64,000 nt of DNA from Thermodesulfobacteriota bacterium (GTDB taxonomy: Bacteria > Desulfobacterota > Desulfobaccia > Desulfobaccales > 0-14-0-80-60-11). The notes under the pieces are model-generated. The model made no database searches. It saw only the letters and a program-made list of their open reading frames with translations, and was not told the origin of the DNA. Where the stretch lies: NCBI GenBank assembly GCA_049322315.1, contig JBMORF010000042.1:40915-104914 (forward strand), given 5' to 3'. Below, piece after piece: positions 1 to 64,000 of this stretch; position 1 is the stretch's first letter; every line of letters starts with the position of its first letter. Made by a program: the position numbers and the translations under genes.

Positions 1-1
1 G

Positions 2-85
2 CCCCCTGACGCCTATAAAGGCAAGGGGATCAAGAACCTGGGCGAAGTGCTGCGGCGCAAAGTGGGCAAGGCCGGCGGGCGCTAA
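2..85 (+). CDS. rplF: 50S ribosomal protein L6, C-terminal fragment (truncated by window edge)
   Basis: Manual translation [11 protein letters not shown]...[10 protein letters not shown] matches the L6 C-terminal PxxYKGKG motif; lies directly upstream of rplR. Confidence 0.93.
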
Positions 86-96
86 AGGAGATCGAG

Positions 97-456
97 ATGA
101 ACCGCAGAATGACCGCACGCCTCAGCCGCAAACGGCGCATCCGCAAGAAAATCGGCGGCAGCGGGGAACGCCCCCGTTTGTCCGTCTTCCGGAGCGCCAA
201 GCACATCTACGCCCAGATTGTGGACGACCTCCAGGGGCACACCCTGGTGGCCGCCTCCACTTTGAGCAAGGAAATCCGGGAGAAGTTGAGCGGCCTGAAG
301 AAGAGCGAAACCGCCAAGGAAGTGGGAAAGCTACTGGCGGCCAAGGCCACCGAGAAAGGCATCTCCCAGGTGGTTTTCGATCGCAACGGTTTCCTCTATC
401 ACGGCCGGGTCAAGGCGGTGGCCGAGAGTTGCCGGGAACACGGATTAATTTTTTAG
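97..456 (+). CDS. rplR: 50S ribosomal protein L18
   Basis: [16 protein letters not shown] and [15 protein letters not shown] motifs; spc operon order. Confidence 0.98.
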
Positions 457-554
457 ATAGTAAGAAGTAATAAGTAATAAGTGATAAGTAAAAAACAAGA
501 AAGGCCACTTATTACTGATCACTTATTACTGATCACTTATTACTGATTACTGAT
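457..554. repeat. Inverted pair of heptamer tandem arrays (AGTAATA/AGTGATA vs ACTTATT/ACTGATC) between rplR and rpsE
   Basis: agtaataagtaataagtgataagt (about 459-490) is complementary to acttattactgatcacttattact... (about 506-554). Confidence 0.85.
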
Positions 555-570
555 TTTTCCGGAGGTAAGC

Positions 571-1071
571 TTGTTCGAGCCCGAAGCGCAGGAAATTCAG
601 TTAACCGATAAAGTGGTGAGCATCAACCGTGTCGCTAAGGTGGTCAAAGGCGGGCGCCGCTTCCGCTTCAGCGCCATTGTGGTGGTGGGGGACGGCATGG
701 GCAAGGTGGGCGCCGGTCTGGGCAAGGCCCACGAGGTGCCGGAGGCCATCCGCAAGGCCGTGGAAAAGGCCAAAAAGGAAATGGTGCAGATCCCCATTCT
801 CAACGACACCATCCCCTATGCCGTGGTGGGAGAGTTCGGCTCCGGCAAGGTCTTGCTGAAACCGGCCGCGGCCGGCACCGGGGTGATCGCCGGCGGACCC
901 GTGCGCGCGGTGGTGGAAGTGGCGGGCATCAAGAACATTTTAACCAAGTGCCTGGGCTCCCACAATCCCCACAATGCCGTCAAAGCCACCATGGACGCCT
1001 TGCTGCAACTCTCCAGCCCCGAAGAGGTGGCCCTGCGGCGCAACCGGCCGCTGGCGGAGATGGTTGGCTGA
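571..1071 (+). CDS. rpsE: 30S ribosomal protein S5
   Basis: [18 protein letters not shown] and GTGVIAGG motifs; TTG start after GGAGG. Confidence 0.98.
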
Positions 1072-1072
1072 T

Positions 1073-1145
1073 AGCTATCAGCAGTCAGCTTAAAGATTTT
1101 TTGCTGAAAGCTGAAAGCTGAAAGCTTTAAATTAAGCTGAAAGCC
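1073..1145. repeat. Inverted heptamer arrays (AGCTATC/AGCAGTC vs GCTGAAA) between rpsE and rpmD
   Basis: agctatcagcagtcagct ... gctgaaagctgaaagctgaaagct. Confidence 0.8.
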
Positions 1146-1159
1146 GTTAAGGAAACACC

Positions 1160-1348
1160 ATGATCTTGGAAATAACTTTAATCAAAAGTCCCATCGGCCG
1201 GCCGCCGGCACACCGGCAGACGGTGAAGACCCTGGGCCTGACCCGGCTCAATAAGACCGTGCGCCACCAGGAGACCCCGGCCATTGCCGGCATGGTCCGC
1301 CAGGTGCGCCACTTGCTGAACGTGCGGGAAGTCCCGGAAGGAGAATAG
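1160..1348 (+). CDS. rpmD: 50S ribosomal protein L30
   Basis: [10 protein letters not shown]...TVKTLGL...[10 protein letters not shown]; operon position. Confidence 0.97.
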
Positions 1349-1351
1349 CAG

Positions 1352-1792
1352 ATGCGACTGTCAGAATTGCAGCCCTCTCCGGGGTCTAAGCATAGCAAGA
1401 AACGGGTGGGCCGGGGTCCGGGTTCCGGTTGGGGCAAAACTGCGGCCCGGGGCCACAAAGGCCAGAATTCCCGGTCCGGCGGGGGCACCAAACCCGGTTT
1501 CGAGGGGGGCCAGATGCCCCTGACCCGGCGCCTGCCCAAGCGGGGCTTTAACAATATCTTCCGGAAACCCTGGAGCATCGTCAACGTCCGGGACCTAAAC
1601 CGTTTCGCCGCGGACACGGTGGTGGATGAAGAAATCCTGAGCCGGGCTGGGTTGGTGAAGCCCCAATGTCAGCGGATCAAGCTTTTAGGCCAGGGGGAAG
1701 TAAAAGTGGCCCTGGTGGTGAAAGTACAGGCCGTGAGCGCCCAGGCCAAAGCCCGGGTCGAGGCCGCGGGCGGCCGGGTGGAGGTCCTGTAA
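1352..1792 (+). CDS. rplO: 50S ribosomal protein L15
   Basis: [21 protein letters not shown] and FEGGQMPL motifs. Confidence 0.98.
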
Positions 1793-3100
1793 GTGGCAGG
1801 ACTGGCCAATATCGCCAAGATCCCGGAGCTGAAGAAGCGGATTATCTTCACGCTCCTGATGCTGGCGGTCTATCGCCTGGGTTGCCATATACCCACTCCG
1901 GGCATCGACCCCGACGCCCTGATGGCCTTCTTCGCCCGGCAGCGGGGCACCATTTTCGGCCTGTTCGACATGTTTTCCGGGGGCGCGCTGGAACGCCTGA
2001 GCGTCTTTGCCTTAGGGATCATGCCGTACATCAGCGCCGCCATTATTATCGAACTTCTGAAGGTGGTTATTCCGGCCCTGGAGAGGCTGTATAAAGAAGG
2101 TGAGGCCGGCAGCAAAAAGATCAAGCAATATACCCGTTACGGGACGGTGGCCATCGCCGCCATCCAGGGCTTAGGTATCAGTGTCGGTTTAGAGGGCATG
2201 ACCGGCGGCGGCGGTTCCATGCCGGTGGTGCTCCACCCCGGCTGGGCCTTCCGGCTGATGACGGTTTTGACTTTAACTTCGGGCACCGCCTTCATTATGT
2301 GGCTGGGGGAGATGATCACCGAACGGGGCATCGGCAACGGTATCTCGTTGATCATCTTTGCGGGGATTGTGGCCAGGCTGCCTTCCGCCATCATTCAGAC
2401 CTTTGAGTTGATGAAGACCGGGGAAATAATGCCCATCCTCATGCTGATCATCGTGGTGGCGATGATTGCGGTGGTGGCCTTCATCGTCTTTGTGGAGCGG
2501 GGCCAGCGCCGCATCCAGGTGCAATACGCCAAGAGGTTGGTGGGGCGGCGCATGTATGGGGGCCAATCCACCCATTTGCCCTTGAAGGTCAATACTGCCG
2601 GGGTCATACCCCCTATTTTCGCGTCATCGCTCCTGATGTTCCCGGCCACCGTGGCCAGTTTCGTGAAGAACGAATGGATTAAGTGGGGCGCAGAGTCCCT
2701 CTCTCCGGGCAACCTGTCCCATGATATCGTCTATGTCGGCCTGATTATCTTTTTCTGCTATTTTTACACCGCGGTGACTTTCAACCCGGCGGATGTGGCG
2801 GATAACTTAAAGAAATGGGGCGGCTTTATTCCGGGATTGCGCCCGGGTAAACCCACGGCTGACTATATCGACCGGATCCTCACCCGCATCACCTTGGGAG
2901 GGGCCATCTACGTGTCCGCAGTGTGCGTGCTGCCTTCCATCCTGATCCAGAAGTTCAATGTGCCTTTCTACTTCGGAGGCACGGCCTTGCTGATTGTGGT
3001 GGGGGTGGCCATGGACACCATGGCCCAGATAGAATCGCATATGCTCACCCGCCATTACGACGGGTTCATGAAAAAGCGTATGGGCCGGGTACGGCGCTGA
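1793..3100 (+). CDS. secY: Preprotein translocase subunit SecY
   Basis: ALGIMPYISA, GIGNGISLIIF, GVIPPIFA, FIPGLRPG motifs; about 10 hydrophobic segments. Confidence 0.99.
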   Translation: MAGLANIAKIPELKKRIIFTLLMLAVYRLGCHIPTPGIDPDALMAFFARQRGTIFGLFDMFSGGALERLSVFALGIMPYISAAIIIELLKVVIPALERLYKEGEAGSKKIKQYTRYGTVAIAAIQGLGISVGLEGMTGGGGSMPVVLHPGWAFRLMTVLTLTSGTAFIMWLGEMITERGIGNGISLIIFAGIVARLPSAIIQTFELMKTGEIMPILMLIIVVAMIAVVAFIVFVERGQRRIQVQYAKRLVGRRMYGGQSTHLPLKVNTAGVIPPIFASSLLMFPATVASFVKNEWIKWGAESLSPGNLSHDIVYVGLIIFFCYFYTAVTFNPADVADNLKKWGGFIPGLRPGKPTADYIDRILTRITLGGAIYVSAVCVLPSILIQKFNVPFYFGGTALLIVVGVAMDTMAQIESHMLTRHYDGFMKKRMGRVRR

Positions 3101-3119
3101 TCTTATGAAGGAGGAAGCT

Positions 3120-3770
3120 ATGAATCTGATTCTGTTAGGTGGCCCGGGAGCGGGCAAAGGCACCCAAGCCAAAAAGCTGATTGATAAATTCCAGATTCCC
3201 CAGATTTCCACCGGCGATATCCTCCGGGCCGCGGTGAAGGAAGGCACGGAAATGGGCCGCAAGGCCAAAGAATACATGGACGCCGGCCAATTGGTTCCTG
3301 ATGAGGTGGTCATCGGCATCATCAAAGACCGTCTGGCGCAGCCGGATTGCACAAAAGGTTTTATCCTGGACGGTTTCCCCCGCACTGTGCCCCAGGCCGA
3401 GGCCCTGGATAAAGTGTTGGTGGGCCTGGGTTCCAAGATCGACCACGTGGTCTCCATCGACGTGGACGAAGAAGCCCTGGTGACCCGCCTCACCGGGCGG
3501 CGCACCTGCAAGAACGCCGACTGCGGCCAGATGTTCCATATCAAGTTCACTCCTCCCCAAAAGGAAGGGGTGTGCGATAAATGCGGCGCTGAGCTCTATC
3601 AGCGGGATGACGACAACGAAGCCACGGTGCGCAATCGCCTGGCCACTTACAACCAGGCTACCGCGCCCTTGATCGGCTATTATAAGGCCAAAGGGCTGGT
3701 GCGGCCCATTGCCGGCGTCGGCTCCATTGACGATATCTTCAACAAGATTGTGGGCATCGTCACCGGCTAG
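3120..3770 (+). CDS. adk: Adenylate kinase (Zn-lid type)
   Basis: GGPGAGKGTQ P-loop, ISTGDILR, LDGFPR; Cys residues in the lid; ATG at 3120 follows GGAGG. Confidence 0.98.
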   Translation: MNLILLGGPGAGKGTQAKKLIDKFQIPQISTGDILRAAVKEGTEMGRKAKEYMDAGQLVPDEVVIGIIKDRLAQPDCTKGFILDGFPRTVPQAEALDKVLVGLGSKIDHVVSIDVDEEALVTRLTGRRTCKNADCGQMFHIKFTPPQKEGVCDKCGAELYQRDDDNEATVRNRLATYNQATAPLIGYYKAKGLVRPIAGVGSIDDIFNKIVGIVTG

Positions 3771-3776
3771 CGCTTT

Positions 3777-3915
3777 AGGGGTCAGGGGCTAGAGATCAGC
3801 AAGACTGCGGGATTCGGACTCTGGCCGGTTTTAACAATACTTTAAAGAAACAGGGACCAAGGTCAGAGGGTAAAGTCTCCCATAATATCCCCTGGCCCCT
3901 GACCCCTGACCCCTG
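3777..3915. repeat. Inverted heptamer arrays (AGGGGTC vs GACCCCT) between adk and map
   Basis: aggggtcaggggctag ... cccctggcccctgacccctgacccctg. Confidence 0.8.
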
Positions 3916-3920
3916 TATTT

Positions 3921-4667
3921 ATGATTTTGCTGAAATCGCCCCGGGAAATCGCCAGGATGGAGAAAGCCAACCGTATGGTGGCGGAAATCCTGGAGGAAGT
4001 GAAAGAACGGGTTCGCCCCGGGGTGGAGACCAGGGAACTGGACGAAGTGGCGGAGGAGGGTTGCCGCCGTCGCCGGGTGGAACCGGCCTTTAAGGGCTAT
4101 CGGGGCTATCCCGCCTCCGTCTGCGTCTCCGTGAACGAAGAGGTGGTCCACGGCATTCCGGGGGCCAGGCGTCTTCAGGACGGGGACCTGGTGAGCCTGG
4201 ATTTCGGCGTGCGCCATGATGGTTTTTACGGGGACGCGGCCCTCACCTTGCCGGTGGGGGAGGTGGCGCCTGAGGCCCGGAAGTTGCTGGAGGCCACCCG
4301 GGAGTCCCTGGACGCGGCCATTGCCCAGGTAAAGGTGGGGGCGCGGCTGAGCGATATTTCCCACGCGGTGCAAACCGTGGTGGAGAGCCAGGGGTTTGCG
4401 GTGATCCGGGAATTTGTGGGGCACGGCATCGGCCGTTCCTTGCACGAAGACCCCCAGATCCCCAACTTCGGCCCCCCGGGCCGGGGGCCGGTATTGCAGG
4501 CAGGCATGACCATGGCCATCGAGCCCATGACCTCCAGCGGTTCCTGGAGGGTGCGGATTTTGGCGGACGGTTGGACCGCAGTCACCCAAGACGGCAGCCT
4601 GGCGGCACATTTTGAGCACACGGTGGCCCTGACGGATAACGGGGTGCTGGTCTTAAGCCGCCTTTAA
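3921..4667 (+). CDS. map: Methionine aminopeptidase type I
   Basis: CVSVNEEVVHGIP, GHGIG, HEDP, AIEPM, AHFEHT motifs. Confidence 0.98.
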   Translation: MILLKSPREIARMEKANRMVAEILEEVKERVRPGVETRELDEVAEEGCRRRRVEPAFKGYRGYPASVCVSVNEEVVHGIPGARRLQDGDLVSLDFGVRHDGFYGDAALTLPVGEVAPEARKLLEATRESLDAAIAQVKVGARLSDISHAVQTVVESQGFAVIREFVGHGIGRSLHEDPQIPNFGPPGRGPVLQAGMTMAIEPMTSSGSWRVRILADGWTAVTQDGSLAAHFEHTVALTDNGVLVLSRL

Positions 4668-4670
4668 TAA

Positions 4671-4829
4671 CCGTTTTGCGTTTGGCGTTTTCCGTTAAAA
4701 AGGGTGGTTTTCAATTAGGTTATGGAAGTAAATATCATTTTCACTTGCAGATGTTACTAATGATATATGTAACTTAATGAAGATATTAATTTATTTGACG
4801 AAAAACGGAGAACGAAAAACGGAAAACGA
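4671..4829. repeat. Inverted heptamer arrays (CGTTTTC vs GAAAACG) flanking an AT-rich spacer between map and infA
   Basis: ccgttttgcgtttggcgttttccgtt ... acgaaaaacggagaacgaaaaacggaaaacg. Confidence 0.85.
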
Positions 4830-4903
4830 GAGAAAGGGATTCTTGTTTCTCGCTGGCCATTAGGTTATAATAAATGATTGAATTAACTATAAAGACACGA
4901 TAG

Positions 4904-5122
4904 ATGCCTAAAGAAGACGCCATCGAAGTCGAAGGGGTGGTCATCGAGCCTCTCCCCAATGCCATGTTCCGGGTAGAGCTGGCCAACGGCCATCGGGTGT
5001 TGGCCCATATTTCCGGAAAGATGCGGATGCATTACATCAAGATCCTCCCCGGGGACAAGGTGATCGTGGAACTGTCCCCTTATGATTTGAACCGGGGGCG
5101 GATCGTCTATCGAGTCAGATAG
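4904..5122 (+). CDS. infA: Translation initiation factor IF-1
   Basis: [25 protein letters not shown] motifs; 72 aa. Confidence 0.99.
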
Positions 5123-5131
5123 GGTGGAGCC

Positions 5132-5245
5132 ATGAAAGTAAGGCCCTCGGTTAAACGGATTTGCGCCAAATGCAAGATTATCCGCCGCAAACGGGTAGTG
5201 CGGGTGATCTGCGAGAATCCCAAACATAAGCAGCGGCAGGGCTAA
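5132..5245 (+). CDS. rpmJ: 50S ribosomal protein L36 (below ORF-track cutoff)
   Basis: Manual translation [37 protein letters not shown]. Confidence 0.98.
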
Positions 5246-5259
5246 AGGGAGGAAGGGAC

Positions 5260-5634
5260 TTGGCCAGAATCGCGGGCATCGATTTGCCCCGTAATAAAAG
5301 GATTGAGATCGCCCTCACTTATATTTTCGGTATTGGGCGCACCACCGCCACCCGGGTCCTGAAGGAAGCCGGAGTGGACGGCGCGGTGAAGACCGGGGAT
5401 TTAAACGATGGAGAAATCACCCGCATCCGCCAGGTAATTGACTCCACCCTGAAAGTGGAGGGGGACCTGCGGCGGGAAGTCTCCATGAATATTAAGCGCC
5501 TCATGGATCTGGGCTGCTACCGGGGCTTAAGACACCGGCGCAGTCTGCCCGTGCGGGGTCAGCGCACCCATACCAACGCCCGCACCCGCAAAGGCCCGCG
5601 GCGCAGTGTGGTGGGTAAAAGGAAGAAGTCTTAA
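5260..5634 (+). CDS. rpsM: 30S ribosomal protein S13
   Basis: [36 protein letters not shown]. Confidence 0.99.
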
Positions 5635-5640
5635 GGAGGG

Positions 5641-6036
5641 GTGATGGCCCGAGCACCGTCGCGCAGCAAGAAGAAAAGAGAACGGAAGAATATACCCGTG
5701 GGCGTGGCCCATATCAAGGCTACCTTCAATAATACTTTGATAACCATTACCGATCCCGGAGGCAATGTGGTCTCCTGGTCCTCCGCGGGCGTACAGGGCT
5801 TCAAGGGTTCCCGGAAGGGCACGCCGTTTGCGGCCCAATTGGCGGCTCAGGACGCGGCCAAAAAGGCCCTGGAGCATGGCATGCGCAGCGTGGATGTCTA
5901 TGTGAAAGGACCTGGCGCCGGCCGGGAAGCGGCCTTGAGGGCGCTCCAGGCCGCGGGCTTAAGCGTTAACCTGATCCGGGATGTCAGCCCCATTCCCCAC
6001 AATGGTTGCCGTCCGCCGAAACGGCGGCGGGTGTAG
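5641..6036 (+). CDS. rpsK: 30S ribosomal protein S11
   Basis: [30 protein letters not shown]. Confidence 0.99.
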
Positions 6037-6054
6037 TGTAAAAGGAGATAGAAA

Positions 6055-6681
6055 TTGGCCAGATACCTGGGACCTAGTTGCCGGTTGTGCCGCCGGGAAG
6101 GTTTACAGCTCTACCTCAAGGGAGACCGCTGTTATACGGACAAATGCGCCATTGAACGACGCCACTATCCCCCGGGCCAGCACGGCCAGCGCCGGGGAAA
6201 ATTGTCCGATTACGGCTCGCAGCTTAGGGAAAAACAAAAAGTCAAACGTATTTACGGAGTATTGGAAAAACAGTTTAGAGGCTATTTTGAGAAAGCCGAA
6301 CGGCAGAAAGGGGTTACCGGGACCAACTTGCTAGTTCTTTTAGAGCGGCGTTTGGACAATGTCGTTTACCGGCTGGGGTTTGCCAACTCCCGGGCCCAGG
6401 CCCGGTTGATGGTGCGGCATGGCCTGATTGCGGTAAACGGCGGCAAGGTGAGTATTCCTTCTTTTCTGGTGAAGAAAGGCGATGTCGTCCAGGTGGTGGA
6501 AAAGAGCCGTAATAAGCCGTTGATTCGTGATGCCCTGGAAGCCGTGGCTCGCCGGGGGTTGCCCGCCTGGGTCGATCTCAGCAAAGATGAGGCCCTGGGA
6601 AGGATCGTTATGCTGCCCACCCGGGAGGACATCACCATGCCCATCCAAGAACATCTTATCGTGGAGTTATATTCCAAATAG
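6055..6681 (+). CDS. rpsD: 30S ribosomal protein S4 (Zn-binding type)
   Basis: [27 protein letters not shown]. Confidence 0.99.
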
Positions 6682-6805
6682 AATCATGATCCTTGGGCCC
6701 GGCGCCCCTTTAGGGGGTTTGAGCTATGCCGGAGAAGGAAGTTTTCCGGGGAGGATTAGCAGCCTCCGGCCACCAAATTCCATCAGTATTATCATCTGAG
6801 GAGCC

Positions 6806-7822
6806 ATGATCCACAAGAATTGGACAGAGTTAATCAAGCCTAAAAGGCTGGAAGTGGATACAGAGTCCCATAGCCGCTTTTATGGGAAGTTTGCCTGTGA
6901 GCCCCTGGAAAGAGGGTTCGGCACCACCCTGGGAAACGCCTTGCGGCGGGTTTTGCTTTCTTCCTTGAGGGGTGCGGCCATCACCGCGGTGCGCATCAAG
7001 GACGTTTACCACGAATTTTCCGCGCTCCCGGGGGTGTTTGAAGATGTGACCGAGATCCTTCTGAATCTGAAGCAGGTACGCCTGAAGTTGCTTGCCGACG
7101 GCGCCAAGAACCTGCGTCTGGAAGCCCGGGGCAAAGGGGAAGTGAAGGCCGGGGATATTATTACCGACGGCACCGTGGAAATTCTGAACCCGGAGCACCA
7201 TATTGCCAACCTGTCGGCGGACGGGGAACTTAGCCTGGAAATGACGGTCAAAACCGGCAAAGGTTATGTCCCCGGGGAGGCCCATAAGGAAGAAGACCAG
7301 CCCGTGGGCTACATCCCTTTGGACGCCAGTTTTTCTCCCATCCGCAAGGTAAATTACGTGGTAACCCAGGCCCGGGTGGGGCAGCGGACTGATTACGACA
7401 AGCTGACCCTGGAGGTCTGGACCGACGGCAGTATTACCCCGGAGAACGCGGTGGCGTATGGGGCCAAGATTCTGAAAGAACAGCTGAGCCTGTTTATCAA
7501 CTTCGAAGAAGAAGCGGAAGGGGTTGAGGAAAGGCCCATGGAAGAGACGCCGGCCCTCAACGAGAACCTGTACCGCAGCGTCAACGAACTGGAGCTGTCC
7601 GTGCGGGCCGCCAACTGCCTCCGGAACGCCAACATCCGTTTCATCGGGGAACTGGTGCAAAAGACCGAGCAGGAGATGCTGAAGACCAAGAATTTTGGAC
7701 GCAAGTCTTTAAATGAAATCAAAGAAATCCTCACGGAGATGGGCTTGCACTTGGGGATGAAGTTGGAAAACTTTGTGCCCCCGGAACAGGGGTCCGAGAG
7801 GAAAGAAGAGGTTCTGTCATGA
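6806..7822 (+). CDS. rpoA: RNA polymerase alpha subunit
   Basis: [22 protein letters not shown]; alpha-[14 protein letters not shown] and [11 protein letters not shown]. Confidence 0.99.
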
Positions 7823-8220
7823 GGCATTTGAAAGCCGGGCGGCGTCTGGCCCGGACCACCGAACATCGTCAGGCCATGATGCGCAATCTGGTGACCTCGC
7901 TGCTGGAACATGAACGGGTGGAAACCACCCGGGCCAAGGCTAAAGAAGTGCGCCAATGGGCGGAACAGATCATTACCCTGGCCAAACGGGGAGATTTACA
8001 CGCCCGGCGTCAATCCCTGGCCCTGGTCCGTTCGAAAAAGGTGGTGGCCAAGCTTTTCGGGGAACTCCGGGAGCGGTACCTGGAACGGCCCGGTGGCTAT
8101 ACCCGGATCATCCCTTTGGGTCTGCGCCTGGGGGATGGGGCGCCTTTGTCCATCATCGAGATGGTGGGCCGCCCGGAAAAGCTACCCAAATCCCAGAAAA
8201 AGAAAGCTGCCTCAAGCTGA
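7819..8220 (+). CDS. rplQ: 50S ribosomal protein L17
   Basis: MRH start, [17 protein letters not shown]. Confidence 0.98.
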
Positions 8221-8230
8221 TCTGTCCATC

Positions 8231-8263
8231 AAAAGGTGCAGGGGCCGAGTGTAGGCCCCTGCA
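8231..8263 (-). terminator. GC-rich hairpin after rplQ with a short U-tract on the minus strand (possibly bidirectional)
   Basis: tgcaggggcc-gagtgta-ggcccctgca; aaaagg precedes it on + (reads as CCUUUU after the stem on -). Confidence 0.6.
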
Positions 8264-8461
8264 TGCCGCATTCTTCCGTTACCCCAACCTCCCGGTAAGT
8301 TAGCAGGCCCCCGAAAGACGTAAACCTCTCCTTTGGGGTCCAGTCTGTGGCGCCCTAATCCTCTTCTGGGGAGGTCCTGTGGTTGGGGTTAAAAATATTA
8401 AATAATATTAGTGGCTTATTCTGCTGATTTACAACCAGGCTCAAGTTTAAGAAAAAAAGGA

Positions 8462-8490
8462 TTGACACCCCTAGAAGATTGTATTAAAGT
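8462..8490 (+). promoter_or_regulatory. sigma70-type promoter for the NlpC/P60 gene
   Basis: TTGACA (8462-8467), 17-nt spacer, TAAAGT (8485-8490); A-tract upstream. Confidence 0.6.
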
Positions 8491-8676
8491 GCCGGAAATT
8501 TGCATGAGTCTATATACCTAATTGGGGAGAGGATTTTTCCTCATACTGCGAGGTAAAAATGCTCAACCCCCAAGTGGTTGCTCTTTGTTAGGAAGAAGCG
8601 GATATTGCGACCAGGTGATTGAAGCTCCGGTGCTTCGGTTCCCTTCAGGATTATCCCTAAACCAAGGAGGTTCTGG

Positions 8677-9564
8677 ATGGCGAATAAGATAATAATGGCC
8701 GCGGTATTGACCTTGGCTTTGATTTTTTCTCCCGGTTTAGCCCAGTCAGTTCCCACCAAGGGAACTAAGAAGAAAAGCTCCATATCCAAAACCCAAAAAG
8801 CCCAAACCAAGAAATCCAGTAAGAGAAAGAAACTCGCCTCCCGGAGTAAGCGTTCCAGCAGGACGGAAAAGACGGCCCGGAGGAGCCGGTCCAGCAGGTA
8901 CAGTAGGTCCAGTAGGAAAGCCAGTAGGCCGGTGGAGGCCGATGTGGCCGGGATCAGCCAGCGTCCCTCGCCCCCTTCGGTTTCCGGCGTCTCGGAGACT
9001 CCTCCTTTAATGAAGGTTATCCCCCAGCGGGATGGCCGCTTTCTCTTGGAACCTTTAGCTCCGAAGAAAAACAAGGGGCCTCTTTCCCGGAAAGTCTCGC
9101 CGCCTCCGGCAGAGAAGGTTGCCAGTTCGGAGCGGAATTACAACCGCTTTGAGCCTTGGAATTTTTCCGAACTGATTCTTACCCTGGCTCGCTCCTACCG
9201 GCATACTCCTTACCGCCGGGGCGGGTCTTTGGCCACCGGCTCCGCCACGGATTGCTCCGGATTTGTACAGTATATCTATCACGGCTTTAAAATCGATCTG
9301 CCCCGCTCCAGTAGTGACCAGGCCCAGGTGGGCAAGGTCGTCACCCACAACATGGATTTCTCCAAACTATTGCCCGGGGATCTGCTCTTCTTCCGCCGGG
9401 GAGGCCGCCACATCGGCCACGCCGGCATCTATCTGGGAGAAGGGAAAATGATCCATGCCTCCAACCGCCGTCTGGGAGTAACCATCACCGACCTGCGCCA
9501 ACCGTATTACGAAGGCACTTTTGTAGTGGCCAAGCGGGTTTTTGAGGTCAAATTCCAGCACTAG
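8677..9564 (+). CDS. Secreted NlpC/P60 (C40) peptidoglycan hydrolase with a Lys/Arg/Ser-rich N-terminal region
   Basis: Signal peptide; PY..GG, DCSGF (catalytic Cys), LPRSS, GHAGIYLG, MIHAS. Confidence 0.92.
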   Translation: MANKIIMAAVLTLALIFSPGLAQSVPTKGTKKKSSISKTQKAQTKKSSKRKKLASRSKRSSRTEKTARRSRSSRYSRSSRKASRPVEADVAGISQRPSPPSVSGVSETPPLMKVIPQRDGRFLLEPLAPKKNKGPLSRKVSPPPAEKVASSERNYNRFEPWNFSELILTLARSYRHTPYRRGGSLATGSATDCSGFVQYIYHGFKIDLPRSSSDQAQVGKVVTHNMDFSKLLPGDLLFFRRGGRHIGHAGIYLGEGKMIHASNRRLGVTITDLRQPYYEGTFVVAKRVFEVKFQH

Positions 9565-9904
9565 TTTTGGCAAGCCGGTTTTCCAGAACCTAAAATGAGA
9601 TATTGCCGCCCATCTTTATTTACCCGTGCGGCAATGTCCCTCCAGCCATTGCCGGTTCCCGGCAGGGGAAATATTGCCCCGAAGTTGGGGGTGAGCCGTT
9701 TGGTCACCTCCAGCACCTCCCCCTTCTGCCAGAGATTCCCTATTCAGTCAATTGCCCCTGGGATCGCTATCCAAGGTGGAAAGATAAGTAGATGGCGGGG
9801 GCCAGGAAGGCTGATAATTCTTGCTTAGTCGGGGAATTTTCAGTAATTTGTCTCAGGAGATTCCTATCTCGTGAGGCTGAAAGTCCTAGTGGAACGGGCA
9901 GCCT

Positions 9905-10897
9905 TTGAGGGAGCAAAGGGTGGGGAACGGAAGAGGACTTGACCCCGAGGAATGGGAGCGACGCCTGAGGGTCCGCTACCCGATGCTCCAATATTTCACT
10001 AACCGGCCCTTCGGGGTGGAGATTGAGACCTTCGGGTTGAAATATTCCATTTCCGTGGGTGACCGGGATGTGATTCCGCCTTATAAAATAACCAGCCGCG
10101 CTGCTGATGGCACCTTACTGCCCGGGGTATTCGAACGCCACGGCTTCACCTTGAACGGCTTTTCCCCGGATGAGCCCCGTTATGAAGCCTGGTCCTTCGT
10201 ATTGGACGAAAGCATCAAAGGCGCGGGAGGCAGCGAGCTGGTGAGCCCTATTTTATCAGGGCTTAAAGGGCTCGCCCAAGTATACGATGCCCTGCTGCTG
10301 CTGAAAGAATTCCCGGAGATACAGGTCAACGAAACTTGTGGCTTTCATATACACCACGGGGTGGATACTGAAAAGTTCGGTGACCGCCAGCTCTTCCAGT
10401 TGTTAAGAATAGTCTCCATTTTTGAAGGTTACATCTACCATCTGCTCCCGGAGGAACGCCGTCACGCGGAGGCCTGCCGCCCCCTGGAGATCGACCTTTA
10501 TGATTGGTATAGAAACGATAGCCGGCGTCGGAGCGCCCTGGTGCAGCAACTCTGGTATTCTCCGGAGAATCGCAACGACCCGCAATTGCCTCGGAACCGC
10601 AAGATCCATCCCACCCGCTATCATGGGCTCAATCTTCATTCCTACTGGTATCGGAAGACCATCGAGTTTCGTTATTTCCCGTCCCTACTGGACGAACCGG
10701 AAGAGTTGATGCAATGGATCATCTTCACCCAATTTCTGATAGAATGGAGCGAAGGTCGGCGGCCCCCGCTGGATTATATTCCCAAACCGAATAAGTGGAT
10801 GAATACTCTATATAAAATATACTTAGGCGCCGGGATGATGTCCCATATCCGCTTTCCCGGAAGCATCAGCCCCAGGAATGGAGTGGAAACACCATGA
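9905..10897 (+). CDS. Putative amidoligase (Amidoligase_2 / COOH-NH2 ligase fold); start uncertain
   Basis: FGVEIET, ELVSPIL, TCGFHIH, RYHGLNL, TIEFR motifs. Confidence 0.8.
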   Translation: MREQRVGNGRGLDPEEWERRLRVRYPMLQYFTNRPFGVEIETFGLKYSISVGDRDVIPPYKITSRAADGTLLPGVFERHGFTLNGFSPDEPRYEAWSFVLDESIKGAGGSELVSPILSGLKGLAQVYDALLLLKEFPEIQVNETCGFHIHHGVDTEKFGDRQLFQLLRIVSIFEGYIYHLLPEERRHAEACRPLEIDLYDWYRNDSRRRSALVQQLWYSPENRNDPQLPRNRKIHPTRYHGLNLHSYWYRKTIEFRYFPSLLDEPEELMQWIIFTQFLIEWSEGRRPPLDYIPKPNKWMNTLYKIYLGAGMMSHIRFPGSISPRNGVETP

Positions 10898-11253
10898 CGT
10901 ATTACGGTTTGCAGACCAGTGATTTTTTAGAACGGTTGCAGAAGTTTGAGCAAGAACTGCCCCTCTTATTAGTGGAGATGTCCCAAGTGCTTCGGCAAAT
11001 GATCGCAGAGATCGAGCGGCCGCAACTGGGAGATGTCCAGAAGATGCAGGGAGAGCTGCTGCTGAAGGTGCATGACTCGGAGCATTTAATCGCCGCCTGC
11101 GGCACCGAAGGCAAACTCTGCGCGCACTGCCCTTTTGGGGCTTATTTACCCACCGGCTTTTCCTATGCCTCTCCAGCGCAGCCCCTTTGCCTGCCCTGGA
11201 TTGTCCTGACTCAGCCCATAAGCCAACAACAAGCAGAGAGCCGCCGGAATTAA
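10894..11253 (+). CDS. Hypothetical protein with a Cys-rich C-terminal half, translationally coupled to the amidoligase
   Basis: ATGA overlap; helical N-terminus, then C-x6-CxxCP and a further Cys. Confidence 0.6.
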   Translation: MTYYGLQTSDFLERLQKFEQELPLLLVEMSQVLRQMIAEIERPQLGDVQKMQGELLLKVHDSEHLIAACGTEGKLCAHCPFGAYLPTGFSYASPAQPLCLPWIVLTQPISQQQAESRRN

Positions 11254-11293
11254 GTAAATTGCCTTTTGGCGGGGGATTTTGGCCGCTGGCTCT

Positions 11294-11653
11294 TCAGCGG
11301 CCGGGGGAGCCTTCCAAAAAGTTGTGCAGCTCTTCCAGTATCTGGGGGGCCTTTTCCGGGGACAAGTCCCAGAGAACCAGGTACATGGCCCCCATAACGC
11401 CGTCACCCCAGGAACAACTGCATTTGACGGTGGGCTCCAGTTTTGGAGGGCCCAGGACCTCGGTCAGCCGGGCGATGAACTCCCGGCCCCCGGCTGACGC
11501 AGGGATGTTCAGGGAAATTTGATCGGCGTAAAGTGTCAGGGTAAATTCCGCTTCTTCAGCTGCGGCCGGTCCGGCGGCAGTCCGGGCCCGTCCTTCCACC
11601 TGGGACACCCGCCGCCCTTTCTCCCAGTTGTCCAGCACTATTTCCATGTTCAT
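11294..11653 (-). CDS. Hypothetical protein, paralog of 12760-13158
   Basis: ORF with an upstream purine-rich RBS; ungapped similarity to the 12760-13158 product. Confidence 0.75.
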   Translation of the reverse strand: MNMEIVLDNWEKGRRVSQVEGRARTAAGPAAAEEAEFTLTLYADQISLNIPASAGGREFIARLTEVLGPPKLEPTVKCSCSWGDGVMGAMYLVLWDLSPEKAPQILEELHNFLEGSPGR

Positions 11654-11770
11654 TAAACTATCTCTTCACCTATCTAGTAATAGTTACCAATTGCCAATAT
11701 ATTCAATTTTTTTCTGGTCACTGGTCACTGATCACTGATCGCTAATAGCCCCTGGCGCCTGACCCCTGCT

Positions 11771-12763
11771 CTACCTCATCTCCCGCAAGCGCTCCGCAAA
11801 GCCGGGAAGGACCAGGGCCTCTTGGGTGCGCCCCAGACCTAGGAGGGCGAAGCCTTTGCCCATCACCGCCTCTTCCAGGTTGGGGGCGACTTTGAGGATC
11901 TTGTCAAAGCACTCCAGGGCCTCATGGTAATGCTGCAGTTCGGTGAGGGTGGCGCCTTTATAAACCAGGGCCTCGAAATTGGCCGGGTCCGCCATCAGGG
12001 CCATATTGTAGCATTCCAGGGCCCGGTCCGGCTGGCCCGAGTCCCCCAGGATGCGGGCCGCGTCCAGGTAAGGTTTGATCTTGTCATCTTCCCGGCTTTT
12101 TCGGGTCTCCAGATAGGCGTTGAGCACCCAGGCGCCGCCGTCGTTAAGAGCTGGCATGCCGTGGCCCGACAAGAGGAAATCCACCGGGTAGGGGAGGAGG
12201 CGACCCAGGGAGGCGATGAGGTCCTTCATATCTCCCAGCTTCTGGTCGGCGTCCGCCAGAATGTTTTCCGTGGGCGGGGAGACAAAGACCAGGTCCCCGC
12301 AAAAGAGAATCCGGTTGTGGTGCTCGTAAAGGCAGATGTCCCCCCCGGTATGACCGGGGGTGGAGATCACTTCCAGGAGGTGGGGGCCGGCCTCGAACTT
12401 CTCGCCGCCCCGGAGCAGCACCACCTTATCTATCCGGCCGGCCTTTTCCATGATTTTCATGAGGGGGACGCTCTGGAAATTGATGCGGCCCAGAGTGTCC
12501 CTGTGGGCCAGAACCTGGGGGTTGCACCAGTCAAAGAGTTCCCCCATGCCGCCTATGTGGTCGAAATGGCAATGGGTGAGAAAGAGGCGCTCCATGCGGG
12601 AAATGTCGAACTCATCGCTCAGTTCGTGGAGCAGGCCATAATAATTACCGGCGTCAATCATGGTGCGGCCTTCATCCAGGACGTAAACATTGCAGCTCAT
12701 ACCCGTTTCCTGAACCCACCAGATACCTTCCAGCCGGGGATCGTATTCAGTCAAATGGATCAT
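11771..12763 (-). CDS. Metallo-beta-lactamase-fold hydrolase with C-terminal TPR repeats
   Basis: THCHFDHIGG, TPGHT, LFCGD, SGHG motifs; TPR-like ALECY / KGATL / KGFAL helices. Confidence 0.9.
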   Translation of the reverse strand: MIHLTEYDPRLEGIWWVQETGMSCNVYVLDEGRTMIDAGNYYGLLHELSDEFDISRMERLFLTHCHFDHIGGMGELFDWCNPQVLAHRDTLGRINFQSVPLMKIMEKAGRIDKVVLLRGGEKFEAGPHLLEVISTPGHTGGDICLYEHHNRILFCGDLVFVSPPTENILADADQKLGDMKDLIASLGRLLPYPVDFLLSGHGMPALNDGGAWVLNAYLETRKSREDDKIKPYLDAARILGDSGQPDRALECYNMALMADPANFEALVYKGATLTELQHYHEALECFDKILKVAPNLEEAVMGKGFALLGLGRTQEALVLPGFAERLREMR

Positions 12764-13158
12764 GGTTCCTCCGCAACGCCGGGAGTAACGGCCGCCGCGC
12801 CGGTCAAAGGGTAATCAAAAATGTTGCTCAAACGCCGGATCATCTCCGGTCTCAGATCGGGCAGGAAATGGTATTCCACCAGTAACAGGGCCCCTTCTTC
12901 TTCATCCTGGCGGCCCCCCACCTGGATCCTGGGTCCCTCCTCCGGCGGACCCCAAAGACCGGCCAGAAAGGCAAGAAAGTTGTCGCCGTCAAAGTCCCGG
13001 CTGATTTCCAGGGAAAGAAAATCAGGCCCCAATACCAGGTAAAAGACCAGAGGATCGTGATAGGGCCGGGGATAAGGAGGAAGGATGTGACCGTCCACAA
13101 TCAGACGCCGGGAGCGGGCCTCCTGGCGCAGAATCTCGAATTTCCAGGTTCCTGCCAA
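12760..13158 (-). CDS. Hypothetical protein, paralog of 11294-11653 (re-called start at TTG 13158)
   Basis: AGGAAG precedes TTG GCA GGA ACC TGG; stop overlaps the start of the MBL gene. Confidence 0.7.
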   Translation of the reverse strand: MAGTWKFEILRQEARSRRLIVDGHILPPYPRPYHDPLVFYLVLGPDFLSLEISRDFDGDNFLAFLAGLWGPPEEGPRIQVGGRQDEEEGALLLVEYHFLPDLRPEMIRRLSNIFDYPLTGAAAVTPGVAEEP

Positions 13159-13229
13159 GTAAGACTTCCTAAGCTGTAATTGGGGGATTTTAACCGCTTT
13201 CCCGGCTGTTGTCAAACTCAAGGCCCGGC

Positions 13230-14159
13230 TCAGGCCGGTATCTTGGCCTGTAGCCAGTTGAGGGCGTAATCCTGGGCGGCCTGGGCTCCGGCAGCCGTCC
13301 AGAAGCCGGTGTGAGAGCCGCCGTCGATCCAATAAAGTTCAGCATTGGCAATAGTAGCCTTGGCGAACTCCCCGTGTCTGGGGGGCACGTCTTTGTCCGC
13401 GGCGCCGTGGAGGATGAGGGTCGGGCAGCTGATGGGAGCCAGGTTTAGTTGGGTGATGACCGCCATCTGCGCCAGGTCGTTGTGGACGCCATCCTGGCGT
13501 TCCTGAAAACGTTCGCTCATGGTGGCCATAAGCAGCTTGAGCATGGCGAACTTGCCTTCGTCCTGGAGGATTTCCTTGGCCCTGGCGGTGATTTCCTGGC
13601 GGTTCAAAGCGCTTTCGGTTTTCAGAAAGTTTTGAACCGTGGACTCCGGGAAATGGTCCATAAAGAAACGCAGCAGCCAGATGCCGGTTTTGCTTAAGAA
13701 AAGCTTCTCCTCCAGGGGGCTGACTTCGGGTTTATATTCCAGACAGACGGAATCGATTTCTACAAGACAAGTGACCCTATCCGGGTGCCGGGCCGCCAGG
13801 AGATAGCTGGGGGGGCCGCCCGCGGAAGCGCCAATGACCGGACATTTCCCGATATTCAGGGCGTCCAGGAGCGCGGCCAGGGCATCGGCCTGTTCTTCCG
13901 GGGTGCGTCCGGTGGCGATGGGAGTCCCCAGGTACCCGGGCCGGGAAGGAGCGATGATCTTAAAACCGTTGACCCGGAAGAATTCTCCCAATCCCAGCCC
14001 CTGGTCATAGCCGCCGGGACCGCCGTGCACCGCGAGTAAAGGCAAGCCCTCACCCCGCTCGGCGTATTCCATGGGACCGGCCGCGGTTTCCACCACCTGG
14101 GCGGGATAGGTCAGGCATTCTGTGATGTCAGCGGGCGTGGGATAGCGTCTCTCGCTCAT
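13230..14159 (-). CDS. Alpha/beta hydrolase
   Basis: VHGGPGG, GASAGG nucleophile elbow, PTLILHG..D..VP, GGSH; ATG at 14159 after GGAGG. Confidence 0.9.
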   Translation of the reverse strand: MSERRYPTPADITECLTYPAQVVETAAGPMEYAERGEGLPLLAVHGGPGGYDQGLGLGEFFRVNGFKIIAPSRPGYLGTPIATGRTPEEQADALAALLDALNIGKCPVIGASAGGPPSYLLAARHPDRVTCLVEIDSVCLEYKPEVSPLEEKLFLSKTGIWLLRFFMDHFPESTVQNFLKTESALNRQEITARAKEILQDEGKFAMLKLLMATMSERFQERQDGVHNDLAQMAVITQLNLAPISCPTLILHGAADKDVPPRHGEFAKATIANAELYWIDGGSHTGFWTAAGAQAAQDYALNWLQAKIPA

Positions 14160-14413
14160 CAGGACCTCCGGGTTTCTTGGTTTAACGAGGAATCTTAGCC
14201 GCTTCCCCAAAGTTTGTCAAATCAGGGGTCGAGTGGCTATTTCGGCTCTCTGTGAGGGACAATGTTCCGGAAAAAAATTAATTTACACATAAAAATGCGC
14301 CAGAGCACTTCCCTTCCATTTTTTTCCTCTTATATTTAGCTAAACTGATTTCATGTTGCCTCAGCGGCAAACCGGTTAAGAACCCGCAGTCATCATGGTG
14401 AGGCCTGGTTCCC

Positions 14414-14947
14414 ATGAAGAAATTCCTTAAGCCGGTTCTCTATGTCATTGTCGGTATCATCCTGGCATTCCCCCTTTTCAGCCTCACCTATTACACCATG
14501 GTCCGCACCTCCACCCCGCAGTTCTGCGCCTCCTGCCATGAAATTGAATATGCTTACAATACCTGGCGCACTTCCAGCCACACCAATAACCGGGAGGGTT
14601 TTGTGGCGGATTGCATGGACTGCCACCTCCCCGCGCCCCAAGATACCTACGATTTCTTCTACGCCAAAACCCTCCATGGGGTAAAAGACGTCGTCGCCCA
14701 TGTCCTGGGGGGCGCCTACGATCATGAGAAGAATCGCCAAAAAGCCTACGCTTCCATCAAAAACGACCAGTGCCTGAAGTGCCACCGCAATCTGCTTTAC
14801 CTGCCTTATAAGCGGGGGGCCATGCTGGCCCACCGCACTGTCCTTTATCCCCGGCCGGGTTATGAGAAAAGCTGTTTCCACTGCCATCGGAACCTGGTCC
14901 ACAATACTAAAGCCTACTATGATTACCGGGTATGCCAGGCAGAATGA
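14414..14947 (+). CDS. NapC/NirT-family membrane-anchored tetraheme cytochrome c (quinol dehydrogenase)
   Basis: N-terminal TM helix; four CxxCH motifs (CASCH, CMDCH, CLKCH, CFHCH); TSTPQFCASCHE. Confidence 0.9.
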   Translation: MKKFLKPVLYVIVGIILAFPLFSLTYYTMVRTSTPQFCASCHEIEYAYNTWRTSSHTNNREGFVADCMDCHLPAPQDTYDFFYAKTLHGVKDVVAHVLGGAYDHEKNRQKAYASIKNDQCLKCHRNLLYLPYKRGAMLAHRTVLYPRPGYEKSCFHCHRNLVHNTKAYYDYRVCQAE

Positions 14948-14998
14948 CGGCCCCGGGAGGCTCGGATTTTCCCATCGGCGGGCCAGGAGGTTAAGGCG

Positions 14999-16414
14999 GT
15001 GAAACGGAAGACAATGATCCTGTTGTCAGTGGTGGGGGTACTGGCCTTGTTGCCGGCGCCGGGGATGGCGGCCAAAGCCCAGAAGCAGGCGGGTGCGGTC
15101 AATCTCCCCAAGGTTAAGGAATTCCGCATCGAGCGCAGCATGTCCCAGGAGGCGGTGGCCTGCCTGGAATGCCACAAGCAGGAAACTCCGGGGCTTTTTG
15201 TGGATTGGGCCCGGAGCCGCCACGCCAGCGCCAATATCACCTGCCTGGACTGCCACCAGGCCGAGCCTTCCGAACCGGACGTGAGCCAGGAGCATTTTAA
15301 GCAGTATCAACGGGCCGATAATCCCTGGGGCAAGGCCCAATACCGGACGCCGGTGGCCGCAGTGGTTACTCCCAAGGATTGCTCCCGCTGCCACCCGGAT
15401 GAAGTGGCCCAATACGACAAGAGCAAGCATGCCCATACCATGGAGATTATCTGGAAGATCGATCCCTGGCTCAACGCCGGTTTGAACAGCGATATCCAGC
15501 GGGCCACGGGCTGCTACCATTGTCACGGCACCGTGCTGAAGATGAAGAACGGCAAGCTGGACCCCCTGACCTGGCCCAACGTGGGGGTGGGCCGGGTCAA
15601 TCTGGACGGCAGCCTGGGGAGTTGCAGCAGTTGCCACACCCGGCACCGTTTTGCGGTGATGGACGCCCGGAAGCCGGAGGCCTGCGGCTCCTGTCACCTG
15701 GGGCCGGACCATCCCCAGATCGAAATCTATAAGGAGTCCAAGCACGGCGACATCTACGACGCCTTCGGCCACGAATACAACTGGGAGGCCGCGCCCGGCG
15801 CCTGGACCCCGGGAGTGGACTACCGGGGCCCCACCTGCGCTTCCTGCCATATGTCCGGCGCGGGCAAGGTCTTGACCACCCACGACGTCACCGAGCGGCT
15901 CTCCTGGGAACTCCAGGCGCCCTTGACCATCCGCCCCGAGGATTTCCAGCCCTTCCCGGCCAAGACCAACTGGCAGGTGGAGCGCCAGAAGATGAAAGAA
16001 ATCTGCCTCCAGTGCCACGGCGACGCCTGGGTGGATGACCACTATGTCAAGCTGGACGATGTGGTCAAGACCTATAATGACGTTTACTTCAAGCCCATGA
16101 AGAAAAAGTTGGATGAGCTTTACGCCAAAAAGCTGATGGACCCCAAGGCCTTCTTTAGGGAGCCCCTCTACTTCGAATACTACGAACTCTGGCACCATGA
16201 GGGGCGCCGGGCCCGGATGGGCGCGGCCATGATGGCCCCGGACTACACCTGGTGGCACGGCTTCTACGAGTGCAAGAAGCGCTTTGTCCACTTCATGGAA
16301 AAAGCCGACGACCTCATCAAGCACAACCAGAAGGCCTACCAGGCCCCGGTCTTCCCGGGGGCGGGGGGCAGCACCCAGAAACCCCCGGAGATTTTCGGCA
16401 AAAAGAAGCAGTAA
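14999..16414 (+). CDS. Periplasmic octaheme cytochrome c of the hydroxylamine oxidoreductase (epsilon-Hao-like) family
   Basis: Signal peptide; eight CxxCH motifs; HTRHRF, CHLGPDHPQIEIYKESKHG, APDYTWWHG. Confidence 0.9.
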   Translation: MKRKTMILLSVVGVLALLPAPGMAAKAQKQAGAVNLPKVKEFRIERSMSQEAVACLECHKQETPGLFVDWARSRHASANITCLDCHQAEPSEPDVSQEHFKQYQRADNPWGKAQYRTPVAAVVTPKDCSRCHPDEVAQYDKSKHAHTMEIIWKIDPWLNAGLNSDIQRATGCYHCHGTVLKMKNGKLDPLTWPNVGVGRVNLDGSLGSCSSCHTRHRFAVMDARKPEACGSCHLGPDHPQIEIYKESKHGDIYDAFGHEYNWEAAPGAWTPGVDYRGPTCASCHMSGAGKVLTTHDVTERLSWELQAPLTIRPEDFQPFPAKTNWQVERQKMKEICLQCHGDAWVDDHYVKLDDVVKTYNDVYFKPMKKKLDELYAKKLMDPKAFFREPLYFEYYELWHHEGRRARMGAAMMAPDYTWWHGFYECKKRFVHFMEKADDLIKHNQKAYQAPVFPGAGGSTQKPPEIFGKKKQ

Positions 16415-16434
16415 GCCTAAAGGTTAATCCTTTT

Positions 16435-16472
16435 AAGGGGGGAAGGGCTGGTGACGGCCCTTCCCCTTTTTT
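16435..16472 (+). terminator. Rho-independent terminator after the octaheme gene
   Basis: ggggaagggc...gcccttcccc followed by tttttt. Confidence 0.75.
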
Positions 16473-16611
16473 GGGGAGTAGCCAGTAGCCAGTAGCCAGT
16501 TTTTTGCCGGCGCCAGGGGGGAGGCCGGACCGCCAGCAGTTGACGTCCGGCCTCCTGCTAAGGGTTATGGGTTAAGGTTTGAGGGAGATTACTTAACACC
16601 GGGCAGAAAGC

Positions 16612-17055
16612 CTATTGCCGGCGGCGGCCCTGGCCGGCCCAGGCGGGGATGCCGTTGGCGTCCCTTAAGGTGAGGACCTGGCTGCCCTTCTTCACGGTGG
16701 CGGCGATGATGGCCGGCTGGCCGCCCGAGGTGACCCGGGAGCCGGTGATCTCCAGGGTATCATTAGGGGCGAAGGTCATTTGCTGTTGGTCGAGATACTT
16801 TTTGGGACCCAGGCTCACGGCGATGGTTTCTTTGTCGGTCTTGACCGTGAGATGCACGCCTTGATAGCGGCCGCGGCCAGTGGATTTCACGGACACCACC
16901 TGGCCGGTGATGGTTTCCACGGTTTGGGGATTATAGAAGCGGCCTTTCCCGCCTTTCCCGCCTTGCCGTCCCAAGCCCTGCTGGGCGAACACACTTCCGG
17001 CCAGGGTCAGAGTCAAAATGCTGATGGCCACCACGGCCAAACGAATCTTTCTCAT
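16612..17055 (-). CDS. Exported small beta-barrel (OB-fold-like) protein, resembling the MamS/MamX-type domain
   Basis: Signal peptide; YNPQT..T..G.V, G.HL, V.LGP..YL, GSRV, LTLRD..G.P.W pattern; ATG at 17055 after GGAGG. Confidence 0.65.
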   Translation of the reverse strand: MRKIRLAVVAISILTLTLAGSVFAQQGLGRQGGKGGKGRFYNPQTVETITGQVVSVKSTGRGRYQGVHLTVKTDKETIAVSLGPKKYLDQQQMTFAPNDTLEITGSRVTSGGQPAIIAATVKKGSQVLTLRDANGIPAWAGQGRRRQ

Positions 17056-17162
17056 GCTTCCCTCCCTAATTTTCATTATCCTTTGAGGCCAAAGATATCG
17101 GCCTCCTTATGAAGATAAACCCGCCCCAGGCCCCAATCCGGCGCGGCGAGAAGAATTCCTTT

Positions 17163-17245
17163 AAGTCCCCCTTTCTTAAAGGGGGATTTAGGGGGATTTT
17201 AAATAGGTTAGCCAAATCCCCCCCGCCCCCTTTAAAAAAGGGGGA
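17163..17245. repeat. Poly-C/poly-G double-hairpin REP-like element, copy 1
   Basis: cccccttt-ctt-aaagggggatttagggggattt ... aaatccccccc...ccccctttaaaaaagggg; near-identical copies at 28331 and 55125. Confidence 0.85.
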
Positions 17246-17680
17246 GAAAATACCGGTTCCCAAAAGGCTGCCGCCTTGATTAACACCAGCAAGGGCATGA
17301 GGGATGTAATTGTGCCGCAACGTGGGAACCTGGGGGCCAATGGCGTTTAATTCAGTGCCGCAACAGGGGGTAGGGAGCCGCTTAATCCCGCTATTTTCCA
17401 GGTATTTCCCGGATAAACCGCCCCTAAGTTGCAGCACTGTGCCGCTACCATACCGCTTAGTGCCACCCAGCCGCCGCGGCGGAGAAGGCGAGATGCGCCT
17501 GGTCCCACCTGATCCCATTAAATTTTGCTCCCCAGGGAAATTTAGAGGAAAAGAGGGAGAAGGCCAGAAAGGATGGGATGATTGACACGGATTTAGGGGG
17601 ATGGGGGAAGAATGGGTAGTACAAGACTAGTTGGGACAAAATTTGTTTAAGTTTAAGAAATACGGTCAGTCGCTAAATTC

Positions 17681-18550
17681 CTACGCATAATGTTTAACGC
17701 TCAATGGGTTTTTGAGAAGCGGCTGTGTAATCGTGGGTCCAAAAAACATAATCTCCTTTCCTTCATAGCGTTCTGAGGCGCTATAGTTGAGGCCATAGGT
17801 AAGATGAGGTAAACCATCATAGGCCTCTCGAATTTGGGGTACGTTATTGTAGGAAACTACCCACGGCTTTCCTCCAATCGTTTTAAGGGCTTGGGCAAGG
17901 GCCAAGTGGTCATCATGTCGATAGTTATTCTCGTAGAGGGCCTGACCTTTGCGGTAGTATGGAGGGTCAAGATAAATAAAGGCACGCTCTTGGCAGGCCG
18001 CCACGACATTGGATAAAAAGTCGCGTGCATCCATACAGAAAAGCTGAATGCGGTGCCTGTAGCCAGCAATTCGTCTAATCTTCTCAATCAACCCAGCACG
18101 GTTGAAGCGTGCATCAATTTTCCATTTTCCAGTTTGCTTCTGCCCTCCAATAACTCCGCCTGTTATGATCCCAGAACGATTGGTCCGATTCAAGAATAGG
18201 ACCGCAAACCCCAAACCGATTGGTGAGGCCGCTGTTGGGTTGCGTAGAATCTCCTTCTGACTATGCCATTCTTCCATTGTCAGTGGGACCTCTGCCACTA
18301 GACTGCAAAGGTCCTCCGTGTGATTGAGGAGGGAATACCAGAAGGCATACACACCTGGATCAATGTCATTAAGGTATAGTACCCGGACGTACTCCTTCCG
18401 CAAGAGGTTAATTCCGGCACCTGCCCCTCCGGCAAACGGTTCTATATAGGTGCAGTCACTTATCTTGTTCTGCCTCAGTAGAAAGCTGAAGAAGCGTGCC
18501 AAACGACTTTTCCCGCCTGGATACCGCAAGGGTGTAGATGTGGTGGACAT
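17681..18550 (-). CDS. DNA adenine methyltransferase (Dam/D12 class, N6-adenine)
   Basis: LRYPGGK, EPFAGG (SAM binding), LNDID, YLDPPY (catalytic); low GC. Confidence 0.92.
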   Translation of the reverse strand: MSTTSTPLRYPGGKSRLARFFSFLLRQNKISDCTYIEPFAGGAGAGINLLRKEYVRVLYLNDIDPGVYAFWYSLLNHTEDLCSLVAEVPLTMEEWHSQKEILRNPTAASPIGLGFAVLFLNRTNRSGIITGGVIGGQKQTGKWKIDARFNRAGLIEKIRRIAGYRHRIQLFCMDARDFLSNVVAACQERAFIYLDPPYYRKGQALYENNYRHDDHLALAQALKTIGGKPWVVSYNNVPQIREAYDGLPHLTYGLNYSASERYEGKEIMFFGPTITQPLLKNPLSVKHYA

Positions 18551-18596
18551 AGTCTCCCCCGAGAGTAAGTCGCAAGCCTATAAAACCCAGCTTTTC

Positions 18597-19961
18597 TTAT
18601 ATGTGCCCCACAAACCAAGGCAGGCCTGGCTCGAGTCGGTCCCAAATCATCTTTAGCTCCCTTGGGGTAAGGGAAAACTGGGTGCTATGAACTACCGCGT
18701 TGAAGGTATTGGCTGATCCGATGCTGGCTGCATCGGAATAGAATACTTCTAACCCCTTGAGGTCATCCTTTATCTTTGTATCTCCTACATTAGCCGATAT
18801 CAGATGCTTCCTTACTGCCCGCCCTTTATCTGCCAGATATCTCTGATTTTTAGGTAGTTGAATGTTATTCTTCTTCAAATACAGGTCGATGCATCCCTCA
18901 ATAAAGACCCTGGTTAACACTGATCCAGCATTGATATAAAGATGCTCAATATCAATGGTTTTCAACTCTTTGAAGATTGCGCGCATTCGTTTGTTTTCGA
19001 TTTTCATGCCGAAACCGCTTGATATGGGGGTATTGCGGGATAGTGAATCTCTTAAACTTTGCTTTTTCCTCTCAGGCTTTTCTTCTCTCTTCTCCGTTCC
19101 TGCTTGGGGTGCATCTGGTATGAGTGGCGCTTTGTCTCTGACCTCATAATCCCCCCACCCTTGGTCCAGTTTGATCTGGTCGATAAAGCCTTTCCGTTGC
19201 TTTATGGTCTTCAGGTCTGAGACAGTCCATCCACCAGAGGCAAGCGCTCGAAGCATATCACTAACCGCTTTGTCGAAATAATCCTCGTCCGCAATCCTGG
19301 TCAGTTCTTTCTTATTAAGATCCAAACCAATTTCACCTCGCACAACCGGACTGTTAATTAAGCGAGTGACGTTGGTAATCGGAATTGAGTTGGATTCCTC
19401 TTGGCTGATAAGCCCTTTCTTTGTTACATAATCTAAGAGTTTCGTTGCAGGATCATACCGGCCGGCACCCCCAATCCTCTTAGCGAAATATTCAGATTCC
19501 TTAGCACCCCAAGGGGAAATACCGGCTCCGCCTTGCTCCCCTAAGTGGCGAAGTTTTATCAAAGGAGCTGCCGCGTAAAGATCAGGGAAGATGGCACACT
19601 CTATCTGCGATGGCAATGATGGTTGAATGTCTTGTTGTAAATTGCGGAACTTTTTCCTTGCACGTTCATCGGGGCATTTATCCGGATCACGAAGCATCTT
19701 GAGAGCTGATATTCGACGATTACCCTCCACGACAATGTAAAGCTTTTTCTGAGTGCCACCTGCGGGTATAACCATCGGGAGTTCGATAGGTATGAAACCA
19801 TGCACAGATATCGACTGCGCAAGGTTCATAACTTTTTCTCGGTCCCTTCCCGAGACCATCCATTTCAACACGGCATTCTGATCATCTAGGGCTCCGTGTC
19901 TAGCATTCTCAGTGTCCAGCAGCAGGCTATCCAGGGGAATAATTTCATTATTGTAATCCAT
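18597..19961 (-). CDS. ParB/Srx-like N-terminal domain protein with a putative HEPN-like C-terminal domain
   Basis: LLLDTENARH, VVEGNRRISALK; C-terminal helical region with R.F.E and NAVVH; low GC; ATG after GGAGGAG. Confidence 0.7.
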   Translation of the reverse strand: MDYNNEIIPLDSLLLDTENARHGALDDQNAVLKWMVSGRDREKVMNLAQSISVHGFIPIELPMVIPAGGTQKKLYIVVEGNRRISALKMLRDPDKCPDERARKKFRNLQQDIQPSLPSQIECAIFPDLYAAAPLIKLRHLGEQGGAGISPWGAKESEYFAKRIGGAGRYDPATKLLDYVTKKGLISQEESNSIPITNVTRLINSPVVRGEIGLDLNKKELTRIADEDYFDKAVSDMLRALASGGWTVSDLKTIKQRKGFIDQIKLDQGWGDYEVRDKAPLIPDAPQAGTEKREEKPERKKQSLRDSLSRNTPISSGFGMKIENKRMRAIFKELKTIDIEHLYINAGSVLTRVFIEGCIDLYLKKNNIQLPKNQRYLADKGRAVRKHLISANVGDTKIKDDLKGLEVFYSDAASIGSANTFNAVVHSTQFSLTPRELKMIWDRLEPGLPWFVGHI

Positions 19962-20069
19962 CAAATTCTCCTCCTACCGCACGATTGTTACAAAAATTAA
20001 TCGCAGGGGGTATAATAGCACAGATTTTGTTGGAAAAGTAATTGTTTCCCCCCTTCCTAAACCTCCGCG

Positions 20070-20330
20070 TGGGAACGAGAACGTAAGGCAAAGCTGGAGC
20101 TTTGCGGGCAATTGCGTTCCCAAGCAGAGCTTGGGAACGAGAGTAAAGTGGAGCTTGGGAGGGAGGATAAGGTAGGGTTTGGGAAGGACAACAAAAATCA
20201 ATTTATTAAAGATTCTATTAAAGTTTCAGATTGATTAGTTGGAAAGGATATATTAAAGGAAAATATCCTCTCATCCTCTCGTTCCCAAGCTCCGGCTTGG
20301 GAACGGAATTGCCCGCAAAGCTCTGCTTTG
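20070..20330. repeat. REP cluster upstream of the RAYT gene (CGTTCCCAAGC..GCTTGGGAACG and GCAAAGC..GCTTTGC hairpins)
   Basis: Copies at about 20088-20140 and 20278-20330 in opposite orientation, with partial copies nearby. Confidence 0.85.
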
Positions 20331-20342
20331 TCTTAGCTGGCT

Positions 20343-20879
20343 ATGAGAACGCGCTACCGGATAATTGATAATTCCTATCCTTATTTTCTGACCTGCACCA
20401 TTATTGAATGGCTGCCGGTTTTTACCCGGCAGCCTTATTTTGGAATCGTTATTGATTCCTTGAAGTATTGCCGGGAGCGGAAGGGGTTGAAGATTTATGC
20501 TTATGTGATTATGGACAACCATCTGCATTTGGTGGCTGAGGGGGAGCGGTTGGGGGAAACGATTAAGGAGTTTAAGAGCTATACCGCGCGTGGCATAATT
20601 GAGTTGGCAAAGTCGGAGGGCAAAGACTGGCTGCTGAATCAGTTTAAGTTTTTCAAGGCCAGGCATAAGCAAGAGAGTAGGCACCAAGTGTGGCAGGAGG
20701 GGTTTCATCCGCAGTTGGTGAGTTCGGGGGAGATGCTGGCGCAGAAGGTGGAGTATATCCATGACAATCCGGTGAAGGCAGGGTTGGTGTCAAGGCCGGA
20801 GGATTGGTTGTATTCGAGTGCGAGGAATTATTATTTAGGGGAAGCGGGGATGTTGGAGATTGATGAGCTTGATTGGTAA
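20343..20879 (+). mobile_element. REP-associated tyrosine transposase (RAYT, Y1 HUH family)
   Basis: YFLTCT, AYVIMDNHLHL (HUH), FKSYTAR, VWQEGFH, YIHDNPVKAGLV, W.YSS; flanked by REPs. Confidence 0.92.
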
Positions 20880-20934
20880 GGCAAAGCAGGAGCTTTGCGG
20901 CAAGTGCGTTCCCAAGCTGGAGCTTGGGAACGAG
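20880..20934. repeat. REP doublet downstream of RAYT, inverted relative to 20278-20330
   Basis: gcaaagcaggagctttgcggcaagtgcgttcccaagctggagcttgggaacgag. Confidence 0.85.
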
Positions 20935-21110
20935 GGAGAAAGGTAGCGTCTGTCCGGATTGATAGCCTCCTACTCATTTTCCCCATAATAGTAACTATCC
21001 CGTCTTTTCCACTTCTTCCACAAATTTTCATCCTTCCATTTTTGCCCGTATAGAGACTTGTCGATTAGTTTAAGGTTCGTGCGAAATTTCACTATCCCTG
21101 GACAGAAATC

Positions 21111-21139
21111 TTGACAGGGGGCGGGGAGGGGAATAAAAT
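21111..21139 (+). promoter_or_regulatory. sigma70-type promoter about 435 nt upstream of the aminotransferase-serA operon
   Basis: TTGACA (21111-21116), 17-nt spacer, TAAAAT (21134-21139). Confidence 0.7.
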
Positions 21140-21160
21140 TATTAATTCTTATAGTTTTGT

Positions 21161-21556
21161 AAAATCCCCTCGTGAAGGCGGCGAGGTTGGGCCCTGGGCC
21201 GGAGTTGGGCCGGGGCAAGGGTAATACAGTTTTTAGTTTTTGGTTTTTGGTAAAAAAATTGTCAATTATTAATAGGTTATTAATTGGATTGGTGGCCGCA
21301 GGAGCAGAACTTGAGATAAAATCCCCTGGGGCAGGCGCCGGGGGTTGAATTAGAGGAGCGCAGGCTAGAAAGCCTGCGCCACCAGCGCAGGCTGGAAAGC
21401 ATGTGCCACCAGGACAGGCTGGAAAGCCTGGGCTACCAGGGCAGAGGAGCGCAGGCTGGAAAGCCTGTGCCACAAGGGAAAGCCTAGGCCACCGGCACAG
21501 GCTGGAAGGCCTGGGCCACAGGCTGAAAAAATCCCCTCGGGCAGGTACCGAGGTTG
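21161..21556 (+). promoter_or_regulatory. Three copies of a 29-30 nt hairpin motif AAAATCC-stem-GMAGGYR loop-stem-TTG in the operon leader
   Basis: Copies at 21161-21189, 21318-21347 and 21528-21556. Confidence 0.7.
21357..21525 (-). repeat. Tandem array of about 6 GTGG/GTAG-type REP hairpins
   Basis: gcgcaggctagaaagcctgcgccacc and variants; the reverse strand reads GGTGGCGCAGGCTTTCTAGCCTGCGC. Confidence 0.8.
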
Positions 21557-21575
21557 TTAAGGTAAGGGAAAAGCG

Positions 21576-22721
21576 ATGAAAATGTATCTGATGACTCCGG
21601 GTCCCACGCCGGTGGCGCCGGAGACCAATCTGGCCATGGCGCAGCCCATTATTCACCACCGGTCGCCGTTGTTCATGGAGATTCTGGGGGAGGTGCGGGC
21701 GGACCTGAAATATCTTTTCGAGACGGAACAGGAAGTGCTGATCTTCGCAGCCACGGGCACCGGGGCCATGGAAGGGGCGGTGGCCAACACCCTGAGCGCC
21801 GGGGACACGGCGTTGGTGGTGGACGGCGGCAAGTTCGGCGAACGCTGGACGGAGCTGTGCAACGTCTACGGCGTGAAGGTGGAGCGCCTGGCGGTGACCT
21901 GGGGCCACGCGGTGGACCCCAAGGAAGTGGCGAAGATGCTGGACGCCAACCCGGCCATCAAGGCGGTCTTGGTCCAGGCCAATGAGACCTCCACGGGAGT
22001 ATCGCATCCGATTAAGGAACTGGCAGAGGTCACGACAAAAAGACCCGGCACCATCCTGGTGGTGGACGCCATCAGCGCCCTGGGGGGCTACTCCATACCC
22101 ATGGATAAATGGGGCATCGACGTCCTGGTGGCGGGCTCGCAAAAGGCGATGATGCTGCCGCCGGGGCTGGCGTTTGCGGCGCTTTCGCCTAAGGCCTGGG
22201 GGTTCGTGAAGGAATCGAAACTGCCCAAGTATTACTTCAACTTCTCCAAGGCGCTCAAATCCGCAGAGAAGAACCAGACGCCCTATACTTCGCCGGTGTC
22301 GTTGATCCTGGGCCTCAAGGAAGTGCTGGGGAAGATCAAGCAGGTGGGGCTGGAGAAAATTTACGCGCACAACGCGCGGCTGTCTGCGGCCTGCAAGGCG
22401 GCCATGAAGGCCATGGGCCTGGAGCTTTACTCCAAGGATTATCCGTCCACGGTGCTGACCGCGGTGCTGGCGCCCGCGGGGGTGGACGGCCAGAAGGTGG
22501 TGGCGGAGCTCAGGAAGAAAGGCATCTGGATCGCCGGGGGCCAGGCGGAGGCCAAGGGCAAGATTTTCCGCATTGCGCATATGGGTTTCATCGACACCGT
22601 GGACCTGCTGGGCACCATCGGCGGCCTGGAAGAGGTGCTGACGGCCCTGGGGTATAAAGTGCAGCCGGGCGTGGGGCTGAAAGCCGCGCAAGAGGTTTTG
22701 GCCAAGGAGGCGGCGGTATGA
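21576..22721 (+). CDS. Class-V PLP aminotransferase (serine-pyruvate/alanine-glyoxylate family; likely acts as SerC next to serA)
   Basis: MTPGPT, HHRS, GTGAME, NETSTG, VDAIS, GSQK (PLP lysine), FRIAHMG. Confidence 0.9.
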   Translation: MKMYLMTPGPTPVAPETNLAMAQPIIHHRSPLFMEILGEVRADLKYLFETEQEVLIFAATGTGAMEGAVANTLSAGDTALVVDGGKFGERWTELCNVYGVKVERLAVTWGHAVDPKEVAKMLDANPAIKAVLVQANETSTGVSHPIKELAEVTTKRPGTILVVDAISALGGYSIPMDKWGIDVLVAGSQKAMMLPPGLAFAALSPKAWGFVKESKLPKYYFNFSKALKSAEKNQTPYTSPVSLILGLKEVLGKIKQVGLEKIYAHNARLSAACKAAMKAMGLELYSKDYPSTVLTAVLAPAGVDGQKVVAELRKKGIWIAGGQAEAKGKIFRIAHMGFIDTVDLLGTIGGLEEVLTALGYKVQPGVGLKAAQEVLAKEAAV

Positions 22722-24301
22722 AGGTCCTGATCAGCGATAATTTGCACGAGGCGGGGGTGGCGGTTTTGGAGGCCCAGCCCAATATCGAGGTGGTGAATAA
22801 GCCGGGTATGAAACCGGAGGAGTTGAAGGAAGCCATCAAAGACGCGGACGCGCTGGTGATCCGCAGCGCCACCAAGGTGACCGCAGAACTGATGGCGGGC
22901 GCGCCGCGCCTCAAAGTGGTGGGGCGGGCCGGCACGGGCCTGGACAACGTGGACATCCCGGAGGCCTCCAAAAGAGGCGTGGTGGTGATGAACACCCCCG
23001 GGGGGAACACCATCACCACCGCGGAACACGCGCTGTCCCTGATGATGGCCCTGTCCCGGAACGTGGCCCAGGCGGCCCAGTCCATGCGGGAAGGGAAGTG
23101 GGAGAAGAAGAAGTTCCAGGGGACGGAATTGTTCAACAAGACCCTGGGGGTCATCGGCTTAGGGCGCATCGGCTCCATCGTGGCGGACCGGGCCCTGGGG
23201 CTGAAGATGCGGGTGCTGGGTTACGACCCCTTCATCACCAAGGAAGCGGCGGCCAACCTGGGAGTGGACCTGGTGTCCCTGGACGATCTCCTGGCCCGGG
23301 CAGATTTTATTACGCTGCATACGCCCAAGACCAAGGATACGGCCAAGATTCTGAATAAGAAGGCCTTCAAGAAGATGAAACCCGGGGTGCGCATCATCAA
23401 CTGCGCCCGGGGGGGGCTGATCGATGAAGAAGCCCTGCTGGCGGCCCTGAAAGAGGGCAAGGTGGCGGCCGCAGCCCTGGACGTCTATGAGACGGAGCCG
23501 CCGGGCGCGGATTTTCCCTTAAGGGAGTTGCCCAACGTGATCTGCACCCCGCACTTGGGCGCGTCCACGGAAGAGGCCCAGGCCAACGTGGCGGTGGCGG
23601 TGTGCGAGCAGATCGTGGAGCTGCTGCTGTACGGCACCATCAAGAACGCGGTGAACGCGCCCTCGGTGAGCCAGGAGAGCATGGCCAAGCTGAAGCCCTA
23701 CCTCACCCTGGCGGAGGCCCTGGGGGCCTTCCAGGCGCAGACGACGGAAGGGGCTATTTCCGCGGTGAGTATTGCTTATATCGGGGAAGTCTCCAAGCTG
23801 GACACCAAGCCTCTGACCCACTCCCTGCTTAAAGGGCTGCTCTACCCGGTGATGCACGACGAGGTGAATTATGTGAACAGTCCAGCCATGGCTGCGTCCC
23901 GGGGAATCCACGTGAGCGAAGAGATGGTGGCGTCGGCGGAGGATTTCGCCACGCTGATCCGCCTCACCGTGCGGGCCGGGAACGAGGAGAACTCGGTGGC
24001 GGGGACCATCTTCGGGAAATATGAGCCGCGGCTGGTGCGGATCAACAAGTTCCGGCTGGAGGCGGTGCCGGAAGGACATTTGCTGTTCATCTACAATACG
24101 GACCGTCCCGGGGTGATCGGGGCCATCGGCACCACCATCGGCAAACACAACATCAATATCGCCCGGATGACCGTGGGCCAAGAAAGGGAGCGGGGGCAAA
24201 ACATCATCCTGCTGACCACCGACACGCCGGTGACGCCGGAATGCCTGAAGGACGTGCGGGCCCTGGAACACGTGGCCATGGCCATCCAGTTGGAGTTGTA
24301 A
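22718..24301 (+). CDS. serA: D-3-phosphoglycerate dehydrogenase (long form with ASB and ACT domains)
   Basis: RAGTGLDNVD, GLGRIG, NCARGG, TPHLGAST.EAQ, DRPGVIG ACT domain. Confidence 0.96.
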   Translation: MKVLISDNLHEAGVAVLEAQPNIEVVNKPGMKPEELKEAIKDADALVIRSATKVTAELMAGAPRLKVVGRAGTGLDNVDIPEASKRGVVVMNTPGGNTITTAEHALSLMMALSRNVAQAAQSMREGKWEKKKFQGTELFNKTLGVIGLGRIGSIVADRALGLKMRVLGYDPFITKEAAANLGVDLVSLDDLLARADFITLHTPKTKDTAKILNKKAFKKMKPGVRIINCARGGLIDEEALLAALKEGKVAAAALDVYETEPPGADFPLRELPNVICTPHLGASTEEAQANVAVAVCEQIVELLLYGTIKNAVNAPSVSQESMAKLKPYLTLAEALGAFQAQTTEGAISAVSIAYIGEVSKLDTKPLTHSLLKGLLYPVMHDEVNYVNSPAMAASRGIHVSEEMVASAEDFATLIRLTVRAGNEENSVAGTIFGKYEPRLVRINKFRLEAVPEGHLLFIYNTDRPGVIGAIGTTIGKHNINIARMTVGQERERGQNIILLTTDTPVTPECLKDVRALEHVAMAIQLEL

Positions 24302-24322
24302 GTTTTTGTCAGAGAGTTGATG

Positions 24323-24370
24323 AGGGAGGGGGTTGACGGGCCGGCAAGCCAAAGCCAATGGCCCTCCCTC
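24323..24370 (+). terminator. Hairpin after serA
   Basis: gagggagggg ... ccctccctc inverted repeat. Confidence 0.45.
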
Positions 24371-24426
24371 TGAATCGCTAGTGCAGGGCTGTAACTACAA
24401 GCCTACTCCAGGATGAGGAGGCAAGC

Positions 24427-24846
24427 ATGTCCGATACAGAGGACAAAGGCTACACGGTCAAGGATCGGCGTTTCCATCAGATGAGCGAAGAAGAGAAGGC
24501 CGCGGTCCGGGAAGAAGAAGAGGCCGGAGAAACGGCGGCCACGGAGGAAGAGGCGGCCCCGGAAGAGATTCGGGACGCTAAACCCGGCCCGGAAGTGCCC
24601 CTGCCGGAGATCACCTTTTCTTCCTTTCTCTTTTCGCTGAGCACGTCGGCCTTCGTGCACCTGGGAGCCGTGGCGGACCCGGCCACCGGCAAGGGCGACA
24701 GGAATCTGTCCTTGGCCAAGCAGACCATTGATCTGTTGGGGCTGCTCCGGGAAAAGACCCGGAACAACCTCTCCAGGGAGGAAGAGGACCTGTTCGACCA
24801 CCTCCTTTATGACCTGCGGATGCGTTATATCAAGGAGGTGGGATAA
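24427..24846 (+). CDS. DUF1844-like protein
   Basis: VKDRR, ITFSSFLFSL, LAKQTIDLL..L.EKT.NNL, LY.LRM.Y. Confidence 0.85.
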   Translation: MSDTEDKGYTVKDRRFHQMSEEEKAAVREEEEAGETAATEEEAAPEEIRDAKPGPEVPLPEITFSSFLFSLSTSAFVHLGAVADPATGKGDRNLSLAKQTIDLLGLLREKTRNNLSREEEDLFDHLLYDLRMRYIKEVG

Positions 24847-24849
24847 AAA

Positions 24850-24980
24850 AGCTGTCAGCTATCAGCTTTCAGCGGTCAGCTAAAAAAGAGACATTAGCGA
24901 TTTTGCACATAACCAGGGTTACTTAATTTGCCGATGTCTGTATTGACCGCGGCATTAGAATAGCTGAAAGCTGATAGCTA
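24850..24980. repeat. Inverted heptamer arrays (AGCTATC/AGCTTTC vs GCTGAAA/GCTGATA)
   Basis: agctgtcagctatcagctttcagcggtcagcta ... tagctgaaagctgatagcta. Confidence 0.85.
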
Positions 24981-25040
24981 AAATCCAAGGGCCTCGTTCC
25001 TCGTTCCTCTGAATCCCCAGACAAAGTACCTTTCCCAGGC

Positions 25041-25964
25041 ATGACCAGACCTTTGCGCAAACTGACTGCCCCTCCCGATACCGGGAATCTCCGGGTTTTT
25101 TGCCCCGCCAAAGTCAATCTCTATCTTCGGGTTTTGGGACGGCGGGCCGACGGCTACCATGATTTGCTCTCCATCATGCAGCCCCTGAGTCTGGCGGATG
25201 AATTGACCGTCAGTACCACCCCCCCGGGCATCTTCCTGGATTGTGATCAGCCGGAGATACCCCGGGGACCGGGGAATCTGATCTGGCAGGCGGCCCTGGA
25301 GTTCCAGCGGGCCACCGGCCGCCGTCTGGGGGTGCATTTTGGTCTAAAGAAAAGGATTCCCGTGGCCGCGGGCCTGGGAGGCGGCAGCAGCGACGCGGCC
25401 GGGGCCTTGCTGGCTCTGAACGCTCTGGCGGGTGAACCCCTAAAGGCCGGGTTGCTCCATGACCTGGCCGGCAAGTTGGGCGCAGACGTGCCTTTTTTCC
25501 TGGGAGCGGGCCCGGCGGTGGCCCGGGGCATCGGCACCGAACTGACGCCGGTGGCCCTGCCCGCCTACTGGTACCTGCTGCTCAACCCTGGGGTGCGGGT
25601 TTCTACCCGTTGGGTCTATGAAAGTCTGGACCTGAGGGCCTTAAAAGGGTATAAGATTCTGGGGGAAAGGGACTGGAACCCGGAACAACCGGGAACCTGG
25701 GTCCATAACGATCTGGAGAGCGTCACGGTGAAGCAACATCCCCAGTTGCAAGACTGGTTGAAGACTTTGGGGCGTTTGGGAGCCCTGGCCCGGGGGATGT
25801 CCGGCAGCGGCCCCACTCTTTTCGGGCTATTCCCCACTTTGGCGGCGGCCCGGCAGGCCGGACAAGAGATGCGGGGCGCTTTTAAGGGTTGGATGGCCCT
25901 GGCCCGGGGACTAACCGGTGAAGAGACGGACGCTCTTGGGGGGGAGCAGGCATGGATGGTTTGA
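25041..25964 (+). CDS. ispE: 4-diphosphocytidyl-2-C-methyl-D-erythritol kinase
   Basis: [40 protein letters not shown]. Confidence 0.96.
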
Positions 25965-26887
25965 AGATTTTCACGGGCAACGCCAACCGGCCCCTGGCGG
26001 AAAAAATCTGCCAGCATTTGGGAGTGCCCCTGGGGGAAGCGGTGGTGGGACAGTTCTCCGATGGGGAGCTGATGGTGGAATTCCGGGAGAACGTCAGGGG
26101 CCAGGACGTTTATGTGGTGCAACCCCTGTCCGTGCCCAGCAATGAACACCTGCTGGAACTCCTGCTCATGGTGGACGCCCTGAAAAGGGCTTCGGCCGCC
26201 TGTATCACCGCGGTGATGCCTTATTACGCCTATGCCCGGCAAGACCGCAAGACCGCGCCCCGGGTGCCCATTTCCGCCAAGCTGGTGGCGGATTTGATCA
26301 CGGCCGCGGGAGCCAACCGGCTGCTCACCATGGACCTGCATTCCGGCCAGATCCAGGGGTTTTTTAATATCCCCGTGGACCACCTCTTTGCGGCGCCGGT
26401 GGTCCTGGATTATATCCGTCAACGCTTCGGCCCCGACGTGATTATGGTCTCCCCGGATGCGGGCGGGGTGGAGCGGGCCCGGGCTTTTGCCAAGAGGTTG
26501 CATACCAACCTGGCCATCATCGACAAACGCCGGGAAGGGCCGACCATCAAGGCCATGACCCTCATCGGCAACGTCTGGGGCAAAGAGGCCATCATCCTGG
26601 ACGATATGATCACCACCGGCTCCACGGTGACCATGGCCGCGGAATTGCTGATCCGCCACGGGGCCCGGGGGGTGCACGCCTGCATTACCCACCCGGTGAT
26701 GGCCCGGAACGCGGTGAGCAACCTGCAAGGGTCCCTCCTCCAAAGCCTGGCGGTGACCGACAGTATTCCCCTGACCCCGGAAGCCGCGACCATGGAAAAG
26801 ATCCAGGTGCTGTCCGTGGCGCCGCTTTTGGGAGAAGCCATTAAGCGGATTCATAACCAGGATTCGGTGAGTTCGCTGTTCGTTTAA
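25952..26887 (+). CDS. prs: Ribose-phosphate pyrophosphokinase
   Basis: [41 protein letters not shown]. Confidence 0.97.
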
Positions 26888-26890
26888 AGA

Positions 26891-27047
26891 CCGTTTTCCG
26901 TTTTCCGTTTTCCGTTTTCTGTTTTCTTTGCAAGTCATCTATCCTCCAATGACATAAGCCCCTGAAAGTGTGTGTCAATTTATTGCCTGCCTCGTGGAAC
27001 TTATGGGAAACATATCAGAAAACGGAAAACGGAAAACAGAAAACCGG
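26891..27047. repeat. Inverted heptamer arrays (CGTTTTC vs GAAAACG); the right arm lies inside the pth 5' end
   Basis: ccgttttccgttttccgttttccgttttctgtttt ... gaaaacggaaaacggaaaacagaaaaccgg. Confidence 0.85.
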
Positions 27048-27617
27048 CATTTAGTGGTGGGCTTGGGAAATCCGGGCCCCCAGTACGCCTGGACCAGGCA
27101 CAACCTGGGGTTTATCGTGGCCGCGGCCCTGGCCGAAGATTGGGGGATTCCCATGACCCGGAGCACCCTGGACGCCACCTGGGGCCAGGGGAGGGTAGGG
27201 GGGGAGACCGTGGTCCTGGCCCAACCCGCCACCTACATGAACCTGAGCGGCCGCGCGGTCACCCGGCTTTTGGCCTACTTTAAACTGACGCCCGCCGCCC
27301 TGGTGGTGCTCCATGACGATCTGGACGTGCCCCTGGGACGCCTCAAAATCGTGGACCGGGGAGGCCCCGGAGGCCACCGGGGAGTGCTCTCCATCATTAA
27401 CGCCCTGGACACCGAGGAGTTCCTCCGGGTGAAGCTGGGCATCGGCCGCCCGCCGCTGCTGATGTCCGGGGAAAATTTCGTACTTGCCCCTTTCACCCGG
27501 GAGGAGGAGGAAACCGTGGCCGCCCTGGTGGAGCGGGCCGCCCAGGCGGTGGATACCCTGGTCCGGGAGGGATTGAAGGCGGCGCAGAATCGGTTTCATG
27601 GAGCGGCTTCCGATTAG
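27003..27617 (+). CDS. pth: Peptidyl-tRNA hydrolase (N-terminus probably repeat-derived)
   Basis: VVGLGNPG, TRHNLGF, TYMNLSG, HDDLD, GGHRG, R.KLGIGRP. Confidence 0.95.
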   Translation: MGNISENGKRKTENRHLVVGLGNPGPQYAWTRHNLGFIVAAALAEDWGIPMTRSTLDATWGQGRVGGETVVLAQPATYMNLSGRAVTRLLAYFKLTPAALVVLHDDLDVPLGRLKIVDRGGPGGHRGVLSIINALDTEEFLRVKLGIGRPPLLMSGENFVLAPFTREEEETVAALVERAAQAVDTLVREGLKAAQNRFHGAASD

Positions 27618-27658
27618 AAAAAAGAGTTAAAATGCATAGGTGAGAGTTTAGATTCTTC

Positions 27659-28321
27659 ATGGGGGTTGATGTTCAGACAAGAAAACGATGTGCCTATTTA
27701 GTCTTAGATACTGGCCGAAAATCCATCGACCAAGGATGGTTAGAAGGGGATTCCACCAAGAGTATCTGCAGAGATTTAGTCAGAGTAATTACCAAAATAG
27801 AGAAGAAAGATAATGGGTTAGTTGCTGTTGGTATCGATTCTCCCAGGCATCCCCTGGGAAGTCCACGGAACCATTTTGGGGACAGAGGAAGGCAAACATG
27901 GAGGCAAAGAGTAAGCAGTGAGAAAGGGTATGGCAGACATTGTGAAGTAGTTCTAAAAGTATTAGACCTTGCAAATCCTCAATGGACTGCCATTAGAGAG
28001 AATTGCCCGGCCTGGATGCTTTTGGGATTTGCTCTTTTTTCTTGTTTGGAAAATAGACAAGGCTCGTTTGAAGTCTTTCCTGCGGCATCTTATTGCCTTC
28101 TTAATAGTCGTACTTCACCGGAAGTAAGCAGCAACTTTTCTGAATTTGCTTATGGACCCAAGGACATGATAGACGCTTGCGTCTCCGCCGTTACTGTTAT
28201 GGAATTTATTCAAGGTAGAGGCTGTGGAATAGGTGGTGGGGACGGGATAGGAAGCATTATTTTGCCGACGCCGCTACCTGTTGAAGGTGATCATCCGGTT
28301 CTGCGGTGGCCTCCTGAGTAA
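27659..28321 (+). CDS. DUF429-like (RNase H-fold) protein, low GC
   Basis: GVD, VGIDSP, FEVFPAA, DMIDACVSA pattern. Confidence 0.7.
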   Translation: MGVDVQTRKRCAYLVLDTGRKSIDQGWLEGDSTKSICRDLVRVITKIEKKDNGLVAVGIDSPRHPLGSPRNHFGDRGRQTWRQRVSSEKGYGRHCEVVLKVLDLANPQWTAIRENCPAWMLLGFALFSCLENRQGSFEVFPAASYCLLNSRTSPEVSSNFSEFAYGPKDMIDACVSAVTVMEFIQGRGCGIGGGDGIGSIILPTPLPVEGDHPVLRWPPE

Positions 28322-28330
28322 CGAGCTTTT

Positions 28331-28415
28331 AAGCCCCCCTTTTTTAAAGGGGGATTTAGGGGGATTTTCGGAGGCTTACAAAATCCCCCCTAACCCCCCT
28401 TTAGAAAAGGGGGGG
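28331..28415. repeat. Poly-C/poly-G double-hairpin element, copy 2
   Basis: Matches 17163-17245 and 55125-55211. Confidence 0.85.
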
Positions 28416-28420
28416 AAATA

Positions 28421-28459
28421 CGAGATTCTTCACTCCGCTTCGCTCCGTTCAGAATGACA
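28421..28459. repeat. Right end of the GTCATCCTGAG...CAGAATGAC MITE (partial copy)
   Basis: cgagattcttcactccgcttcgctccgttcagaatgaca, as at 49170-49208 and about 54498-54536. Confidence 0.8.
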
Positions 28460-28493
28460 GAAAAGGTACTCACCAGTGTTTTAACTTTGAACC

Positions 28494-28607
28494 TTGATGC
28501 CACTGTAAAAAGTCGAAAATATCCACAATCGCCATTTTAAGTGGTTGATTTTATCAAGAGCGATTAGCCAAAAATCGCCATTTTTTGACTTTTTACGAAT
28601 CCATCAA
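28494..28607. mobile_element. 114-bp MITE with TTGAT..GTAAAAAGTC / GACTTTTTAC..CATCAA ends, inserted in a TTTGAAC heptamer array
   Basis: Terminal inverted repeats; a second 114-bp copy in inverse orientation at 53185-53298. Confidence 0.8.
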
Positions 28608-28657
28608 CTTTGAACTTTGAACTTCGAACTTTGAACTTTCAATATAAGCGATAAAGC

Positions 28658-29953
28658 ATGCGCATCCTCTTCATCTCTCCCAACCAGTTGGACCTCATTG
28701 CCCCGCCCCTGCCCCTGGGGCTGGCGTCGGTGGTGGCCGCGGTGGCGCCGGAGCATGAAGTTAAGGTCCTGGATTTCATGTTTGCCGCCGACCCCCTGGA
28801 CGAGGTCCGCCGGCTGGTGGCGGCGTGGCAACCGGAACTCTTGGCCCTGTCCCTCAGAAACCTGGACAACCAGGACATGCGCAATCCCATTCTGTATTTC
28901 CCGGAATTTAAAGAGTTGGTAAATCTGCTTCGGAGCCTCAGCTCCGCGCCCATCATGGTGGGGGGCGCTGGCTTCAGCATCGTCCCCCAGGAGATGATGG
29001 CATACCTGGAGGCCGACTGGGGGCTGGTGGGGGAAGGGGAGGAAGCCTTGCCGGCTTTCCTCCGGGCCTGGGGCACCCCAGAGGTGGAGGAGACCCCGGG
29101 CCTGGTGTGGCGGCAAGGGGACGCCTGGCGGCTTAATCCGCCCCAGCGGGTGGAGAATCTGGCGGCGCTGGCGACGCCGGCCCTGGAGTATTTCACTCCC
29201 CGGCTCTATGAGGAGGCCCGGGGCAACGCCAAACTCCCGGGGATGATTCCGGTGCAGAGCCGGCGGGGCTGTCCCATGCGGTGCACCTACTGCGCCACCC
29301 CCCGGCTTGAAGGCCGCCATATCCGGGCCTGGCCCCCGGAGCAGGCGGCGGCCTGGCTTAAGGACTGGCACGAGAGATGGGGCTTGACCCGCTTTTATTT
29401 CGTGGATAATATCTTCAACCACCCGCTGGACTACGCCCGCCGGTTGTGCCAGGCCGTCGAGGACCTGCGCCTGCCTCTGGAGTGGGGCTGTCTCATCAAT
29501 CCCGCCTTCCCCGACCGGGAGCTTTTCCGGATGATCCGCCGGGCCGGGGGCAAGATGGTGCAGGTGGGAAACGAAAGCGGCTCCGATGTGATGCTGTCCA
29601 ACCTGGGGAAAGGTTATGACAAAGAAAAAGTGGAACTCACTCTGAAGCTGCTCCAGGAAGAGGGCCTGCCCTATTCCTGCTTTTTGATGATGGGGAGCCC
29701 CGGAGAAACCCCGGAGACGGTGAAAGAGAGCGTGGCCTTGCTGGAGCAATACCAGCCGGAGATGGTCAACCTGACGGTGGGAGTCCGCATCCATCCCGGG
29801 TTGCCCATCCACCGGCAAGCCCTGGAGGAAGGGGTGGTGACGTTTGAGGACAATCTCCTCTGGCCCCATTTCTACCTGGCCCCGGCCATCAAGGAGTGGA
29901 TCTGGGAATATCTGGCAGGGGTGACGGCCCGGCATCCCCATTGGATCTTTTAA
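28658..29953 (+). CDS. B12-binding domain radical SAM protein
   Basis: PLGLASV, LRNLDN, GEGE, RGCPMRCTYC (CxxxCxxC), FVDNIFN, GSPGET. Confidence 0.92.
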   Translation: MRILFISPNQLDLIAPPLPLGLASVVAAVAPEHEVKVLDFMFAADPLDEVRRLVAAWQPELLALSLRNLDNQDMRNPILYFPEFKELVNLLRSLSSAPIMVGGAGFSIVPQEMMAYLEADWGLVGEGEEALPAFLRAWGTPEVEETPGLVWRQGDAWRLNPPQRVENLAALATPALEYFTPRLYEEARGNAKLPGMIPVQSRRGCPMRCTYCATPRLEGRHIRAWPPEQAAAWLKDWHERWGLTRFYFVDNIFNHPLDYARRLCQAVEDLRLPLEWGCLINPAFPDRELFRMIRRAGGKMVQVGNESGSDVMLSNLGKGYDKEKVELTLKLLQEEGLPYSCFLMMGSPGETPETVKESVALLEQYQPEMVNLTVGVRIHPGLPIHRQALEEGVVTFEDNLLWPHFYLAPAIKEWIWEYLAGVTARHPHWIF

Positions 29954-29957
29954 GAAT

Positions 29958-30138
29958 CGTTTTCCGTTTTCCGTTTACCGTTTTCCGTAAAAAGAGACCC
30001 CGATCTGATCATAACTGGGAAAGCTGTCTTTAAAGGCGGTTAATTTCCCGATGATTTTATTTCCAACCGGTTGTATTGGATTTATTCAACCTCTTATTTC
30101 TAGGTTTTTGTCTTTCACGGAAAACGGAAAACGAAACG
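29958..30138. repeat. Inverted heptamer arrays (CGTTTTC vs GAAAACG) flanking an AT-rich spacer
   Basis: cgttttccgttttccgtttaccgttttccgt ... acggaaaacggaaaacgaaacg. Confidence 0.85.
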
Positions 30139-30164
30139 AGAAATAGCACTTAAAGGAAAATAAA

Positions 30165-30647
30165 ATGGCACCAAAAGACGACGACGACCGGCAGCGCCTT
30201 ACCTGGCGGGAGATCGACCAGCGGCGGGACCGCCAGCAGCCTGGGGCTCCTAAGAAACAGCGGCTGCCCAAGAAGCAGGCGGAGAAGGTGCGGTTGCAGG
30301 CTTTGCGGGAGGCCGAGGCCTTTTTTAAGGGGAAGCGGGGCCGGCCCGAGTATCAAAAGGCCCTCCAGGAATTGGAGGCGCATCACGGCACCAGAAAATT
30401 TGCGGAAACTGTAAAGAAATTTTTACAGGAATATGGCTTGCCGGAGGAGTGGGGGGCCTTAAACCGGCTGCTGGATTATCCGGAGGCGGAGGTGGTGGCG
30501 GGGGCCTTAGGAGCCATGGCCGGCCAGGCCGGCTCTCGCAGCCGGGTGGAACAGCAAGGCTTTAAAGGGAGGTTGCGGGTTTTGGCGCTAACCAGTCCTT
30601 TTTCCGAGGTACGGGTCCGGGCCGAGGAGATTTTGGCAGATTTCTAA
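30165..30647 (+). CDS. Hypothetical protein
   Basis: AAGGA RBS; TWREID.RRD N-terminus; helical character; GC-biased codon usage. Confidence 0.75.
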   Translation: MAPKDDDDRQRLTWREIDQRRDRQQPGAPKKQRLPKKQAEKVRLQALREAEAFFKGKRGRPEYQKALQELEAHHGTRKFAETVKKFLQEYGLPEEWGALNRLLDYPEAEVVAGALGAMAGQAGSRSRVEQQGFKGRLRVLALTSPFSEVRVRAEEILADF

Positions 30648-30858
30648 ACGGCAAAGGAAAAGGGGGATAATAATTAGGGGTCTACACTGATATTAAAAAA
30701 AATATGTTGACAATATATTTTATCTTTTATTATTATTTTAGCAATATATTTTGTAAACTATTGCCGGGGAGATGATGTGCCCATCTTCCTCGGCCTGACC
30801 TCCATTTTTATCTCAAGGTCCGCCTGATGCTTCGCAACTTCAAGGAGGAGCTGGGTTC

Positions 30859-31890
30859 ATGGTGGGAAACGATTGCCAGGTGGTCTCCGGGAAGGCAGCA
30901 CTGCTAAGTCCCGAGCGGATTCAGCCTGCCGACCGCATCATCACCCACTATCCTCCTTTGCAAAAAATCCTGGCCAACCTGCCCCTTTTTGCCCGTTCCG
31001 AGTTGCCGGTATTGTTGGTGGGGGAGCCGGGAACGGGTAAAGAATTGGTGGCCGAAGCCCTCTGGCAGCTGAGTCCCCGCCGCAGCCGGCCTTTTTTGCG
31101 GACCAATTGCGCTACCTACCTGGAACCCCTGGCCGGCAGCGAGCTTTTCGGCCATTTACAGGGTTCTTTCACTGACGCCCGCCGCACCCGCTCCGGTAAA
31201 TTCAAGATGGCCCATGGGGGCACCCTTTTCCTGGATGAAGTGGGGGACCTGCCTCTGTCCGTCCAACCCCGCCTGCTCCGGGCCGTGGAGCAAGGGGAGA
31301 TCGAGCCGGTGGGAGCCGATGCGCCGGTGCAGGTGGACGTGCGCCTGGTGGCCGCCAGCAATCAGGACCTCCCGGGTCTCATCTCCCAGGGCCGGTTTCG
31401 CCAGGATTTATACGACCGTCTGGCCGTGCTCCTCATCCAATTGCCGCCTTTGCGGGAACGGGGGGAGGACGTTTTGCTCCTGGCTGCCCATTTTGCCCGG
31501 GACGCGGCCCCACCCCAAGGGCGGCCCCAGCGGGCGAGTTTGACCCCGGCGGCGGCCCGGCGTCTGTTGCAACACCACTGGCCGGGAAACGTCCGGGAAC
31601 TTAAAAACGTCATCACCCGGGCGGTGCTTTTTGGCACCGGGGGGGTGATCCGGGAACATGACCTGTATTTTACCTTCCAGAGATCGGACCCGGGCCTGCC
31701 TCTGGTAAATCCCCGGGTCACCGAACTCCCGGCCCGGCCGGACCGGGCCCAACTGGAGGAACTCCTGTTGGCGGAAGGGGGCAATATTTCCGCCCTCTCC
31801 CGGCGGCTTAGGGTGTGCAGCAAGACCATCTACCGCTGGCTGAACTCGCACCATATCGACCTGATGCAGATCCGGGCCGCGGGGGGATGA
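30859..31890 (+). CDS. sigma54-type AAA+ transcriptional regulator lacking an N-terminal sensor domain
   Basis: GEPGTGKE, ELFGH, GSFTDA (GAFTGA variant), GTLFLDEVG, WPGNVREL, C-terminal HTH. Confidence 0.88.
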   Translation: MVGNDCQVVSGKAALLSPERIQPADRIITHYPPLQKILANLPLFARSELPVLLVGEPGTGKELVAEALWQLSPRRSRPFLRTNCATYLEPLAGSELFGHLQGSFTDARRTRSGKFKMAHGGTLFLDEVGDLPLSVQPRLLRAVEQGEIEPVGADAPVQVDVRLVAASNQDLPGLISQGRFRQDLYDRLAVLLIQLPPLRERGEDVLLLAAHFARDAAPPQGRPQRASLTPAAARRLLQHHWPGNVRELKNVITRAVLFGTGGVIREHDLYFTFQRSDPGLPLVNPRVTELPARPDRAQLEELLLAEGGNISALSRRLRVCSKTIYRWLNSHHIDLMQIRAAGG

Positions 31891-32012
31891 AAAAGATTTA
31901 CCACCAAGGCACAGAGAATAATAAGACAGGGTAGGCCCCAGGGCCACCGGCCCGTGGAGAAGGCACAACAGGAATGGCAATATCCATGATCGATCAAAAG
32001 GAGGAAGTCGGC

Positions 32013-33194
32013 ATGTCTTATCAATATCAGGTAGTGGCCCTCAACGGCTCTCCCCATGAGGGTTTTGGCAATACCTCGCAGCTAATCGCCATGCTGAAAG
32101 AGCATTTGGCGGGGGAGGGGTTTGGTCTGGAAGAAATCTTCTTGAACCAGCAGCAGATCGAATACTGCACCGGCTGCGGGGTCTGTATCGAGAAGGGCGC
32201 CTGCTGGATCCGGGACGACCACAAAGGAGTGGTGAAGAAACTGTTGGATGCGGACGCGGTGATTCTGGCTTCGCCGGTGTACTTCCGGCACGTGACTGCG
32301 CAGATGAAGACTTTTCTGGATAGGTCCCTGGGTTACGGGCACCGCCCCCGGGGGACCTGGAAACCGGGCTTGGCGGTGAGCGTCTCCGCGGGTTGGGGGG
32401 AAACCGAAGTGGCCCATTACCTAACCCACGTGTTGAGGGTCTACGGGGCCTTTGCCGTGGGGGAACTCACCGCCGTCGGCGTGGGCCCCGGGGGCTTTTG
32501 GGGGAAGGAGGCAGTGGCGGCCCGGGCCGCCGACCTGGCCCGGGATCTGGCCCGGGCGGTAAAAGCAGGGCGGCGCTATCCCCCCACGGACCGGGATTTG
32601 GATTACTGGCATTTTATGGGCGGTCTGATTAAAGAAAACCGGGAATTTATGAAGGCGGACTACGAGCACTGGCAGAAATTGGGGATTCTGGATAGTTTCG
32701 AGACCTTTATCGGCCAGAGCCGCTCTCCGGCCACCGGCAGCCAGGAGATGCGGGAGGCCTGGCTTAAGGGCTTGATGGCGCGCCAGAGAAGCGGCAGAGA
32801 GGAAGCCGCGCAGATAGAGGAAGTTCCCCAGGCCGCAGCCGCCAATCCCGGCAATCCTGGCAATCCAGGCCCGCCGCAAACGGTAAGGCAGATGATGGAG
32901 GCCATGCCCGGGGCCTTGAACCGGGAAGCAGCCGCGGGCATGTCCGTCACCTACCAGTTTGAGGTGGGTGGTGACGAGAATTTCACCGCCCACGTGCGGA
33001 TAGAAAACGGCGCGGCCACCTTCCAGGAAGGCCCCGCCCCGAAACCCGACGTGATCGTCAAGACCCCCGCGGACGTGTGGTTGGCCATTACCAGGCGCGA
33101 GATGAACGGAGCCACGGCGTATATGACCGGGAAATTTAAAGTGGAGGGAGACCTGGGGCTGCTGATGAAACTGCATAGCCTGTTCGGCGGGTAG
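32013..33194 (+). CDS. Iron-sulfur flavoprotein / FMN-reductase domain fused to an SCP2 lipid-binding domain
   Basis: NGSP, CTGCGVC..C, SPVYF, MKTFLDR; C-terminal YQF...PDV...AYMTGKFKVEGD; ATG 32013 after GGAGG. Confidence 0.85.
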   Translation: MSYQYQVVALNGSPHEGFGNTSQLIAMLKEHLAGEGFGLEEIFLNQQQIEYCTGCGVCIEKGACWIRDDHKGVVKKLLDADAVILASPVYFRHVTAQMKTFLDRSLGYGHRPRGTWKPGLAVSVSAGWGETEVAHYLTHVLRVYGAFAVGELTAVGVGPGGFWGKEAVAARAADLARDLARAVKAGRRYPPTDRDLDYWHFMGGLIKENREFMKADYEHWQKLGILDSFETFIGQSRSPATGSQEMREAWLKGLMARQRSGREEAAQIEEVPQAAAANPGNPGNPGPPQTVRQMMEAMPGALNREAAAGMSVTYQFEVGGDENFTAHVRIENGAATFQEGPAPKPDVIVKTPADVWLAITRREMNGATAYMTGKFKVEGDLGLLMKLHSLFGG

Positions 33195-33333
33195 AAAAGA
33201 TTTACCGCAGAGGCGCAGAGGGCGCGGAGTTACGCAGAGAAAAATAATTAAGGAGGGTGGGCCGTTGGCCCACCCTCCTTCTTTTATTCTCTGTGAATCT
33301 CTGTGTTCTCTGCGCCTCTGCGGTAAATCTTTT
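33195..33333. repeat. Perfect 26-bp inverted repeat with GCAGAG-type nonamer subrepeats, enclosing a bidirectional terminator (33250-33280)
   Basis: AAAAGATTTACCGCAGAGGCGCAGAG / CTCTGCGCCTCTGCGGTAAATCTTTT; inner aaggagggtgggcc-gtt-ggcccaccctcctt. Confidence 0.85.
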
Positions 33334-34748
33334 TAAAGCACCGTCTTCACCGCGGCCTTGGCCAGTTCGACGATGCGGTCGGGGAAGACGCCGAAGCCCA
33401 GGACGATAACGATCAGCGCGTAATTCAGGATACGGGTAGGGGTGGAGATGGTAATGGGCCCCAGGCTGGGGTCATCGGTGAAATAGGAGCAATAGATGAC
33501 CCGGAGATAGTAGTACAGGGAGATGGTGCCGTTCACCGCGCCGATCAACACCAGCCAGAAATAACCCTGGCTCATGGCGGAGGTGAAGAGCAGGAGCTTG
33601 CCGGTGAAGCCGATGGAGGGCGGCACGCCCGCCAGGGCAAAGAGGCCGACGATGAGGCTTAAGCTCAACAAGGGGCTGCGGCGCCACAATCCGGCCAGTT
33701 CCTGAATCTTTAAATCCCGGCCGTCTTTGGCCACTTCGGAGATGACCATGAAGACGGTGAAATTCATCACCAGGTAGGCCAGGGCATAATAGATGGCGGC
33801 AATGTAGCCGGCTTCCTTGAGGGTGAGAATACCGACGAGGAAGTAACCGGCGTGGGCGATGGAGGAGTAGGCCAGCAGGCGTTTGAAATCCCGCTGGATG
33901 ATGGCTACCAAATTACCCAGGGTCATGGAGATGATGGAGAGGATGACCAGGGCCTTGGTAAAGCTGTAACCATAGCCGGCCCCCAGAACCGCCAGGCGCA
34001 GCAGCAGGGCCACGGCCGCGGCCTTGGAGGCGGTGGCGATGAAAGTGGTCACCTGGTTGGCGGCGCCCTGGTAAACGTCAGGAGCCCAGAAGTGGAAAGG
34101 GAAGACGGAGAGCTTGAAGAAGAAGCCCGCCAGGGCCAGGAGCAGACCTAAAAGGCCGATGGGGCTGGCGGCCAGTTGGGGCAGCTTCGGTAGAATATCG
34201 GCGAGATAGGTGCTGCCCGTGGCCCCGAAGAGATAGCTCAAGCCGAAGAGCATCACCCCGGAAGAGACCGCGCCGATGAGGAGATACTTGATGCCCGCTT
34301 CCACGTCGATGCCGTCGCCCCGCCGCAAGGGGACCAGGATATAGAGAGAATAAGATGAAAGCTCCAGGGCCACGTAGATGGTGAGGAGTTCCACGGAACT
34401 GACCAGGAGCATCATACCGATGGTGGTGGTGGTGAGAAAGAGATAAAACTCGGCCTGGTCACGTTCGGCGATCTGGGGGATATTGTGACAGATGGTCAAC
34501 ACCAGAAAGAAGGCCAGGGCCAGGGCGAATTTAAAGATCTGGCTGAAGAGATCCACCCGGTAGGCCTTGAAGAAGAGCTCCCCCTGCTGGCAGAGACATA
34601 GGGCGGTGACCACCAGCCCCCCGGCAGCCAGGGCCAGGGCGATCTGGTAATCGGCCTTAGGCTCCGGCTGGCGTTTCAAGGTGAGGAGGAAGAAGACCAG
34701 GGCCGTGCCCAAGTAGTAGAGTTCCGGTCCGAAGAGCATCACGTTCAT
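33333..34748 (-). CDS. nuoN: NADH-quinone oxidoreductase subunit N
   Basis: ALELSS, EAGIKY, FKL..FPFHFWAPDVYQGA, KRLLAYSSIAHAGY. Confidence 0.95.
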   Translation of the reverse strand: MNVMLFGPELYYLGTALVFFLLTLKRQPEPKADYQIALALAAGGLVVTALCLCQQGELFFKAYRVDLFSQIFKFALALAFFLVLTICHNIPQIAERDQAEFYLFLTTTTIGMMLLVSSVELLTIYVALELSSYSLYILVPLRRGDGIDVEAGIKYLLIGAVSSGVMLFGLSYLFGATGSTYLADILPKLPQLAASPIGLLGLLLALAGFFFKLSVFPFHFWAPDVYQGAANQVTTFIATASKAAAVALLLRLAVLGAGYGYSFTKALVILSIISMTLGNLVAIIQRDFKRLLAYSSIAHAGYFLVGILTLKEAGYIAAIYYALAYLVMNFTVFMVISEVAKDGRDLKIQELAGLWRRSPLLSLSLIVGLFALAGVPPSIGFTGKLLLFTSAMSQGYFWLVLIGAVNGTISLYYYLRVIYCSYFTDDPSLGPITISTPTRILNYALIVIVLGFGVFPDRIVELAKAAVKTVL

Positions 34749-34751
34749 CTT

Positions 34752-36224
34752 TTACATTCCCTGGAGGAAGGGGATTACCGCGGTTTTAATCAGGCCCACC
34801 ATGGTCTGGGGGAAGATTCCGAAAAAGAGCAGGGTGGCGATGAGCATCATCCGGGGTAGACCCAAGAAGGGACTGACGTCCTCAAAGTGTTCGAACTTGG
34901 GGTTCGGGGCATTAAAGAAGGTGGTTTGCACGACCCGCAGGGCGAAGAGGGCGCCCACCACCAGGGCGGCGATGGCTAAGAGACCCTGCACCGGGTAAAC
35001 CTTGACGGTGGCAATGAAGACCAGAAGCTCCGCCCAGAAACTGGCCATGCCCGGCACTCCCGCGCCGCACAGCGCCGCGGTGATGAAGAAGGCCGAAGCC
35101 ACGGGCATGATCTTGGAGAAGCCGCCCAATTCGTGGATATCCCGGGTATGGGTGCGGTCATAAATATAGCCCACCGAGGAGAAGAAGAGGGCGGTCATAA
35201 TGCCGTGGGCGAACATCTGGAAGACGGAGCCGTTGAGGCCGTCCACCGTGCCGGTGGCCAGCCCCAGGCAGACGATGCCCATGTGGGACACGGATGAGTA
35301 ACCGATAACGTACTTCAAGTCGGTCTGGGCCAGGCCCACGAAGACCCCGTAAACAATCCCCACAGTGGCCAGCAGCGCCATGAGCTGGGCCCAATAATGG
35401 AAGCCCTCCGGGCAGAGGTACATGGCCACCCGGAGAACCGCAAAGGAACCCAGCTTCATGAGCACGCCCGCGTGAAGCATACTTACGGCGGTGGGGGCAG
35501 CCACGTGGCCCACGGGAGACCATGTGTGGAACGGCCAAACCGCCGCCAAGACCCCGAAACCCAGGAACAGGAGGAGGAAGGCCACCTTCTGGACCCAGGG
35601 TGAGAATTTGACCGCGTGGAGGGCCACCATGTTAAAGGTGTTGAGACCGGAAGCGGCGAAAAGCATGAGGATGCCGGGGATGATGAAGCCGCTGCCCGCC
35701 ATCAGATAGAGGGTGAGCTTCATGGCCGCGTATTCTTTGCGGGTGGAGCCCCAGACCAGAATGAGGATGTACATGGGGACCACGGCGATCTCATAGAAGA
35801 GGAAGAACATGAACATGTCATAGGACATGAAGACGCCGAAGACCCCGGTGACCAGGGCCAGCATCCAGATGAAGTATTCCTTGGTCCGTTCCTCCAGCTC
35901 CCACATGGTGAGCACGCCGGTAAAGATGACGATGCCGGTGAGCAGCAGCAACGGCGCGTTCAGGCCTTCCACGCCCACGAAGTAGGTGATCCCGAAGGTC
36001 TTCACCATCTCGTGCTTTTCGACGAACTGCAGGCCCCCCAGGCTCTTGTCATAGGCCACAAAGACATAAATGGCCAGGGCCAGGGAGATACCTGCGGACA
36101 CCAGGGAGACGGCCCGGATGAGGAACTTCTGGTGATCCTGGAGCAGCAGGAGGATGACCAGACCCACCGGCGGCGCCAGCAGCATGCAGGTCAATACCGG
36201 AAAAGTGGCAGCATGTTCGGTCAT
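34752..36224 (-). CDS. nuoM: NADH-quinone oxidoreductase subunit M
   Basis: FYE...PMY, WPFHTW, AGVLMKLG, YSSVSHMG, FAHG. Confidence 0.94.
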   Translation of the reverse strand: MTEHAATFPVLTCMLLAPPVGLVILLLLQDHQKFLIRAVSLVSAGISLALAIYVFVAYDKSLGGLQFVEKHEMVKTFGITYFVGVEGLNAPLLLLTGIVIFTGVLTMWELEERTKEYFIWMLALVTGVFGVFMSYDMFMFFLFYEIAVVPMYILILVWGSTRKEYAAMKLTLYLMAGSGFIIPGILMLFAASGLNTFNMVALHAVKFSPWVQKVAFLLLFLGFGVLAAVWPFHTWSPVGHVAAPTAVSMLHAGVLMKLGSFAVLRVAMYLCPEGFHYWAQLMALLATVGIVYGVFVGLAQTDLKYVIGYSSVSHMGIVCLGLATGTVDGLNGSVFQMFAHGIMTALFFSSVGYIYDRTHTRDIHELGGFSKIMPVASAFFITAALCGAGVPGMASFWAELLVFIATVKVYPVQGLLAIAALVVGALFALRVVQTTFFNAPNPKFEHFEDVSPFLGLPRMMLIATLLFFGIFPQTMVGLIKTAVIPFLQGM

Positions 36225-36225
36225 A

Positions 36226-38199
36226 TCAGCGACCCATTAAGAGATAAATTCCGACCCCGGCCAGGACCAGGACCATGAAGAGCAGATTCAATTGCACGAA
36301 GGCGGTCTGGAGGAAAGACAACAAGCGGCCGCTGCCGATGGTGGAGAAAGCCACCGCATCGACGCCGCCGTCCACCACCCGCCGGTCGTTGTAAGTGAAT
36401 AAACTGGAAAAGGTGCCGTAAATAATGCGGTTCAGGAACCAGCGCCAGAAATGGTCCATATACCATTTCTGGATGAAAAAATTCTCCAGAGCCGGGACCT
36501 TGCGGATGAAGCCCTGCCATTTAGCCCCGGAAGCACCCCAGTCGAGCCAGGCCAGGCCGATGCCGGACAGGGCGCTACCCACGGCCAGCACCAGGAGCAA
36601 GTAGTTCATCTCGTGGGGATGGGAGGCCCCCAGGAGAAACTTCTCCAGGGGAGTCTGCAGGAATCCCAGCACGCAGGCGAACCCGGCCAGCACTATCAGG
36701 GGGAAGGCCATGACCCAGGGCACCCCGTGATTCCCATTATGGCCGCCGTGGCCGTGGTCATCATCGTGGGCGCCGTGCCCGTGGCCGCCCGTTTCCCGCA
36801 CGTAATACTCCTGCCAGACCGGATCATCGTCTTTGCGGGGAAAGAGCATGACGAAGATCACCCGGAAGGTATAGTAGGCCGTGAGGAAGGCGCCGAAGAG
36901 TCCCAGGCCGACCCACAGCTTATTGGGCAGGTGCCACAACTGGGCCATGATGGCTTCCTTGCTGAAGAAGCCGGCAAAGGGGAAGATCCCCGCCAGGGCC
37001 AGGGCGCCGATGGTGACGGTGACCATGGGGATCATAAGTTTGCGGCCGCCGTCTTTGCTCATGACGAAAAAGTCATTGGTGCCGAAGTGGTGGATGAAGA
37101 CGCCGGCGCAGAGAAAGAGGAGGGCCTTAAAGGCCGCATGGGTGGTGAGGTGGTAGTAACCGGCGAACATGGTGCTGCCGCCCAGGGCCGCGGCCGACAG
37201 CCCCATGGCCATAAACCCCAGCTGGCTCACCGTGGAATAAGCCCAGACCTGCTTGATGTCCTTGGCCACCATACCGATGGTGGAGGAGAGGAGCAGGGTG
37301 ATGGTGGAGATGATGAGCACCACGCTCATGGCGGTGGCGGAGGCGGCAAATAAGGGGAAGAGCCGGGTGATGAGGTAGACGCCCGCAGCCACCATGGTGG
37401 CGGAATGGAGCAGGGCGGAAACCGGCGTGGGACCTTCCATGGCGTCCGGCAGCCAGACGTGGATGGGGAACTGGGCGCTCTTACCGGCCACGCCGCAGAA
37501 GATCAGCAGGGCGCAGAGGGTGACCTGGGCTTCCGTTAATTTATGGGTCATGGCGGCGCCGTTGATATCAAAAATACCCAACCCCGGGATATTGAGGTCC
37601 TTCATAAAGAAGGTAAGGAAGACCAGACCCATGAAAAAGCCGATGTCCCCGAAGCGGGTGACCACGAAGGCCTTCTTCCCGGCTTCGGAGGCGGAAAACT
37701 TCTCGTACCAGAAGCCGATCAAGAGATATGAGGACAGACCCACCAGTTCCCAGGAGATGAAGAGCTGGAGCATGCCGCTGGCCGAGACCAGGCTCAACAT
37801 GGACATACCGAAGAGCGAGAGGTCGGCGTAATAGCGGGCGAACCCCGGGTCCCCCTCCATGTAGCCGATGGAGTAAACCTGGATGAGCCAGGCGATGGTG
37901 GCGACGATGCACAACATCAAAAGGCTCACCGGGTCCAGGAGAAAACCGAAGGGGACGATGACCGCATCGGAGACCAGCCAATTGATCTGGGTAATGATGG
38001 GTTTGGCCAGAGTGACGGTGTGGTATAGCTTATAGAACAGGTACCAGGCCAGAATCAGGGGAATGGTGGAGCAGGTCAGGGAAATGGCCAGGGAGAGTTT
38101 GTCCCTTCTCCAGGTGAAAATCATGATTACCGCGAAGGCCAGCAGCGGCAGGGCGACTATCAATAAACAGGACAGGAAGATGGGATCGCAGGAGCCCAT
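36226..38199 (-). CDS. nuoL: NADH-quinone oxidoreductase subunit L
   Basis: WELVGLSSYLLIGFW, GKSAQFPIHVWLPDAMEGPTPVSALLHSATMV. Confidence 0.96.
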   Translation of the reverse strand: MGSCDPIFLSCLLIVALPLLAFAVIMIFTWRRDKLSLAISLTCSTIPLILAWYLFYKLYHTVTLAKPIITQINWLVSDAVIVPFGFLLDPVSLLMLCIVATIAWLIQVYSIGYMEGDPGFARYYADLSLFGMSMLSLVSASGMLQLFISWELVGLSSYLLIGFWYEKFSASEAGKKAFVVTRFGDIGFFMGLVFLTFFMKDLNIPGLGIFDINGAAMTHKLTEAQVTLCALLIFCGVAGKSAQFPIHVWLPDAMEGPTPVSALLHSATMVAAGVYLITRLFPLFAASATAMSVVLIISTITLLLSSTIGMVAKDIKQVWAYSTVSQLGFMAMGLSAAALGGSTMFAGYYHLTTHAAFKALLFLCAGVFIHHFGTNDFFVMSKDGGRKLMIPMVTVTIGALALAGIFPFAGFFSKEAIMAQLWHLPNKLWVGLGLFGAFLTAYYTFRVIFVMLFPRKDDDPVWQEYYVRETGGHGHGAHDDDHGHGGHNGNHGVPWVMAFPLIVLAGFACVLGFLQTPLEKFLLGASHPHEMNYLLLVLAVGSALSGIGLAWLDWGASGAKWQGFIRKVPALENFFIQKWYMDHFWRWFLNRIIYGTFSSLFTYNDRRVVDGGVDAVAFSTIGSGRLLSFLQTAFVQLNLLFMVLVLAGVGIYLLMGR

Positions 38200-38201
38200 G
38201 A

Positions 38202-38522
38202 TTAACCCCTAAGCTCCGTGGCGTGCTCGATGTTGATACTCTTGAGCTTCCGGTACACGGCCACGATGATGCTCAAGGCGATGGCGGCCTCGGCGGCGGC
38301 CACGGCCATGATGAACAAGGTAATGACCTGGCCCACCGCGGGGTGGGGGGCCAGGAAGCGGTTGAAGGCCATAAAATTGATGCTGGCGGCGTTGAGGATC
38401 AACTCCACGGAGATCAGGATGGCGATCAGGGAGCGCCGCGCCAGCACCCCGTACAGGCCGATGGCAAAGAGCACCAGGGCCAGGTAGAGGTAGGTTTCCA
38501 GTTGATTAAACACCAGCATCAT
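38202..38522 (-). CDS. nuoK: NADH-quinone oxidoreductase subunit K
   Basis: SVELILNA, AAAEAAIAL. Confidence 0.95.
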   Translation of the reverse strand: MMLVFNQLETYLYLALVLFAIGLYGVLARRSLIAILISVELILNAASINFMAFNRFLAPHPAVGQVITLFIMAVAAAEAAIALSIIVAVYRKLKSINIEHATELRG

Positions 38523-38533
38523 GGACCTCGAAA

Positions 38534-39067
38534 TTAAGAGCTGCCGCGGCCGCCCCGGGCGATGACGATGGCGCCCAGCATGGCCACTAACAAGAGTAAA
38601 GAGACGACTTCAAAGATCAGGGCATAATTGGTGAGCAAATAATGCCCGATGGTAGTAACGGACCAGTCCGTGCTTCTTTTAGCCGCGGGAACCCAGGTGG
38701 TCTTCTTGGTTAAAAGGAACAAAAAGGCGAAGACCAGGCCCGCGCCGGCCACCCCGCCCAGGATCTTTTTGATACTCCGGGGGGGGCGGGGCAGGTACAT
38801 GGGCTCGGAGAGCATGATGGCAAAACATATGGCGATACAGATGGCTCCCACGTAGATGAGGATTTCCATCAGGGCCACAAAGGGGCTGTTGAGATAGAGG
38901 AACAGCCCGGCTACCCCGATCAAGGCCAGAACCAATCCCAGGACGTTGTGGAAGATGTTGCGGGCGGCCACGGCGATCAAAGCGCCCACGAGGGTCATCG
39001 CCACTACCATAAAAAAGGCGGCGGTGGCTACTCCCTGGGGGGTGAGAAAGGAGCCGAGGAAGTTCAT
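38534..39067 (-). CDS. nuoJ: NADH-quinone oxidoreductase subunit J
   Basis: ILIYVGAI, FEVVSLLLLVAMLGAI. Confidence 0.94.
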   Translation of the reverse strand: MNFLGSFLTPQGVATAAFFMVVAMTLVGALIAVAARNIFHNVLGLVLALIGVAGLFLYLNSPFVALMEILIYVGAICIAICFAIMLSEPMYLPRPPRSIKKILGGVAGAGLVFAFLFLLTKKTTWVPAAKRSTDWSVTTIGHYLLTNYALIFEVVSLLLLVAMLGAIVIARGGRGSS

Positions 39068-39648
39068 TCTTTCACCTCCTCACCGGCCTTGGCCTTTTTC
39101 GCCTCGGCAGCAGCCTTGGCCTTGGCCTCTTTGGCGGCGGCCTCGGCCGCGGCCGCGGCGGCGATTTCCTCCGGGCTGGGGATGGGAGTGACGGGCAGGC
39201 CGGCAGCCGTCTGCCGCAACTGCAGGATGACTAAGTGGTCCAGAACCGCGTCTTCCCGGTGATAACCCGCCAGGCGGTACTCATCGGAGTATTCCAGGGC
39301 CGAAGTGGGGCAGACCTCGGTGCACAGGCCGCAGAGGCTGCAGTAATAATGCTCGTGGATGTACTTGGTGGCTCTTTTCTGCTTTTCGCCCGGGAATTTA
39401 ATCCCTTCCACGGTTATGAGCTGGGAGGGACAGATGCGGGCGCACATCTCACAAGCGATGCAGCGATGGGTCTGGGTCTCGGGATCGATGATGAGCTGGG
39501 GATAACCCCGGTAAGCCGGGCTCATCTGGATCTTTTCCCGGGGGTATTGGACGGTGACGATGGGTTTGGTGAAATAGCGGATGGTGACCGCCATGCCCGC
39601 CAGCAGGCTCCAGAAACCCACCAGAATCTCTTTGAAGTAATTAATCAT
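39064..39648 (-). CDS. nuoI: NADH-quinone oxidoreductase subunit I (2x[4Fe-4S])
   Basis: TVQYP, CIACEMCARICP, CSLCGLCTEVCP. Confidence 0.95.
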   Translation of the reverse strand: MINYFKEILVGFWSLLAGMAVTIRYFTKPIVTVQYPREKIQMSPAYRGYPQLIIDPETQTHRCIACEMCARICPSQLITVEGIKFPGEKQKRATKYIHEHYYCSLCGLCTEVCPTSALEYSDEYRLAGYHREDAVLDHLVILQLRQTAAGLPVTPIPSPEEIAAAAAAEAAAKEAKAKAAAEAKKAKAGEEVKE

Positions 39649-39680
39649 TGCGATTCAACCTTTATTACAGGCACGGTTCC

Positions 39681-40655
39681 TCAAAAAATTTTCAATGCCA
39701 GGGCGGTAAGCAGCAGATTGACAAAAGACAAGGGAATCAGGATCTTCCAGGCAAAGGTGACCAACTGGTCGAAACGCACCCGGGGAAAGGTCCAACGGAA
39801 CCACATGATCAGGAAGATGAGGGCGTAAACCTTGAGCAGGAACCAGATCACCCCGGGGAGGATGGGGCCATGCCACCCCCCCAGGAAGAGGACAGTGGCC
39901 ACCGCGGAAACAATGAACATGTTGGTGTATTCCGCGAGAAAGAAGAGGGCGAAGCGCATGCCGCTGTATTCCGTATGAAATCCGGCTACCAACTCGGATT
40001 CAGCTTCAGGGAGATCGAAGGGTGTCCGATTGGTTTCCGCGGTGGCGCAAATGATATAAAGGATAAAAGCCAGGGGCTGCACTAAAATGAACCAATAACG
40101 GCTCTGGGCGACGACGATATCCGTGAGCTTAAAGGAGCCCACCATGAGGATGACGCTCATCACCGTGATCAGCAGGGGGATTTCATAGGCGATATTTTGG
40201 GCGACGGAGCGGATGGCTCCGAAGACCGAATACTTGTTCTTGGAGGACCAGCCGGCCATGAGGATGGCCAGGACGGAGAGGCTGGAGAAGGCCAGGATGA
40301 GGAGGATCCCCACGTTCAGGTCTTTGATGATCATGGTTTGGGAGAAGGGGATCACCAGGAAGGTAAGGAGCACCGGCAGAAAGACGACGATGGGGGCCAG
40401 ATAATAAATGGGCTTATCCACCTCTTCCGGGGTAATGAGCTCTTTACCCATGAGTTTCACCGCGTCGGCCACGGTCTGGATGGCGCCGTGAGGTCCCACT
40501 TCCATGGGGCCGGGCCGAAGCTGCATATGGGCTGCGACTTTTCGCTCCATCCAGATGAGGAACAAGGCGTTCACCGAGACCAGGGCGATGACCCCGATCA
40601 AGCCCACGATCATCCTGACCCCTTCACTTCCCAAAGTATGCGTTAGCACGTCCAT
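39681..40655 (-). CDS. nuoH: NADH-quinone oxidoreductase subunit H
   Basis: [40 protein letters not shown]. Confidence 0.97.
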
Positions 40656-40675
40656 AAATAGCTCGCAGAAGGTTC

Positions 40676-41788
40676 TTACCGGTCGATTTCCGGAATGACC
40701 ACGTCTATGGAACCGAGGATGGCCACCACGTCGGCCACCAGGTTGTCTTTGAAGCTTTCCACCATCAGGCTCAAGTTGGCAAAGGACGGCACCCTTAATT
40801 TAATCCGGTAGGGTTTCACATCTCCTTCGCTGACGATGTAGGTGCCGAATTCACCCCGGGCCGTCTCCACCGCGGTGTAGACCTCGCCCACCGGGGGCTT
40901 GATGCGCTTGGGCACCTTCTCGGCCATGATGGGACCCTTGGGGAGCTTGTTCAGGGCCTGTTCAATGATGCGGCAGCTCTGCTCCATCTCCCGGAGGCGG
41001 ACGATGTAACGGTCGTAGATATCGCCGTTTTCGCCGATGGGAATCTCAAAATTAAACTGGGGATAGGCGGAGTAGGGCTCGCTCTTGCGGATGTCGTAAG
41101 GGATGCCGCTGCCCCTTAAGCTGGGGCCGGTGATGCCGTAAAGCTGGCACTGCTCTTTGGTGAAGATGCCCACCCCTTTGGTGCGGTGGATAAAAATGAC
41201 GTTCTTGGTCACCAGGTTGTCATAGTCCACCCAGCGGCTGCGGAGGCGGTGGATGAAGGCCCGGGTGCCGGAGATGAAATCATCGTCGAGGTCCCGGGGC
41301 ACGCCGCCGAAGCGGTAGAAGCAATAGGTGAGCCGGGAGCCGGTGATGCTATCCAGGAGGTCCAGGATGTGTTCCCGGTCATCGAAGCAATAGAGGAAGG
41401 GGGTGAAGGCCCCCAGGTCCATGAGATAGGCGCCGAACCACAGCAGGTGGGAGGTAAGGCGGTTGAGTTCATTGGTGATTACCCGGATGTACTCGGCCCG
41501 CTCCGGCACCTCCAGGCCCAACAGCTTTTCCACGGCCATGCAGTAGCCGTGGTTAAAGGCCAATGCATGGAGGTAGTCCACCCGGCCCATGTTGGGCAGA
41601 AACTGCTGATAGTTGCGGTTTTCGGCCATGTGCTCGTGGGCCCGGTGGCCGTAGCCGATGACCGGTTCCGCACTGGCGATGTATTCCCCGTCCATTTCCA
41701 GCAGGACCCGCAGGACCCCGTGGGTGCTGGGATGCTGGGGACCCAGATTGAGGACAAAAGTCTTTTCTTCGATTCCTGAGGTGATCAT
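40676..41788 (-). CDS. nuoD: NADH-quinone oxidoreductase subunit D
   Basis: [14 protein letters not shown]; C-terminus EIDR without the NiFe-binding CxxC. Confidence 0.95.
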
Positions 41789-42249
41789 TGGGGGGATTCC
41801 GCTTTAACTTCCGCCTCGGCGGGAAACTCTTTCCGCAAGGGGTGAATATCGGCATCCTCGGGAAGCAGCAGGCGCTTCAGGTTGGGATGGCCGGCGAATT
41901 TGATGCCGTACAGGTCGAAGACCTCCCGCTCGTACCAGTCAGCCCCGGGAAAGACCTGGCTGATGGTGGGGGCATCGGCGCCATCGGGGAGAACGGCGTG
42001 GACCGCAGTGCGGCACAATTCATAAAAATTGGCGAAGTGATAGACCAGGGTGAAGGCTTCCCTGGAAGTATGCACCGCGGTGAGGGACTCCAGGAAGCAG
42101 CCCTCGTTGAGCAGAACCTGGGCCACCGCCGGCATCTGTTCCGGGGTGGCGGTGACCTCCAGGTGATAGCCGGTCTTGGCGTAGTCTCCGGGAGCCACCT
42201 GCTCCAGATTCAAAGACGACAGGGCCTGGGTGATATTATCTATTAACAT
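41785..42249 (-). CDS. nuoC: NADH-quinone oxidoreductase subunit C
   Basis: [24 protein letters not shown]. Confidence 0.95.
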
Positions 42250-42754
42250 CGCGGAACTTCCTTAACCGGCCCCGTTTGGTGATCTTTTCTTCCAGGAGCA
42301 GGATGCCTTCGATGAGGCCCTCGGGCCGGGGCGGACAGCCGGGCACGTAGACGTCCACGGGGATGATCAGGTCGGCTCCGGGCACAATGGCGTATTGATT
42401 CTCATAATAGAAAGGACCGCCGGAGATGGCGCAGTTGCCCATGGCGATCACCCACTTGGGCGCGGGCATCTGTTCCCAGAGCCGGACCACCGCGGGGGCC
42501 ATCTTCTTGGAGATGGTGCCGGCGACGATCATCAAATCCGACTGCCGGGGGGAGGGTCGAAAGATCCCGGCCCCGAAGCGGTCCAAATCGAACCTGGAGG
42601 CGCCCGCGGCCATCATTTCAATGGCGCAGCAGGCCAAACCAAAGGTAATGGGCCATAAAGAGTTGGCCCGGGCCAGGTTCAGGGCCTCTTCCAAGAGGCC
42701 GATATGGATTAAGGGTTCACCTGTTTTCGTTTCCAACTGAAAACCCCCCTGCAC
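42236..42754 (-). CDS. nuoB: NADH-quinone oxidoreductase subunit B (start uncertain)
   Basis: [33 protein letters not shown]. Confidence 0.96.
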
Positions 42755-43101
42755 CAGGCATAGACGATCACCAGGGAGAGAATGCCTATGAAAATGGTGA
42801 TTTCGATTAAGTCCCGCCAGACATAGCCTTTGCCGTAGGCCAGCAGCACCGGGAAGAGGAAGAGCACGTCCACGTCAAAGGCCAAAAAGAGCAAGGCGAA
42901 GAGGTAGTAGATGACGGCTACCTGGATCCAGGCGCTGCCGATGGCCGGCATGCCGCATTCGTAGACCGCGTCCCGGGTGGCGCCAAAACTCTTGGGCGCG
43001 ATCAGGAAAGCGATGATGAGGGGACCCATGGCAAAAAGGGCCGCGGCCAGCAGGAAGACCAGAACGAAGGAAAAGTCGCTCAAGGCTGCAGGGATTTCCA
43101 A
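42709..43101 (-). CDS. nuoA: NADH-quinone oxidoreductase subunit A (re-called start TTG 43101)
   Basis: [22 protein letters not shown]; AGGAG upstream of TTG. Confidence 0.93.
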
Positions 43102-43141
43102 TGCCCTATCTCCTTGTGCTTTTTTTAACAAAACTCCCGCT

Positions 43142-43171
43142 TTTATACCTCGCTGGAAAAAACTTAGTCAA
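43142..43171 (-). promoter_or_regulatory. sigma70-type promoter of the nuo operon
   Basis: Minus strand TTGACT, 18-nt spacer, TATAAA. Confidence 0.6.
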
Positions 43172-43244
43172 GGGTTTTTTTTTGGACAGTGGGAAAAATC
43201 GTCTGGCTCGCAGGCAAGGGGCTAGAAGCGATCAAACATTCTTA

Positions 43245-43278
43245 TTGACAGATGTATTAATTATGCATATTAATACAT
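43245..43278 (+). promoter_or_regulatory. vapBC promoter with an overlapping palindromic operator
   Basis: TTGACA at 43245; perfect 10-bp inverted repeat ATGTATTAAT / ATTAATACAT (43252-43278) over the -10 region. Confidence 0.65.
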
Positions 43279-43311
43279 ATTATTTAATGCATATCATTAA
43301 AGGCGGGATTT

Positions 43312-43509
43312 ATGCGAACCACACTGAACATAGAAGATGAATTGCTGGCCCGGGCCGCGGAGTTGACCGGCGTCAAGGAGAAAACCGCTCTGGTCAGACT
43401 GGGCCTGGAAGCCCTGATATCCAGGGAAAGCGCCAAAAGGCTGGCCGCCTTGGGGGGAACCGAAAAGAATTTGGCGGCCATTCCCCGCCGCAGGTGGGAA
43501 GAAAACTGA
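43312..43509 (+). CDS. vapB: Type II TA antitoxin, VapB family
   Basis: MRTTLNIEDELL..A..LTG...KT.LV..GL..L RHH-type pattern. Confidence 0.88.
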   Translation: MRTTLNIEDELLARAAELTGVKEKTALVRLGLEALISRESAKRLAALGGTEKNLAAIPRRRWEEN

Positions 43510-43510
43510 C

Positions 43511-43864
43511 ATGGTCCTGGTGGACACCTCAGTTTGGGTGGCGCATCTGCGCCATGGAAATATCGGTCTGGAGACGCTGCTGCGTGAAGGCGGAGCAGTT
43601 TGCCACCCCTTCATTATTGGCGAACTTGCCTGCGGCAATCTCCGGAATAGATCTCAAATTCTGGTTCATCTGCAGGCGCTTCCCCGGGCGATCCCCGCAG
43701 ATCATGAAGAAGTAATGCAGTTTATCGGCAAACATAGCCTCATGGGAAAAGGCCTGGGATATATCGATATGCACTTACTGGCTTCGGCTCTGTTAACCAA
43801 AACCCCCATCTGGACCCTGGACAAAAAGCTGCATAAAGTCGCGGTTGGGTTAGAGTTGTCTTGA
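43511..43864 (+). CDS. vapC: Type II TA toxin, VapC (PIN domain)
   Basis: VLVDTSVW, GELACG, GYIDMHLLASA, WTLDKKL. Confidence 0.9.
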   Translation: MVLVDTSVWVAHLRHGNIGLETLLREGGAVCHPFIIGELACGNLRNRSQILVHLQALPRAIPADHEEVMQFIGKHSLMGKGLGYIDMHLLASALLTKTPIWTLDKKLHKVAVGLELS

Positions 43865-43949
43865 CCTGGACAGTAGTTTTTGGATTCGAATCTTACCTCT
43901 CATCGGAGTGAAGCGCAGGCTGAAACCTGGGGCTGCCAGACACGCAAAC

Positions 43950-44087
43950 TTTTCATAACAGTTCCTCATGGGCCATATGGCCCACCCGTAAAGCATGAAA
44001 ATTCTGGTCCCCCCTCACCCCGGCCCTCTCCCCCCGCCGGTTAACCCCAGGGAGGCAGGATACCACCTGGGCGGGGGGAGAGGGGGT
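43950..44087. repeat. Cluster of palindromic REP/MITE-like elements
   Basis: ttttcat...gggccatatggccc...atgaaaa and cccctcaccccggccctctccccc...ggggagagggg. Confidence 0.6.
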
Positions 44088-44139
44088 AAGTCAAGGGCAT
44101 TTCTTAGTTTTTTACTGGCCACTGGCCACTGACAACTTT

Positions 44140-44882
44140 TCAGGACAGAGGCGTGGTGGTATAGGCGATGTTGGCCGCAGCCGAAGGGTAGGGGGTCAGT
44201 GGTTTGCCCTGGCGCACGTCCTGGATCCAATCGGGATTGAGGAGCAGGGATTTGGCGCTGAGGACGATATCCGCGTCCTTTAGGGCCAGCTCCGCGGTGG
44301 GCCGGTCGTAGATCTTGCCGCAGATCATGATCGGCAGAGAAGTTACCTCCCGGGTGAGTTGGGCCATATTGCGGTTCGTGCCGAAGGCTTTATTTTGAAA
44401 ATCATAAGTGGACACGGAAATGGCGTCCAGGGGTTCCTGGGACAAGAAGCTAATGATCTGTTGGTATTCCTCTTGGGTCTGAAAGAGGGAAACGTCCAGA
44501 TCCACCACCCCCCAGTCGGAAATCCTGAAGGTCAATAATTTGTCCGGGGGGATGACCGGGGCCACCGCCTGGATGATTTCGTGGGCGAAACGGTAGCGGT
44601 TGGCCACCGAACCGCCGTAGGCATCATGGCGTTGATTTGCCTCTGGGTGAGGAGCCGGGACTGGCCGGGATAACCCTGGGCGCTTTCGTAATCGGTGACG
44701 AGGGCCTCGGTATAAACCAGGGCCGCGCCGTTTTGGGCCCGGCGCGCCAGGAACTCCAGGACGTCCTGCCGGGGAAGGCTGTCCTTAACCGAGGACATGC
44801 GGGTCATGGGGGCCACCCCCAGGCGGTTTCTCAGCCGGAAATTTTTCCAGGAGAGCAGGGAAAAGACGGGGTCTGGCTCCAT
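44140..44882 (-). pseudogene. NADH:flavin oxidoreductase (Old Yellow Enzyme family) pseudogene with an internal deletion and frameshift
   Basis: 5' frame has LRNR..VAPMTR..RA; 3' frame begins at DAYGGSVANRYRF; the central QxxH and GFDGVExH segments are missing. Confidence 0.8.
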
Positions 44883-44967
44883 GGGGAATCTCCTCCTGCT
44901 TGCCTTGGCGGCGGGGGCCGCGCTATAATTTAGTATAAAAATTCATGCATTTTAATCTAATCATACC

Positions 44968-45693
44968 ATGGTTGACTGGCAAGATTTGACCATGCCTGAG
45001 ATTGAGGCGGCCCGGGAGAAGAGCCGCACGGTGCTCCTGCCCGTGGGGTCGGTGGAGGAGCACGGACCGCACCTGCCCCTGGGGACGGATGCTTTCCATG
45101 CCCTGGAGTTGGCCCGGCGGGTGGCGCAAGAGACCGGGGCCCTGGTGGCGCCGCCGGTGTTTTACGGGGTCTGCCGCTCCACCCGGGAGCATCCGGGCAC
45201 GGTGAGCATTTCCGGAGACACCCTGAGGGCCTTGTTTAAGGACCTGGGCCGGGAGTTCTGCCGCCAGGGTTTTACTAACCTGGTCATCCTCAGCGGCCAT
45301 GCCGGGGGCACGCACATGGCCGCGCTCCTGGAGGCGGGGGAGACCTTGTTGGCGGAACTGCCCGAGGTTCGGGTGGCGGTGGTCAACATCCTGGACCTGC
45401 TCCGGGAGGTCCTGGGGGAGAAGCCGCACCTGGTGGCCACCAAGGGGGACGCCCACGCCGGAGAGGTGGAGACCGCGCTGATGCTGGCCAGCCACCCCCA
45501 CCTGGTTAAAGGCACGGCCCCGGCGGAATGGCCCAAGTTTCCCAAATATCTTCTGGTAAGGGAGAAACGGCGTTTTTGGCCCGGAGGGGTCTGGGGGGAC
45601 CCTTCTAAAGCCAGCGCCGCCCAAGGGGAAGAGATTTTGCAGGCGGAAGTGCGGCGTTTGCGCCAGGTGCTCGCCGCCCTGGAGGCTGGTTAA
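44968..45693 (+). CDS. Creatininase family protein
   Basis: PVGSVEEHGPHLPLGTD, SGHAG, DAHAGEVET, GVWGDP. Confidence 0.9.
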   Translation: MVDWQDLTMPEIEAAREKSRTVLLPVGSVEEHGPHLPLGTDAFHALELARRVAQETGALVAPPVFYGVCRSTREHPGTVSISGDTLRALFKDLGREFCRQGFTNLVILSGHAGGTHMAALLEAGETLLAELPEVRVAVVNILDLLREVLGEKPHLVATKGDAHAGEVETALMLASHPHLVKGTAPAEWPKFPKYLLVREKRRFWPGGVWGDPSKASAAQGEEILQAEVRRLRQVLAALEAG

Positions 45694-46089
45694 GCAGACG
45701 CTCGCTCAAAGCGGGAGCAAAGGTTGCAAGCCGTGGCCGGCGCTGTCATTTGTCCCTGGCCACGGCTTTTTTGGGGGCTCATCACGATCCGGCGGCGCCG
45801 GCTGGAGGCGCTCAAGCTCCACCGGGGCGAGATATCCCGGTTCCGAAGGTTAGATATAGAAGTAATTTCGGGGAAATTTTCTTTTGGTGTAATTATGCTA
45901 TCTTGCCTTCCAGCAAATAATCTCCCGGCAATAGAGGTGACCTTGTCTGGCTGAAACTCGGGGAGAGGGGCGCCGAAACCGTTTTCTGACGAGGGCGGCC
46001 AAAGCTCAAGCTCGACCAAGGGAGAGATACTTTATTCTGAAAGGTGCGGGTGCTGCGAACATTCATTTGTCAGAAAAGGGAGTCCAGTC

Positions 46090-46869
46090 ATGATGCGGCG
46101 AACTAGTCGTGGTCCTGTCGTTTGTCTGGCGCTGCTGCTCACCGCCATTCTCGGCCTCGGCTATGACTCCTCCGCCCAGGCGCAAACGGCTGCGAACAAA
46201 CCCTACCTGGTTTTCTCCACCTACCTGGGGGGCAAGACCGCGGTTTCCGGCGGCACTCCCCGTACCTTCGCCCAGAATGCCGCCTGTGACGCTCAGGGCA
46301 ATATCTACGTCACCGGCGGCACTGAAGTCACCGACCTGCCCGTGAAAAACGCCTTCCAACCGAGCCCCGCGCTAAATAGCGCGTTGTCGGCATTTGTGGC
46401 GAAGTACGACCCTGGGGGCGTTCTGCTCTGGTGCACCTACCTGGGGGGCGATGCTCATAATATGGGCATTGGGGTGGCGGCCATGCCGGACGGCGGCGTG
46501 GCGGTCTCCGGCCTCACCACTTCGGGCGCACATGGACCGTTCCCCACCAAAAATGGTTTTCAGCCGCATCACGTTGGCAACTCAGATTACTTCGTGACGG
46601 TATTCGATAAGGACGGCAACCTGCGGTACTCGACGCTTCTGGGCGGGTAAGAGGATGACCGCACCTACGGACTGGCCGTCGATCCCACCGGCCCCTACGT
46701 GGTCTTGTCAGGTATCACCTCTTCTAAGGATATTCCGGTTCATAACCCAGCGCAACCCTACCCGGACAACAACGGGTGTCAGAACGCCTTTGTGACCAAA
46801 TTCGCTTTTACCAATGCACCCGGCCGGAGGATGGGGCATATCCTGGAGTTGCTGCTGCTGGAAGAGTGA
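46090..46869 (+). pseudogene. Secreted SBBP-repeat (beta-propeller) protein with an in-frame TAA at 46648-46650
   Basis: Signal peptide; STYLGG / AFVAKYD repeats; the same frame continues after TAA as EDDRTYGLAVD...NAFVTKF...ILELLLLEE*. Confidence 0.75.
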
Positions 46870-47106
46870 AGACGCCACCATTTAAGCCCGTAAAACCGGT
46901 TATGAAAAGAAGAGGAAAGATTGGAACTTTAATAAATTTTAGGTCTATTGGCGGGGACGCCGATTACCTTAAGGCAGCCCTGAAAGGTTGTGCCCCACAA
47001 AATTTTCAAGAAGCTTTAACAAGTGCACTTTTTCTTGACTTTTTGTTCCAGGTGTTCTACGGTGCGCGGTGGAAAAGAAAATCGTTTCAGGGAAGATGAA
47101 AGATAT

Positions 47107-47358
47107 ATGATCGCTGAAGCCATCGAACGTTTAGCCGACCGCGTACTGGCCTACGATGAACCGGATCTTACCGAACTTCTTAATCATTTCAAATCCCGCA
47201 TGGAGGAATTGGAGGTCTCACCCGCCTGGGAACGGGCGGTGATCGCCTACTTTTTGATTAACGGGATCCGGGTCAAAAACGCGCTGAAAAGAGGCAACCT
47301 GCACAAACCGGAACGCCAACCCGGCGGCCGCCCCAGACTGCGCCTAGTAAAGGCCTAA
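47107..47358 (+). CDS. Conserved-looking hypothetical protein
   Basis: LA...L.YDE..L..LL, WERAVIAYFLINGIR.KN, C-terminal LRLVK. Confidence 0.7.
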   Translation: MIAEAIERLADRVLAYDEPDLTELLNHFKSRMEELEVSPAWERAVIAYFLINGIRVKNALKRGNLHKPERQPGGRPRLRLVKA

Positions 47359-47432
47359 ACCTAGTCGACCAAGCAACTGGTGCCCCAGCCCTGGCCGGAA
47401 ATGCTAAGGGGGTGGGGCACTATTCTCTAAAT

Positions 47433-47610
47433 TTCACCACAAAGACACAAAAAGACGTCATTTCACCGGGAAAAACCAGTGACCAGAAGTCAGTGGCCAG
47501 TGGTCGGTAATTAACTACCTTAGTTTTTCACTGACCACTGACCACTGACCACTGACCACTGGCCACTGATCACTGACCACTTTGCTTTGTCCTTTGTGCC
47601 TCGGTGGTGA
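47433..47610. repeat. CACCAC..GACACA-type inverted repeat enclosing inverted CAGTGGC/CACTGAC heptamer arrays
   Basis: ttcaccacaaagacacaaa ... tttgtgcctcggtggtga; inner ccagtgaccag..cagtggccagtgg vs (cactgac)n. Confidence 0.75.
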
Positions 47611-47614
47611 TCTG

Positions 47615-48988
47615 TTAACGGCGCTGCCGGCCCTTGAGAAAGAGGCGCAGGGGGGCGTAGGTGAGGCCCAGCCTTTCCCGGAGTTGCTTCACCAGATAGC
47701 GGCGGTAGGAGTCCTTGACGCCTGCGGGTTGGTTGACAAAGGCGATGAAGGTGGGGGGTTGGACTTCCGCCTGGGTGAGATAATAGAATTTTACCGGGCG
47801 GTCCCGATAGCGGGAGGGGGGCACCCGTTCCGTGATTTCCTTGAGGAGGAGATTGAGTTCCCGGGTGGGGGCCCGGCGGCGGCTCTGGGAATCGATGGTG
47901 TTGACCAGGGGAAAGATTTTTGACAGATTGTGGCCGGTTTTGACGGAAACCGGCAGCACCGGCACGTAAGCCATGAACTCCAGGTCCGCGGCCACCCGCT
48001 CCAGGGTTTTTTTAGCCTTTTGGGGGTCGCCTTTTACCAGATCCCACTTGTTGACCAGGATAAGGCAGCCCTTGCCCTGGTCATTGATGAGATTGGCGAT
48101 GCGCAGGTCCTGCTGGGTCACCCCTTCCTGGGCGTCCAGGAGCAGCAAGGCCACCTCTGCTCGGGAGAGGGCTTTGATGGCCTTGAGGACCATCTGCCTT
48201 TCCAGTCCCGCGGCCACCAGGCTGGGGCGGCGCAGGCCCGCGGTGTCCACCAGGACGTAGTCCTGTTCCTGCCAATGAATGGTGGTGTCCACTACGTCCC
48301 GGGTGGTGCCGGGCAAGGGACTCACCATGAGACGCTCTTCCCCCAGGAAGCGGTTGACCAGGGAGGATTTGCCCACGTTGGGGCGGCCCAGGATGGCCAC
48401 CCGGATGCCGGGAGCGGCTTCGGCGGCCTCGCCGACGCAGGGCAGGAGCAGCACCAACGCGGCGAGCAGGGCGTTGATGCCCAAACCGTGAGCCGCGGCC
48501 ACGGGGAAGAGGGGATCGACGCCGAAGCGGTAGAATTCCGGCAGAATCTCCTCCCTCCCCGGGTGGTCGATTTTATTCACCACCAGGAGGAAAGGCTTGC
48601 CGGTGCGGCGCAGATAGTCGATGACTTCGGCGTCCCCGCCCTGGGGGCCTTCTTTGCCGTCCATCACCAGGAGCAGGACGTCGGCTTCGGCCACCGCGGC
48701 CTCGGCCTGGCGGCGCACCAGTTCCCCCAGGGCCTCTTCCCCCCCCACCAGACCGCCGGTGTCCACCAGCAGGAAAGAATGGTCTTCCCAATCCACCCGG
48801 CCATAGAGACGGTCCCGGGTGACCCCGGGAAAATCCGCCACCAGGGCCTGTGCGGAACGGGTGAGGCGGTTAAAGAGGGTGGATTTCCCCACGTTGGCCC
48901 GGCCGATGATGGCCACTAACGACAGGGCCTGCGGTCCCGCCGGTTTTCCGTTTTCCGTTTTCCGTTTTCCGTGAGAAGAAGTGGACAT
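47615..48988 (-). CDS. der: Ribosome biogenesis GTPase Der (EngA)
   Basis: Two G-domains: GRANVGKSTLFN/DTGG/NKID and GRPNVGKSS/DTAG/NKWD; C-terminal KH-like domain. Confidence 0.97.
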   Translation of the reverse strand: MSTSSHGKRKTENGKPAGPQALSLVAIIGRANVGKSTLFNRLTRSAQALVADFPGVTRDRLYGRVDWEDHSFLLVDTGGLVGGEEALGELVRRQAEAAVAEADVLLLVMDGKEGPQGGDAEVIDYLRRTGKPFLLVVNKIDHPGREEILPEFYRFGVDPLFPVAAAHGLGINALLAALVLLLPCVGEAAEAAPGIRVAILGRPNVGKSSLVNRFLGEERLMVSPLPGTTRDVVDTTIHWQEQDYVLVDTAGLRRPSLVAAGLERQMVLKAIKALSRAEVALLLLDAQEGVTQQDLRIANLINDQGKGCLILVNKWDLVKGDPQKAKKTLERVAADLEFMAYVPVLPVSVKTGHNLSKIFPLVNTIDSQSRRRAPTRELNLLLKEITERVPPSRYRDRPVKFYYLTQAEVQPPTFIAFVNQPAGVKDSYRRYLVKQLRERLGLTYAPLRLFLKGRQRR

Positions 48989-49037
48989 ATTAATTCCAAG
49001 GGTCTGTATTAAAGGAGGTTCTTATTTACTTAAGGGA

Positions 49038-49245
49038 TTAATACCAAGTTCCGGCCAAAAAAGTAACGGTGTCATCCTGAGCGGAGCAAGGATCTCGTAT
49101 TTTTGCGCCCGGAATTTCTGAACTGGTTGTAATCATCGGCAAGGCCTGGATAAGCTGTGCTGCCAAAGACGAGATTCTTCACTCCGCTCCGCTCCGTTCA
49201 GAATGACAGCTTAATATTACTTCTTTGACCGCAACTTGGTATTAA
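49038..49245. mobile_element. Composite MITE: GTCATCCTGAG...CAGAATGAC core (49070-49208) inside a 29-bp outer inverted repeat
   Basis: Outer ttaataccaagttccggccaaaaaagtaa / ttacttctttgaccgcaacttggtattaa; core shared with 54396-54536. Confidence 0.8.
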
Positions 49246-49403
49246 TAATGGGTTGAGGGGGATTAGTGAAGAAAGGGATGGCGAAGATGAACAGCTAAAT
49301 GAAAAAACGCCCTTACCCCTCTAACAAAAGGGGGAATGAGTTAATCATTCCCCCTCAAACTGTCTTAGAGCCTTGCTCCGGTTTTAACGGAAAACGGAAA
49401 ACG

Positions 49404-50783
49404 TTATTTAGCCTTCTGGGCCAGCTTTCTGGGGGGCCAGTTACGGATCAGATCCACGGCCCGCTGCAATTGCGGGTCTTGTTTCAGTTCCGCCTCGGTC
49501 ACGGGTTGGGACCAGGGTTTATCAGTCAGCCCTTCTTTACGCATATGCTTCTTCAGGGTCTCCTCCCGGACTTTGGCCAGGGACTTGCCCGGGGGAATTT
49601 CCGGCTCCTTGACCACTTCATCCGGCATAATCCCCTTGTCCTGGATGGTGGTGCCGCTGGGAGTGTAATAGAGGGCCGTGGTCAGGCGCAGGGCCGAGCC
49701 GTCTTCTAAGGGGATGATGGTCTGCACCGAACCTTTGCCGAAGCTCTTGGTGCCGATGAGGAAGGCCCGTTTCTGGTCCTTGAGGGCGCCGGCCACGATT
49801 TCGGAGGCCGAGGCGCTGCCCTCGTTAATAATGACCACCAGGGGTATAGGGATCTCTACCTTGCCCCGGGGATGGGCATAAAAGCGCATGCTCTGCTGGG
49901 GGGTGCGGCCTTCGGTGTAGACGATCAGCCCGGATTTCAGGAATTCGTCCGCCACCCGCACCGCCTGTTCCAGCAGGCCCCCGGGATCATTGCGCAGGTC
50001 CAGGATCAGCCCGTTAAAAGGAGTAAGGCGTTTTCCCATCTGTTTCAGGTAGTTCTGTAAGTCCCGGTCGGTCTGGTCCTGAAAATTGGCCAGCTTTATA
50101 TAGCCGATGCCGCCGTCGATGATCCGGGCTTTGACGCTGCGTATGGGAATAGTCGCCCGGGTAATTACGAAGTCTTTGGGGTGGGTAAAACCTTCCCGGT
50201 TGATGGTCAAGGTCACCTTGGTGCCTTGGGGGCCCCGGATCAGCTTCACCGCCTCGGTGAGGGAGATATTTTTCGTGGGGGTGCCGTTAATCTTGACGAT
50301 CTGATCCCCGGCCTGAAGGCCCATGCGATAGGCCGGGGTGCCCTCAATGGGGGAGACCACCGTGAGGATGCGGTCTTTCAGGGTAATTTCGATGCCGATG
50401 CCGCTGAATTTGCCCTTGGTTTCGATCTGCAGCTCCCGGTATTCTTCCGGGGTCATGAAGGAGGAGTGGGAATCCAGGATACTCACCGCCCCCTGGATGG
50501 AGCCGTAAACCAGATCCTTGAGGGGCTTCTTTTCCACATACTGGTCTTCCACCAGGGCCAGGGCCTGGGCCAGGACCCGGATTTTGGCGTCCTGGGGCGG
50601 AGAGGCGTGCGGCGACAGGGACGCCAGTTGCAGGGAAGGTTCCCGGGAATCCGCGGTCGCCTTAAGAGACGGTCCCAGGAAGAAAATCCCACAGAGGAAT
50701 AAAATCAGGAACAGGCCCGGGAAGACGCCCATTATTTTTCTGGAGGTCGAAAGCTTTCTCCCACGTCTCCGGCAAGCATTCAT
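49404..50783 (-). CDS. C-terminal processing peptidase (S41A, CtpA-like), catalytically intact
   Basis: LDSHS, PDZ GIGI, DLRNDPGG, GSASASE (Ser), SFGKGSVQ (Lys). Confidence 0.95.
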   Translation of the reverse strand: MNACRRRGRKLSTSRKIMGVFPGLFLILFLCGIFFLGPSLKATADSREPSLQLASLSPHASPPQDAKIRVLAQALALVEDQYVEKKPLKDLVYGSIQGAVSILDSHSSFMTPEEYRELQIETKGKFSGIGIEITLKDRILTVVSPIEGTPAYRMGLQAGDQIVKINGTPTKNISLTEAVKLIRGPQGTKVTLTINREGFTHPKDFVITRATIPIRSVKARIIDGGIGYIKLANFQDQTDRDLQNYLKQMGKRLTPFNGLILDLRNDPGGLLEQAVRVADEFLKSGLIVYTEGRTPQQSMRFYAHPRGKVEIPIPLVVIINEGSASASEIVAGALKDQKRAFLIGTKSFGKGSVQTIIPLEDGSALRLTTALYYTPSGTTIQDKGIMPDEVVKEPEIPPGKSLAKVREETLKKHMRKEGLTDKPWSQPVTEAELKQDPQLQRAVDLIRNWPPRKLAQKAK

Positions 50784-52033
50784 GGCCGTACCACCTTTTC
50801 CGCCAATTTCTGGGTCTTTTTCTGGCGTAAAATCTCCAGGGCCTGGATCACCCAGGGGTCGTTTTCCGGCGGGAGCTTGGCCGGAGTGGTGACCCCGGAA
50901 GCGGCCTTGGGCTTTTTACCTTCAACCTTAGGCGTCAAACCCTTGCCCTGGATTTTCTGGCCTTTGGGGGTATAACACTGGGCCACGGTCATCATCAGGG
51001 CGGAGCCGTCCCGGAGAGGGATCGTTTTGGTGACGCCGCAAAGCCCCACGGTTTTAGCCCCCAAGAGAACGGCATGGCACTGGTCCCGGAGGGCCCCGGC
51101 CAAGGCTTCCGCGCCCCGGCCCGTGCCCCCATCGACGAGCACCACCAGGGGCAGGTTTAAATTAGTGATCTCATCCCGGGACCGGCCGCTATAAGTCTGG
51201 TTCGGCTCCGGGGGGCGGCCCCGGGTGGTGAACACCTCTCTATTTCCCAGGAAGGGGGAAGCGGCGCGCACCGCCAGTTCCAGAGAGCCCCGGGTATTAT
51301 TGCGCAGATCCAGAATCAGGCCCTTAAGGGCCGGCTGATGCCGCTGCAAGGTTTTCAAGGTCGTGAGCAACTCTCCCGGAGTTTCCCGGGTAAAGTAGGG
51401 AATACGGATATAAGCGTAAGCATCTTGGATGATTTTCGAGGTCACTTGCCCGGGAGCCAGGGGTTCCAGGGTCAGATTCATATTCAGTGGTTTAACGAGG
51501 CCGTTACGCAAAACCTGGAGTTTGAAGGTGGTCCCCGGCTTCCCCTGGAAGCGCCGGATGGCCTCCTGGGTAGTAAGATTGCGCACCAGGTGGCCGTCGA
51601 TCTTGAGGATATGATCCCCCGGCCGCAGCCCGGCCCGCCAAGCCGGGCCGTCATCCATCACCGAGATGACGGTGAGGAGGTTATCCTTGTAAATCAGGTC
51701 CAAGCCGGCTTCCGCGGGGGGAGCCTTTTGGCCGCTCAGAAGCTGCTGATATTCCTTGGGAGTGAGAAAGGAGGAATCAGGGTCCAGGGAATTCATCAGA
51801 CCCCGGAGAGAACCGTAGACTATCTCTTCCTCACTCTTTTTCCAGACGAATTTTTGGGATATTTCGTTGAAGGCTTCCGTAATCAGCCGCAGGGCTTCGT
51901 AGTCCTGGGCGGAGGCGGCCATAACCGGCTGGGCCCCGGAAACTCCTAAAATAAACACCAAAAGGAGCGGCAAGGCCCGGTACCGGAAAAAGCCGCGGCT
52001 GTTGAGGGATTGGCCGATGCTGAAAAGTTTCAC
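50780..52033 (-). CDS. S41 peptidase homolog lacking both catalytic residues
   Basis: LDPDS, PDZ domain and DLRNN retained; TASASE replaced by TGRGAE and TFGKG by TVGLC. Confidence 0.85.
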   Translation of the reverse strand: MKLFSIGQSLNSRGFFRYRALPLLLVFILGVSGAQPVMAASAQDYEALRLITEAFNEISQKFVWKKSEEEIVYGSLRGLMNSLDPDSSFLTPKEYQQLLSGQKAPPAEAGLDLIYKDNLLTVISVMDDGPAWRAGLRPGDHILKIDGHLVRNLTTQEAIRRFQGKPGTTFKLQVLRNGLVKPLNMNLTLEPLAPGQVTSKIIQDAYAYIRIPYFTRETPGELLTTLKTLQRHQPALKGLILDLRNNTRGSLELAVRAASPFLGNREVFTTRGRPPEPNQTYSGRSRDEITNLNLPLVVLVDGGTGRGAEALAGALRDQCHAVLLGAKTVGLCGVTKTIPLRDGSALMMTVAQCYTPKGQKIQGKGLTPKVEGKKPKAASGVTTPAKLPPENDPWVIQALEILRQKKTQKLAEKVVRP

Positions 52034-52186
52034 GCTAGTGACCCTTCCATGCAGGTTTCCGGAATACTCAATTCATCCGTGAATTATTGCAAGTTACATT
52101 CCATTATTCGCCTAAAAATTAGGCAAAATCTTTAAAAAATACGACGCCGGGAAAATAGGGCCTAATCTTTAGCCCCCGGCAAAGGG

Positions 52187-53134
52187 CTATCCTCCGTTTT
52201 TGCGGGCCAGGGCCTTTAAGGCCGCGCCTTTAATATCCCCGGGCATCAAGCCGTAATGTTGAAGCAGAATATCCGGCTTGCCGGAGGTGCCGAAGATGTC
52301 CCGAAGGCCGATGCGTTGCAAGGGCACGGGGCAGTGTTCGGCCAGCACTTCGCTCACGGCGCTGCCCAAGCCCCCGGTGGCCAGGTGTTCTTCGGCGGTG
52401 ACCACGGCTCCGGTCAGCCGGGCGGAGTCCACCACCAACTGCCAGTCCAGGGGTTTCAGGCAGGAGAGGTTGAGAACCCGGGCAAAGACGCCGTCTGCGG
52501 CCAGCAGTTCCGCAGCCTCCAGACAATGATGGACCATCAGGCCGACACCCGCCAGGGTGACGTCCTCTCCCTCCCGGAGGATATCGCTCCGGCCCAGCTC
52601 GAAGGAGTGGTTTTCTTCGTAAATCACCGGGAACGGCATGCGCCCGGTGCGGATATAAACCGGCCCCTGGTAGGAGGCGGCCCAACGGACCATGGCCCGG
52701 GTTTCGGGGCCGTCCGCGGGGACCAGCACCACCATGTTAGGGAGGATGCGCATCAGGGCCAAATCTTCCACCGCCTGGTGGGAGCCGCCGTCTTCCCCGA
52801 CACTAATGCCGCCATGGCTTGCCACAATTTTGACATTAAGCTTGGCGTAGGCAATGGACTGCCTGATCTGCTCCCAGGCCCGGCCGGTGGCGAACATGGC
52901 AAAGGTGCTGGCAAAGGGAATCTTACCCCCCAGGGCCAGGCCCGCGGCGGTGCCCAGCAGGTCCTGCTCGGCCACGCCCATGTTGAAGAAGCGCTCAGGG
53001 AAGGCCTTGGCAAAATGCTTCGTCTGGGTGGACCCGGAGAGGTCCGCGTCCAAGGCGACGATATCCTGATTTTCTTGTCCTAGTTGCAGCAGGGCCTTAC
53101 CGTATTCGACCCGAGTGCTTTCTGGGGCAGCCAA
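52187..53134 (-). CDS. Transketolase, C-terminal (pyrimidine-binding) subunit (re-called start TTG 53134)
   Basis: LDADL, RFFNMGVAEQ, GEDGGSHQ, EEH...GGLG; AGGAG upstream. Confidence 0.93.
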   Translation of the reverse strand: MAAPESTRVEYGKALLQLGQENQDIVALDADLSGSTQTKHFAKAFPERFFNMGVAEQDLLGTAAGLALGGKIPFASTFAMFATGRAWEQIRQSIAYAKLNVKIVASHGGISVGEDGGSHQAVEDLALMRILPNMVVLVPADGPETRAMVRWAASYQGPVYIRTGRMPFPVIYEENHSFELGRSDILREGEDVTLAGVGLMVHHCLEAAELLAADGVFARVLNLSCLKPLDWQLVVDSARLTGAVVTAEEHLATGGLGSAVSEVLAEHCPVPLQRIGLRDIFGTSGKPDILLQHYGLMPGDIKGAALKALARKNGG

Positions 53135-53184
53135 ATCAACTCCTGATTTAGTAGAGTTCAAGGTTCAAAGTTCAAGGTTCAAAG

Positions 53185-53298
53185 TTGATAGCACTGTAAA
53201 AAGTCAAAAAAATGCTGATTTCCCCTCATTGCTTTCAATAAAATCAGCCACTTAAAACGCTGGTTTTTAGAAATTCCGACTTTTTACCAGGGCATCAA
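53185..53298. mobile_element. 114-bp GTAAAAAGTC-type MITE, copy 2, in a TTCAAAG heptamer array
   Basis: ttgatagcactgtaaaaagtc ... gactttttaccagggcatcaa; internal segment is the reverse complement of the 28494 copy. Confidence 0.8.
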
Positions 53299-53378
53299 AG
53301 TTTTTTGTTCAAACTGTTCGGACCGGTACTTCCAGCGCTTAATCCTAATAACAGAAAACAGATAACAGAAAACAGTCT

Positions 53379-54218
53379 TTATGCCGCCTGCAACTCCTTC
53401 ACGGCCTGCTCGTATTCCTCTTTGGTGGGGGCCACGCCGTGATATTTGGCCTGGTTCTCGAAAATGGAGACCCCCTTGCCCTTCACCGTGTGGGCGACGA
53501 TCATGGAGGGGCGGTCCTTCCCCTTACCGGTATCCTGAAGCGCGGCCAGGATGTCCGGGATGCTGTGGCCGTCCACCTCCAGGGTGTGCCAGCCGAAGGC
53601 CCTCCATTTATCGGCCAGGGGTTCGATACTCATGACGTCGGCGGTGTGGCCGTCGATCTGCAGGCGGTTCCGGTCCAGGATGGCCGTCAGGTTGTCCAGG
53701 CGGTAATGGGCGGCGCTCATGGCCGCTTCCCAGATCTGCCCCTCCTGGACCTCGCCGTCTCCCAGCAAGGCGTAGATCCGGGTGCCGCCGCCGTTGAGGC
53801 GGGCCGCCAGGGCCATGCCGTTGGCGATGGACAATCCCTGGCCCAGGGAGCCGGTGGGCACTTCCACACCGGGGGTGCAGGCGGAATCCGGGTGTCCCTG
53901 GAGGGAGCTGCCGAACTGGCGCAGGGTGAAAAGCTCTTCCCGGGGGAAGTACCCCAGCCTGGAGAGGATAGCGTAGTAGACGGGCGCGGCGTGGCCCTTG
54001 GAGAGCACGAAACGGTCGCGTTGGAGCCAACAGGGGTCCTGGGGATTGCAGCGCATCCGCCCGAAAAACAGGGCCACCATGATATCGGTGGCGGAGAGGG
54101 ACCCTCCCAGGTGGCCGGAGCCGGCCTTAAAAAGCATTTCCACGATGTCCAGGCGGACCTGGCGAGCCACTTCCTGCAGATGGTAAATGTCCGGAACCTC
54201 TTGGGAACTCTGCGTCAC
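53379..54218 (-). CDS. Transketolase, N-terminal (TPP-binding) subunit
   Basis: SGHLGGSLS, DRFVLSKGH, LQGHP, TGSLGQG, GDGE..EG. Confidence 0.95.
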   Translation of the reverse strand: MTQSSQEVPDIYHLQEVARQVRLDIVEMLFKAGSGHLGGSLSATDIMVALFFGRMRCNPQDPCWLQRDRFVLSKGHAAPVYYAILSRLGYFPREELFTLRQFGSSLQGHPDSACTPGVEVPTGSLGQGLSIANGMALAARLNGGGTRIYALLGDGEVQEGQIWEAAMSAAHYRLDNLTAILDRNRLQIDGHTADVMSIEPLADKWRAFGWHTLEVDGHSIPDILAALQDTGKGKDRPSMIVAHTVKGKGVSIFENQAKYHGVAPTKEEYEQAVKELQAA

Positions 54219-54360
54219 GGCGATGTCATCCCCTCCATAAGGCTAATATAATCAATAATGGCAATATTTGCTACCATAACCCCAAAAAACCTGCAAGGCA
54301 GGAATAATTATCCCGGCAATTATCCCTCGGGTGGGGAACGGGGGCAGAAGAGGCGCCAAA

Positions 54361-54570
54361 TTCAAGGTTGCGACCTCTGTAAAAACCACTTTTTTTGTCA
54401 TCCTGAGCGCTGCGAAGCGATCTCGTTTTTTTACGCTCGAGATTTCCAAATTGGGTGTAATCATTGGCATGGCCTGGAAGAGCTGTGCTGCCAAAGACGA
54501 GATTCTTCACTGCGCTCCGCTCCGTTCAGAATGACAGAAGAGGCTCTTTCCCAGAGGTCACAACCTCGAA
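54361..54570. mobile_element. Composite MITE: same GTCATCCTGAG core (54396-54536) inside a different 24-bp outer inverted repeat
   Basis: Outer ttcaaggttgcgacctctgtaaaa / tttcccagaggtcacaacctcgaa. Confidence 0.8.
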
Positions 54571-54685
54571 CCTTGAACCTTGAACTATTTAGGAAGAGAT
54601 CGGGGTTAGAAAAAAGTTAAGGGGAAAAAGTAATTCGCAGAAGGCCGGTTGCTCCTTGGCCGGGAAATTTATCTCAGGTTCTGCC

Positions 54686-54715
54686 TTGTCCTTCCTCCGG
54701 CCAAGGTTATATAAT
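54686..54715 (+). promoter_or_regulatory. sigma70-type promoter for gatC
   Basis: TTGTCC, 18-nt spacer, TATAAT. Confidence 0.5.
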
Positions 54716-54771
54716 CAACAGTTAAGTATCTGCGGCCCCGGATTTGTGGGGCGCCTTCAGGAGAGAAAAGC

Positions 54772-55056
54772 ATGGCCTTAACCCGGGAAGAAGTGCTGCA
54801 CGTGGCCGACCTGGCCCGGCTCAGCCTGGAGCCTCAGGAGGTGGAGCTGTTCACCCGGCAGCTCAACGATATTCTGGCCTACGTGGAAAAATTGCAGGAG
54901 TTGGACACGGCAGGCGTGACGCCCATGGCCCACGCGGTCCCGGTCTTTAACGCCTTTAGGGAGGATGAGGCCAGGGCGGGGTTGCCCCGAGACGAGGCCC
55001 TGGAGAACGCGCCCTCGAGAGAAGAGGGGAACTTTGTGGTGCCGCGGGTTATTTAA
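54772..55056 (+). CDS. gatC: Asp/Glu-tRNA amidotransferase subunit C
   Basis: V.HVA.LARL, IL.YVEKL.ELDT, FREDE, NAP, FVVPRVI. Confidence 0.96.
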   Translation: MALTREEVLHVADLARLSLEPQEVELFTRQLNDILAYVEKLQELDTAGVTPMAHAVPVFNAFREDEARAGLPRDEALENAPSREEGNFVVPRVI

Positions 55057-55124
55057 AGACAGTTTTCGGTTTTCGGTTTTCAGTTTTCGGTGATTGAGGA
55101 AGGCGCTTTAAACAGCGGATTTTT

Positions 55125-55211
55125 AAGTCCCCCTTTTTTAAAGGGGGATTTAGGGGGATTTTCAACTGGTTGCCCAAAATCCCCCCTGACCCCCCTTTAA
55201 AAAAGGGGGGG
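55125..55211. repeat. Poly-C/poly-G double-hairpin element, copy 3, between gatC and gatA
   Basis: Matches the copies at 17163 and 28331. Confidence 0.85.
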
Positions 55212-55287
55212 AATTATGGCCCATTCAGTCTTTATCCTTATGAATTAACGCCTTTTAATTCTGGGACTCAATATTAGGTAAAGGTTC

Positions 55288-56748
55288 ATGACGGATTCTT
55301 TATACAGCTTAAGCATCAGTGAGTTGGCCCCGCTGCTGGCCCGGCGGGAGGTGTCGCCGGTGGAGGTGACGGAGCAGCTTTTGGCGCGCATCGCCTCCGT
55401 GGACGGGCAGCTCAATAGCTACCTCACCGTGGACGCAGACGGGGCCCGGGCCCAGGCTAAGGCCGCGGAAGCCCGGATTGCCGGGGGTGAAGGCGCGCCT
55501 TTGACCGGCGTTCCCCTGGCTCTGAAAGACGTGCTCGTCACTAAAGGGTTGCGCACCACCTGCGGTTCGAAGATTCTGGAGAATTTTGTCCCGCCCTTCG
55601 ACGCCACGGTCTGCGCCCGGTTAAGGAGCGCGGGCGCGGTCTTCCTGGGGAAGGTGAACATGGACGAGTTCGCCATGGGTTCGTCCACGGAAAACTCGGC
55701 CTTTGGCACCACTTGCAACCCCTGGAACCGGGAGTATATTCCCGGGGGCTCCAGCGGCGGCTCCGCCGCGGCGGTGGCCGCGGATTTGTGCCTTGGCTCC
55801 CTGGGCTCGGACACCGGGGGCTCCATCCGCCAGCCCGCCTGCCACTGCGGGGTGGTGGGGTTAAAGCCCACCTATGGCCTGGTTTCCCGTTACGGGCTGG
55901 TGGCCTATGCCTCCTCCCTGGACCAGATCGGCCCCCTGACCAAAGAGGTGCGGGACGCGGCTTTGCTGCTCAACTGCATTGCCGGTTACGATCACCGGGA
56001 CTCCACGTCCGTGGACCAGGCCGTGCCCGATTACCTGGCAGGATTGGGGCGGGAGATCAAGGGGCTGAAGATCGGGGTGCCTAAGGAATACTTCGGCGAG
56101 GGGCTGGACCCGGAGGTGGCCGCAGCGGTGCAGGCAGCTCTCAAGACCCTGGAGGGGCTGGGCGCGGTGCTGGTGGAGGTGAGCCTGCCCCATACCGAAT
56201 ACGCCGTGGCCGTTTATTACGTGGTGGCGGTGGCTGAAGCTTCTTCGAACCTGGCCCGCTACGACGGGGTGAAATACGGCCTCCGGGTCGAGGGCAGGAA
56301 CCTCCTGGAGATGTACGGGGCCACCCGTACTAAAGGGTTCGGCGCGGAAGTGCGGCGGCGCATCATGCTGGGGACCTACGCCCTGTCCGCGGGGTATTAC
56401 GACGCCTACTACCGCAAGGCCTCCCAGGTGCGGGCCCTGATCCGGGGGGATTTTGACCGGGCTTTTCAGGAGTGCGACCTGGTGGCCACCCCGGTTTCCC
56501 CCACCCCGGCGTTCCGCCTGGGGGAGAAGCTAGACGACCCCCTGACCATGTACCTGTCGGACATCTTCACCATCTCCGCCAACCTGGCGGGGGTGCCGGG
56601 GATTTCGGTGCCTTGTGGCTTCAGCGGTACCGGACTCCCCATCGGCTTGCAGCTCATGGGGCCGCCCTTTGGGGAGGCGGTGCTGCTGCAAGCGGCTTAT
56701 GCCTTGGAGCAGGCCACGGATTGGCATCGGCGCAAGCCGGTTCTGTGA
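55288..56748 (+). CDS. gatA: Asp/Glu-tRNA amidotransferase subunit A
   Basis: [46 protein letters not shown]. Confidence 0.98.
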
Positions 56749-56804
56749 GGCGGGATTCGGCTTTTCTCAGCCTGGTAACCAGAAGACAGCCAAGGAGTTT
56801 TTAA

Positions 56805-58151
56805 GTGACTGGTAACTTAAAGAAAAGGCTGGTGGTTTTCCTGTTCCTGGCGGCCTTCCCGGTCCTGGGGCCGGGGGCGGCGGCAGGTGAAGAATTCGGG
56901 GGACGGCTGACCCTGAAGCAGGCCATCGAGATCGCTCTGAAGGAACACCCCTCTCTCAAAGAGTCCAAGGAGAGGGTGACTGCGGCCAAATACCAGATCG
57001 GCTCCTCCCGGGCCGCGTACCTGCCCCAGGTGGCCTTTACCAACAATTTCTATTGGGGGAATGCCTTCCCGGCCACCTCCGGGGCCGGAAACACCAGTGT
57101 TCCCGGCTTGGGGGGAGGAGGCCTCGGGACCTCGGATTATTATATCAATCGGGTCTCCGCCAGCCAATTGATCTATGATTTCGGCAAGACCCTGGGGCAG
57201 ATAGACCAATCCCGGGCCACATACAAACAGACCCAGGAAGATTACGCCGGCAACCGCCAAAAAGTGGTGCTGGACGCCCGGACCGCGTATTTCGGCTATT
57301 TGGCGGCCATGCGGGCCCGGAAGGTCACCGAAGAGACGGTGCGCCAGAACCAGGAACTGGTGAAACAGGCCCGGGGCTTTTATGAGGTGGGGTTAAAGGC
57401 CAAGATCGACGTTACCAAGGCGGAAGCCAACCTCTTTGATGCGGAAGCCAGCCTCATCCGGGCCAAAAACACGGTGGGTCTAACCCACGTCACCCTGATG
57501 ACCGCCTTGGGCCTGAAGATCTGGCCTTTTCACGGGGTGGAAGACGTCATCGAAGTAACTCGCCGGCCCCGTTCCCTGACCGAATTGAAGGCTCAGGCCA
57601 TGCGCCAGCGGCCCGAAATCGTCAAGAACCGCTATCAGTTGGATTTCAATCAAGCGGCGTTGCGGGTGGCCAAGGCCGGTTGGTTCCCGACCTTGAGCTC
57701 TCTGGCGGCGTATGGCTGGTCGGGCGTCGATGCTCCTTTCGGCGCCGAATCCCTGGAAAACAAATCCTGGTGGGTGGGCGCGGGGTTAACCGTGCCTTTG
57801 TTTGACGGTCTATTGGCTTACCATAACGTCAGGACCGCCAATGCCAATATCCGGGCCACGCAGGCCAATACCGAGGTCTTGAGCCAGGATATTGGCAAAG
57901 AAGTGGAGCAGTCCTACCTGGACGTTAATTCGGCCTGGGAACTGATCCGGGCCACCAAGAAGGCCCTGGAAGCGGCCCGGGAGAATTATCGCCTGGCCCA
58001 GGGGCGCTACCAGGTGGGGGTGGGGTCCATCATCGAAGTCACCGACGCCCAGGTGCAGTATTTCCAGGCGGACTTGAGGTATGTCAAGGCCCTTTATGAT
58101 TACCGGGTGGCGGAGGCCCAACTGGACAAGGCCATCGGCAAGCCGTTTTAG
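56805..58151 (+). CDS. TolC-family outer membrane efflux protein
   Basis: Signal peptide; LTLKQAIEIAL, YLPQ, IYDFG, AGWFPTL, VPLFDG, RYQVG. Confidence 0.92.
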   Translation: MTGNLKKRLVVFLFLAAFPVLGPGAAAGEEFGGRLTLKQAIEIALKEHPSLKESKERVTAAKYQIGSSRAAYLPQVAFTNNFYWGNAFPATSGAGNTSVPGLGGGGLGTSDYYINRVSASQLIYDFGKTLGQIDQSRATYKQTQEDYAGNRQKVVLDARTAYFGYLAAMRARKVTEETVRQNQELVKQARGFYEVGLKAKIDVTKAEANLFDAEASLIRAKNTVGLTHVTLMTALGLKIWPFHGVEDVIEVTRRPRSLTELKAQAMRQRPEIVKNRYQLDFNQAALRVAKAGWFPTLSSLAAYGWSGVDAPFGAESLENKSWWVGAGLTVPLFDGLLAYHNVRTANANIRATQANTEVLSQDIGKEVEQSYLDVNSAWELIRATKKALEAARENYRLAQGRYQVGVGSIIEVTDAQVQYFQADLRYVKALYDYRVAEAQLDKAIGKPF

Positions 58152-58155
58152 GTGC

Positions 58156-58233
58156 CCGTTTTCTGTTTTCCGTTTTCCGTGTTTTTTTAATGACCTTACA
58201 ATTGGCAATACGGAAAACGGTAAACGGAAAACG
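58156..58233. repeat. Inverted heptamer arrays (CGTTTTC vs GAAAACG) between convergent genes
   Basis: ccgttttctgttttccgttttccgt ... acggaaaacggtaaacggaaaacg. Confidence 0.85.
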
Positions 58234-58243
58234 AGACTTTACG

Positions 58244-58864
58244 CTACCAGAGACCGTATTCATCGAGCTTCCGGTGGAAATCCTCGGGGGTGGTGAAGTG
58301 CCAGGCTACCAGGCCGTGGGTCCGGGCCGCCTCCACGAAGGGCAGTTTGTCGTCCAGGAAGAGGCAGCGCCCAGGTTCCCGGCCCATCGTGCGGATCAGG
58401 GTCTGGAAGATGCCGGGCTCGGGTTTACGGCTGCCCACCTCATAGGAGAGGAGGCAGCGCCGGAAATGGCGGAGCAAGGGGTAATTCTCCTGGATATATT
58501 GAAAGTGCAAAGGATTGGTATTAGAAAGTAAATAGAGGGGATAGCGCTGGGCCAGGTGCGCCACGGTTTCCTCCATATCCTCCAGGGGCGCAAAGATATC
58601 ATTCCAGAGTGCGGCAAACCGGGGGTAGGGGAGGGTGAGGCCGAAGCGGGCCAGGAGCCGTTGGTGAAATTCCTGGGAGGAGAGGCGGCCGGTGTCGTAG
58701 CCGGGTTCCAAATCGGAGTCGAAGACCACGGCGTAAACTTCCTCGGGAGTCAGGCTCGTCAAAGCCGCGAAGCCGCGGCAGAAGCGGAGATGGTCCACTG
58801 CCACCAGGACGTTGCCCAGGTCGAAGGCAATGGCTTCGAGGTGTAAAAGAGCAGGGGCGGCCAA
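58244..58864 (-). CDS. HAD-family phosphatase (YihX-like)
   Basis: FDLGNVL, LSNTN, RKPEPGIF, FLDD. Confidence 0.9.
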   Translation of the reverse strand: MAAPALLHLEAIAFDLGNVLVAVDHLRFCRGFAALTSLTPEEVYAVVFDSDLEPGYDTGRLSSQEFHQRLLARFGLTLPYPRFAALWNDIFAPLEDMEETVAHLAQRYPLYLLSNTNPLHFQYIQENYPLLRHFRRCLLSYEVGSRKPEPGIFQTLIRTMGREPGRCLFLDDKLPFVEAARTHGLVAWHFTTPEDFHRKLDEYGLW

Positions 58865-59117
58865 GGAATATGCTCCTTTTTAAGGACAACAATATTGGTT
58901 GCCGGATGCTGGGGATCTAGGACAAAATAGATATTAACAAAATTTTTTTAAAGCCGGACGTTTTTAGATGATAATTTCTTACAATATGCACTTTTAGATA
59001 GCAGACGACTTTCCTCTCTGCAAGGAGGGGACCCGGCGGGTAAGAGAGCAGGAGCCGCGGCCGCCGGATTATTTATCTCTACACACCGTAGAGACATCAA
59101 AGCAAAGGGGGTGACGG

Positions 59118-59516
59118 GTGGCTAATAGTCGCAGTAAAGGTTGGAGCATCATCGTGGCCTTGCTGGTGGGGTTTGCCGCAGCCACGATTTTCTGGTTCTA
59201 CGGGCCTTTTCTGAAGAAGGAAGTAAGCCTCCAGGTGGAAGAGGCGGTGAAGGAACAGGCCGCCAAGACCACGGAACCGGAGAGCAAGTCCCCCCTGGCC
59301 TTGAAAGGGGTGGCTCCGGGCGCCGGGGGCCGCTACCAGGTAGTGACCGACGGCAAGCAGACCTTCCTGGCGGACTTGAAAGAGGGCCGGGTGTGGCGCT
59401 ATTTTCACCATACCCGGGAGGGGGGCCACCTGAAGGAGGAAGAAGGATTCCTGCCCTTGCCGTTTTTTTACGGGGGCAAGAAATACCCCACCGCGGATAT
59501 CAAGGCCGATGAATAG
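59118..59516 (+). CDS. Hypothetical membrane-anchored protein
   Basis: N-terminal TM segment; GRYQV...TFL.D...GRVW beta-rich region. Confidence 0.7.
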   Translation: MANSRSKGWSIIVALLVGFAAATIFWFYGPFLKKEVSLQVEEAVKEQAAKTTEPESKSPLALKGVAPGAGGRYQVVTDGKQTFLADLKEGRVWRYFHHTREGGHLKEEEGFLPLPFFYGGKKYPTADIKADE

Positions 59517-59528
59517 AGAGAGAAGGAT

Positions 59529-60038
59529 TTGAAAGCACGCTTTTTTTCCCGGGAGGACCTGGCCTGGGCCGGCTTTTTGCTGATCCTGGCTTTGGGGTTT
59601 GGCCTGGTCAAGCACTGGGGCCTGGTGAGCCTCTCGGTCACAGGCGATCTGGCCGGGCAGTTGGAGAAGATGCGGACCCAGCGCCGGGATAAGGAGTTTC
59701 AAGGCGTCAAGACCATTAATCTGGTCCAGGCTTATCAGCTTTTTAATGCAGGCCGGACTCTGTTTATCGACGCCCGCAAGCCGGAGGAGTACGCAGAGCT
59801 GCACGTCGCCGGCGCGGTGAATCTCCCCCCCTCCAAGCTCCAGAACGGGGATAAGCAGGCGGTGGCCAATTTCGCCAAAGACCGGAGCATCGTGGTATAT
59901 TGCGGCGAGGTCCATTGCGACCTGGCTTTGAAAGTGGCGGAGAAACTGCAGGATTTGGGCTTCACCCGGGTGGCGGTCTTTCTGGGGGGATTCCGGGCCT
60001 GGGACGATGCGGGTTACCCCGCGGATACGAGTAAATGA
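59529..60038 (+). CDS. Membrane-anchored rhodanese-like protein
   Basis: IDAR..EY...HVAGA, VVYC, GG..AW..AGYP. Confidence 0.88.
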   Translation: MKARFFSREDLAWAGFLLILALGFGLVKHWGLVSLSVTGDLAGQLEKMRTQRRDKEFQGVKTINLVQAYQLFNAGRTLFIDARKPEEYAELHVAGAVNLPPSKLQNGDKQAVANFAKDRSIVVYCGEVHCDLALKVAEKLQDLGFTRVAVFLGGFRAWDDAGYPADTSK

Positions 60039-60040
60039 TA

Positions 60041-60268
60041 CCGTTTGGCGTTTTGCGTTTTTCGTTGAAAGATCAGCTTTATCAATAAGTTATTAATAAA
60101 ATTGTTGCAGTGGAAACTAAACCTGGGAGAAAGCGAAGAAGTAAGCAGTTATCATAAAGACACGGGAGATACCATTGTCTCTTGCTGTTGATATTAACCT
60201 TCTATGTAACTTATGTATAATCTTCTTAATTCTTTTAACGAAAAACGAAAAACGCCAAACGAAAAACG
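60041..60268. repeat. Inverted heptamer arrays (CGTTTTT-type vs AAAAACG) around a ~170-bp AT-rich spacer; the right arm lies in the DoxX 5' end
   Basis: ccgtttggcgttttgcgtttttcgtt ... aacgaaaaacgaaaaacgccaaacgaaaaacg. Confidence 0.85.
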
Positions 60269-60692
60269 CTATAACCGGCTCTTGCCCCGCGTCCTAGGCA
60301 TGGTCCTGGGGGGCCTCTTTTTTTATGCCGGCTTGCAGAAGCATTATCAGGTTTATGAATTCGCCGAGGCGGTGCTGGCTTACCGGATAGGCCCCGGGTG
60401 GCTGGCGGGAGTGGCGGCCGCGGTGCTGCCGTGGGTGGAACTGATCGCCGGGGGCCTGCTGGTGGCGGGGTTCAAACGCCGGTCCTGTCTGTTGATCATC
60501 GCCCTGCTGATGGCCTCTTTCCTGGTGATCATGCTGGTGACCCTGGCCCGGGGGCTGGATATCGACTGCGGCTGCGGCCTCTTTTTCCAAAGGCAGGTGG
60601 GGCTGGTTCCCATACTGGAAGACCTGGTCCTCCTGGCCTGGGCCGGGGGGCTGTATTGGTGGGAAGCGAGGACAGTAGCCAGTAGTCAGTAG
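60213..60692 (+). CDS. DoxX/MauE-family membrane protein (start uncertain)
   Basis: LG..F.YAG..K, LPWVEL..G, RGLDIDCGC. Confidence 0.85.
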   Translation: MYNLLNSFNEKRKTPNEKRYNRLLPRVLGMVLGGLFFYAGLQKHYQVYEFAEAVLAYRIGPGWLAGVAAAVLPWVELIAGGLLVAGFKRRSCLLIIALLMASFLVIMLVTLARGLDIDCGCGLFFQRQVGLVPILEDLVLLAWAGGLYWWEARTVASSQ

Positions 60693-60837
60693 CCAGTAGT
60701 CAGTAGCCAGTAGTCAGTAGTCAGTAGTCAGTGATCAGGAATCAGTATTTTGAACTTTGAGCTGTCCCGTGGTCCATGCCTGAGTTACAAAAGTCAAAAG
60801 GAATCGCAGTCTTAACCTTGAACTTCGAACTGTGAAC
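60674..60837. repeat. Heptamer arrays (AGTAGCC/AGTAGTC and TTTGAAC types)
   Basis: agtagccagtagtcagtagccagtagtcagtag...; aaccttgaacttcgaactgtgaac. Confidence 0.85.
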
Positions 60838-60844
60838 TAAATCA

Positions 60845-61519
60845 ATGCGTTATTTCAATTTCTACGATCCCCTGGAAAAGCGCTATATCTTCAATAACTT
60901 CCTGGTGATCTGCACCCTGGTGGAGGTCCTGATCCTGGTCTTCACCCTCATCTGGCAGATGGATGAGGGGATGTTCACCGGCCAGGTGAAGGTGATCCCC
61001 TTTCCCTGGAAAGAATACCTGGTGGCCGCGTTCGCGGCGCCCATCGTCCTGGTTTTTCTTTTCGGGGTGATCGTCAGGAGCTTTGAGATCATTTCCCGGC
61101 AGGGAGGCGCCGCGGACCCGGACCGGGCCGCCGTCAGGAACAAGGCGCGGCGCCGCTTCTTTTGGGGGCTGCTGGCGCTGGCGGCCGTTTTGCTTATCAT
61201 CTGGGGGGCGTTCGGCTTGACCTGGGTCCCCGGGGCCGTGAAAGTCCTGGGCCTGGGAGGCGCCTACCTGCTCATCGCCCTGGTGGCCCTGGCTTTGCTC
61301 TATTTTCCTCTGCGCCTGCTGCTGCGCTACCGCCTGGAGAAAAAGGCCCTGGAATACCAGTACCTGCTGACCCTGGCGGAACGCTACGGGGTGTTCCTGG
61401 TGGACGGCAAAATACCTCCTGAAGTGAGGCGGGCACTGGAGGATAAAAAGATGGCCGCCGGTTCCCCGGCCTCCCTGCCGGGGCCGGAAGAAATCCCGGA
61501 AAAACCGGATTCCCATTAA
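60845..61519 (+). CDS. Hypothetical 4-TM membrane protein
   Basis: Four hydrophobic segments; GC3-biased codons. Confidence 0.75.
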   Translation: MRYFNFYDPLEKRYIFNNFLVICTLVEVLILVFTLIWQMDEGMFTGQVKVIPFPWKEYLVAAFAAPIVLVFLFGVIVRSFEIISRQGGAADPDRAAVRNKARRRFFWGLLALAAVLLIIWGAFGLTWVPGAVKVLGLGGAYLLIALVALALLYFPLRLLLRYRLEKKALEYQYLLTLAERYGVFLVDGKIPPEVRRALEDKKMAAGSPASLPGPEEIPEKPDSH

Positions 61520-61837
61520 TTCCTTGGGCCGGGGGATATTTTTATTAAGTCTTGCGTTAAGGACATAACAGTCTTATCTCTTTGAAAATATGAGCTTATT
61601 AGCTCAGATGGGAGAGACTGTCTCACCTGGTGGAAAGTTTTATTATCGGGGCTAGACTTGTGAAATTTTTCCTTTACAGTCGGGGTGAACTGAGGTATGA
61701 ATTGTCATTCGACTATAGCTAGGTTTTCCAGGTGCTGAAAAATAGGGTAGGGAGGTGATAGGTTTTTTCGGGTAGGCTTAAAACAGGCATTAAGGACCTA
61801 AAACCTTAGGGAATTATTACTTATAGGAGGGTAGCGG

Positions 61838-63904
61838 ATGGATATTATGAGCTTTGCCTTGTTGTGCGGCGCGGTGGGCGTCGCCTATGGTCTGTTCACC
61901 ACCACCTGGGTTCTGAAACAGGATGCGGGTAGCGAGCGGATGCAGGAAATCTCCGCGGCGGTGCGGGAAGGGGCCAACGCCTTCTTGAATCGGCAGTACA
62001 AGACCGTAGCCATGGTGGGTGCGGTAGTATTTGTCCTGCTCTTTTTTGGCTTGGGCAAATGGGTGGCCGTGGGCTTCGCCGTCGGCGCCATCGGTTCGGC
62101 TTTCGCCGGTTATGTGGGCATGTACGTGTCGGTGCGGAGCAACGTGCGCACCGCCCAGGCGGCCTTCACCAGCATGGCCCACGCCCTGAAAGTGGCCTTC
62201 CGGGGCGGTTCGGTCACGGGTCTCTTGGTAGTGGGCCTGGCCCTGCTGTCCGTGGCCGGTTACTACAAGTTCCTCATGAACATTGATCCCCATGCAGCTA
62301 TGCACGCCCTGGTGGGTCTGGGCTTCGGCTGCTCCCTGGTATCCGTCTTTGCCCGGTTGGGCGGCGGCATCTACACCAAGGCTGCGGACGTGGGCGCCGA
62401 CCTGGTGGGTAAAGTGGAAGCCGGCATCCCCGAGGACGATCCCCGGAACCCCGCGGTCATCGCTGACAACGTGGGCGACAACGTGGGTGACTGCGCGGGC
62501 ATGGCCGCTGACCTTTATGAGACCTATGTCGTCACCATGGTGGCCGCCATGCTGTTGGCCTACACCATCTACGGCGCCGGCTCTGCGGCCATCCTCTTCC
62601 CCTTGGTGGTGGGCGGCGTGTCCATCATCGCCTCGGTCATCGGCACCTATTTCGTCCGTTTGGGCAAATCCGCCTACGTCATGGGCGCCCTCTATAAGGG
62701 CCTCATCGTGGCCGCGGTCCTGGCCATTGTCGCCTTCTATCCCCTGGCCGGCAAATTCATGACCGGCGTGGCCGCCAAGGCGGCTGCCAAGGGCGCGGCA
62801 GGTTTTGTGATTCCCCCCTTTAACATCTTTTTGCTGGCGGTCATCGGCGTGCTCCTCACCGGTCTGATCGTGGGCATCACCGAGTACTTCACCTCCAAGA
62901 GCTTCACCCCGGTGAAATCCATCGCCCTGGCCTCCACCACCGGCCACGGCACCAACGTCATCCAGGGTCTGGCCATCTCCATGAAGTCCACCGGCGCGCC
63001 GGTTATCGTCATCGTCTGCGCCATCCTGGCGGCCTTCTCCCTGGGCGGTGGCCTGGCCCACCCCGGCACCGGGCTCTACGCCATTGCTTTGACCGCAGTG
63101 GCCATGCTCTCCATGACCGGCATCGTGGTGGCCATTGACTCTTACGGGCCCATCACCGATAACGCCGGCGGCATCGCCGAGATGGCGGAACTCCCCGAAG
63201 ACATCCGCAACATCACCGATCCGTTGGATGCGGTGGGCAACACCACCAAGGCGGTGACCAAGGGTTACGCCATCGGCTCCGCGGCTCTGGCCGCGTTGGT
63301 GCTCTTCGCCGAGTACTCCCGGTCCTTCCCCGGCGCCTTGAGCTTCGACCTCTCCGATCCCCGGGTCCTGGCGGGCCTGTTCATCGGCGGTCTGCTGCCC
63401 TACTACTTCGGCGCGCTGTGCATGGAGGCCGTGGGTAAGGCCGCGGGCGGCGTGGTGGAAGAAGTGCGGCGCCAATTCCGGGAAATCCCGGGCATCATGG
63501 AAGGCACCGCTAAACCCGAATACGGCACCTGCGTGGACATCGTCACCAAGTCCGCTCTGCGCCAGATGATGGTACCGGCCCTGATCCCGGTGCTCTCCCC
63601 CATCGCCGTGGGCTTCTGTCCGGGTCTGGGTCCCGTAGCCCTGGGCGGCATGCTCATCGGCTCCATCGTCACCGGCTTGTTCCTGGCCATTGCCATGACC
63701 TCCGGCGGCGGCGCCTGGGATAACGCCAAGAAGGCCATCGAAGACGGCCTCTACGGCGGTAAGGGCTCCGATGCCCATAAAGCCGCGGTCACCGGCGACA
63801 CCGTGGGCGACCCCTACAAAGACACCGCCGGCCCGGCCATCAACCCCATGATCAAGGTGGTGAACATCGTGGCCCTGCTGTTGGTGCCCTTGCTCATTAA
63901 GTAA
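61838..63904 (+). CDS. hppA: Membrane-bound H+-translocating pyrophosphatase, K+-independent type
   Basis: [42 protein letters not shown] (Lys form), [11 protein letters not shown]. Confidence 0.96.
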
Positions 63905-63924
63905 GCTTTGACCCATACCTAAAG

Positions 63925-63957
63925 AAAAGGCCGGCTCGCCCTGAGCCGGCCTTTTTT
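63925..63957 (+). terminator. Rho-independent terminator after hppA
   Basis: aaaaggccggctc-gccct-gagccggcctttttt. Confidence 0.85.
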
Positions 63958-64000
63958 GTAATTCTGCCTGAAAAAGTTCAAAGTTTAGGTTCAAAGTTGT

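Follow-up and report, generated by a model that had tools for sequence, protein, structure and literature searches.

The window, by which we mean the whole 64,000-nt stretch of DNA that was analyzed, contains an intergenic stretch at 20880–21575 that is bordered on one side by a gene for a REP-associated tyrosine transposase (RAYT) and on the other by an operon for an aminotransferase and SerA. The RAYT gene (20343–20879, plus strand) encodes a product with a Y1_Tnp domain, and scored 111.3 bits against NF047646 (REP_Tyr_transpos; cut-off 80). It is the upstream neighbor of the operon leader, outside the leader proper, and marks a repeat-rich region, with palindromes recurring on both of its sides. 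The first gene of the operon (21576–22721, plus strand) encodes a class-V aminotransferase (PF00266, 1.5e-31). No NCBIfam equivalog matched this protein at or above its cut-off. It is presumed to be a phosphoserine/serine-pathway transaminase, a substrate assignment suggested by the operon context. The start of the second gene, serA (22718–24301, plus strand), overlaps the aminotransferase stop by 4 nt. Its product is D-3-phosphoglycerate dehydrogenase, with PGDH_inter and ACT domains (TIGR01327, 681.6 bits; cut-off 454). No conserved regulator gene was found beside the operon in the loci seen, which were a partial sample.

A sigma-70-like promoter (TTGACA, 17 nt, TAAAAT) lies on the plus strand at 21111–21139. 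It matches at 11/12 positions, which bears out the near-consensus promoter named in the original prediction, and it is the sole promoter-like site reported within 20850–21650. The promoter block is kept in orthologous leaders. As the sole promoter in view, it would put the plus strand of the leader into the mRNA, and judging from the promoter position, transcription would start near 21146–21148. A 5-1-5 inverted repeat (AATTA T TAATT, 21137–21147) overlaps both the -10 element and +1. This repeat forms conserved columns in our leader alignment (A7), is kept across genera, and has just eight exact sites genome-wide; it may be a DNA operator. At the other end of the leader, the Shine–Dalgarno (SD) block AAGGTAAGGGA (21559–21569, plus strand) is also conserved in A7 and is found family-wide. 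It ends 6 nt ahead of the ATG at 21576. Contigs from one metatranscriptome and one probable DNA library, each of which contained only small shares of the sequence, fell on coding sequence or on a REP at 20900–20934, and none fell on the leader.

Between the promoter and the operon are three hairpin units of ~29 nt, all on the plus strand. A degenerate pattern matched the window exactly three times (21161–21189, 21318–21346 and 21528–21556) versus zero times in 100 shuffles, confirming the three predicted copies, and a repeat search of the window returned the same units as one family (D3). We then built a covariance model (R1) from the three copies and scanned the whole 4,066,732-base genome. 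The copies themselves scored 46.8, 45.5 and 42.9 bits, while the next best match, at 23.9 bits, looks like chance. A blastn-short comparison of the leader with the 4.07-Mb genome likewise found no further hairpin copies. Thus, the motif is not scattered genome-wide, an outcome that would have spoken against the original prediction.

The three copies differ in their surroundings. Copy 1 (21161–21189, plus strand; 45.5 bits with R1) is promoter-proximal and keeps the ancestral 5' context; it is identical in the closest relative, G004. It also scored 41.8 bits with R2, a broader model described below. Copy 2 (about 21318–21347, plus strand; 42.9 bits with R1) is the middle copy and was overlooked by R2 under strict filters. 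Copy 3 (21528–21556, plus strand; 46.8 bits with R1) is proximal to the ribosome-binding site (RBS) and occupies the site of the single ancestral copy. Exactly 19 nt separate its end from the ATG, in agreement with the earlier estimate, and this offset is the same as for the single copies of other genera. The leader also contains open reading frames of 28 to 58 codons, which cross repeat units and lack conservation; a small ORF or leader peptide was therefore rejected.

Read from 5' to 3', the leader consists of copy 1, a GC-rich hairpin and a T-rich repeat, copy 2, a REP array, and copy 3. The GC-rich hairpin (21190–21215, plus strand) is also found behind a copy in G004, G002 and G003, and nothing else in the genome closely matches it. 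The T-rich repeat (21220–21259) is made of 7-nt units (TRF period 7, 3.3 copies) and has as many as 22 further genomic matches by blastn-short. The array between copies 2 and 3 (21357–21525) is composed of dispersed REP-type hairpins with a 27-nt period and a GGAA-type loop (TRF rows 21357–21444 and 21486–21525). The 16-nt core of the REP unit gave 81 matches at ≤2 mismatches, across many contigs. By blastn-short, segment 21380–21479 had 16 to 32 other matches in the genome, and segment 20880–20939, next to the RAYT gene, had 4 to 9. Hence, the DNA between the copies in this window is largely made up of repeats that are dispersed genome-wide.

To follow the hairpin in relatives, we used a second covariance model, R2, comprising 14 units from six genera. 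We searched 69 family genomes with it, under stricter filters, which can miss weak copies. All host genomes are MAGs of the Desulfobaccales (Thermodesulfobacteriota). R2 matched in 28/69 genomes, with 35 matches at E ≤ 0.05; many of the rows are close kin, so these counts overstate independence. By genus, matches were seen in g1 (5/9, including G000), g3 (15/18), g11 (4/4), g6 (1/1), g7 (1/1), g12 (1/1) and g2 (1/2). R2 gave no match in 7/14 genera, namely g9 (0/15), g14 (0/8), g5 (0/4), g4, g10, g13 and g8. Among the best 30 loci, 29 have the match directly upstream of the orthologous aminotransferase–serA operon, and the exception is the g2 match, which is weak and lies inside a coding region. 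At the named loci, which come from the same genomes as the 69-genome search, there were 27 R2 matches in 22/78, all on the plus strand and upstream of the gene. The match ends about 15 nt ahead of the ATG, an offset that is fixed across loci. Two findings lie off this site. A weak match (22.8 bits) precedes a moaA-like ORF, and in G059 the entire promoter-plus-hairpin module is duplicated, with the second copy ahead of a gene for a 305-aa protein. A search of this genome with the 305-aa protein as query did not find it.

The aminotransferase ortholog is present in 40/41 relatives, and for 30 of these we compared the 450 nt upstream. The hairpin arms and the 5' flank persist at aminotransferase identities down to 76%. 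These data show that the hairpin is an operon-specific leader element, located on the plus strand upstream of orthologous genes in six genera. The original prediction had placed it in the leader of this operon and would have been contradicted by its absence from orthologous leaders; the placement holds, and the element is present in such leaders.

Copy number is another matter. Outside the genus of the window, genera g3, g11, g6, g12 and g7 have one hairpin, at the same place. Within the genus, the number ranges from 1 to 4 (one in G005, three each in G004 and G002, and two clear plus two weak in G003), with conservation of the promoter block and of the sequence leading up to the first hairpin. 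Triplication, on which the original prediction had centered, is therefore not the conserved condition of the element. Three genomes of the same genus with an intact operon (G001, G006 and G008) lack the hairpin and have a different leader with other repeats; in G007, the contig is cut. Absence of the element from 7/14 genera and from these three genomes implies that it is dispensable or replaceable. In the sister family f2, a different hairpin is found at the corresponding place. In a soil-metagenome contig, 21159 is joined to 21561 by 34 letters that amount to one hairpin copy, indicating that a single-copy form exists in a wild relative. The middle copies are the most altered in sister genomes, with changed 3' ends in G004 and G002. 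Moreover, a copy is more similar to the other copies of its own genome than to the same-position copy of a sister genome, a pattern that fits recent duplication or gene conversion. From these comparisons, the three copies do not look like a designed tandem array; the triplication and the likeness of the loops are local and recent.

We aligned 32 hairpin units (alignment A6) to assess which parts of the element are constrained. The 5' flank (A-run, T, C/T) together with CCTC, and GAGGT on the 3' side, are nearly invariant. The unit is flanked asymmetrically, by an A-rich stretch 5' and by GGTT 3'. By contrast, the closing pairs and the loop vary, and the distance from CCTC to GAGG ranges from 8 to 11 nt, taking values of 8 or 11 nt within g11 alone. 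The loop had been described as conserved. Across the 32 units, both its sequence and its length vary, and the pattern is common only to the copies of this genome and G004. Among kin, conservation also extends beyond the hairpin to the entire leader, from the -10 box through to the ATG.

Evidence for pairing is of mixed strength. Three of the six stem pairs never vary and hence are uninformative on structure. Two upper pairs show two-sided changes, CG/GC/TG at one and GC to CG at the other, although these amount to only four cells. In one genome, the fifth pair is changed from GC to CG, and three of its kin have a G–G mismatch there. Overall, 92.1% of cells are paired versus 89.3% in shuffled alignments (1/500 shuffles was as high), and the value drops to 27–64% when the 3' partners are slid. 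Within the window, the claim that stem changes keep pairing holds for copies 3 and 1, where the G-C to T-G change is genuine; copy 2, read by eye, has to shift its register in order to pair, and carries one extra G. Nor does G–U covariation generally point to RNA, as first proposed, since the wobble cells in the 32 aligned copies include three that fit the plus strand only versus seven that fit the minus strand only. RNAalifold applied to 21 single-copy leaders returned this 5-bp hairpin helix and nothing else. In isolation, the folds are not unusually stable compared with shuffles (z = +0.44, -1.63 and -0.88 for copies 1–3). Thus, the structure has modest support, and the stronger signal is that both arms are constrained in sequence.

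One further structure was considered and not drawn on. RNAfold of single leaders suggested a long-range helix in which the SD block pairs with a pyrimidine-rich tract lying 5' of the hairpin. It appeared in ~10/21 rows, all from g3, its SD side is invariant, and it was absent from the RNAalifold result.

What might hold the arms constant? The 16S rRNA of this genome ends in GGATCACCTCCTTTCT. The GAGGT of the hairpin 3' arm is complementary to this tail, and the 5' arm resembles the same tail, relationships that could explain the arms' lack of covariation. The working SD at 21559–21569 lies outside the hairpin stem.

Taken together, the hairpin is probably a previously undescribed cis-acting element of the leader. 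The explanation that we consider best, and to which we assign roughly an even chance, is that the unit is a sequence-constrained 5'-UTR stem-loop adjacent to the RBS, serving translation control or factor binding, and that the additional copies arose as a by-product when repeats were inserted. The stem-loop would form in the 5' untranslated leader of the aminotransferase–serA mRNA, with its sides fixed (an A-rich flank plus CCCCTC(G) on the 5' side, (C)GAGGTT on the 3' side) and with the top of the stem and the loop free to vary. In its putative ancestral state, a single copy would sit ~20 nt past the predicted transcription start and end 4 to 6 nt ahead of the SD block. Its action would be on the RNA, affecting either the initiation of translation or the fate of the mRNA. 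The arms could constitute the binding site of a sequence-specific trans-acting factor, as yet hypothetical, or alternatively an internal SD/anti-SD-like duplex, that is, a masked upstream SD-like site. Within this genus, the REP array and the T-rich repeat would have been inserted into the leader with local duplication of the ~29-nt unit, leaving one copy in the promoter-proximal context and one beside the RBS.

Several other explanations were weighed against this one. The stem could be generic, a mild mRNA stabilizer or a tolerated structure with no specific regulatory role, conserved along with the short leader, with the three copies representing neutral rearrangement debris. Conservation of the leader among kin from the -10 box to the ATG is compatible with this possibility, as are the lack of the hairpin in half of the genera and in three same-genus genomes with an intact operon, the decay of middle copies, the different hairpin at that place in f2, and the ordinary folding z-scores. 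Yet a generic stem does not account for CCTC/GAGG arms and a 5' flank that stay invariant over six genera, at identities down to 76%, while loop and spacers diverge. A purely structural hairpin should covary in its lower pairs as well, and G059 has reused the promoter-plus-hairpin module before another gene. We thus regard the generic stem as unlikely. It is quite improbable, in our judgment, that the unit works as DNA, with the inverted repeat CCTCG-N-CGAGG past the promoter bound by a transcription factor that represses or roadblocks transcription, and with the copies providing extra operators. Invariant half-sites around a variable spacer are the usual look of an operator, the wobble pairs show no strand asymmetry, and a second conserved inverted repeat covers -10 and +1. 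However, a spacer that varies from 8 to 11 nt, and by as much inside one genus, speaks for a hairpin: an RNA loop would tolerate such variation, and a dimeric DNA operator hardly so. The complementarity reaches into this variable part, with compensatory changes, which also favors a hairpin. Furthermore, the flanks are asymmetric, and the partial look at neighboring genes revealed no conserved regulator.

The original prediction had proposed, among other options, a tandem riboswitch, or a direct sensor of serine, glycine or phosphoserine. The hairpin's position in the leader of a serine-synthesis operon, adjoining the RBS, speaks for such a sensor. The loop, however, varies in sequence and length, only one helix of 4–7 bp is supported, and there is no multi-helix fold with conserved loop or junction nucleotides. 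An Rfam cmscan of 20800–21700 with E up to 10 returned only chance-level matches, to six families, none of which came anywhere near its gathering score. The ancestral state is a single copy, and we consider a riboswitch very unlikely. On the opposite strand, copy 3 was flagged as resembling an intrinsic terminator, with six pairs followed by GGATTTTTTC, and seven wobble cells fit that strand only; the hairpin might then stop antisense transcription. But just 1/3 copies was flagged, the T-run is only 3 nt in g3, and there is no minus-strand gene to end, the neighbors there being the plus-strand aminotransferase gene and serA. This makes a minus-strand terminator highly improbable. Finally, a RAYT gene 280 nt upstream and REP arrays between the copies could suggest that the hairpin, too, is a mobile REP-type repeat that the adjoining RAYT serves. 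That idea is hardly credible, given that there are no copies elsewhere in the genome, that the hairpin occurs in leaders without a flanking RAYT (G002, G003 and other genera), and that it is always found at one orthologous site.

A more specific version of the preferred reading, the stem-loop beside the RBS, can be offered tentatively. The hairpin could be an undescribed, operon-specific regulatory RNA of Desulfobaccales serine synthesis, in which an SD/anti-SD-like duplex is read by a dedicated factor, possibly a pathway enzyme, making it a functional counterpart of the serC motif. In addition, the hairpin would be a place where REP-type repeats preferentially land or duplicate, and their invasion of the leader would thereby multiply regulatory copies.

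To our knowledge, little is understood of how serine synthesis is controlled outside model bacteria; the serC motif, an orphan since 2005, is the only RNA element we know to have been described for this pathway. A limited literature search on serC, serA and riboswitches, and on phosphoglycerate dehydrogenase and orphan riboswitches, found no description of a serA leader element in Desulfobacterota. An additional leader element with no relation to serC, ahead of an operon of that kind in a lineage of uncultured sulfate reducers, would give an independent handle on serine-synthesis control. The natural one-copy and three-copy leaders provide a ready-made comparison, and the locus illustrates how a regulatory site can be multiplied by inserted repeats and come to imitate a tandem sensor. 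We see its value as moderate, the element being small and simple, its hosts all uncultured MAGs, and its function predicted only.

The hairpin can be compared with several known systems. Leader hairpins bound by proteins include the PyrR sites and the operators of ribosomal-protein operons. Like these, the hairpin is a short stem-loop with sequence-specific arms, near an RBS and confined to one operon, although a binding protein is only hypothetical here. Other hairpins sequester the SD, as in RNA thermometers and expression platforms. The pairing of a CCTC-type arm with a GAGG-type arm near the start codon is reminiscent of these, but in the window the GAGG is ~22 nt upstream of the ATG, and the working SD is a different block, outside the stem. 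With REP/BIME elements and their RAYTs, the locus shares short intergenic hairpin repeats beside a RAYT gene, and the units between the copies belong to that kind; the leader hairpin, in contrast, is bound to one orthologous site and not dispersed. The closest parallel in context is the serC motif (RF00517), which is found in the leader of alphaproteobacterial serC–serA operons, directly after a near-consensus promoter (PMC1273637). The motif has no known ligand, and the authors of that paper suggested a protein partner (PMC1273637); it is still an orphan (PMC1273637, PMC7266159). It has two stems, with a final hairpin that has a GNRA loop and contains the RBS, and a start codon ≤11 nt behind (PMC1273637). 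Both the serC motif and the present hairpin are small elements located after a promoter and before an operon for an aminotransferase and phosphoglycerate dehydrogenase. The present hairpin has one stem, the RBS lies outside it, and in the window the ATG follows 19 nt behind the unit; it also belongs to another phylum, and the aminotransferase here is of the class V family. Kinship with the serC motif, which had been raised as a possibility, is not borne out: the cmscan, run with E up to 10, did not list RF00517, and the serC architecture given in PMC1273637 is a different one. The hairpin is thus analogous to the serC motif in context, and is not a member of that family.

The promoter-plus-hairpin leader of the aminotransferase-serA operon is present a second time, as a whole module, in G059, a further genome of the family (a Desulfobaccales MAG), at L161:7013-7135 on the - strand and 5 kb from the operon itself. 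Behind this duplicate lies an ORF for a 305-aa protein (L161:6095-7012), whose gene is predicted to be driven by it; a gene for an Rrf2-family regulator is directly upstream at this locus. Searches of Pfam and NCBIfam with the protein gave no match. Sources name it an exopolyphosphatase or a nanoRNase/pAp phosphatase, and it belongs to a widespread family (7830 relatives at E<=1e-10). Used as query against the genome studied here, it returned no match. Some sulfate reducers still have a gap at the phosphoserine phosphatase step (PMC5764234 and PMC13759103), so this phosphoesterase may be a candidate for that role.

Another family genome, G014, gave a weak match to the leader covariance model (22.8 bits; L162:1930-1971, - strand). 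The match is a hairpin, and its GAGG arm probably serves as the SD of a moaA-like radical-SAM gene that starts with GTG. The stem may mask this SD and be unrelated by descent to the leader hairpin.

In three same-genus genomes, G006, G008 and G001 (loci L024, L025 and L028), the region upstream of the aminotransferase gene lacks the hairpin and carries another short repeat in tandem instead, a repeat also found within the leader of G003. In the sister family f2 (L044-L050), the hairpin ∼30–50 nt upstream of the aminotransferase ATG is a different one, whose arms have other sequences. Since its place in the leader corresponds to that of the present hairpin, a stem there may predate this particular sequence. 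Contigs assembled from two metagenomic DNA runs lack different stretches of the leader, with joints at window 21186-21443 and 20934-21452. This points to structural polymorphism of the region among wild relatives, though several joints are short-sided and may stem from repeats.

A possible DNA operator is a 5-1-5 inverted repeat kept across genera (window 21137-21147), which lies over the –10 and +1 positions of the operon's promoter. Only eight exact sites occur genome-wide, and these eight have no apparent shared theme. Two similar boxes (window 21266-21287) are located 3' of a weak –35-like hexamer, in the insert between hairpin copies 1 and 2.

REP units at window 21357-21525 belong to a dispersed family also found genome-wide, the 27-nt unit being a stem with a GGAA-type loop; its 16-nt core has 81 genomic matches at <=2 mismatches, on many contigs and often arrayed. 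The loop region of this core is similar to the centres of palindromes beside the RAYT (REP-associated tyrosine transposase) gene, the upstream neighbor of the leader. The same palindrome pair brackets this gene on either side (window 20088-20304 and 20881-20931), an arrangement that resembles the layout of a REPtron.
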